Shown here: positions 1 through 64,000 of the stretch, in pieces
How positions within the stretch are numbered: position 1 is the stretch's first letter
Layout: each line of letters starts with the position of its first letter
Assembly (NCBI GenBank): GCA_965637545.1
Contig: OZ281498.1
Location: 20,212,001 to 20,276,000, forward strand
Source: Phallusia mammillata
Lineage: Eukaryota
Length of the DNA: 64,000 nt
Direction: 5' to 3'
The notes under the pieces: generated by a model
What the model saw: only the letters and a program-made list of their open reading frames with translations
What the model was told of the DNA's origin: nothing
Databases searched by the model: none
Translations under genes and position numbers: made by a program

Positions 1-2020
1 TTACCCGATATTGAGCGGTTTCCGCGACGTCCCGCCCATCCCGCCCATTCAGCGTTTTAGTGTCACCCGTTAAGTTTGGTGTTTGATTGAAAAACAAAAC
101 AACCAGAAATCTCATGCCTGCATTTTTTCCATAATCCGGACCACTACTTTGTAAAAATAAGCCAGGTCTGCACAATCACGCATTTTTTGCTAAAATTCTT
201 TGCACTTATGTTTTATCACGCTATGTTGTTAGATTTGCACAACATGTTTATATAATTTTCTTTGGATAAAATCTTCATCAACATATTTGTTTCAATTTCA
301 GAGACTTGCAAAAATGCAAAAATATTAACGTATTTTTTGGCACTTCCGTTTATACTTCGATATTGGACATTATTACTTTTATAATATGTGCGATAATGCT
401 GCTTTACATGCGAAACAATAAGTCGTTATGCATCATTTTGACAACATTATTTGATCAAACTGCGCTCAAAACTTCACGCAGTGAATTCAAACACCAGCAG
501 TGTCAAACAGGGGGTGTGACTTTGCTCCCCTGCTGTGCACAAAATGCGTTGCCCTTTGCTGACATGGTTACGAAATCATATCGGTTATGCATCATGGCTG
601 TGCAAATGTTGACTGAGTGTATATAAGCAAACAAAAACATCTTAATTCGTGGCTGCATGGAATTCTTAAAAAATCAGTTGTCAAACGCTTTTACGATAAA
701 CAAGTTGCTCTTTTCTTTTCACTAGAACAAAACACCTTGACAATTTTCGCATTTTGTCTTTTTTTCTTCGTAGCCTACATATCCAATCTTTTTTATATTT
801 CGGTATTTGAATCTTTTTATTTGAAACGAAAACTTTTTGCTGTTCTTTCCGTTGACAAAAGTGGAAAGCATAAACAAGTAAAAGAAAGCTTTGCGTAGGC
901 ATTCCACAATCTTGCCTTGAGGCCGGCGCTGATTGCGCCACATGCGGCGCTGATTGTTCCGAAGACGCGCGCTCGTTTTTAGGCACACATCAAGGGTGGT
1001 AGTTGCAGTAAGGTGCTGCATGTTTATATGCTGTGTAGAGTCGATTTTTCTCCTTGAAACAGTGCGTTTGTTGATGTTTGCGTGGTTCAGTTAGGTAAGG
1101 TATATAACAGGCATAAAATTGCAGTTATGGCGAAAAACATAACATATTTGGGCGAAGTTAGTAACCAAGTTCGAGCCCGAAACAGCCACAGCATAAAAGG
1201 TTTATCCTAAACCAAGATCAACATTTTATACATTAGTCATTCTTTTTTTTCGTTTGATACCTAATTAAATGTGCCTTAAAATACGAAAGAAGTCTGCGGT
1301 GTTAGCTTAATAGGTAAAACACCGAAAGGTGCTGATTCAAATGATTCACAAAATGTTTCGGACTGGACAACTTTTAAACGACTATTTTTGGGATGTATGA
1401 AATCTACGTGACCCATAACTCAGAGGTCAAAACAACATGACATGGGGTTATGTTTTCCGGCCGGCGGGGTTACATCGTGTCACGATATTTGCGAAGATTG
1501 TGGACAATTGAACGCACGGATCCAGCAGGGGGCCCGGCGTGCCGATATTCGTTCCATCAATGCTACGTCATTGTACGTTGCCAGGCGAGAAGTATGAGGT
1601 CATATTGATTCGGCTGTTATGTGGAACGGCGTTTAATTGGTTTTTGGAGGAACATTAGTTCATTAGAAAAAAGAGTTATTTTTTCCAAGTATAAAACTGG
1701 TGGGTTAAAATTATTAGAAGTTATTTTTAACTCCAGTTGTTTAAAGATTGGTATGAGTTAGTCGGCTGAAACTTGGCAAAAACAGTTCACAATTTTATAT
1801 CAGCAAATTTTGTCATTTTTGGCCTGTGTCAAAAAAAACTTTGGCCTGAAAAAAAAAAAAAAACGTTTTGCAAAGTATATAGAAGAGATAAACTTTTGTA
1901 TTTGTAGTGTGGCGAATATTTTTTGAAAGAATTTGCTTTGTTATGGGAAAACAATATCGTTTAAATGTCTAACATTGAGACGCAACTTTCATTTTTTATT
2001 TTACAGCTATTCAAAGCTTC

Positions 2021-2100
2021 ATGATATTGCTGATGGTTTTGGAAAAGATGAAACTAACAGCAAGCATATGTCTGTTGACTTTGTGGATGTTTCCAACACG
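2021..2100 (+). CDS. SSPO: SCO-spondin first coding exon (signal peptide)
   Basis: ATG at 2021 (or 2048) reads [26 protein letters not shown]; donor CG/gtaaac at 2101 is phase 2 and matches acceptor tttcag/T TCT GAT at 2220. Not in the ORF track. Confidence 0.8.
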
Positions 2101-5100
2101 GTAAACTATATATCTTATTAAATTGAAATTTAAAACAATCATTATTTACTATTGTCGACCTTTTGCAGTGTTCTTAAGTTTATTTTAATCGACGTTTTAC
2201 TCTATTTTGTCTCTTTCAGTTCTGATGACGTCACAGCGGGTCACTGGTGCGTCACTAAGCGCACTGTGACGAAAGAATCGGTGGTGACGCAGCGTCAGGA
2301 ACGGGCTGTGTTGTGTTTGGATCTCTACAAATTCGTACAGGGCGGTTGGAAGTATGACGAGCACAGGATGAAGGTAGGAACCAGTGAACCGTAACGATTC
2401 ACGCAGTGTCACGTGATAACGCAAAACTTGAAATGATATTTGTGCTTGAAAATATCAAAAATACGTTTAAGCTGCAGACAGTGCGCATTGTTGCTACCTA
2501 TGAGGTCTCGTCAGTGCAACTGCGTGGTGACGAAAGATATTATATTGGATAGTGTAGCCATCCAATTAAACGTTTGTTAGGTGTAAGAGAAAACTACAAA
2601 AAATACGTTTGAATAATAAGGTTTTCTTAACTGGGGTCTTACGCTCAACTTTATGCGTTGTCTATTGTAACATTAAGTGCAGTACAATTTAGTTAAGCAA
2701 TAAATAATATAATTACGTTTTTCGACAAAAATTTCGTTTAAAATTTGGAGAAAGATTAAAATGGTTTGGGAGAACTGAGTTCAACCCCATTTAGATTCTA
2801 ATCAAAGTATACATAATACACTTTTCAATTGCACTACTAGTCAAATACAAGATACAAATTCTTTCAGGAGCGACATGGAGATCAGGAGTCGGTGTCAAGC
2901 TATTTTTTTAAGGAAGGAGCAGGCGCAGTTTGCTACGTATACATCCCAGAACGAACACTGCATTATAACGTCACTGATGACGTCAGAAGTTGTTGTAAAG
3001 GGTGGACAGGAGAACAGTGCAGCACACGTAAGCCATTTTTGCTTGCTTTTTTATATGCGCTGAACAGCATAAAAATGTGAGACAAAAAATATTATTATGT
3101 TTATACTTAGGAACACTCTCTATAAACACCGGTTCCTTGGCAGTTATGTTTATGATTAAACATCTATATACCTTTCGTATTTTATGTAAACGCGTACAGT
3201 TTATGACACGAAAAAGTAGATGATTATCGAAAGTACAAACATAATCACATAATATGTCGCCATTTATTGCATCATCGTAACAGTGTAGCAGACCACATAA
3301 AATAAGTTAATCTCTTTCGTAATCACATAACTAATTAGCCATTGTTAACCTGTACTAATAGTACCTGTACTGTAACATGTAAGGCTTACATTGTAAGCTT
3401 AATAGATGAATGTGTCAACCCGTATTATATGCTGTAATACAGTTTTTTAGGATTTAGTGAACGAAGTTATTAAATCTACACTGTTTGTTTATATGTTTTT
3501 CAATTGACTTTGTTTATCAATCGCTTTTTATCTAAATCTTTTAGGTCACATACCACTGGGAACATGCTTTTACGAGCACGACTGCTTGACATCAACAAGC
3601 TCAACGTCATACCTAATGACGTCACAAAAACATCGCGCGTTTTCTATGGAAGCTTGTTGCAGCCTGTTGGCGGGAAAATCGTGGCGAAATGTTGAAAACG
3701 AGTTCGAAAAATGCGAAGTTTGCAACAACAGTTTGTCTGAAATTGAGACACAACCTGGAGAAAAAGGTTCTTTACATTTTTTCCAATATTATCTTACAGT
3801 TTTTTCCTTTTCTTTTGATCAAAGTTGTTGACATTTTACTGTTTCAGCTGAACAGCGACGAAGCTGCGTTTTGTGGGGCAAAGGTCACGTGCATGGATTT
3901 GGCGGAAAATCCCGAACTATGTCAAGCACGTGTGCTCAAAGATTGGCTGCTTCTCATGACGGAAGTTGGTAAGAACAAAACCACCAAGATTTTAGCATAA
4001 TTTTTACTAATAAATAATTTTGTGTGATTCATGTAAATATGGTTTTACAGGTGAATGCATTTAGCATAATTTTCACTAATAAACAATTTTGTGTGATTCA
4101 TGTAAATATGGTTTTTACAGGTGAATGCAAAAAGCATGCTTGGGAACCCACTATTTGCGTTAAATAAACTTTTCCGTATTTACAGGTGGATTGATGTACA
4201 GCGGCACAATTGCTCTTCGACCGAAGTTGTGTGCCCTAAGACCGCTCGAATTTCATTCGCTGATGACGTAATCATTACGCTGTCGGACGATTACGTCTAC
4301 CTAGATGACGTAAAGATTTCTTTAACCTCCACGCAAAACTATAAAGGTGCGTAGCACTTGGGATGATATGTTGGTGTAAACTGAATGTTAAGTTTAAATG
4401 GCTGACTGCATAAAGCGGGTTAAGTAAACCAATTTTACTCAAACTGCGTCGTTCTTATAATAGACCACACCACATTCATTCGCAGGTGTCCTGTTAAGTA
4501 AGAACAGCAATTTTTTAACTCTCGTATCTCCGAACGGAATAAAAGTCAAATACAGCAAAGAAGTTGTTGTCGTCACCACTGATGACGTCAGTAATGGACG
4601 AGGACTTTGTGGTCACCTGGATTTCGTCGAAGATTTGTTTGTCCCAGGTAATTTAACTTTATTCCTAACCAACTAAGTATTGAATAAAATTACTTGAGTA
4701 ATAAGTATTCGTATCTAACATTTTTAACAAAAACTTCTGTACAGACTTTAAAACTATACAATTTTTATAGATGTCATCAAATCAGGTGAGAATAATGCAA
4801 CGACCCCTCCCCGATTTTCATCACGTGATTGCCGAAGCGTGGACGTGACGTCATACGATGAAGAATGTCCCCAGGATTCGAGACATTATGAAATGTCGCA
4901 TGCGGCTTGTCGCTTTCTGATTGACGATGACGCGTTCCGCAAATGCCACCGTATTTTTGACGTCACCCCGTTCTATGACGTGGGTTCAAAGGATCTTTTT
5001 AACCATTGTTTAATAGCTTATATATATACATATATCTACCACTAAGAATAAATCCAATGTATCAAACTTTTAACATTGTATGTTGCAATACAGGCGTGTG

Positions 5101-8100
5101 TACAGTCTGTCTGCAAAAGCATGCTTGCGACCAATCCAAACCACGTGATGCAACGATGTCAGGTGGCAACTGCTTACGTTCTCAAGTGCGCCGCCAGTGG
5201 TGGTCACGTCGAAACTTGGATGGAAAGAATGAACTGCTCATGGTCATGCCCTGACGGTCTGGAATTTCGGGATTGCGTCACTACGTGCCCCATGACGTGT
5301 GACATGCCCGACGGCGACTCCTCCCCATATTGTCATGACGACTGCACACCCGGATGTCAGGTATATACGATTTGTCCACATTTTATAAAAAATCTTTCCA
5401 ACCGAATTTTTTTACATTAGTGTCCGAGTGGCAAGCTGGTGCACCGTCAGTTGCGTGATGATGACGTCATCGTGACGTGTGTGACGTCAGACTCGTGCCC
5501 GTGCAAGCATCGCGGCCGCTTTTACCAACGTGGTTCCGAAATTGCTGAGTCCTGCAACACTTGCCGTTGTGAGAAGGGCGGCACGTGGTCTTGCTCTATC
5601 AATCAGTGTCAAGCTGTGTGTCACGTGATTGCTGCCACGCATGTTCTAACTTTTGACGACGCCAGGATAACTTTGCACAACAATCGCTGCCCCTACAATA
5701 TTCTGTTACAAACGGAACACCCAACTTTGACCTCTATTCGGGTTGCCATGGATTTAGTGACGTCAAAATCAGACACTTACCTTTATGACGTCAACGCTGT
5801 GCACGTCACAATAGGCAACGATGAGGTGAAACTGAAGCGAAACATGGAAGCCACTATTAACAACGTGGAAATGAAATTGCCATTTAGGTATGAGTCACTT
5901 CTATTTAAACCTAGTTTTTTGTTCTGTTATAAATGCACTGGCCTCAAAAGTTCAATTGTAACAAATCTAAAACCATACACTGTTTTCTAAAAGGTTTGCA
6001 TTTTCGTAAAAGGCACCTACTTTATCTCATTCAAATAGAATCAATAAAGCCTAATTTGCTTTTCGTCTTCGTTGAATGTTTCTTTTACTTTTTGGTGCTC
6101 AGAAACAAGTTGTTGTCCGTGAGACACGCCACAACACAATCGTTCATTGTGAGATCTCTCGGCTTTCAACTGGTTTGGATTCCTGAAACTGACACAATAG
6201 ATGTGACCCTTGAGCCGATTTATTCCAATAAGGTAAAATGACTTTTGTTTGAAATGTACACCTTAGCACTATGCCTTCATTTTTCATAAAAAATCTCCAC
6301 AAAACATTAAATTTGTCACAAAAAATTATTTTCACTAAAATTGCTCATACAAATTATCAAAATCTATGTGTATAAGGTTTCAAAAATACAAGAGAAGTTT
6401 TGGATTAGACTTTTGTTCGGCAACTACGTATCTTTACCATTACCCAATTTTCCCCAGGTTGTTGGAATCTGCGGCAACTATAACTGGAAGCCGAGAGACG
6501 ACTTTACGACACCAGAGGGCGACGTTGAGACTGTTGCTGAGATCTTTGTGCAGCATTTCCAGCTGACAAGTTCGTACATTTGATTTACCTACCTATGACG
6601 TCATACCTATTTATGAAGTCACACCTATTTATGACGTCATATCTACTTATGACGTCATGCCTACAGTTGACGTCATTTAGCGTGTGTACAAACTAAAGGA
6701 CACACTTGATCTTTTGCAGGTAGCGGAGAAAAGTGTCCGCTAAGCATGGACACTGATGACGACATGATGACGTCAGATCCCTGCTTGACACACACGCAGA
6801 AACGTGAAGAAGCCATGCGCGTATGCGGGCTGTTTTCTAGCGACATTTTCAAGGTATTTACAAAGCAGTTTAGCAGGCCGCAGGCCATGGTTGGGTTTCA
6901 ACTTGTGCCATCGTCTGATGTTCGTAAGGATGCGGGTTCAAATCTTAACAAGTCCGCACTTATGGGTGTTTATTAGATTGGATTAGCACGTTTCTTGCAT
7001 TTTGTTCGTAAAATCATAGAAGTATGTATTTTAGCTACATGTGATAAGCAAGACAAATGACTTGTGATGCAAGTCTTAGTTTTACGATGCAATTATCAAC
7101 CGAAGTCCTTTGTCTGATTTTGTTTCCAGAAAAAAAAATGCATATTAAATGATGAAATGCTTATGATGCACACGCAGAAAATCTATTACGTGTGGAGTAT
7201 TCAATACCAAAGATAAAACAAATGAAATAAATTTAAAACGCGACTCATACATTTCTAATGTCTATAGGATTGTCGTTCAGTAGTAAATGAAAAGGAATAC
7301 AGACAAGCCTGCTATTATGACGTATGTTCTTCAATCGACGTCACACCTCGATCAGCGTGTCGCTCCATGTCCGCTTACGTCACTGCGTGTTTGCAACAGA
7401 GCGACGGCGATATGACGTCACCAGCTATGACGTGGCGTCGACACACTGATCTTGATGGAGCGTGTGGTAAGTTTTATGTGAGCATGTATACGCAAAATAC
7501 ATTTCTATGGTTGACCGAAAGTTGGCATAAACCATTATGGGCCTCATGTCAATTCTAACATTTATCTTAGTACGCCTGGCGTGGAATGATTTATACATAA
7601 GTATGCCTGGTCTGGACGCTTCGGGGCTGTATTCATCTTAACTGATACTAGTCACTCTGGTGATCCCCTACTACTGAAACGTGCAGCGTACGAGACAGGC
7701 AACGGTGCTTGTAATTCGACTTTCGACGGGTTCACCACTGTGCCTCTGTAGCTTAGTTGGTAGAGCGCTAGTCCCGAAACGACTCCTGTCGTGGGTTTAA
7801 ATTCCACCGCCGGCTAGATTTTTCTGGTCTGTGCCTTGCAATATGGGAATGCTTGGGCCTGGCGTACTATGAACGTTTACTTTACATTTGTATATCCGTT
7901 GTTACAGTTGCAAATGTTGTGTGTGGTTACCAGTTTAAATAGGATGTAGTATACAATAATCGATAGCAAATAAACAAGTTTAAAACTGTAAATTTTCTAC
8001 AAAAACTTTCACAGACGTGATGTGTCCTTCCTATCTGAACTTCAACGAGATCCAGCCCGTAGCTACGTCATCGTGCCATGACGTCAGCAGGCCCATGCCC

Positions 8101-11100
8101 AGTTACGGCGACGCGGGTGAGCGGACGATATTTTATCCGGGTTGCTCATGCCCACCAGGATACAGATTATCCGCTAAAGGCGCGAAAGAGTCCATTAACC
8201 CCGTCATGGAGTCAGTTTCCCGAGGTGAATTCAATTGGTCGAAAGCAAACTGTATCGCTTTGTGATTGGTTGAAATATAATGAAGTTTTTTTTTCAAATT
8301 AAATGCAGGCGGAAACACAATTAACCTGATTTTGTACTGTTTTATCCAACAAAGTTCTTTTAATAGGCCTTTCCAGTCGCGGATTTGATCTGTTTGGAGA
8401 AGATGCGACGTGCGTTTCAGTGGATGAGTGCCCGTGTTTTACACGTGATCAGGATTTTCAAGCTGGAAGCAAAATGAAGACTGGTTGCGTTGAATGGTGC
8501 GTATTATATGGTCTAAACTTTGGTGTTTCTATAAAGTAATCAAACAACAATCCTTCAATCCATTTGCACACGCTCTTTTGAATTTGAACAAACTTATTGG
8601 GGAAAATATATCAGATAAATAATTTGGGCTTTCGAAATAAGCGAATGATTTTTGGATACAGAATTTTATACGTATATCACAAGTTAACATTAAACGAAAG
8701 TCTGTCTGAGATATTCTTCTGGCAAGTCGTTGTACAATTAATTCGACCTATCTCTGAACAAATGCACATGGATAGGTTGTATTCATTGGTCAATGGCGGT
8801 TGCCACATACTTCGAAACAAAGCAGCCATCTTGTATTTTGCTTCACAAGTTGTTTGTTTAATTTCACCTACCATTATACCCCATATATGTTTACTCCGAT
8901 TTTTGTTTTACACCAAAGTGATGACGGCTGAATTGGGTCTACAAATAGTATGATAGGACCTCTGTTTCGATACTACGCGTTAACACGCCTGGCTAACCAA
9001 GATTTTGCTGAAGGTTTTTCATATTAAAGCAAACAAATTTTATATGTATGTATATGCAGGATTTTTTCTGAATTTTTTTTTCACGGGGTTCGAACCCAGG
9101 ACCCACCAATAGACAAAAACTATAAGGGTCGGGCGCCTATAAATTTTGAGACTTCAATCTTACAACCTAATTTATCACCCCTTCGTATTTTACAGCATTT
9201 GCATTGCCGGTAAATGGAATTGCTCATCAGAGATGTGTGGCGCCACTGTGCGGTGTCCTAACAATTTGCAATACAGCAGCAAAGTGACGATATGCGACCG
9301 TAGGACGTGTGAAAGTTTAGGGAGGACCGCTTTAATGCAAGATGCAGGGGACTGTGACGACGAACTGACTTTCGAAGGATGCAAATGTCCCGAAGGAATG
9401 GTCATTGAGGTTTGTGACTTCCTAAAATTTTGTTGCGCGTAAGTCTGCTAAAGACGTTGATTGCTAATTGATCCCTCTAAATGCCTAGAACCACTGTACA
9501 TAGCATTCTGATTTAAAAAAAAACTGGTCATGACGTCACATGGTTGAATAATACGACTCTAGTTAAATGATGCTTTGTTGGGTTGCTTGTTTTATTGTAA
9601 TCTCACCTGAATGCAATATGGCCACATAAGTCCGCTGTGTTGCCAGGTTGAGCTTATGTTGCCCAATTGGGCTACTTTTTGAAATTGAGTTGGGTGTTGC
9701 GCCTTTTTGGGCGGGTTTTTGAATGACATTTCTGCCTGTGTCATTGATAGTAGGGATCAATTTCAATTTTGTTTCAAAGCTTAAAAAGTCGTTTACGTGA
9801 AATTTGCTTGAGCAATTAGGACTTGTTTAAAACAACGCCTGCCTAAATACATTTTACTCAAAGAAAAACAAAATTCATCAGAAAAGAATATAACCCATAA
9901 CCTAGTATTAAAGGCCCGGCCATTCTCTTTTTTAAGGCTCGGCCTTCTTTGCGAATTAGAATTTGGAAGAATCTGAATTAAATCGCACCAACCCATAAAA
10001 CAAAATCTACAACTTGTTAACCAGCATGACCAAACCTTCTTACATCAAACAAACATGACTATTTGCTGTTGTTCTGTTGTCACATATAACTCGCATAGTT
10101 TGAAATTGTAAAATATGAGCGCTATCTCTTTTATGACTGGGACAGCCTTTTAATATTTGCTTTCATGTCGTACACGGTTTTAATCTGCTATCTTGTTCCG
10201 GGCGGCGGGAAACTATTTAATACACGGCAGCATTTGACATGGTCTCTGTTTGCAGAAATTTCGAAACTGCAACGTTTAATTTATTTTGTAGAACAAAATT
10301 TACAAGTCGGGCAATGAAAGCGAGACAAGACGCCAAAAGCAAACATAAAAAATATTTACACACCAAACAATTGAAAGTTGGTCCCTAGTGATTTGTTATA
10401 TGATAGCTTTGCAATGGTAAATGATGGTTCTCAACCGGCTTTAGGCATTCACATATACTAGCTTTTTCCCGTTATGCAAGTGTAAATGTGCTGACAAAAT
10501 GACCGATTAAATGTCAATGGTTGACTACATCAAGCTTGCTTGGCAACCCGCTTCAAGCATAGTTGCGTACGTTACAATATGGTACCAAGTGGTTGCCTGC
10601 GTTTGTGCACATGCAAGTTTTTCAGTCAAGTCATAATCAAAGCGCCACAGTTGGCTACATAAACGTTAGTAGATCCGGTTTAAGCGTGTTAAGCGTCCAT
10701 GTATAACAAGCACTACAGATGACCACACAAAAAGCACCAACGAAATATACCCTTAATAATGCAAAAATTTTACATGTAGCAAGCGCTTTGGTTGACTGCA
10801 CGAATCTCGTTTGGAAACCCGTTTAAGCAAGGTTACTAGTTTCGTTGAAAAGAGTTGCAGTGACGCACGCCGATACGTCCAGTTGCCAAATTACGTCATA
10901 GGTGACATATTAAACGCGCCACGGGAGCCATCCGTTGATGCCAAATATTGTTTGCTTGGAAATAGGCCTCGTTAAAACGTTGCGGAAACCAATGAATGAT
11001 TTTACAACATTGTACTCTAAGGAAGTTGGAAAACTACCAAGTGCAGTTTAAAACACCCAGATACACTTAACTTGTTAAGAGTAACGCAGTTTGACTTTGT

Positions 11101-14100
11101 ATAAACGCTGTTTTAAACACCCACTTTTTACAAACAACCAACAGTGGTGTAAAATTTATTCGCCTCTACCAAGCGTTTTGCGTGTTTAATTTGAAATACG
11201 CCAAATCGGGTGTCTGCGTTTTAGGGGTGCAATTAGCACCTCATTTATTCTATGGGGTTTGGGGGTACGAAGAATAGGTACTCGCTTACCTGACAAAATA
11301 AAAAAATGAGGGGGTTTGGTACCTACACACACAATTTTTCAATGAACGTGCCAATAGCGCACGAATAGCCCAGAAGAGAAAATATAACTGCAATATCCAG
11401 TCAGAACTCAATTGCAAACAATCTGCGGCTAGAAATATTTAAACCTTTCAACGCATTCTTTGTTGGGCGGTTTATGCCCAAATGTATATACATGTATTTA
11501 TGAAAGGTGGGCGCATTATATGAAAACTATTCTTTACCTCCCTTGTAGGAAAGTTCAATTGTTACTTCATCCTCATTTGGTGTTGGCAATTGGATTTGGT
11601 CATTAGTACTGGTTAAATCCGGTTTAAACTGGAACCAAGGGGCTTCTGGCCCAAAATCACCCCATATTACTTTTAATGACCACTTGCTGTCTTTCTTGAT
11701 GACGTTAAACATGACATCAAACTTTTGGTCGTCTTTTTGGATTACGTATTTAGCTGTGATGGAATCCGACTGGCCAGGTCCAATTCTTACGATTTTATTT
11801 CCGTTTCCCGCGATTTCCTCAGGGAAAATTCCGCCCTCGGCTCCCTTGTCGAGTTGCCATGGATACGGTGTCATGTTGCTCAGTTTAAAACAAACTGTGA
11901 CGTCATTTGCGGGCGTGGGGGGTGCGGCTGACTTTTCTGCGAACAGAAGTTGGTCAAAATAGGCTTAAAAGTGATTTACAAAAACTTGCTTAAAATTCAA
12001 TCGAAAAAAAACAAAACACAGATCTGCGAAAAAATGTTGAACATTTGAAAGCAAAAAGTAAAATGCAAATGATTTGGAAAAGTCGTAGTAAAAATGTTGC
12101 TTGCCTGTGTCATTAAATGGTGTTTAAAATAAACTTGTTGCCTAGAGTCGTGTCATACAAAAACGTTTTCGATATTGACGCCAATTTAACTCAAACCGAA
12201 TTATTAAGCATAATTCCACCGAGAATGAAACGGAAATGCTGCGACTCGCCAGGGACTTTGTGTTTTTTTAAATTTATTGATTTAAACTGTTGCCAAGCGC
12301 AAGAAGTCACGTGACAAAAACAAATGAAAAGGGTTGCTAGGACTAGCTCTATCCAACCAAGCGAAAAAAAAATTTTGAACCACTCTCCGAATTGGTTTGT
12401 GCTTTAAACATGTTTTATATTTAAACAGTTTGTTGAATGTTTTGCGTTCTATATTGTACACAAAAAACGTGCTGCCTTGATCTAAAGTAATATCCATGCT
12501 CGTTAACTGGTTCGGCTGTGTATAGTAAAAATGTTTCGTCTTCAATACTTTGCTCACTTGTCTTGACGGGAGAAGTAGTTCCCAGTCTGTGAAATTGTTC
12601 TGGGGCACTTGCCACCTCTTGCTTCTTCTTATTCTTAGAACCAGACAACTTGTATTTGGACGATTTAAAAAAGTTCATTTTTTTAAGAAATAAGATACAA
12701 CGTTTAATTTACAATGACTGAAAAAAACGCATAGTTTTTATATCGGTTCTCAAAAAGCAAAAGTTTTCTAACATTTTCGCAAAAGTGGCCAGTGTAAGTC
12801 TATTATTAAATCGCTACGCAACCCGTTTTTGTGTCACCTTAGCTATGTTACCACAATAAACGCGGTTTCATACCTTACATTCGATTCAAGCATTTTTAAC
12901 TGAATTTGATTGAGCAATGTAGCCCCTAAATAACTTCAAAGCTTTTTCGCAGTTTTGTATGAATTTTATTATTTCGAACTTCTATAAATTACGTATGCCC
13001 TTCAAAAGAAAGTTACTTCGTAATCTTTTTCTACAAGAAACCTTTACAATGCTGATTATAGTTTTACAGCTTTGGTAAGCGCTTGCCCTTATTGCTTTTA
13101 ATACATAATACACATAAACCTACAATAATCGGTACCTCAATTGCTCAATATACCGAAGGCAGTGTCAACCCAGCGTTCAAACACTTCAGTCTCAAGTATC
13201 TACGACTTAAAACAACTTTAACCGCCCTATTGGATGTTGTTATGAGCGTCGGGACAGACAAGTACTTTATCACGGGGCCGCCCCAAATCCGCTACTCTCA
13301 TTCCCCATGGCAAAGAAGCACTTGAGCTCAAAGACGGCTGACCAAACTTCTGTTGTGCTAATATTGTCCTTCGGGGCGTACTCTAGCTCCATCTTTATGC
13401 CCACGAGGACATTTTAATGGCTCTAAATCACGGTTTGCTTGTTGGAACTCAAAATAAATTGCGTCGCTGAATTTAAGATAGATTGTGATACGATGGTTTA
13501 TGTGGTAATGTGAAGTTATATATAGCTGACTTTTCAATTGTACACATGCTAATTTTGTTGCTTATGCCAAATTTATTCAAATAAAAAGCCCATTGTGATT
13601 TTGACGCTTAACGCTGTGATTTGTAAAGGATTTATCAAAATTTAAACAGCACGCGCCTGATAAAATATTTAACAGCGGTTTTGCATCGAACGGCATTTTT
13701 CGCGATTGCTGTTGACAACACTGCTTTACATAGAACACAACCGGCAGATTTTGAATAAATCTAACAGATTTGCTTTTAGCCTTTATAACAAACATGCGAA
13801 ATTGCATTGATACGGCTGGCTGCGCTAAATTTGTTAGATTCTAACCGAATGTTCAACAATGACTGGCTGTAGTCAGTTGACTTTTATTGATAACCTATTA
13901 GCCAAATGCAAACACGTCCCACCTGTTCCAGCACACATATGGAACCTTTTTCCCAATGACGGAGGCGTCAGTACTAACCACAAGTCCTAACCTATTCTTA
14001 TGTGTTATAAATTGCCTCTACCCATAAACTTTATCATTTCGACCTCGCCCGAAATCCCAATAGGTCTTGGTACTCGGTTAAAAGTTAGGAGAAAAGTGAA

Positions 14101-17100
14101 ATGAGTTTTCAAAGGAGTGGCCTATGAAATGTCTTGTCTTGTAGCATAAGGCATAAAATAGATATTGCTTCTTAAACTCCGTTAGAAGACTCTTTCAGCT
14201 CTGGCAGAATTCTGTTGATTGAAGCACGAATTTGAACATGGATCTTTGTGACAAGTTTTTAGTGTCAAACGCTATATTCTCAGACCCTTTTCCCACGATA
14301 AGAAATATTTTTAATAAAATCACGCATTTTAGGACTTGTTTTAACCTTTTGTCTGCCTTAAGATTCATTTCAACTAAAATCGCTCAGTCTAACATATTCT
14401 TATTGCCAAACTTTCAATTTATTTGGTGAGCCGGCCATCGACTTGTTTTAACGCTGATCTCGACATACATTATGTAATAGTCTAGGTTTGTTCATGTCAC
14501 AATGCTATTTATAACTGAAGCCACAAAGTTCCTCCCGCCCAACTATGTAACCACTATAACCAGGCAACCCAAACCAGCGATCGACTGAAACCTTCACACT
14601 GCCATAAATCACAGAGTTATACGACGCAATGACATCGCATAAAAGCGCTAAAGCATTAAAACTAGCACTTAGGTGCTTGTTTGTAACCACCAAGTTTATC
14701 TAAAGGCTTTTATAAGCTGCTTTTACAACTCTATTTTGATTACAGGGTTATCTGCCAGATGACTTGTATTTAGTAAATGCATTTAGTTGCAAACGCTGTA
14801 ACAATCGCTGCTGTTATTATCGAAACACAGTAACACAACTGCAGGTCTTCGAGGCAGGATCTAGGTAGTAAATGCACCCATTTAATCATTACATACAAAC
14901 TAACTGGCACTAGTGTATTTTGTTTAAGCTATGTTTAGGTATGTGTCAAGTATTAACTGTATTTTAGGTTGTAAAAGCCAATTACAAACACATACTGTGA
15001 CCAAAATTTGCCTTACAACAAAATAACTAACTTTGTCGCTGTTGACTGCACTCGCTTGTTCAAATCTACTATCAATGAGCATCAATAAATTATGTAAAGA
15101 TTGCATTTTTAAACAAGACAGCAAAACATATCTTTCCAATTCCTTACGACTGACATCGGAGTGTCTTGCTAACCAACTTGTCTGAGCCTGCATGTTTACT
15201 CTTTCCGACGGTCTTATGTTGACATTTCAAGACATTGACATATTGGTTGAATGATTTTCTCATTTATACCTCATGCTCCATTACGCCATGTCTAAAATTG
15301 TTCGGTTTCAATTATCATTGGTAAACATCAAATTGAGGGCTATGGATTTCTATTGCTAAATAATATTTGTTTTCTATGTTGCCTGTATTCTTTTGTGAGA
15401 ACACAAACAGTGTTCAAGACAACTGTGCAAACACGCGTGGTTTTAAAACAGGTTGAAATAATTACCTGTGTTTACTTTTAATATATTTGATAGGTATATG
15501 TGTTGGACGTATTAGGTATATGTATTTCTATTTGTGGCATGAAACCCATGGAGATAGGTTTTATTAAGTCAAAAGTTGGAAACCATTTGCTTTTTACTTT
15601 TCAGAATGACAGATGCATACCAATCGAAGAATGTCCTTGTTTACATGCTGGTAAAACGTATAAGACAAACGAGACCATTCAAAGAGACTGCAACCAATGG
15701 TAAGAAACTGTTGTTTCAAAAGATAAAAAAACGGCTAAATATAATCAACAATTGTGAAGTGCATACGAATTAATTGTTCGTGCAAACTAAACTGTTTACC
15801 ACAATTTCGAACAAACATTTCAAAAACAATATTATATTATAAAACAATATTATAAAAAGGTTCCTAAAATATAATAGTTTTAATGAATAACTAGCATGTA
15901 CACACTGGCTGTAAAAAACATAGGTATCAACGTAACAGTAATTTTACAATGCTCTTGCTTTTCAGCATTTGCAAATCCCGAAAGTGGCACTGCACAGAAA
16001 ACAAGTGTTCGGCTCATTGCGTTGCTATGGGAGATCCACATTACAGCACATTTGACGGTGCTCAGTATTCCTTTCAGGTAAAACCATATGTTTTCAAACC
16101 CTATTAAGACGTCTTAGATTAGACCTTGTACTCGCTTTATGGCCGTGTTTATGGCTTGGTTTGCCCACCTGCTGTTCCACTCACAAATTAGGGGACTGTT
16201 TGTACAACAAGCTAAGCCCGTGAATGGAGTTTTACCACAACTATACGACAGTTTAATAACGGACTGAACAATGGCATTCAAATTTGTAGGTACATTAAAT
16301 GCAAATGGTGTAAAACTTGTCCAAGACGCTTGTTTTATTATCTTCAACGACTGTGTCTGCCTGAAGCGTTTTAACAACAACACATGTACATCAACAGTAA
16401 CGAAATATTGCTTAACAGTTATCTACACAACACAACTTGCGTTAATGTGCTGCAAATGTTGCAATACAATTTATCTTCTCAGAGATTCTATGTGAATAAG
16501 GCCCTGATGATGCCATATAGACCAAAATGCATAGTTCTTTTTACCTAGAACTGACTGACTGACTGACTTTGATTTAACCAAGGGTTTAACTTTTAATTCT
16601 CTTTTCAGGGTGCATGCAGTTACGTTCTGACTAGAGAACGAAGCGGTCTGTTCTCTGTCACTGCTGAGAATGTCCCTTGTGGTGCCACCAGGGTCACGTG
16701 CACTAAGTCTGTTTACGTCACAGTGGGTAGGTCTAATAGATTAACTTGGAATTCTTATCACAAAACCTCTTGACAACACTAATTTAGTCCTAGACAGTCC
16801 AATTGAACCATTCATGATGTGTTTAAAACTTAAAGCAATCTCATTGAATTCGAAAGGCTCTCTGTGAGATACACAAGATAGAGAACACAATTCTATTCGT
16901 AGTGCGTAAACCTTAAATGTCATATTATTCTAAAAACCAAAAAGTCAAAATGAACATGTAAATAACAGACACAGACCGTAGCTGCGAACGTATAGATTCG
17001 GGCTCCAATCCAATAACTCTGAAACTACAGCGAAAATGTTTTCTTTGTTTTCTAGCATCAACCGTTATTCATCTCCTTCGCGGCAAGCGAATCACAGTAA

Positions 17101-20100
17101 ACGGAGCGCCGATCGCGCGTTTGCCCAGGCGATACGGAAACGATGACGTCATGGGCGGTGACGTAACGTCCATGGCTATTGATCGGGCCGGAGTGTTTGT
17201 GGTTGCTAGCTGGCCGAACTTGGGTCTTTCCGTGTTTTGGGACGGAGGTAAAGTAAATCATAACTAATGAATTAAAAAATACTTACAACCTAGGTAGAAC
17301 TTTTTCAGTAACGACACAATCGAATTAAATTGTTTCACTAATTAAAATTTAATGCACTGTAGCCAACAGAAATGTGATGCAGTAATTAAACACGTAACAG
17401 TCTTTCAATGGCTTTTTTTGTACACCTTCGTTGAACAAAAAGTGGTTTAATATTTAGGCTACACGTTAATGGTGGGAACGTAGAGAATTTTGAAATTGCA
17501 GTTTTTTAAATCGTAGTATTTTATCTTTACTAGGGTCTGACTGTTTATTTAATCCATGTCATACTTAGGCACTCGGGTCGGTATTCAGTTGGAACCAAGA
17601 CATATGGGAAATGTCTCGGGTCTGTGCGGTAACTACGACGGCAGTCCGGCAAACGACTTCACAACCAGACAAGGCTCCATGGAAACCATGACGTCATCAT
17701 TTACTAATAGTTGGAGGGTGTCACCAGTCTGTTCCGAGTCTACTGACGTAATAGGGTCGTACTTGAATCCTTGTGAGGTAAAATTTGTTGTTGTGGTTTG
17801 CTGAATTTTTTTAGTAATTTGTGCAATATATAGTTAGGGTATTTGCAGCTTGTATGGCGTAATACTGATGATTTCATGTTGCAGGCGAATGTGCATCGAA
17901 TCGGCTGGGCGCGACGAAAGTGTTCGATAATATCGGTCGGTCAAGTTTTTGCCCACTGTCGTTCGGTGGTTCCCCACGACCGATACTACCAGTGGTGTGT
18001 GAATGATGCCTGTGCTTGCGATGGCGGCGGAGATTGTGAATGCGTGTGTACAGCGGTAAGTCAAGTTATTTTGTCTGTTTTGAAAGAATATGAATATGGG
18101 CTACACAAAGGCCACTTTTCCTTATTGTTTAGGATATTTTAAAGTTTATATCTACTTTCGACATTAGTAGCTACTTTTTGCATCTCATGCCTCCTATAAA
18201 AATTTGCTTAGTTATGTTTTTTACTTTCAAGGCATGCTCCTTCCTGTTAAACAAATTACAAAACTGAAGAAATAATGTTTGTAAACCATTTTGCTGTCTA
18301 GTAAAGTATTTTGGCTTTGTACAGGTCGCAGCTTACTCACACGAATGTAACCGAAATAACGTAGCCGTCCGTTGGAGATCTCAAACGTTCTGTCCCATGC
18401 AGTGCGACGGTGGCCAGGTTTACATGGCTTGTGGACCTGCTTGTCAAGAAACCTGTCAGCTCCGAGGTTTGTATTAATAAATATAGTTAAATGGGTCGTG
18501 CTATTTTTCCCTTCCTGAAAGAAAGCTATATATTTTACATTTAATTTAAATATGTAGCGCCAAAAATATCATTCGCACATGTTTAGTGACCCATTTGTTT
18601 CTGCTGGCACAAATAGTTTTGTTGCTATTTGCCAAAAAAGTAATAATTGGTTGACAAATATGTATTTGTCAGTAAATCAAGAAGTATATATGTTTTTTTC
18701 GGGTAAAAATATCACCAGAAAAACATTTTGGAAACTTTTTAGGTCAATCGCTTGGACGCCATTGTTCGGATTTGCCTTGCGTTGAAGGCTGCTTCTGTCC
18801 AGCTGGATTTGTCATGCATGGCCAGCGGTGCGTGAAGGACACGCAATGTCCCTGCTTTTTCGAAGCGGGCGAATTTGCAGCAGGAAGTTATTTGAGCAAA
18901 AACTGTCAAAATTGCACTTGCCAAGCTGGAGAATGGAGTTGTTCGGTAATAAACTTGTTTGTGACGCATGAATAAAACGTAGAACGTTTTGTTGAAGACT
19001 GTATGAGTAAACAGTGCAGTAAGCATTTCTACGGTAAAGTTTGCATTTTTTATCTGACATATTTGTATTGCAAAAGCAGTAGTGTTTAGTTTATTTTCAA
19101 ATTTAGTGTTTAAATTTGAAGCTTTCTTAGAGGTTGTTTTTTAGCAACTGTCAAATCTAACACATTTTCACTGTCGCTTTTTTACAATTTTGTTGTCGGA
19201 CTTCTGTTAATCTTGCTATTTTAACTTACCAGGGCGATGTATGTGACTCATTACTGCCCGCATGTGATTCCGAACAATACCGCTGCGCTAACGGTTTTCA
19301 GTGTATTTCGAAATTATGGCGATGTGATTTTGAACAAGACTGTCTTGATGGTTCGGACGAGATCGGATGCAATCGGACAACTTCGGATTGCCTGGGAATT
19401 TTTGATCACGTGTGTGATGAAAATAAATGTCTTCAAACCTCTAAAATGTAAGTATATTTAGATACCACAAGAACTAGCGTTTGACGAAAACTTTGCAATT
19501 AGATGTGACGGCGTATTTGACTGTGACGATCTCAGCGACGAATTGGATTGTGACGTCATTGTAGGGCCTAACACAACCACTTGTGGCGCTACACAGTTCT
19601 CATGCGTCAATGGAAAATGTATTTCCGGATTTCTGGCTTGTGATGGAAAATTCGATTGCGGATTTGGAGACTATTCAGACGAAAATAATTGTGTACAAGT
19701 ATGTTATTAGATTTAATTTGTTTGCAAACAAGTTCATTTGTACATCATTCTTATAGAACTGCTCAATTCTTCACCAATTCACTTGTGACAACGGTTCGTG
19801 TATTTCGCGCATCGCTTATTGCGACGGCAAACGGGACTGTGTGAACGGCGAGGATGAGATTTCTTGTTTTTGCCCGCCAACACAATTCACCTGCTCCGAC
19901 GGGGGGTGCATCGATCGCTTTATGTTGTGTGATGACGTCGAAGACTGCATGCAAGGTAGGTGACGTCATGCAGTCGTGATGTAACAATCACAAACAATTG
20001 GAAATTTAATCTTAACGTCAATTTAGGCGAAGATGAGTTTGGGTGTGAGGTACAAACAACTCCGTCTACAGCTAGTACTACAAGCCCAACATTAAACACC

Positions 20101-23100
20101 ACACCTACTCCCAACACTGGAAGTAAGTAAAGTTTGCATGCATGTTTTTAAACTAGTTAACTTGCTATTACATAAAAATTTCAATACAGCGTGGTAGTCC
20201 TGCCATATAGTTTTCGCAAATCCAAAATTGTGTTAGACTTCATCATTTAAAAACTGTGACTTTTTTGTTATTTACGGCCTAATGTCCTTTTCGTTTCAGG
20301 CTGTCCACAGTTCCACTGCGACGATGACGTCACGGTATGTGTGCCATGGAAACGTGTATGTGATGACGTCAACGACTGTCGCGACGGTTCAGACGAGACC
20401 GAGTTTTGTTGGAGAGGGTGTCGTGAGGTAAATATGAAACAGTTAAACTACCGACAAGAAGAAATATTTTACCACTTTTCTTCGCATAATACGGTGTGCA
20501 CTATGGGTTGATAGCATCTAATAGTGATTTTATTCGAAGTTTACACAACAATAAACCATCATTAGTTAATAGAATTATTCCTACAATAAGCGTAATACCG
20601 AATAAGGACCAGACTACCAAGTATTTTCACGCTTTAGTGTAGACTAATAGTGACTTTATAACTGAAGGCATGAGCTTATACGGACCAGCCTATATGCTTT
20701 TCGAACGTCGAATCGTAACACCCCTGTCTGTTGCTGCCTATGTTCCTCATTGAATACATTTCCCAACATTTTTCAGGGCGAATTTTCGTGCGACAACGGC
20801 GCGAGGTGCATCGACGTTCGGTTGCTATGCGACGGTTTGAACCATTGTGTGGATAAGTCTGACGAGGTTGAGGAATCTTGCGGAATGCGAAACAAGACAA
20901 CGCATACCTGTGAAAGGTTTGTGTCAAACGATTGCTTTTGTTTACAACCCCTTGCAATATAACGTAAATTACTTATTGTTAAAATACATGATCGAATCAT
21001 AATTCCTTTTTGAGCTGAAATTTTCAATATAAAGTCCTTGTGTCATTAGTTAAATCGAGTCAAATTGGGTCATCCTATAACTGTAACTCGGGTTAAATCG
21101 AGTTTTCGGAAGATTTACTCGCATTCACGCGAGTCAGCGTCTCTATTTACATTGTGTGTTATTAATGTAGTTTTTTCAACACTCGACCATACTTGAGTCT
21201 TCAACTCTCTAACTAAACGAAGACTTTGTAGAGCATGGAGCGTTTCGTAGGAAACTATTGCAAATAGCCAAATTTGCGGTTAGCCCTAAATTTTTCTCGA
21301 CCTTTATCGTGCCAAGGCGAAATGTATTTCGATTTTATAATTTTAAAAATTTGTAGCAGAATTTAAAACGCTGTTAAATCCTGCTATAAACTGTCAAATC
21401 TATTTTCTAGTGGTTTCACATGCGGAGATGGAGTCTGCATCAACGGAAGCATGGTTTGTGACGGCATAACTCATTGTTATGACGCGGATGACGAAAGGGA
21501 CTGTCCTGATGACGTCATCGTTCCGACAACACCCTTTACTATAGGTAAGCTATATTATACTTTACCAAAATTGCTTTTTGCGCCAGTTTTATAGTCAAAC
21601 AATATGTTGTGATATTGGTGATAACTTAGTAATTCGTTACGCTTGACTGCACAAAGCGTGCATGTAAGCCAACTTGTATATAGTTTTGGCTGTATGGTAG
21701 GATATTGGTATAGAACAATTTTGGATAAAGGCACCGATTTTTTTTAAGATCCCACAAGTCCTGCACCTGCTACTGAATGCAATGGATACATTTGTCTTAA
21801 CGGAAAGTGCATCACACTCAACAAGGTACAAGCGTTTTCAATAATGACATATTTGTTATAGTTATCACTGTTTTAATCAAATACACTTGTGTATATAGAA
21901 TGCAACTCGGTGCTAGCGTTTCCAAGATTTATTCAGCATATACAAGTCCGTGTATAGTGTAATTGTTTTGTTCTGAGAATACTTTTATAGTACATCTCGC
22001 CCCCAATTGGCGAAAATCCCCAAAACACCTTATTATTGTTTGTCGAAATCTAGTTATTTGCAAGTTTCGCTATTTGCATCTTAAGTAAAAAAATATTGCA
22101 GTTAATTACATATTCCTGTCAAACGCCTAAAAAAAACTTGCTTCAGGTTTGCAATGGTATGGACGAATGCTTGGACGCTCAGAAGTCTGCAAACGATTCG
22201 ATGACGTCATCAATGATTGTATTGCGCTACACGTCATCAGACGAAGCTGGGTGTTCGACATGGAGTGAATGGGGAAACTGGGGTGAGTGCCAATCAGCCA
22301 AACTATATTATTGTGCTAAATTGTTACAAATTGAGATAGATATCTTTGTGTACTCATTCTATTGTTACAATAGCTACTTGCAGTACTCATGACTGACTAC
22401 TCCTTATCTGATTACAATTACTCGCTACTCGCTATCCGCAAATCATTACTCGTTACTAGTCATCCAGTGCCAATTACTGAATACTCATAATCTGCTGATC
22501 ATTACTCGCTGCCTGCAATCGAATACTCGTTACTAAGCACTCGCCAGCCACTAATCATTACTGGCTACGCGGACTCTCTTCTCATTACTGTCTACTCATT
22601 CCTCAATACTCGTTACTCGCATATCATTACTCTCTTGCAATCAACTACTCGTCGTTGGCTACTCGCAATCGACTACTCAATTAAATCCACACTCAATACC
22701 CGACTACACAATACACAAATCCAGTTTGCCATACAGTACCCATTACTGACTACTGGTCATCGTCTATACTTGCGAATTGCGACTGATGACTTTTACCACC
22801 CTTTTCTAATTGTCACGGATTTTTGCAGGATCCTGCAGTCAGACTTGTGGTTCCGGAATCCAACAGCGCAATCGTACCTGCTCACCAGGCCGTGACGAAC
22901 AAGGTCGTGTGATCAGTGGTGACGTAGACCCTCTCAAAGGCCAATGCCAAGGTCGCGGATCTGCTACAAGGCCATGCTTTGCAGAAGTTTGCCAAAGTAA
23001 TTCTTGCTAATATTATCATTGTGTGTTAATTTAACCAAAAAGGTTCTGTAAAGTAAGTTATAGCATAATGACGAATATAACGGCCCAATAGACATAAAAG

Positions 23101-26100
23101 CGACATGCTTAAGTTTTCAAACGTTTTGGCAAATGCTAGTGCCATCATCAGTGAATACAGGGGCCACATCAGTTACACCCGTTTATAACCACTTGAGTCA
23201 CACATAAGATTGATAAAACGGTGCAAACAAGCATCGCATAAGAACGATAAAAAATAGCAAGCCTAATTTACACTATTTGAATTTTAGAGTAAAATCGCTG
23301 CTGCAAAAGGTTTTTAAAAATTTTCACCATTTAGACAAAACACATACTTTGACTGAGTGGTCTCTCTGGTCGTCATGTGACGTAACTTGCGGTGGTGGAT
23401 TGAGCTCAAGGTGGCGCTCGTGTGCTGACGGAAGCACAAACTGCACAGCGGCGCTGGCTGTGGGAAGAAACCGAATTTATGGAATTCCTATGTTGGAAAT
23501 CAAATCTTGCTCTGAAGACATTTGTCCAAATCAAAAATGCGCAGGTAATTGTATAGGTTTTGATAAAAGCTTAAACATTTATTGATATGAATATTTCACT
23601 TTTTTTCTTTATCGGAATTTGAGCAGCTTGGTTGTTTAAAAATTCCCTCTGAAAAAAAATAAATAAAAAATCAAAGGAATGTAATTTAGGCTCAAAGTCA
23701 TGGGTGGGGCTCATGTCATAACGCCAGATTTTCAATCGGTTTTTATGTTAGAAGTAGTCAGTGAAAAGCATTTGACCAAATCAAGTCACATTTTTCGCAT
23801 TTTACAATCAGTTGTACGGCTTCAAGTGTTGCAACGATGCTCAAACTGTGTCGAGCATTTTTATCTGCAATCTAAGTCATGTACAATCCAATACCAAAGG
23901 TTTGCTGCTAATTTTCCCCACAGTTTTGTATTCGAATCCAGTCATTTCGGTAAAACAATATGAACTTACAGGAAACAAAATTTACCACAATTGCGATTCT
24001 GATGCCTTGGACGTTATCAACCCTTGTCCGTTGACGTGTCGTGATTACGTCAGAGGCGGTGACGCGTCGTGCGTGACGTCATCGGTCGGGTGCAAGAGCG
24101 GCTGCTTTTGTCCTTACGGTCACGTGCTTAGCAACGAGACCAGCGACCAGTGCGTCCCAGACAACGAGTGCCCATGTTACGTTAACGGACAAGTAAGTAT
24201 GAGTTGTAGTCTATAACCTGTTGAAAAAAGAACTAAAATATAAACAAATTATAAACAACGTACTATTGGTGTTTCGCAAAATTCTTAATTCAAAGTTTTC
24301 CTAAAAATTCGACTCTCTGTTTAAATATGGTTACGAATTTATAAATTTAAAGTTTATTTGAAAAAAACATAAAACCGAAGTGTTTAGGGAATAAATATAT
24401 ACTGGTAAAAACACTTTTTAGGGTGAAAAGCAGCCAAACATTTTAAAAAACAAAACCAAATCAATTCTAATCTGATTCTTTCTTTCTTTAAACCATAAAG
24501 ATTCCCAAGGTTTAAAAATCTACTTGTAGTTGTTTTTTCTGCCATGTTCGTGGGACCGGTTAGGGTCCAATAGTTGCTAAAACAGCCTTAAACCATTTTT
24601 AAAATAAACCTTTTGGGCAAAAATCTATTAAAACAATATATTTAGTCTATTTTAAGAAACCGATGTCTTCATTGCTTGACATGCGTTAGTAGCAACTTGA
24701 TATAGATAAGTGTTAACTGGATTCGGTCACTTATTTTACGCTTGTAACATGACCTTGTTATAAACCTATTTTCAGGCTTTTGAAATTGGCGAGGAAGTAA
24801 GGAGAAAAGAGCTTTGCCAAATATGTCAATGTTTGGGCGGTGGTCGGTTGGGAGAATGTGCCGAAGACCCGAATTGTGATGATACAGCACTTTGTGGGTG
24901 GACCGACTGGTCGGATTGGGGACCATGTTTTGGACCATGCGGGGTCAACGGCGTCCAGTGGGCCTTTCGGTCCCCGTTGCACCCGAGTCGGTAAGAGTGA
25001 AGTCTAAACTCGATAAAATAGTGGTACTCGTACCGTAGCGAGTAGTAGCACCCGAATATTTTAAAAATATGTTTTTGTAACCTGATATTTCATAGGGAGC
25101 AGTAACACAAAATACTCGTACCTTTCAAAAAAATAATCGAGTTTTGTATCTTTCGTAAAAGTTATGTCTAAATACGAGTCGTGTCGAGTACTTAAAACCC
25201 AACGTTGTGTCGGGCGTAGTAGCAGACGATACTCGAATATCTTTGGTAAATTTTGTAGCCCGAGTAGCGATGAGTACTTGTAGCCTGGTATAACGGGGAG
25301 AGTAGTAGCACAAGATAGTCGAGTTTTGTATCTACAGAAGATGTTATAGCCAAATACGAGTAGTTCTGACGGCGACGAGTATTTGTAACTCGACATAACG
25401 AAGGTAGTAATATCGTACCGTACCGTACGAATTAATGTTTTTGTCCGTATTTTTTTTCTTTTTCTATCTAACGCTGGTTTGTGAGACGCGTTTGGTCAAG
25501 AAAGAGTGCTTTAAATTTATTCAAATTTTGAGAGATGTTAATTAATAATCCAAATTTGATCCTCCTGAAGTTTGACTCCGATGGACCCAGCGGTTCACCC
25601 ACAGGTCCCCAAAACGTAAAACTTTTTAAACGACTGTACTGACTACCGAAAGAGTAGTCGGAACTCCACAAAACGAGTATCAACAAAATTTGTGCTATTC
25701 TGTGGCAATATACCAACACTCATTAAATAACAAACGTTTATTGTTGTTTCCCTTGGAAAAAAATGTTTGAATTCTATATTTCACCACTCTACTAGTCTCA
25801 CTTATAAGCACAAAAATGTTGTAAAACTTTTCAGATACGGAAAACCGAGAAACTGTCGTGGTTCATACCGAAAATCGAAACGCTGTCCGACGTCAGCTTG
25901 TCCCACCTGTGACGTCAGCAAAAATGTGACGTCACTAGGCAATACATCTGTGAAGTCACGTAAGATAGGAGAGCAGTGGCGCCATGGCTGGTGCGACTTG
26001 TGCGCATGCGCGGAAAACGGAACTGTTACCTGTCGACGGTAAGCTTAATACGAATTGGTTGTTCAGTACAGTACACTATATCTAAGGTTTAAAAATGTGA

Positions 26101-29100
26101 TTTGATTGTTTTCTTGAGACTAAAGGCGTATATTCGCAAAGTCAAAACATGTCTGCAATAAAAGGTAAATGCCCACTTCAGGTGTGGTGCTAAAATCGTG
26201 TCTTATGTTTTAACACTGTTGTTAAAAAGGGAACTATCCTTTTTAGTTTCCCGTATTGTTAGCTTTTGGAAAGACTATTTTACTAAGTGTAATGCAATAA
26301 CAGATTACAGGAATCAGCCTTTGTAGCCTTTACTTATCGAATGTACAAAATATGCTCAAAAAGAGCGGCAGACGATCGGCGTCAGTGTAATTGAATACCA
26401 CGGATTCTTGATGTTGACTTCCAAATAATTTCTGCAAACAAAAGATTTGTATACTGTTTCTCTACTGTAATTAACTGCTGTCTATTCACTGGTCCTCAAC
26501 AACACGTAGTGTGTCTACAGCTAAACAGACAAAACCTGCAGAAAACCATAAATGATTCCTCTCATTTTTGATAGGTATTGTGAATATTCAACTGTTGGAT
26601 GCCCGGATAACGAAACACTGACACAACCTGAAAATGGTTGTTGCTACTGTCAATCATTCGTATCTAGCACAGGTGTGTATAAAAAAATGTTGGTCTTCAA
26701 TACTTTGTAGTAGCCTACTCCTTTCTTAGTTTCATTGGCGAATAACTACGAAAAAAATACAATAATTCAAATTTGTCAAAATATACGGATAACGAGTTAT
26801 TTTCAAGTATTACATAGTAGTTGAGGCATACAACACTTTTTCATTGCAGCGTTAACCGTCACTATGACGTCAGCAAGCAACATGATGACGTCATCAAACG
26901 TCTTGAGCGAGTTGCTCACAAGTCCAAGCACTGTGCACGTTACTACCACAATTGGACAACGTCTACTGGAAGAGGTAATGTTTTGCGGTAATAACAGACC
27001 AAAGAAAGCTACTCTTGTATTTTCAGTAACTGTTTTTTTGCTTTAAAGTTCACAACAGTCAGCTCCACGGAACTGACAAGCACCACAGCGCCATCTTGTG
27101 GACAAGGCGAATTCAAGTGTTTCATATCTCGGGAATGTATCAACAGGTACAGGGTTGGTTTCTAGTGTATGTTATGGAAATCTATACAAGATATTTTGGA
27201 AGTAACTATTTTAAACACTATGGTTGGCATGTATATAAAAGGTCATGAAACACTGAAAATTGCGTTACCGTAAACCAAGTTTTCAATTTTACTTTTTAAA
27301 TACTGTATTCCAGTGTTCGAACCAAACTTGTAGGTTCGGACTTGAGTCTCGATAAAACGGAATTGATTCGGGCATGAGTTTATACTCAACATCATTTTTG
27401 CCTCAATTCGGGCTATCATTGTTTCGAAAAAAAATCGTTTATGCCGGATTTCAGGCCTTTACTTTCGGACTTGCACGTTAGTTTTAGGTCCGCTTACAAC
27501 TGATCAGCTTACAACTCCGGTACGGTTCCATATTGTAGTATTCTGAGGTTCGGTGTGAAATAAATTCGCTGACGTTTTAAAATGGGTTCTTTATAAGTTT
27601 GTATATTAGCAACCAAACCAAAAAAATAGTGCATTAACCAAAAGTATTTTTCACGTAATTGCACAGGACGGCAGTTTGTGACGGTGTCATCGATTGCACC
27701 GATGCATCAGACGAGGACGTCACACGCTGCTACGTCACAGACAGTGACGTCACCTGTGATTATGGGGAATGGTCAGGTTGGTCGCAGTGCGAACAAACAT
27801 GTGGTGTGGCAAGAAGGTCAAGACATCGAGGACTGAATCGAAGTGAAGATAGAAATACATCAAAGGAAACAAAGGAAACAGAATGTAAAGGCCCTTTTCA
27901 GGACTTCAGGTAGGAAAACTCAGTATTCTCTTTTCAGCAAGAATAGGTTCAATTTGACCTATTTTGACGCTCAAAAACTAGTTTTGAAAATTTAGTTTTT
28001 AGTTTTAAGAAACAACAAATGAAAATGTTTGTAAACTAAAATCTGATTATTACAAAAAACGTGTTTTTACGTAAGTAGAACCGCTTCAAAAGTTACGCAT
28101 AATCAGCTAAATCTTCAGGAAAATCTCTTCAAAAACGCAGTATTGGCAACATGGCATAAGTTGTACTTTTTTGTTTCTTTTACCAATCTACAATCTTAAA
28201 TTATTATTTTTCGACTACTATGGGCATTATTGACACTTTTTGTTGAGAACAATACAAATAAGCTTAATCAACTGTTTAACAGACCCAGTATATTTTTAAC
28301 GGAAAAGCGTGATACAAAGTTTCATGATTATGTATTTTATTTCTCGCAGCGTTTGTTTTATGACCTCATGTGCACGTGACGGAGCATGGTCTCCATGGCA
28401 ACACTGGTCTCAGTGCAGTCTAACTTGCGGAGGTGGAATCCAGATCAGAAGAAGGTCGTGCGACTCACCGGAACCACAAAATGGTGGGCAGGGGTGCCCT
28501 GGGGTCTGCTCCGAGACTAAAGTGTGCAATGCTGTGCCATGTACACCTGGTAAGCATTTTTTAAAATTAGTGGTTTCCAACCACTTTAGTACAAATTCCT
28601 CATTTCACAATTAAGAACGTTTTCATTCCTCTCTAATATAATATAGGCTAAACTATAGAAGGAGCATTTAAAATGGGGTCTTATGAAATTTGGATATATT
28701 TTCAGGGCCGAAGTGTCTATTTACAAACCGCATGTATAAATAAAAGTAAATTCCGCTCCCAAGCCTTAAAATTCCTTCCCAGTTCAAAATCACTGCCCTA
28801 AGTATCATACAATTATCAAAAACAAACAAAATATTTGATGAAACATTTTTAACAACTTGTCTTCTTACCTTTTGAAAATGTGCTTGATTTAATTTAAACA
28901 ATTACGTCCGGATGTTGAACAACAAGTTGAGAACCACTTTTATGGACCATCCAAAAATTGCTGCTCTTTTTGTATTTTCTCTGATACAATGTTTCCTGTG
29001 CCGTTCAGGATTCTGCAATGGCGGTCGTCTATTTGTGAACGGTTCCAGCTGCTCCGAATTCGAAGCCTGCTCTCAAACATGCGCAGACTTGAGCGCGAAT

Positions 29101-32100
29101 GTTCGTTGTAGATCGGAATGTGTTGTTCGAGACAACATCGGCGGCTGCTTTTGTCCGCAAGGCAGATACCTACAAGATGGAGCTTGTGTAACTATCGACC
29201 AGTGCAGGTATTTGATATCATTTTTTTACGTTATGGGTCCCTGAAAGAGACCCATATTGTTTTCGTCCGTTTTTTTCTCTTTTTTCGCTTTAATGCCAGT
29301 TTGTTCCTCCCGTAAGGATTTAAACTTTTTCAAATTTACACATATAAAAGCTAGCTACCCGAAGGTAATCTTTCCAAAGTTTGACCCCATATGATCTAAA
29401 AGGTTCACTTACAAACCCCTAAACTGGTAAAATTTCAATTAAAGCATCCCTTCGTCCAGCGCTGTGCTTTTTATGCAGGTCACATATTGTTTTGGTTCGG
29501 CTTTAATGATGGTTCGTTCCACCCATTCGGCAAAGAAACAACGCTTTACACATTTTTAAGTTTACACACATAATAGTTAAATTTTCTTTCAAGTTTGACT
29601 AAAAAAGTTAATCCTTTCATACTATGACCCCGTATGACCCAGGGGTACATCCGCAAGCCACCAAATTAGAAAAAAATATGTTAAATCAACTCTTTGCCCA
29701 GCTTTGTTTCGTACGGTTTGTTTTCTTTGCCTGTCCAACCCTGGTTTGTTTTACCCGGCTGGGAAAGAAAATGCTCTAAACTTTTTTTTTAATTTACACA
29801 AATTATAGTTACCAAAGTTAATCCTTTGGAGTTCACCCTGTTTGAACCTGAAAGATCCAGGGGTTCACCCACAAGCCCCCGAAATGAAATTTTAATTTGT
29901 GATATTTGTTCACTGCCATGTACTACAGACTAGTGCAGTTAGTTGTATGTCGACTAACTGCACAGGTCACGTAGATTCCAAACATAGCCATTTGTTAGGA
30001 TGATTGTCCGGTTAAAAGCTTGCAGTTTCTAAAATCGTCTATGTGAAGTACTATGCACATGTCGCAGATCTTAAAATTGTCTCGACAACTAGTCTTTTTG
30101 ACATGCAGATGTACAGTGAATAACAACGAGCACATACCACAATCAAGTTTTACTGTGGACGGTTGTCAATGCACTTGTGTGAACGGTCGAAAGAGCTGTC
30201 AATCAAATTGCACGATCGATTGTGGTTGGTCGCAATGGTCAGGGTGGTCCCACTGCGACAGGTAAGTTCTTTTACTAACTTACAGTTGACTCCAATGGTG
30301 TGGGTTTAAATCTTAGCCTAGATTTTTATGTTTTGTGTGATAATGAACAAAAATATCCTCTTATACAGTCCATAAATATTCCATATTGATTCTTCTTTAT
30401 TTTTGTACGTACAGGTTGTGCTTTCTGGTTTAGGGTTTGTTGGATTTGTTATTCTAGATGGGCTCCCAACGCCTGAACGCGATATACTCACAATGTGTCT
30501 GCTGTCGAGCTTCCTTTATTGCTAGCTCCTAAAATCTTTTAATTTTTTCGATTTCGGGAGTTGGTGACTTTAAATAAGTTCAAACCGTCGGGAACCACTG
30601 AGCTGGCACAATGCCGCTTTAAATTTCTTGCTTACGAGAACAATTAGTGGCCAAGATAGGATTAAAACCCACGACCGTACAAACATAAGGCAGTTGCTCC
30701 GAATACCAATACCAGCAATCTTGACAAATTTTCATGTCAGATTTCTTTAAACAAGGTATTATTTGACACAGAACATGTGGACACCGTGGACAAGAGCACA
30801 GATTTCGGTCGCCTAGTAACCCTACTGCTGTGGGGTCAGCGGGGTTAAAGTGCAAAGGTCAGAGTCACGAAACGCGTCCATGCATTACATCACGTGATTT
30901 ACCATTGCCATGTGCGCCTTCTTGGTCAGAGTGGGGAAACTGGAGTCCATGTTCTGCAACTTGTGGTATAGGAAGACAACACAGGGAAAGATATTGTCAA
31001 GGTGCTCTATGTGTTTGGCAATATGTTGGAAAAACTACTTGATCTATTGTGGATTATGTTGTTAAGAGCAAGCAAAGTGTTAAGTACCGAATTGAATTTA
31101 GGTAACATACGGATATCCAGTGTAATAGTAGTAAACAGTTTGTGTGGTGAATCATTGAATACCACGTAGTATATATAACTTGACAAACTAAAAACATAAA
31201 GTTTATTGAAAGGGTCGAAATGTTTTAGTTTTTAAAATCAATTCTTCTTAGCTAGTCGATCCACACAGGCTGCAAATCGGGCCTGGCTTTTCGGTTTCAA
31301 ATACTTCGCACCAGGCATCATTTGTGCCGCAATTTCACCAACTTTTTGCCCTCAATCGGGATTGTTATTTTTGAAATCGTTTTTACGCTCGCACTTCCGT
31401 TTTTTCATCGGGTCTGTTTCGGGCTTGCTTACAACCCTAGATGACTTACTAGATCCTTAAATTCGCTTTACTTTAATTAAAATTGTCATTTTTTGCAGTT
31501 GGCGGAAGTCACGTGTCTCTTTATATGTGTTCCGGTTCACTGAGGCCAGCTTCACACCGACAGACGCGCACGTGTTCCGCTTTACTGAGCACAACCAACA
31601 CAACGAAATGTTCTCAATGTCCACCCGACGCTACGTACAAATGCTCGCGTTGCCCTACCACTTGTCGAGACGTCACTGATGACGTAACGCACGGTTCTGG
31701 TTGTGCTAACGAATGTAGGTGGTCCTGCGTTTGTCCAGATGGATATTACTTGCAGGTATGTTGTGTTTTATGTATTAGTCTGACTTTTCCAGTCGTGAAA
31801 GTTTCTAACATTTTGTCAAGCCTGTAAAGCTAGGGTGGCGTTTTTGTTGCTCGATTGGGCTCCTTTTTGACATCGATTTGCGAGCTGTTTTAATAAGTTG
31901 CGGGTTGAGCTTGTTTGGGCGGGTTCTTAAAAGAGATGCATTTGCAATCATTGCAAGCAAATAATGTACAAAAATGTACGAAGCAGAAACATTTTTTATT
32001 ACAAACACCAAACGGACAATCACAACGACTGTAAATTTTTAATTTGTTTGTTTTTGATTTTATTTTAGACGGTAAGCAGCAACAACAGATATTACCACCA

Positions 32101-34524
32101 TCATACAGATATAGAGCAAAAAATAATGAGATTGTGTAAAAAACGTAATTAAAAGTTTTTCTACAGAAAAAGTTAAAATTCGGCTTCCTGAATTTATAAA
32201 CCTCTCATTTAAAAGTAAAAGCTTCATTATCTTGGCCTTAACTTCGCATCAATTACTATGTACAAGAACGTAAACAAAACAAAATATAACAGAAGTATTT
32301 TTTTAGGCCAACGAATGTGTTGCTATATCGAACTGCTCTTGCGAATCGACAACCATTTCACCATTCGACACCAGCTTAAACCATACAGCCCAAAGTGGTA
32401 ACCGTGTGATGATTGGATGTCACAGCTGTACTTGTGTTAGTGGTAGATTTGTCTGCACCAATCACAGTTGCGATGGCAGTTGGTTGCCATGGAGCCCGTG
32501 GTCTCAGTGCAGCCGTACTTGCGTCCAAATGTAAGTTTCTTTTGTTAAAAACTTAATTAAACGTGAATCTTAAACAATATTTTTATCTTTATGCGTTTTA
32601 CTGTTATGAATAAAGCGATTTCGTAGTTAGTTCTTTTGCTGTTCAACGTAAAAGACATCATTTTTACCACAATAAATACTATTTTTGTCTTAAAATACAA
32701 AAAAAAAACGTTTTTATTTTAATTTCCGCTATTCATTAGGTTTAACAACTCAAGCAGAGCGAATATTGGAGTGTCGCAAAGGTCCCGAATTTGCAGCAAA
32801 AAAGGTATTACAAAAATTCGTAGTTTTTTAAAAGGAAAAAATGCTACGGTCAAAACTGGATTGCCTAAATATGTCATTTGGTATTGTGGTTGCCATCTTT
32901 ATGGAAAATATCACAAAAACTTTATTTTTAGGCCAATGTCATGGGAATAGAGTACAGACTGTTCACTGTGGGTTAAATCTTTGTTCAAGCGACGGAAAAT
33001 GGTCGACGTGGTCTGCATGGACTCAATGCGACAGGTAAGAACAAATAAGCAAAAGACTATAGGAAAAAGCTGTTTAACAACTTTGATAAACAACTTGACG
33101 TAAATTTCGTTAACGTTTCGCCAAATAATATAAATCCATAACTTGGATCAGCCTTGAAGCATCCATATAGAACAGCAATCACAGCAAACTCAGTATAAAA
33201 TCGTCAGGCCTATTGAAGGCGTAATACCGAATCAGCCGGTCACCAAGCATTTACGAAATGACAAGGCGTATGCTAGAAAATCTAGCCCGCGATGGGATTT
33301 GAACCCACAAAGTTTCACCGATTGGATGAAATTTCAACAAAAAAGAACCAGTACATTAAATTTATGTGTTGCAATTTTTACCTCATTTACTAAACCGAAA
33401 TACGGGTTCAGTTGTTAGTGTTAACTGCAATGATTTGTGTATTGCGACAATCGTAACATTTCAGAACTTGCAATGGAGGAATCCAAGTTCGCCGAAGAAC
33501 CTGTCGTGGTGAAAACGGGATAATTTCCACAACTTGTGGTGGTTCAGCTTACAAGGTAAAAATACATTAACCAAATCCCAATTGTAAACTGTAGATTAAA
33601 TATTTTAAACCCACACACACCTTTGCAGGTTAAATCCTGCTTCCTAGAACCATGTAGACCCGGGCTATGTCCTGTCGGATCAAAACCTGTACGAAACTGC
33701 GGGAGCTGCAAAGGAGGTTTGCGTCACCTGTGACGTAATGCCTGCGTGACGTCACCATAACAATATACATTTTTCTTCAGTTTCAACATGCCTCGGTTTG
33801 AGTAGCGATTTCAGTGATAACGTACCTTGCGGCCATAGCAACACCACCAGTGACGCAGTCGCTTGTGACGTGGATAGGTGCGAGTGTGACGTAGGATTGC
33901 TATGGCAGAACGGGAGATGCGTAACACGTGACCAGTGCAGTTGTAACGTCAAGGGGGTTATTCGAGGGTAAGACTTTGAGACTGTTACTACATATGTCGA
34001 ATGTTTGAGGGCGTGACGCTATATACAGGTCAATACTGAGTTAACAACAAGTAAAATTGGGAATCGATTTTAGTCGCATTATTATGTAACAGCAAAATAG
34101 CAGTGGACGCATTGTCACGCACAGAAACAATGGCGTAGACTTACCACCTTTTTATCCACAGACCTGGTTCTGTGTTTGACATTGGGCATTGCACTACTTG
34201 TTCATGTAATAACGGTCAAGTCGACTGCCGGCCTAAAACCACCAACGGTACTCGCACTTGTGGTATTTCTGATACTTGCAATGACATCATCAGCAGTGAC
34301 GCAATGTGGTCTGCATGGAGACAATGCAGTCGAAGTTGCGGTGTCGGAATTCAAAGACGTTTTGGGTAATTTTGCATCAACCCAATATTATTTGAAAAAT
34401 GTATGATTGATTGGCTCAAAAATATTTAGGCGTTAAAATCCTGTGTTAAAACATAATTAATTAGTTGGGTAAAAAAAGCATATAACTATGGGTAACTTGA
34501 TGTGTCAATGTGTATAATTATGTA

Positions 34525-34562
<38 letters not shown>

Positions 34563-37500
34563 TTAAGCTTCCTTATTCAAATAGAATCATGAGCTTTTTA
34601 TTAATTTAGATACATAATTGGCGAAAAATATGTGTTCTTTTCATTAATATGACATATTTTGCCTAAACGTTTTTACGCTTAAAGTTTATACTGAAAAATT
34701 AAATAAGCAAAAGCATATTCGTCAATTAAAACCTTGTGGACAATGCCTTTTATGCAATGCTGAAAATGTTGTTTTGAATTAATTAGAACGTTCAGATCAA
34801 AGTACTGGGAAAATTATGCAAGTTATTGGTGTCAGAGGGACTTACATCAACAGAGGGATTGCAACATCGAATCTTGCACGGCGAACAACTGCACTGGTAA
34901 AGATATTTTTTCGTAACTTGTACTGATGGTGTTTTGTGCAAATTTTAAATAAGCTTAAATTTCTTTGTACAGATGTGACTTGCAAACAAGAATGGTCCAC
35001 TTGGGGGGAATGTAGTACCACTTGCGTTTCTAGTGACAACCGCTCGTGGCGTCATCGATACCGTCATTGTGACGTAACGTAAGTGCAGATACGCATCTGT
35101 TTTTCAAATTCGAAGTTGTTAATTATCTGTACACTGGTTTTTCCTCTGTTTTGCAACGAAATGATATTAAATTTAGTTTTTTAAAATGCAGCTAAATATA
35201 GACGAGGCTGATTCGAAACTAACTTTAATTTACAGTTTTTACTTTAATAACTTTAATAACAATTTTATTTTAATTCAAGCTCTACAAATTGTTCAACCGC
35301 TGTACAATCGTCAAAATGTGACCTCTCTCTGCTACCCGCCTGCCGAAAAGGTCACGTGGCATGGGGCGCGTGGTCTCACTGGTCAGAATGTTCGGTCACG
35401 TGTCAGGCTAACACCACGTGGTACGGAGTTGGTGGATTTCGAATCAGAACACGGGTCTGTTTGGAAGGTTTGTGTTAAGTTTCAATTGATTCTTTTAAAT
35501 ATAGAACAAACATTTTGCCCACCAGGTTGCATATTTAACATAGCTTTTAGTCTAAGCAGTGTACAGTTTGTTTTCTGAGAGTTTTTTGCTCCTAAAATTA
35601 ATATTTTTTATCCCACTGCGTTTTGTCATACTTCACATTCGCTTACAAATAATACAAAGTCCTTTGTCTAAGACAGCGTGGTCCAACTGCAGGCCCGCGG
35701 GCCAAAAAAAAGAAATAATTTTGTTGGCCCGCGAAAGTCCCAACATTTTAATGACAACTATAAGTTTTGTTTTCAATAATTCAATCTTTTCAAAATGTGA
35801 GGATTACCACATACTAAATACTGCTAAATCTCATATTGTGACGCATGACAAGGCATTGTTATGTAATAAAGGGTTCTGCTTCTATAAACCGTTCAGAGGC
35901 ATTTTTGCGCTAGAGTGGAAACTGTTTTTAAAATGTTTTTGACAGCTTCTACTCAGTAAAACTATAAAATATAAAAATAAACTTATCTTTTGATAAAAAA
36001 GATGTAAAGTTACCCTAGAGTTTGACCTAGAAAAAAAAAGTCTTTCCAGCATAAATTTAAACCTTGGCCTGCGTAGTAAGTTAACGATTTTGAATGGCCT
36101 GCAACAATATAAAGTTGGACCACACTGGTCTAAGACACGAGTAATTTTTTATAACTTTGAAATCAATTAGACTAAAACTATATTAAACTTGCAAACGCTA
36201 TCGGGATTATTCCAGTCAAGCACGTAAGTCGAGTCAGAGACGTAATTGGAGTCTCCAAATTCGGGCATGACTCGTATAGGACTCGAACCGAAAACAGAGT
36301 TGTAACTCGCCAGATACCCTTTACTTGAATCGAATTATATGTTCAAAAACTCCCTTGACTCGAGTAACACAATTTAAACTGTATCGAGTGAATTTAGAAA
36401 ACTACTCCTAAGTCACAGCCAGAGTCCAGGCGAGTTTTGACTCGGGTATACTCGTCTTTATTGGAGTCGCGTGCACCCATTAATTGAAAAAGTAACTAAA
36501 ACCGTTCCTCCAAAAAGGAAAAGTGTGTCAAAAAACATTTTCAAAGACCGTATACAATATTTTGTAGCAATAGTATTTCTGAATCAGTCAAATTACATCA
36601 TTGACTGCATTTGCAGGTTATGCATGCCCAGGCAAAGACAGAGAATTTGGCATTTGTGAGACGCAAAACTCGCGAAGTGTTTGCAACGGGACCTCTCTGC
36701 CGCCCACTACTGACAGCCACTGCGAGCACGTGATTTCTGGAAGTCGCTACAGCGAATGCAGACCCATATGTTTTAAGACGTGCGAAGGACAGAAGGTAAT
36801 GTTACCTTCACTCGTTTTTTAACAGATCTTTTCTTTTTAGCCCAAGGTAGCCTCATATTTATCTTTTTATGAAGGTATAACTGTCGAGGTGTCTTTCGAA
36901 GCAGTTTTTTTCTTTTGCTTGTTCAACAAGTTAGATGATTTTTAGGTTTGCCAGACGTCTTGCACTCCCGGATGCTACTGTCCTAGCGGAAAAGTGCTGA
37001 GTCACGATCGTTCGGCTTGCGTGAGTCGGCAGGAATGTGGCTGTTATGACGTAATTTCTAGAACTTTCTATGCGAACAATGAGGTGAACAACTTAAATTG
37101 AAAATAAAATTTATACACAAAAATATAAAAACTATAAATCAGATACTTTTTTCCGCGATATAGACTAAAGGTTTTGACATAACCCTATTCATAATATTAA
37201 ACAAATCAGTGTGTTTTCCTGCCTTACAAAAAATACTTTCTACAGGAATTTATGCGACCAACTCTTTGTAACTACGATTGTAAATGTATGAACGGATCCA
37301 TAACCTGCAAGAATTCAACGGAAAATGTGGAGAAGAGTTTATGCGAATGGTCACATTGGTCATCTTGTATGAAGTAAGTTACCATTAGACAGTTAACGTA
37401 TCATATTTTTTTAAACTGCATCTCAGAAAAATGCCCCAACCCAGTGGTTTCCAACCTTTTTCGACGAATTCCTTCCCTTTTCTCCCCAATATATTGCATA

Positions 37501-40500
37501 GTAGATGCTAAACCATACAAAGGTCATTTAAAATTGGGTATTTTATCAATTTCGCAGGTTCTTACAGCTTCTGTCTCTGTATACAAACCTCATGGTAAAA
37601 TCAAAGTAAATTCCTCCCCACCAGTTTTAAAAAATCCTCTCTTGGGAGGAATTTCTTCCCGTTTTTGAACCACTGCCCTAACCAATAAGTTGTAAACGTT
37701 AATTGTAACCCTATTGTTTCCAATCAAATGTTTAAACACTGCCGTCTAACCGTTTAAACAAAATTGCATTGCAGATCATGTCAACCCCACAACAGGTCAA
37801 GGGTCAGATCTTGCGAATGCGAGGGTTCAAAGGTCAACACGAGTTGCACCGTTACAAACAACTTCCCCATGCCAGTTGAAATACAAACCGCCCCCTGTCC
37901 AGCCCTCCAAGGGTGTAAACTGCCGCCTCATAGGGTCCAAACTTGGGGTCAATGGGGTCCGTGGACGGACTGCACGTGTATGAAATCGTACAGTATGCGA
38001 CGACGTCAGTGCATGACGTCACTGGGATGTGACGGGGTGATGATGCAAACGAAACCTTGCAGGTTAGTAAAATTGCCACAAAGAAAACACTTTCCACTAG
38101 CTCTTCAGTAAAACAAGTATGTTGATACAAATTTCAGATGGAGTGTTACCAAGTGTGGTCTTAAATGTCCTCCGGGTCTTGTGTTGTCTCCATGTGGTGG
38201 CGCCATTGAGCAAAGTTGCCCAAAAACATGTCTCGGGTTTTCGCCGAATGTGCAATGCCTGGGTCAAGACGACGATGATAGTTCGGACCTGACAAGTAAG
38301 ATTCAAAAAACGACAAATACGTTTTCGATGTTCGCTCGAAAAATAACTGTAGTTTCCTTGTTGACTTGAACAAGCAACTTAGTTTTGAGATGGATTTGCC
38401 TAAAATCGTTAACCATTGGAAGCTCCTAAGCCAAAATAGTTTGTCACGCGTTCGAGGCAGGCATTTAACCTATAATGAAAAGAGGTTTAATGAGACCATC
38501 GTTTTCACTTCGTTGTTCATTCCAATTTTATATTTGTTTGTAATAATCTACTGAGTTAAGATGATCATGAATTCTTGGGGTGAGCCCTGAAGCGTCCATG
38601 CCTAGGGCTGATCCCAGTTAAGAATTTATATTCTTCTTAGCTGATACTGATTAGTTCGTGATCCCTCACTACGAAGCTGACATCTGCTGCATTCGTGGCA
38701 GGCAACGGTGCTTCGACTTTCGACTGGTTTACCGCTGAGCCCGCGTAACTCAGTTGGTAGAGCGCGAGTCCCGAAAGAGCTCCTGTCGTGGGTTCGAATC
38801 CCATCGCAGGCTAGATTTTTCTACGCCGTACTATGGCCGTATTACTGAATTAGCAAAATTTGATAATTTGTTTGGAAATTTGACCTCTCGTGTTTTCAGA
38901 CCGGAAACGAAGATGGGATAAATGTGTCCCACAATGCATCTGTCCAAACGGCATGCTACTGAATCCGTTGGACCGAGACGAAGGCTTCGGGTGCGTTCAA
39001 CCGGAACGGTGTTCGTGTTTCACATTTCCATCGACTGGGGGTAATTGATATTCAAGTTTTTTTTTGCTTAAAATTGCGCTAGTGACGTAATAATCTCGCG
39101 CTGACGGCATGAGTTTGATTTAAAATGAGACCTACTCTTTGTATAATTATCATCCAAAACTTTTTGTCATGTATCTAAATTTTATTTAATTGAGTACTGA
39201 TTGTTGTTTTGGTAATAGAAAAACAATACAAACAGAAATATTATTTTTTCTGCTAAACAGAAATGTATTGACAATTTGCATGTTTGTTTAGGTTTCAATC
39301 ATTACCGTTTTAACGAAAGTTTCCAACACAACTGCAAACAGTGTACATGTGGATTAAGAGGAATGATAAAATGCTCTACAGAATCAGGTAAACGTAAATA
39401 ATTTTATGTTAAAAGGGGGTAACATACAATGCGTGTTTATTGGGGGAAACGTTTAACAAAATAACTCATTTAAACCTATATTTCAGATATCGTAAACTGT
39501 ACTAGAGACGAAGGGTGGAATCTATGGACAGATTGGAGCCAATGTAGTGGTATGTTGACTTGATTCTTATTTGGTCTAAAATTTAAAAGTAAACTTTCCC
39601 AAGATATATTACCAAAAAGGTACAGACTAAAAAAATGGAATTTTATTTATTCTTTGCTTCAGCTACTTGCCAAGGTGGTCAGAAACAGAGGAACCGAATT
39701 TGTTTGAAGGAAAAACAACAATGTATTGGAAACTCGGATGAAGTAAGTCCAAAAAACTTGCTAAAGTTTTTCAACAAGTTTTTAAAGTAATTGCGTCATA
39801 TTATTGCGTCATTTTTAAAAAAGCAATGTCATATGACGTCATCACTATCTCTCTAATGGCAAAAAATACGTGTTCAATATTTTTTCCCAAATAAATTTGA
39901 TGACGCACAACAGGTGATGTCATGCAATGATGACGTGTCGTGCACGATGGGGGCGTGGCAGGGGTGGAGCGGCTGCAGCGAGACTTGTGGAGGTCAAAGA
40001 GGGGTCAGGATGAGGTCACGAACTTGTCGTCATGGTAACGTTTGCGATGAGCAAAATTTGAGGCAAATTATCAGATGCATTCCCAGGTAAGTTATGGTTT
40101 TAAACAGTTAACTCTAATTTTTAAATTTAAATTGTATTCTATTTGAATACGAATTTTAAAGCATGTCTGTAAAACCTCATCTTTGCACTTTTAGGGAATT
40201 TAATGAGAGGTTGAATGCAAAAATATCTAACTTTAGATAACCATATGCTTTTTTATTCCAATAAACGATTTAATCTTATAAAATGATGTGTAATCGGTGG
40301 AGGGATTTAGCCCGTTTGCACCGGTTTTATGAGATCAGCGAACCAGTTAGCATTACTGGTTACTGTATGAGTTTACTTTCAATGAACCGGCTGAAATTAG
40401 GATTTTTGTGAAAGAACCGGCTTTCAAAAAATGTGAATCCCACCACTGTGTGTAATAAATAGTAAAATATACTGTGATGTGTGTAACTGGCAAAAAAAAA

Positions 40501-43500
40501 CTGAAAACCTATCAAAGGTGACAAGGCATTAACATACTCTTTTTTATTCAAGTTCACCTTGTCCACCGTCCTTTACAACCTGGTCACAATGGACTGGGTG
40601 CAGTGAGTCATGTGACCTTGGATTTCAAAGCCGCCAGAGAGTGTGCTCTAACGCCACCCAACGGTAAGAACATACTTTTGTGGAATTATTCTGTCCATAA
40701 TTTTGAACTGAACTGTTTGGCGTTTGGGTGTCACATATTTATGATAAAAAGCACCTAATACAATGGACTTATAATAAGATATTGCTCACGCAAAAATGCC
40801 AGCATTTGTCAGTTTTATATCCTGTTTTATCAACTATTCATTTTGGCCCAACACTTTTAGGTGACAATTTTAACGTTGTCAAATATACTAAACAAACTTA
40901 CTTGACTTACCTTTTGGTTTCAGCTCAGACTGTGTTTTAAAATCTTTAAAGTCCAATAACCTAACAATAACGGCTCACCGCGAAAACCAAGACAGCTATA
41001 TATTGGATATGAGAAAAACATCATTTGTTTTATTCCAGTGTCTCTATCACCCACTGCAATGCCAGTTTATCCGACTCCCAGTTATTGGAAGAGCAAAGAC
41101 GTGTATGTCATGGGAAACAATGTGCCAACATTACAAAACACCACTGGAGTACATGGGAAAGTTGGTCAATCTGCTACGGCGGTTGTGGTAAAGGTAGTCA
41201 GACAAGAACTAGAACTTGTAACAATGGAACCGGATCCGGTATATGTGCAGGTGGGTGGATAATGAAATAGTCTAGAATGCTGGGTTGAAAATCCGACGAA
41301 AATTTATTTAATTGAATTGGTGGTCCATGGCCTGAAACGAGTTAAGAACCACAGCGAGTGAATAAGTGCCACTAAAGCAGTTGTGGGCAACCTGCAGCCC
41401 TTGATTGTAAAGACACTTGGACTTCAAATGTACTGGCAAACGAGTCAAATTATTATGTATTTTTGAGCAGATTAGTGCACCTGTGCTATATTTCTACGAC
41501 TTGGCAATAAGCTGCGAGAATCAAATACGAATTTTACTTGTAGTAATGCATTTTTAATATGCAACAAAGTAAAATCATTTTGTGTTATATAAAGGTGCGG
41601 CACGTGATCCAATTATCGCAATTGTTTTTGGCCCACAGTGACAAAGGTTGCCCACCCCTGCACTAAAGTGACATAATCATCGTTTTGTACAGTACTTTGC
41701 AAAAATCTCCAACATTGCTTTTACCCGACTTTTATCTTTCTTAACAGGCGAGAAAAAGCAGTCACGAATATGTTATCTGACGCCATGTCCAAATGTCACG
41801 TCAACGGATCAATGTCCACCTGGGATGACGTTAAAACGTAACTGCGACGAGTGCCGACGTGTCGACAGCCTATTGGCTCTACGTCTACCCCGTACATGTT
41901 TCGAACTTGCGACCGGTAAAAATCTAGATTTTGCATGTTGATTTTGCATGTGTTTCTTTCATTTTGATTCTTAGCAGGCAGACAACGCCCGATACGTTAT
42001 GCTCACAATGAGTCCGCCGCCATGCTGCTTGTTGTATTGCAAGTCCGTTGAATCTTTTTTATTTGATTTTTTTTCGACCTCAACTTAGTTCAACCCATCA
42101 GACTAGGTAGTTGCAACGCCGCCTTAGCTTATTGTTCAGGGAAACACAAGCGACCGAGATCGGATTAGAACCCGCACACTTAAAAACACAGGGCGGATGC
42201 GCAAACAACTCGACCATCTGTCAATTGCTTTTCTAAATTGTTTCTTTACAAAAATTTCTCATTTTACCAAGTACTAAATTTCATTCATGTAGAGTCGTCA
42301 ATAAAGTGCGACCCGGATGATTGTTCACTCGTATGTGTGTGCGAGGGCGGAAAACTGCTGCAAATCGGCGAGGAGAGCATGAATCAGTGTGTGAGTGCGC
42401 ATCAGTGCGAGTGTGTGGACGGGGAACAACGCCACAGGCAAACGGGCGTCACCTGGGTGGAATCTAGTGTCGAGAAAAATGGCCAAGTTTGCAGGTATGG
42501 TGTCGCTGCTTAGCTTTTAGTCGCAACCCTTGTCATTTAAGTTGCATGGGTTGTTTTTTTATGCAACAAGAAATAATAAAAAAACATATTTGTGATTACT
42601 TAAGGTCAAACTGTACCTGCTCGATTGGCCGCGTTGCTTGTGACGTCATAGACTGTGACTCACGTGACACGTGCAAATGGGGTCACTGGAGTTCATGGAC
42701 AAGCTGCAACGCCACATGTCAAGGTAAGAGATAAGAACATTTTGCTGTTTGTGTGTTTGTGATAAAATTGCGGCAAAGACAAAATGGTCTGTAATTATTT
42801 GTCAGTTGAGTCAATTCCGGTCAGTCGATTCCGTTTCCGCACTGCTTCGAATGACGAAGAGTTATGCGACGCGGGTACCATGGAAACCGAAAACTGCGAC
42901 CTTCCACCTTGTGGACAATGCGAAGGGCCGGATTATGAATCTAAGGCAAGTGTAACGAAATTCATTGCATCAAGAAGCTTTGTGCTTCCAATCTAAGCGG
43001 AATATTGAATACATCATTTTAATTTTTCAGGTGTGGAAACAAGGTCCTTGTCAGGAATGCCGATGTTCCACAAACGGTTCTGTTGAGTGTAGCAACATTT
43101 GCTGGACGGCATGGTCCATGTGGAGCTCTTGTTTGACCACTTGCGGCGCAAGTACGTTGTGGCATAATTACAATCTTATGATACATATAAATTGTCATTT
43201 GCTTAGCGGTTAGACCAGTGGTTCTCAACCTTATATTGTTCGCGTACCACTTCTTTTATCTCGCTGCGTATCATATAAATTCTGTTTGGGTGGACAGATC
43301 AAGAGCTAGCCTGTTCTTCTTGACTAGTCGAGTACATTTCTAAAACGTGCAAGGTTAGCAATTTCAATTCCTTCAAAGAAATGCTGAAAACACAATTTTA
43401 CACAAATCCAAAGCTGATTTTTGGGCCGCTTAAGTTGCACAGATTTCTTTCCAATTCTGTCGGTTCGAGTAGCTTCGAATTAGCTCAGCTAGTGATGTAG

Positions 43501-45710
43501 CATCCACTGTGTGTTTAATTCGCTCTACGTATTGCAGTCTTTGCCTCTCTCTTATTTTTTAGCCATGGGGTCATCCATGTAGGCACAAAGATTCCAAAGT
43601 TTCTGAGGGTCGGTTCATGTCTCCATAATATTTTAGACATTGTTGATTCTGTAATTTTAGTTCTTTTAATATGGAATTGTTAGCCCCATGTTCTTTTCAT
43701 GAAATTCTCAGCCAACCCCGATAACAATGCATTTTACAACTCTCCAGCTTAAAGCGATCGGTTGCTATTAAACACCACAAATTTTTGGGAGAAATATACA
43801 GTGCCTAGCGGAGTGACTGGTCGGCAAGTCCTATTAATAAGAAGCTAACTACGTGCTTATCCCACTGTCCAAAGCTTGTGATACAAGCAAAAAAAGTAAT
43901 ATTCTTAAAATCCAACAAATCTTTGCAGACTCGACACAAAGTCGTGCCCGTTCATGCGTGTCGGACCAGCACTGCTCATCTGACGTCACAACTTTGGAAA
44001 TTCGGAACTGCAACGAAAGCAAGGTGCCCTGTCCCGACCAAGAACACACTACCACAGCACCAATGCCTACGTCATGCGATGATGTCACGTGCGATGACGT
44101 CACATGTCGTGAGGGAGAGATAAAAGTAAAGAAAGGCAAGGAGTGCTGTGCAACTTGTCAGCCGGAATCAGGTATTAACAATAATTTTGCTGTTGATTTA
44201 AGTTCACGAAAAAGGCATTTGTTTTTGAGATTTTGAAACATACATATTTCGCCAACAGCATCATTAGTATCATATTCAAATCTTAAGGACGAATGGGTGA
44301 ATGTTTTTGAACTTAAATCAATCGATCCCAAGGTTTATTATAGTCCTTATCTACTAAGCAACGAGTTAGAAAATTCTGATATTCAGTTTAAAGTGCAATT
44401 TTTGGCGATGCAAAGAAAAAATCAGGTACAAGTAGACCCCTATGTATGTCCACACATCCACACACAATTTGTTTCACTCGGGGAAAATAATGTAGTGTAA
44501 TCAGCATATTTCACTTTCTCTAGTTTTTCGTTGTCTGTTGGCGAAATTAAGGTGCTATGCAATTGAATGTAGTCAGTACAAATCTCCCAACCCACAATAC
44601 TATATTTATTCTTAGTTCAATAAATTCATCGAAGTCACACATTAAAACAAATGGCCTTTTTTCGTATTTTCTACTTTCTCTCATATCACTACATTACTTT
44701 CCAGTTCAACCAACGCTCCTGCCAAAGTGCCAAATCCACACAGAGAAGAGAAACTTCTCATTGGACGGATGCATGTCACGTGATACAGAAATTCGATTTT
44801 GCGCGGGAAGCTGCCGGTCGTCGGTCCACGTGCTCCCTTACGTAAGTCGCAAGCAACATACATTTTTTTAATCTCATTTTTTGCCATAAGTTGGATTAAA
44901 ATTTGTGGATCTACCATAATGAGTAACATACAATTTCTGTCCACTGACACCGTAAAAAACGTTGAAATTCTACTTTGATTTTCACAGGAACCTTTTATAC
45001 ACTCAACTTGCGAATGCTGCACGCATCACGTTAGCGAGCAATATAGCCACGTGACTGTTACGCTTCACTGCCCGGACGGTAGCGAGCGTTTGGTTGAAGT
45101 CCCAAACATTGAACGTTGCTCGTGTAACAGTTGCCCAGGTAAGTAAAAACATACATAATACCAAACTAGATTCCCCCTTTGAAAAGAATTAAAATATTTG
45201 TGCTATTGATATAATCCACCAAAATCACTGAACAATATTTTCAAAGCTACTCTTTGAGAAGGCCTTTGCAGGTAAAGTAGCGTAAGAACTCACAACTGAC
45301 AAGTTTGACTAAGTACCGAGAGAAGGCACAAAAGGCATAAAGAATATTCAGAAGCAAAATTTTTTAAAAATGTTGACTGTTATTGCTATTAGCGTTGAAG
45401 TAAGGTTTAATAATAAAAATAGCAATAAACCAAAAAAACTTGGTTCCTATCGATAGGAACTGAGATAGGACAGGAAACTAAATGTCGAGATCCCTACAGT
45501 CTCAATGATAATAATCTATCAGTAGGCTACTTAGCAAACTTTGTTCGTTGAGATTTCTTACGCTAGCTCTACCGCCATTGTACGAATAGGTCTGCCTCTT
45601 AAGTGGTATTGTGTGCTCATTGTTTAAAAATTGTATTCGGCATCTTCTAAGTTAATTTGTAATGCTGTCAATTTGCAGGCAACAGTGGGATGATGAGAGC
45701 GGATCCGTAA
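2021..45710 (+). CDS. SSPO: SCO-spondin (Reissner fibre protein) orthologue, complete multi-exon gene (about 80 coding exons)
   Basis: Exons joined by GT-AG sites in consistent phase give the diagnostic order signal-EMI-(vWD-C8-TIL)x3-LDLRa x9-TSR1-3-vWC-LDLRa10-many TSR/TIL/vWC-CTCK. The EMI start ([25 protein letters not shown]...GGWKYD) and TSR motifs FRSPLHP/FRSPSNP match SCO-spondin from memory of the family. Stop TAA at 45708-45710. Confidence 0.93.
2220..3766 (+). CDS. SSPO: SCO-spondin EMI and N-terminal Cys-rich exons (2220-2373, 2868-3027, 3545-3766)
   Basis: [10 protein letters not shown]...; [30 protein letters not shown]; [10 protein letters not shown]...[15 protein letters not shown]...CEVC. 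Confidence 0.88.
3848..9409 (+). CDS. SSPO: SCO-spondin vWD1-C8-TIL-vWC-vWD2-C8-TIL-TIL exons
   Basis: [15 protein letters not shown] (divergent vWD1), [19 protein letters not shown] (vWD2), [19 protein letters not shown], and several CPCxxxG and CxCxxGxWxC motifs. Confidence 0.9.
3991..4129. repeat. Tandem duplication of about 70 bp
   Basis: TTTAGCATAATTTT...GGTTTT(T)ACAGGTGAATGCA occurs twice (3991-4059, 4060-4129). Confidence 0.9.
6587..6676. repeat. Five tandem 18-bp units, four containing TGACGTCA
   Basis: ACCTACCTATGACGTCAT / ACCTATTTATGAAGTCAC / ACCTATTTATGACGTCAT / ATCTACTTATGACGTCAT / GCCTACAGTTGACGTCAT. Confidence 0.9.
7600..7869 (+). repeat. tRNA-containing interspersed repeat, copy 1 (tRNA-like part 7742-7815)
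   Basis: GCCTCTGTAGCTTAGTTGGTAGAGCG...GTCGTGGGTTTAAATTCCACCGCCGGC; homologous to 38620-38830 and to a minus-strand fragment near 33230-33310. Confidence 0.75.
11527..12678 (-). CDS. Nested antisense two-exon orphan gene (176 aa) in the SCO-spondin intron 9410-15604
   Basis: Exon 1 12678-12558 ([22 protein letters not shown]...SPVKT, donor A/gtgagc, phase 1) splices in frame to exon 2 11936-11527 (acceptor ttcgcag/AA AAG; [28 protein letters not shown]...SYKGGKE-stop). 531 nt total, no internal stop. Confidence 0.75.
15605..18945 (+). CDS. SSPO: SCO-spondin vWD3-C8-TIL-vWC exons
   Basis: [74 protein letters not shown]. Confidence 0.92.
19233..22282 (+). CDS. SSPO: SCO-spondin LDL-receptor class A cluster (9 repeats) running into TSR1
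   Basis: Nine CxxxxxC...CDxxxDCxDxSDE-type units in exons 19233-19450, 19503-19698, 19757-19955, 20027-20121, 20300-20428, 20777-20916, 21411-21544, 21750-21825, 22147-22282 (inner boundaries approximate). LDLRa9 has an insertion before SDEAGC, followed directly by STWSEWGNW. Confidence 0.92.
22380..22790. repeat. Low-complexity (ATT)ACTCG-type degenerate repeat
   Basis: Dense TACTC/ATTACTCG words; related ACTCG/CGAGT-rich blocks at about 21050-21230, 25010-25430 and 36200-36470. Confidence 0.65.
22830..44171 (+). CDS. SSPO: SCO-spondin TSR1/TIL/vWC array including LDLRa10 (27049-27146, 27667 onward)
   Basis: About 20 WxxWxxWxxCSxTCG...RxRxC motifs counted by eye, interleaved with TIL (CPxTC...CxxGCxCPxG) and vWC-like modules. 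Confidence 0.9.
29340..29890. repeat. Three diverged copies of a unit at roughly 230-240 bp spacing
   Basis: AAAG(G/T)TAATC(C/T)TT...TGACCC...AGGGGT(T/A)CA.CC.CAAGCC recurs near 29360, 29610 and 29820; a related piece lies near 25560-25615. Confidence 0.55.
34528..34556. repeat. (AT)n microsatellite
   Basis: About 14 uninterrupted AT units. Confidence 0.95.
35674..36127. mobile_element. hAT (Buster-type) MITE, 454 bp
   Basis: TIRs CAGCGTGGTCCAACT / AGTTGGACCACACTG; perfect 8-bp TSD GTCTAAGA (35666-35673, 36128-36135). Confidence 0.9.
37442..37675. mobile_element. hAT MITE, 234 bp
   Basis: CAGTGGTTTCCAA...TTGAACCACTG ends; TSD CCCCAACC/CCCTAACC (7/8). Confidence 0.8.
38553..38830 (+). repeat. 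tRNA-containing interspersed repeat, copy 2 (tRNA-like part 38739-38812)
   Basis: A-box TAACTCAGTTGG, B-box GGTTCGAATCC, acceptor stem GCCCGCG/CGCAGGC; non-canonical anticodon arm. Confidence 0.75.
41378..41660. mobile_element. hAT MITE, 283 bp
   Basis: CAGTTGTGGGCAACC...GGTTGCCCACCCCTG ends; perfect TSD CACTAAAG. Confidence 0.88.
42081..42217 (-). mobile_element. Second tRNA-derived SINE-like family (related copy about 30570-30716, minus strand)
   Basis: Reverse complement shows A-box-like TGGTCGAGTTG and B-box-like GGTTCTAATCC, followed by a body shared with the 30570-30716 copy (...GCGGC.TTG...GGTT.GAACT.A.TT). Confidence 0.55.
43443..43760 (-). mobile_element. Decayed 3' fragment of RTE-like LINE ORF2
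   Basis: Minus-strand reading [21 protein letters not shown]...[11 protein letters not shown]...[23 protein letters not shown]...[14 protein letters not shown] parallels the RTE ORF2 C-terminus (LEAFEMWCYRRMLRISW...LKYFGH...GKRxRGRQR), with in-frame stops. Confidence 0.7.
44705..45710 (+). CDS. SSPO: SCO-spondin C-terminal cystine knot (CTCK) and terminal exon
   Basis: Exons 44705-44841 (KCQIH...GCMS...FCAGSCRS), 44988-45138 (CECC...LHCPDG...[10 protein letters not shown]), 45679-45710 (NSGMMRADP-stop). Confidence 0.9.
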
Positions 45711-45717
45711 ACTAAAG

Positions 45718-45770
45718 AATAAAGGATTGTATGTGCCTTCATTGTGTTACAAATATACTTGTAGAATAAA
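45718..45770 (+). promoter_or_regulatory. Two AATAAA polyadenylation signals for SCO-spondin
   Basis: AATAAA at 45718-45723 and 45765-45770, just after the stop codon. Confidence 0.6.
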
Positions 45771-48700
45771 CACATTTTACTTTCCGATGTTGGTTGTAGT
45801 TCTTATTCATGAGGTTCAGCAAGACAGTTTTAGTGACTTTATAATACTGGTTAAAAACATCATTAATTTAATCTTTAATCTCAATTTTCCTCGAGGGACT
45901 ATTTTTGTCACACTTTACAATGTTTTAAATAAAACATTATTGCGAAACGGCCGAAAGTGATGTTGTTGACAAGATCAATTGTAAGCTGCAGTACTCCAGT
46001 TTGCTGGGAGTAACAGGATAAAAAATGCCTCATCACCTAGTCTGCGCGATGCCCCAACTGGGCACACAGCACATACGCAACTCGCTCACAATGGCCAAGC
46101 AACTGCTTGGGAACCAAAGTGAAGTCAATTGTAGCCTAATTGACAAAAATAGAGAACCAAAATGTAACATCTAGTAAAACTAAGTCTGCCACTAAACTTT
46201 GTTATCAGTTGATTTAAAGAAATAATCTGAGAACTTCTTTGCATCGTATTAAAAAAAATACAGTATTCATTTTTGAATTACTTAGGAATAGTATAATGTC
46301 ATGAACTGTTTTTGCAAGCATCCCTAAAAAATCTTTGACTTAAAAGATATAACAATAATTTAGTGTAAACATAACAGGCAGATACTGTTGTTAAATTCGT
46401 CGTTACTATTTTAATGCGACAAAAACTGGTAAAGATATTGTTTGGTGATGTGTTTCGATGTGAAATTTTTTGGGTCGATGTGAAATTAAGATGTAGGGTA
46501 TGCATGAGTGCCCATCGCGCTACTTTAAAACAATCACGTTTTAAATGTTAACCTATAAAGAAATAGTTGAGATAAGAGATGATTTGTCAGCATAATGAAT
46601 AGGTTTTACTACAGTAACTTTGTACGCGTTTATGACACGTAATGTTAGCAACTAAGTAAGGACAGTAGATCTGTTTAATAAGATCAGTTAATCAGAAAAT
46701 GAGAAAGGAAAACAAACATTTGTTTTATAACATTGTTTTTGATTGCTGTTTATCGTCGAAGCGTATAAAATGTAAACACAAATTAAATCATCATTTTTTT
46801 ACTATTATCTAACCTTTAACATACAAGATAAAATTAACTGTTCCATTTGGAAACAGAGTTATGATTTTTTACAATCTTGGGATTGCTGTTTCTGGACACT
46901 AGCTCTGCCTCTACTTATCTTTTCTAACTTTGGCTTGAACATAACCATACACAATGTGTAAATTGCATTTTAGTGTTAAACTGTTTTAGCTTAATGAGCT
47001 CAGGCCTGCAAAAAGAAACAACTTACATTGACAATGATTAAGATGTCGACTGAAAATTTCAGACCTGCTGCTGGTAACAACTACTGTAGTAGGAAGGATA
47101 TAAGGACAAAACTAATAGCAAGCATTTTGATATAGGGTTGATGTACCATTACACCAACTTATTTTTTGTCCTATATTTATAACTTCCAGCTATAACAGGA
47201 CACAAGTCAACCACATGCATGTTTGGTGACAGCAAAATCTATGCAAAAATTTGGTTGCAATGACCATAAAGGCATATTTATATGATTATGGGAATGCATA
47301 TTAGAATGTATCATTGGCCAGAAACACAGTTTAAAACAGTAAGGTATTTTCATATTACCACATTTTTTTATGTTTTTGAAGGATTTGCATTGAAACACTT
47401 ATTCAAGACTCCCGTAAAATTAAAGTTACACAGGTTAAACATCTACTTATAAAGTTAGTGTAACACAGTTACTATCTAATTAAAGCAAAAACAAAGTTAA
47501 ATTGTGGTTGTCCTGGTTCTACTTTTTGAATGCAAAGTTTTGTCACTGTTTATTTGTTATTTGCAGTTTTTCCTGACACACAAGGCCAGTGGAAAGACCA
47601 AAACTGGGACCAAATTGTGTTTTTCAAAACTTTTTGCTTTCTCTTAGCTTTGGTTTCATACAATTCCATATTTATTTGTGGAATCTGCTTGATTTTGTCA
47701 AAAAATATATTTCCCAGCCTTTGGAACAGCACAAATTCAAATCAGACCCATCTTTGTAAGCAACATGTACAAGTGACTTGACATCAGCAGGTAACAAGGT
47801 TGCATGTTAATCTGCTTAATGCTTCGAGTTCGACCACAGGTGATTGCAGAAATGGGTTTTATCCCCTTTTCATCATGTTGGCATTTGTTATTCAGTATCT
47901 AGTCTGGGTTTACATTTGGTTTTGGGATTATGACACAAAGAACTGAACGTTTGGTGACATTCCAAAGGTGTGGAACACCTAACCAACAATTTGAAAAGTT
48001 TTTCATCTTTTTCAGAGAACGAACATGTCTACATGACTATTGCACAAAACCGCCTCAACAGGCCCGCTTTTTTACCAGGTACAGCTGCTGCGTTTTTTAC
48101 CGCTGCCCTCCACCTGTTAGTATCATTTTAGCGTATTTTCAACCGCTAGGTTTTCGCAGCTGTGTCCTGTGTTTGTCGTGCCATTGTATCGTCATAACTT
48201 ACTATGCTTGTCGCGTTCAAGTGCACGTGAACAAAATAAAATACGATACGATACATCTATAGCATATTAAAAAACCTTGACAAGAAGACTCTTTTGTTAC
48301 CAGGGCAACAGAAACGCAAAATTCTGGCCTTAGAGCCTTTTGCCACAAACATGTACAGTTTTCTAATGCTGATGGCTTTTTATTGACCCATCACAAATTT
48401 TTAGGCGTTGTTTGATAATTGATTTTATTTTATAGTATTTTGTTTATAACAATCCGAAACGTCAAAAAACATATTTTGTCGTGGACAACGTGATTCATGT
48501 TTTGCACAAATATTGACTAGTTCACTCACTGTGTACGCATGAAGCAGGTTGATTAGACAACTTTTAAGCATTCTTGAAAAAAACGTTTCCTAAAAAGTAT
48601 TTTTACCGAATCGAAACTTCGATGCATGACGTTGCTTGAATTTCTATTTAGCCTCAAGATAGAATGCAATTTTGGCTTCCTGTCTGTTATCGCTTTTTTG

Positions 48701-49014
48701 TGACTATACGCTTACAACGTTGTCCCAAAAGCGCATGAATTGACCAAATGCTGTGAATGTAGATTTGTAAACTAGACAATTCCTGTATTTTATTCAAAAA
48801 TCATCACTTATTTAAACTTTAAGCATGTATATTATTTTGATCTATACATAAGGGAGCTATCCGATTATTACAATCCTCCTATAGGCACATTTTGTGGTCG
48901 ATTTGAACTGGAGTTCGTTTTTTAAAATTGCAGGTAAACCGACACAGCTTATATAGCTTTGTTGCTTAATATAAATGTTTAAAATCTCTGAATGGCGGAA
49001 CTCCAACTGCAAAA

Positions 49015-49388
49015 CGGTATTTACTCGATTGTAAGCGGCAGCTTGTATTGTTTGTTTTTTTACCTGCCGTTTGTGTGGCTTAGGCTACATTTTAATTGAT
49101 TACTGATATTATTTCTACACTTGCAAATTTGTAATTTATTTGCGGGTTTAAAATTCATATGCATGTACAGCTTATATGTCGATATACGTTCAGTTGGGTA
49201 CAGTTATTAACGTAACTAACAAATATGGGAAAATAGTTATGATAAGTAACAACAAAACGATATATTGTGAAACAATAGTATCTAATATTCCAGCGTGCGG
49301 CTTACAATCGAGGCCGGCTTACATTATTTTTTTAACACCTCAACTTGCGGCTTATAAACGAGGACGGCTTACAGTCGAGTAAAACGAG
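49015..49388. mobile_element. Degenerate pogo/Tigger-like MITE
   Basis: CGGTATTTACTCGATTGTAAGC at the left end; GCTTACAGTCGAGTAAAACG at the right end with repeated GCGGCTTA(C/T)A subterminal motifs. Confidence 0.55.
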
Positions 49389-49530
49389 TTGAGTTACGAT
49401 TGCTGCTGTGTTCAATTTTCATATAGCAAACCACTGGTGATTTTTTTTTATTAATGTCATTGGTCATTATTTTTTACACTAAGTAGAAGGGTAATAATAG
49501 GAAATGTTATTTGTATCATCTAAAGTGGTT

Positions 49531-55317
<5,787 letters not shown>

Positions 55318-56638
55318 TGTCATCTACCTGTAATCTATAACCAGATGTGTATATCTTTGGATTAACAAAAGATTTCCGACTGATATTTTTGGTACAATAG
55401 TTTAACTAAGGGCACATTTTTGAAAAGAAAGCTAATTCTGCGATTGTTAGTTGTAAGCATCTTATGTATAGACCTCACGAAATTGATCGGAGATAAAATT
55501 TCAGGCTACGCTCGTATATACTGCTTGTCCGTTTACCTTTTAACAAAACGACATTCAAATATAGGAATTATGCAAATAGCAAAGTAAGTGCTGCTGAGCT
55601 CTTCTGGCAAATGTAATTTTATTCCGACATTTTGACGTCCTGTACAGGTCGTCTTCACAGAAGAGCTCTACAAACTTGATATTATGCCTGGCAGCAATAG
55701 CTTATATAAGTGCTGCTGTTCGATAAATACTTTATGGTGCTGTCGCATAGAAACTACCTTACTATTAGTTGATGTAGAAAATACTCTGCATTGTAAACTG
55801 ACTTATTACAAGCTTTTTGGTTGAATCTGCTTTGTGCCTAACCGAATTATTTTCCATTAGAAGTTCGGGCAAGTAAGGCGCGATTATCGAAACCTTACAA
55901 CTAAACTATGTGACTCAACGTGGTTTCTAAACTCTGGGCTTTTCCGTAAGCGCTACTTTATACAACTGCAAGATAACGGAAATGGGTAGTTGAAGCGTGA
56001 TGTATACATGCTGCGTCCGGTGTGACAATTTGATGCGATTCGCTGCACGATATCATTGTTAACGTTAGACCACATTCTTGTGATAATAAGATGATTTTTT
56101 CGTGTGGTTTGTTACACTAGCGTCCAAGTATGCATCGTCCCGTGGCATTATCCGCAAAACAATTGGCATTTCTTGAAAGAAGTCGTGTTTGGATTGCGAA
56201 ACGATTTAGAAATCCCTGGGGTCGGGATCCCCCGGGATTTTTTACTTCTTTATCCCGGGATTAGAATGCTGAGATTACAAGTACATTTAGGGCTATTTTT
56301 AGCTTAAAACACGGTCGCGGACTATGCATTAAGTAAAACGCGTATTTTCGAAACGTGAAAGCATATTTGATGAAGATGTAATCGCTCTTTCTGAACTGGA
56401 ACGAGCAAATTAGGACATCGCGTGTGACAAAACAAGTTGAGTTATAGCTGCTGCTGTGTTCAACTAAACAAGAGCGAGTTGCTGCGACAAAAAGCTACAC
56501 CTATTTGTTTCACCACCGGTTGAAAACCGATTGTGTAGTTTTTATTATTAATGCGATTCGTTGACAATTTTTGGTTCCATTTACAATGAGTATTGTGATA
56601 ATGATAGGAAATGTTATTTGCATCGTCAAAGAAAGGTT

Positions 56639-59352
<2,714 letters not shown>

Positions 59353-59595
59353 GTTTTAAAGATATTCTCTTTAAAGAAAAATAATAATTAAGTCGAGTTT
59401 GACCTGTGTGAACAATCATAGCCGACTGGACAAGGTATCATGTGGTATTAATTTCAGTGTATGGGCCTGCAAGCTTGTTTGTGCGCCCTAATCATAAAAT
59501 CGCCTAATATAATTCCCTAGTTATTTTTGCAGCGGTTTTAAATTAGTGTTTAGTAGTTGTATTCATGTTAGACTTTCGTTTCCATGCTATTAGAT

Positions 59596-60836
59596 CAGGG
59601 GTGCACAACCTTTTCGCTTTGACAGCCGCATCGCAGATACTTAGTTCACCAACTGCAACTTAGTGTTTACTTGTTTTTCTTTCGATATTACTGATGTTAA
59701 GAAATAGATTTATCGCATATACGTATACCAGGGCTGTCAAACTTGCGGGGATCGGGGGCCACATGTAAACCTAAACAACCTCTCCGTTACGACGGCCGCA
59801 TTGCAGATCCTTATTTAAGCAACAACCGCCAATTACCTACTGGTTTTAGTTTTAAAATTACAGATGTAAACAAATTGGTTTTCAGCGGAGCACAAATTGC
59901 GCCCGTACGGCCGCATGCGGCCGCAGTGTCGAGTTTGTGCGGCCGTGAACATGTTTATTAAAATATATGTACTGGCGGTTGTGACATAAATAAAACTCCT
60001 TTGCTAAATGTTTTCATTTTTAAACTGCTCTAAACAGTTTTTGTGGTACGAAAAAGAGTATTACCAGCCTAGTATAGGGTTGCCATATTTTATGATGCAC
60101 AATCCCTGACAAAATTTATCTCAGTTGCGTTAACCCAGTGGTTTTCAAACTTTTTCGTTATTTTGTCTAAACGGTGTCTTTGCCATTATTTCGAGGGCTT
60201 GTGGTCCTTACGCCTGAATGTGTTTTTCAGAAAAAAGGAAATTACATCAGTAATTTTAAAACAAAAATAAACAGGTAAATGGCGGCAGTTGGTGAAATAA
60301 GAAGCTGTGATGCGGCCGTCGTATCAAAAAGGTTGTGCTGCGCCCCTGGTTTATATCATATAACCTTCTATTGACGCCCCAAAATCTATATTGTGACGCT
60401 TGTAGTACTTGTTTTTGGGCGTTGTTTGTACACAATAGGCGCCAAAAAGTTTGATCCATATGGCTACTATAGGCTGGTAATACTATTTTCAGTAACACAA
60501 AATCTGTTTAGGGCATTTTAAAAATCAAAATTTTTGGCAAAGGAGTTTTAATTACGCCTGATATCTAACGCTTTAAGAAACGGTTTAATTACTATCGTTT
60601 CTATTTATAGCACTTGAATTTTTAATCATAAATTAAATCTCTGTAAATGTGTGTTTAAATAATGGCTTTCCCTTTGAAAATGAGGAAAAATTTATTATAC
60701 ATAGATAAAAATCTGACAAAACAGTTGTTGTTGAATGTTTGTGGGCCGCATTGGAGGGTTCGTGGGCCACGAGTTTGACAGCCCTAGTGTATAAGCCCAT
60801 AATAATTCTATAACGAGCGTAGGTTGTGCACCCGTG
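59596..60836. mobile_element. Nested hAT MITEs (outer 59596-60836, inner about 59729-60786)
   Basis: Outer CAGGGGTGCACAACC...GGTTGTGCACCCGTG with TATTAGAT/CTTTAGAT flanks; inner CAGGGCTGTCAAAC...GTTTGACAGCCCTA shares internal sequence with 62268-62849. Confidence 0.75.
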
Positions 60837-60844
60837 CTTTAGAT

Positions 60845-61316
60845 CAGTGGTTCCCAACCTTTCTACACCGTGGGACCGATAAAAAATTAAAGAAATATAC
60901 AGACCGGCAACAAAAGATCGTAAGCTTATAGTGAATGTAACAGACGTTTAGAGTGAATGTAACAGACAAATCTTTCACAACATAATGCAAGATTTAGTCA
61001 TAGCCTATGTATTTAGGACTAAAAATTACAACCAAGCGGCAATCAACTCAACTCAAACGTTGAATGCTAGACGCAGTTTATGACAAAACAATCATAAACG
61101 CCACAAAAACTTTATTAAACAGCTTTGCGGGTATCAACGGTGAAGATCTATACCCCAGTTTTACACCAAAGGTTAAAATGAGTTTCGCAGGTACCTACAA
61201 TTTCGCAGTAGGCCTACTTATCGTTCCGTTTTAAAAAGTAACTTGGCATAGGCATAAATTAAGATAATTTGCGGACCGGCAAACTATTCACGCGGACCGG
61301 CGGTTGGGAACCACTG
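60845..61316. mobile_element. hAT MITE, 472 bp
   Basis: CAGTGGTTCCCAACC...GGTTGGGAACCACTG; TSD CTTTAGAT/CTTTAGAC. Confidence 0.9.
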
Positions 61317-62267
61317 CTTTAGACCCTAGGTGCTGCCATATTTTTAGCTACATTAGGCATTTTGACTTTTTACGTTTTGCTTTACTAGTGAAGTACGTTA
61401 CATTCTCGTGCATAAACTACGTTTATATTTCCAGGCTTTTGCAAACCGATTCAAACAAATAATATCTGGCTGTATTCCTTATCTGGCAGAACAAGTAATT
61501 TAGGCAACCTAAATGTTTGAAAATAATTGTCATAGCATATATACCACCTGTTGGCGTGATAACACATTGCCATTTACCGAAATAATATTGCATAACCACA
61601 TATTACGCGTTTACCTAGTACTCAAAACCCGATGTTCACTTAATCGACTATTACAAGGCGCAAGACAACCAAATCTACGTGTATTTGCACCAAATTCTGC
61701 GCGCTTTATACGCCTAGAATCGTGACGTCATTTCACGCTTCGTCGCTCACAGCTGAGCGAGACTTTTTCGACCAAAAACTTTTTTTGTTTTTGTGACCGT
61801 TTTCGTGTAATGTATTGGCAAATGTGTAGTTCTTACAATAAACATAATTATTACCAAACTTGAATAAAAACGCTTTGTGAATAAATGGTCAACATGGATA
61901 AACTTTGGTAAAGAACTGGGCAACTTCTCAAGCTAAATCCAAGTAGGCAAATATTTTTGAGAGAATTAGGATTAAATTGAGTTTTGTAATTAATTGTAAT
62001 GTGATATTTATATGTCCTTTAGCATTGAGGCCAATTCCTTTTGACTGCTTTTCTCATGATTTGACCTATATTTACTGTACGACAAATCTACCTAACTGGG
62101 TGTAAATTTGTTGTAAAGGGTTAAATTTGACCAGTTAACAAAGTTATAAAAGTCAGGCTTGTGCGAAATTGCTAGTTTTCACTTTGTATAAAGAAATTAG
62201 AGGTATTTTTAGTATCGAAATCTTCAAACAGTTAAACGGGAAATGGTTCAGAACCTATGCTTTAGGT

Positions 62268-62849
62268 CAGGGGTGTCAAACTCGTGGGGTTCGGGGGCCA
62301 CATTGCAGTTTGAAAATTATGCCGAGGGCGCATTTCATTTTAATCTAGTTTTGTACACATAAACAACCTTTTCGCTACGACGGCCGCATTGTAGATCCAT
62401 ATTTTACCAACAGCCGCCAATTACCCGCTGGTTGTGTTTTATATTTACGTAAGAAATAGGTTTATATTATATACCATCTATTGATGCCCTAAAGCCCAGA
62501 ATAATTTTTAATTTGATGCACAGATTGAGCTGCACAGTGTAAAGATCAGTTTTAACTGTTTATTACGTCATAATCTAAACTGTGACGCTTGTGGTGCCTG
62601 TTTTTGCATTGTTTGCACACAATAAGCCTATACGAAAATTTAAAACAACATATGAATTTTTATTTATAAATAAAATTTCTGTAAATGTCTGTTTAAATAA
62701 TAGCTTTTGCTTTGAAAAGTAAGAAAAAATACTATAATTAGATAAAAAAAAAAGACAAAATATCACATATGCTGTTGAGTGTTCGTGGGCCGCATTGGGG
62801 CGCTTTGTAGGCCGCATGCGGCCCGCGGGCCGCGAGTTTGACACCCCTG
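62268..62849. mobile_element. hAT MITE, 582 bp
   Basis: Perfect 17-bp TIR CAGGGGTGTCAAACTCG / CGAGTTTGACACCCCTG; perfect TSD CTTTAGGT. Confidence 0.93.
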
Positions 62850-63577
62850 CTTTAGGTGAAAGAGTTTTGTGTGGAATTTCAAACCAAGTAGGTAGCTGTA
62901 GATAGCAGCGTTCATTTTTTTTTTGTGAACTGCTGCATTACAATTAAGAGGGGTAAAAATAAAAGTAAAAAAATGGTGAAAAACAACCCCAACAGGCTGT
63001 CGTTATTTCCATATGTCGCAATTTCTCCTTTCGAAACCTAATTCAAATATACGCAATATGCAGTGCTATATTGTTTTGTTTATCCGCTGTTTGGATCGTA
63101 AAGTTAATAAACAGATGTTGTTTTGTCGCAATGACATGAGAAAATTGGTTCATAAAACTAAATCGGAACTAAGTTAAGAGAAAGTCTGCGCAAAATCTGC
63201 ATTCGAAACCACGTAAGGAAACCAATTTCCTGTCGCACAAGTCGTATCGCGAGTTATAATATTATATTTGTGGAAGCACTCTTTCACAGGTGGGTGGTCG
63301 GGTCAACATGTTTATTGAATTGTCCGAACAGTTGCTATTGGGCCAAAACCCTTACTTGTAGGTTAAGAACCGGAAAAAAACATGTCGTGACATGTTATTG
63401 CATTCTACATTATTTTGTTTAAGAATGTACCCCTGCGTTTTCGGGTTATGTGACGTCATGACTGTAAAGCGACATAGGCCGACGTCACATAATAGGTGTT
63501 TTGCAAATTTTTATGTGCAAAATTAACTAACATATTAGCGATTTGACATTTGGGTGGCAATACTTGTTGCTTTACAG

Positions 63578-64000
63578 CAGGGGTGCATAACCTGCGGTCG
63601 AACGGCCACATGCGGCCGTGTAGACGAATTTTCCGCCCGTAAACATGTATATCAAAATAAATGTATTGGCGGCCGTGACGTAAATAATTTGGTTTTCAAA
63701 CTGCTTTAAACACATTTTGTGGAACTGAAAAAAAGCCCGTCAGAATAAAAATACAAAAATTTAATTGAAACGTTGTGAATGGTGAAATTGTTTTGTAGGT
63801 TATTACGCCTGACTGCGCATCGCGTAAATTTAAAACATCAATAAATTAACCCAAAATCAAGTTGGAAAAGCAAAATAAGAGACTTTTATCCGAAAAATAT
63901 TTAAATTTCAGCCCCTAAACTATTTAGTCAAATGCCTCTAGCTTTTTTGTTGGTGTTGTTTAGGCGCCAAAAAGTTTGTCCCATATGGCTACTATAGCTG
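63578..64000. mobile_element. hAT MITE left part (runs off the window or decayed)
   Basis: CAGGGGTGCATAACC end preceded by CTTTACAG; internal sequence similar to 59940-60500. Confidence 0.6.

Follow-up and report, generated by a model that had tools for sequence, protein, structure and literature searches.

One intron of a SCO-spondin-like gene of Phallusia mammillata carries on its opposite strand a small spliced gene that, in the reading we consider probable, is single copy and belongs to an ascidian-restricted protein family, its product of about 176 aa being made of a basic tail and a beta-sandwich with the predicted fold of aegerolysins and actinoporins (the AF superfamily), and presumably binding membranes peripherally. 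It is part of that same reading, and equally probable, that the gene already lay antisense in this SCO-spondin intron before Phallusia mammillata and Clavelina diverged and has stayed there. The family is known so far only as 'uncharacterized' database entries with neither a name nor a Pfam family, and it adds a new sequence family to a fold superfamily that is already known.

The gene was analysed within a 64-kb stretch of DNA (the window), which contains no N, and the following features were located there:

9410..15604, plus strand: host intron of the SCO-spondin-like gene, 6195 nt, with GT at 9410-9411 and AG at 15603-15604
12737..12742, minus strand: candidate TATA box TATAAA, 64 nt upstream of the ATG
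12558..12678, minus strand: nested gene exon 1, 121 nt, consisting of the start codon (ATG at 12678), 40 codons and 1 nt
11937..12557, minus strand: nested gene intron, 621 nt, GT...AG, phase 1
11527..11936, minus strand: nested gene exon 2, 410 nt, with the stop codon at 11529-11527
11244..11249, minus strand: candidate polyadenylation signal AATAAA, the first canonical one, 277 nt after the stop

A first-pass annotation had placed the host intron at 9410-15604 (6.2 kb), and its GT and AG showed these boundaries to be exact. The same annotation had described a cleanly spliced minus-strand ORF of 176 aa, and all of its elements were found: the GT at 12557-12556 (exon 1 is followed by GTGAGC), the AG at 11938-11937 after a polypyrimidine tract and CAG, and two exons (121 + 410 = 531 nt) that together give 176 codons plus the stop across a phase-1 junction. 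The exons were translated and searched one by one, exon 1 as the frame 12559-12678 (minus strand, 40 aa) and exon 2 as the frame 11530-11934 (minus strand, 135 aa), and every peptide string that the annotation had quoted was present in these separate translations. The product of exon 2 is a Pro-rich linker followed by an all-beta domain of about 120 aa, predicted to be an aegerolysin/actinoporin-like sandwich. The candidate TATA box and polyadenylation signal are sequence matches only, and the function of the former is putative; weaker polyadenylation variants (CATAAA) occur 24 and 50 nt past the stop.

When the nested gene was compared with the DNA of its closest relative, locus L005, the two exons were the only alignable stretches (with 68% similarity across 310 nt and 78% across 67 nt), and no DNA alignment between the window and L005 was obtained for the intron or the flanks. 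For exon 2, the identities at the three codon positions were 0.71/0.81/0.43, and dN was 0.31 against a saturated dS of 2.2, which gives a dN/dS of about 0.14. In addition, the gene is present as a single copy in its own 240-Mb genome. A chance ORF or a transposon remnant was ruled out by this copy number and conservation, and, as judged from its sequence, the nested gene is genuine, far beyond a chance ORF.

Direct searches with exon 2 gave nothing in Pfam, among PDB sequences or in a word-index protein search. An exhaustive HMMER search with exon 2, the only type of search to find the family, returned six small homologous proteins (phmmer E 3.8e-17 to 3.5e-5), and the profile search added two further sequences:

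P0002: Clavelina lepadiformis LOC143449525 (XP_076805876.1), 168 aa, phmmer E 2.8e-9
P0004: Ciona savignyi H2Z310, from the exhaustive HMMER search
P0001, P0006, P0010 and P0011: Logan, ENA and JGI contigs, from the exhaustive HMMER search
P0017: Ciona intestinalis LOC104266524 (F6RSX5), added by the profile search
P0016: a contig sequence, added by the profile search

The label 'orphan', under which the gene had first been described, is therefore refuted by homologues in Ciona, Clavelina and five further contigs. Profile E-values were about 1e-50 for both Ciona proteins, and the profile made from alignment A3 matched the window at E 1.3e-41. No more members than P0016 and P0017 emerged from the profile searches, and none came from outside ascidian-like sequences, even at E values up to 10. 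Against PDB sequences, the family profile gave chance-level matches only (a PepSY propeptide at E 0.026 and Dscam at E 0.2). P0003, P0005, P0007-P0009, P0012 and P0013 were bacterial Ig-like or repeat surface proteins and were rejected as a pile-up of score over repeats. Literature searches by accession and by topic found no paper that mentions the family accessions, and none with any substantial connection between tunicates and aegerolysin- or actinoporin-like proteins.

The window protein is 24-33% identical over the domain to the Ciona and Clavelina homologues, which are 168-174 aa long, and the family shares the beta-domain blocks CF(R/K)L-N-x-T...W, FP-x-E, VDW and FKPD. The full-length Ciona and Clavelina proteins and window exon 1 also have an N-terminus in common, MNFFK(S/K)xKY and then E(H/Q)F(H/Q)K(L/T), the window version of the second motif being EQFHRL, and equivalent first exons were found upstream of the domain exon in loci L005, L003, L004 and L007. 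Since the homologues have counterparts of exon 1, the splice model of the first-pass annotation is independently validated. Intron phase and position were compared in three loci (the window, Clavelina and L005). The annotated Clavelina CDS requires a phase-1 GT-AG intron of 374 nt placed after nt 124; L005 has a phase-1 intron of 517 nt after nt 127, and the window counterpart lies after nt 121. The Ciona and Clavelina proteins are orthologues of the window protein in other species, and Clavelina has both the intron phase and the host intron in common with the window.

At locus L003 (L003:2686-10390, ENA ERZ25067590 contig), about 7.2 kb separate the domain exon from a candidate first exon upstream of it, which starts MSLFKSGKYKMGGGG, and a reverse-transcriptase ORF (RVT_1, 4300-5226, opposite strand) is situated between the two. 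The intron of the nested gene, which measures 374-621 nt in the window, Clavelina and L005, thus seems to have been enlarged there by a retroelement.

The host gene was recognised from its plus-strand exons, which over 5-45 kb of the window match the Pfam domains C8, TIL, VWD, LDLa, TSP1/TSP1_spondin and a C-terminal Cys_knot, and because of this domain set we assign it the architecture of SCO-spondin. The host exon ending at 9409 matches Clavelina SCO-spondin (E 2e-29), though it has no Pfam match of its own, and the host exon 3' of the nest-bearing intron leads into the next VWD domain. Neither tRNA genes nor Rfam families were found when the host intron was scanned for them. The Clavelina nested gene lies antisense to the gene for a 4141-aa VWD/TIL/LDLa/TSP1/TSP1_spondin protein, and nine host exons of the window are collinear with this Clavelina SCO-spondin locus (L002): four on the 3' side of the nested gene (5052-5417, 7268-7555, 8330-8536 and 9143-9439) and five on its 5' side (the first at 15494-15700, the last at 18676-18972). 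The Clavelina nested gene lies between the orthologues of exons 9143-9439 and 15494-15700 (E 2e-29 and 1e-8), that is, in the orthologous intron, and in both species no local intron is longer than the one that bears the nest (about 2.6 kb in Clavelina and 6.2 kb in the window). The order and boundaries of the SCO-spondin exons were also seen to be collinear over L002:6903-14181 of Clavelina and 5052-18972 of the window.

Conservation of the nest in other tunicates, a point that the first-pass annotation had raised, was borne out beyond Clavelina. Three further loci have the nested gene antisense in or beside the same SCO-spondin intron: at L007 orthologous host exons lie on either side of it, as in Clavelina, and one-sided support comes from L003, with host exons on the 3' side, and from L005, with host exons on the 5' side before the contig ends. 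This comparison took in L002 (Clavelina), L003, L005, L007 and L004; L006 was too short to judge, and the Ciona loci were left out. At L004 (8279-10369, ENA ERZ22157276 contig) both family exons are present, and no SCO-spondin exon was detectable within 10 kb on either side; this organism may have a very large host intron there, or else its copy of the gene is not nested. The nest has plausibly been kept in one intron because any rearrangement that moved the nested gene would break the host gene. Conserved micro-synteny is uncommon in tunicate genomes, and a nest kept in several ascidian lineages provides a conserved micro-synteny marker that could be used to test for shared regulation of the nested gene and its host.

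To predict the fold of the exon 2 domain, an AF2 model from a single sequence was replaced by one based on the nine-sequence alignment A3. The single-sequence model was weak (pLDDT 60), yet it still matched fruit-body lectins, HALT-1, Cry34Ab1, Nakanori and OlyA. The alignment-based model reached pLDDT 82 and pTM 0.75, with eight strands and no helix, and the top 30 Foldseek matches in the PDB were nearly all actinoporins (StnII at E 5.8e-4, EqtII, FraC, bryoporin, HALT-1 and Fav, pore states included), aegerolysins (Cry34Ab1 with TM 0.51/0.56, OlyA and PlyA) and Nakanori. Rescoring of the Foldseek list with VIA-align gave the same picture, so that under two aligners about 30 of the top 35 fold matches came from one superfamily. 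Among atlas models, clusters with Anemone_cytotox or Aegerolysin were matched at up to TM 0.58. Furthermore, language-model neighbours, found from sequence only, were Aegerolysin, Anemone_cytotox, Nakanori and FB_lectin clusters, both for the window protein and for its 33%-identical Clavelina orthologue. The model aligned with nearly the whole length of aegerolysins (for Cry34Ab1, 107 of its 118 residues), and with actinoporins only from their residues 25-32 onward, past the pore-forming helix.

No profile search returned these families. Using hmmscan at E up to 10, neither the window protein nor seven family members matched aegerolysin PF06355 or actinoporin PF06369; there was no profile match to the fungal fruit-body lectins (PF07367), and a search of the whole genome with PF06355 and PF06369 gave no match, but control genomes were equally silent. 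As the structure scores are moderate, they support a fold assignment and not family membership. Taken together, the models support the domain as an aegerolysin/actinoporin-like beta-sandwich. The earlier guess of an actinoporin/aegerolysin-type lipid-binding or pore-forming protein is thus supported for the fold, on the structure searches and language-model neighbours, and weakened for the pore-former, there being no amphipathic helix, no P-[WYF]-D and no Pfam match.

The tail encoded by exon 1 is basic, with a net charge of +7, and across the family the N-terminal 40-45 residues carry a net charge of +6 to +8, a mean hydrophobicity below 0, a muH of at most 0.43 and several prolines. The N-terminus has no hydrophobic 15-residue stretch (maximum Kyte-Doolittle -0.35) and therefore no signal peptide, in agreement with what had been noted at first. 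From its charge, hydrophobicity and moment, the tail is neither a signal peptide nor an actinoporin-type amphipathic helix by published criteria (PMC8778704). In 6 of 7 members the sandwich core is acidic, with a net charge of -4 to -8; it contains one or two cysteines at the most. A search with the regular expression P[WYF]D found no match in any of 7 cores, which have a conserved K-P-D instead; the actinoporin P-[WYF]-D motif reportedly goes back to Gutierrez-Aguirre et al. in 2006. The conserved basic-aromatic tail (exon 1 and the N-termini of P0002, P0004 and P0017) may resemble the effector domain of MARCKS, a segment that binds calmodulin as well as acidic lipids.

In alignment A3, an N-x-T triplet after the first strand is kept in 8 of the 8 sequences that cover the site, in a protein that has no signal peptide. 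The conserved N-x-T probably marks a structural turn; it would be a glycosylation site only if the protein left the cell by an unconventional route. Aegerolysins are exported in such an unconventional manner.

Aegerolysins are small, acidic, beta-structured proteins that bind lipids alone or recruit MACPF partners to form pores, and those described are mainly bacterial or fungal, with no chordate examples named in a review of the group (PMC9505663). The family is predicted to share with them (PF06355: Cry34Ab1/Gpp34Ab1, ostreolysin A / pleurotolysin A, RahU and AfIP-1A) the topology of a small (13-20 kDa) all-beta sandwich. Aegerolysins are acidic and have no signal peptide; here the core is acidic in 6 of 7 members and the N-terminus is not hydrophobic, but the tail is strongly basic. 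The family differs from aegerolysins in having neither sequence nor profile similarity to them, in an extra conserved N-terminal tail of 40-55 aa that is strongly basic and that aegerolysins lack, and in its occurrence in a chordate lineage where aegerolysins have not been described (PMC9505663). Moreover, no MACPF or Toxin_10 partner gene adjoins the nested gene in the window, where its neighbours are SCO-spondin exons. With actinoporins (PF06369: equinatoxin II, sticholysin II, FraC, bryoporin and HALT-1) the family would have the beta-sandwich core in common, as modelled. In actinoporins, an N-terminal amphipathic alpha-helix of about 20-30 residues inserts in the membrane and lines the pore, and an aromatic cluster at the phosphocholine site has been described (PMC8778704). 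The family lacks the amphipathic pore helix, P-[WYF]-D and a signal peptide or propeptide, and the model of the exon 2 domain has no flanking helices. Nakanori (PF21230) and the fruit-body lectins (PF07367) scored below aegerolysins and actinoporins and gave no sequence match.

In the explanation that we favour, the acidic all-beta sandwich of about 120 aa, predicted to be folded like aegerolysins and the core of actinoporins, would bind through one of its ends to a lipid head group, or possibly to a glycan, as is the case in aegerolysins, Nakanori and fruit-body lectins. The strongly basic and probably disordered tail of about 40-55 aa, with its motifs M-x-F-F-K-x-x-K-Y-K-L/M-x-G and E-H/Q-F-H/Q-K/R-L, would add electrostatic attachment to acidic membranes through its polybasic and aromatic character. 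By itself the protein would not make pores of the actinoporin type, and a lytic role would need a partner, as in aegerolysin/MACPF pairs. A lipid- or glycan-binding peripheral membrane protein appears more likely than an autonomous pore-former. A more specific version of this explanation, which we put forward tentatively and regard as rather less than an even chance, is that the family is an undescribed ascidian branch of the aegerolysin/actinoporin superfamily, rebuilt as an intracellular, polybasic-tailed sensor of membrane lipids and locked in one SCO-spondin intron for a large part of ascidian evolution.

Two other accounts of the fold were weighed against this one. The protein might be a self-sufficient actinoporin-like cytolysin, serving as a toxin or immune effector, whose sandwich binds sphingomyelin-type lipids and whose N-terminus inserts in an oligomeric pore; its best Foldseek matches are indeed actinoporins, among them pore states (StnII at E 5.8e-4, EqtII, FraC and Fav), and, as in actinoporins, an N-terminal extension precedes the sandwich. 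However, EqtII has an amphipathic helix, one face of which is nonpolar, and the helix of a sponge actinoporin-like protein has a hydrophobicity of about 0.6 and a net charge of 0 (PMC8778704), whereas the extension here is charged +6 to +8, of negative hydrophobicity and low amphipathic moment, and contains several prolines. There is no signal peptide, P-[WYF]-D occurs in no family member, and the Anemone_cytotox model finds nothing; furthermore, toxin families are typically expanded, whereas the nested gene has a single copy, on which purifying selection acts. We therefore consider a cytolysin highly improbable. Alternatively, the domain could be a generic beta-sandwich whose likeness to the AF superfamily is topological only, for example a cytosolic or nuclear adaptor acting via N-terminal linear motifs, or a fruit-body-type lectin. 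This is unlikely, although it deserves more weight than a cytolysin. Against it, the fold matches are strikingly uniform, with the same superfamily dominating under both aligners, the independent, sequence-only language-model search arrives at the same four families from each of two orthologues with 33% identity, and aegerolysins are covered almost end to end.

The first-pass annotation had also suggested that the protein could be horizontally acquired, by which a bacterial, viral or fungal aegerolysin-like gene would have entered an ascidian ancestor and landed in the SCO-spondin intron. The mainly bacterial and fungal range of described aegerolysins, with no chordate among them (PMC9505663), would fit such a transfer, as would the viral or bacterial make-up of the nearest unnamed language-model clusters (score 0.91) and the restriction of the family to ascidian-like sequences. 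On the other hand, apart from spurious bacterial repeat proteins no significant non-ascidian protein was found, the spliceosomal intron is conserved in phase and position, and the GC content of 0.42-0.44 resembles that of the surroundings (0.33-0.45). According to the atlas, the taxa of the neighbouring clusters are no sign of transfer, and actinoporin-like proteins are already widespread in animals (PMC8778704), so that vertical descent with divergence fits equally well. Because no credible sequence relatives were found outside ascidian-like sequences, the GC content matches and the intron is conserved, horizontal transfer is neither needed nor supported, and we rate it as quite improbable; a very old transfer event is possible.

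Aegerolysins and actinoporins serve as lipid sensors and nanopores and inform the evolution of membrane-attack systems, and a conserved ascidian family that pairs the AF fold with an N-terminus of another design would extend what is known of the superfamily and be a candidate for a new lipid probe. If the lipid-sensor reading is true, the family would be the first aegerolysin-like lipid binder in a chordate lineage and a possible marine-invertebrate sphingolipid probe, and its locking in the SCO-spondin intron may tie the expression of the nested gene to that of its host. The scale of the finding is modest, given that the proteins were already unnamed database entries and that the proposed function comes from a predicted fold only.

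Two minor features of the nested gene were also observed. A TTTTTTTCAG tract at 12718-12727 (minus strand), about 40 nt upstream of the ATG and just downstream of TATAAA, is a candidate acceptor for spliced-leader trans-splicing, a process that is common in ascidians. Antisense to exon 2 there are open frames of 92 aa (11684-11962, plus strand) and 68 aa (11725-11931, plus strand), which we took as shadow ORFs.
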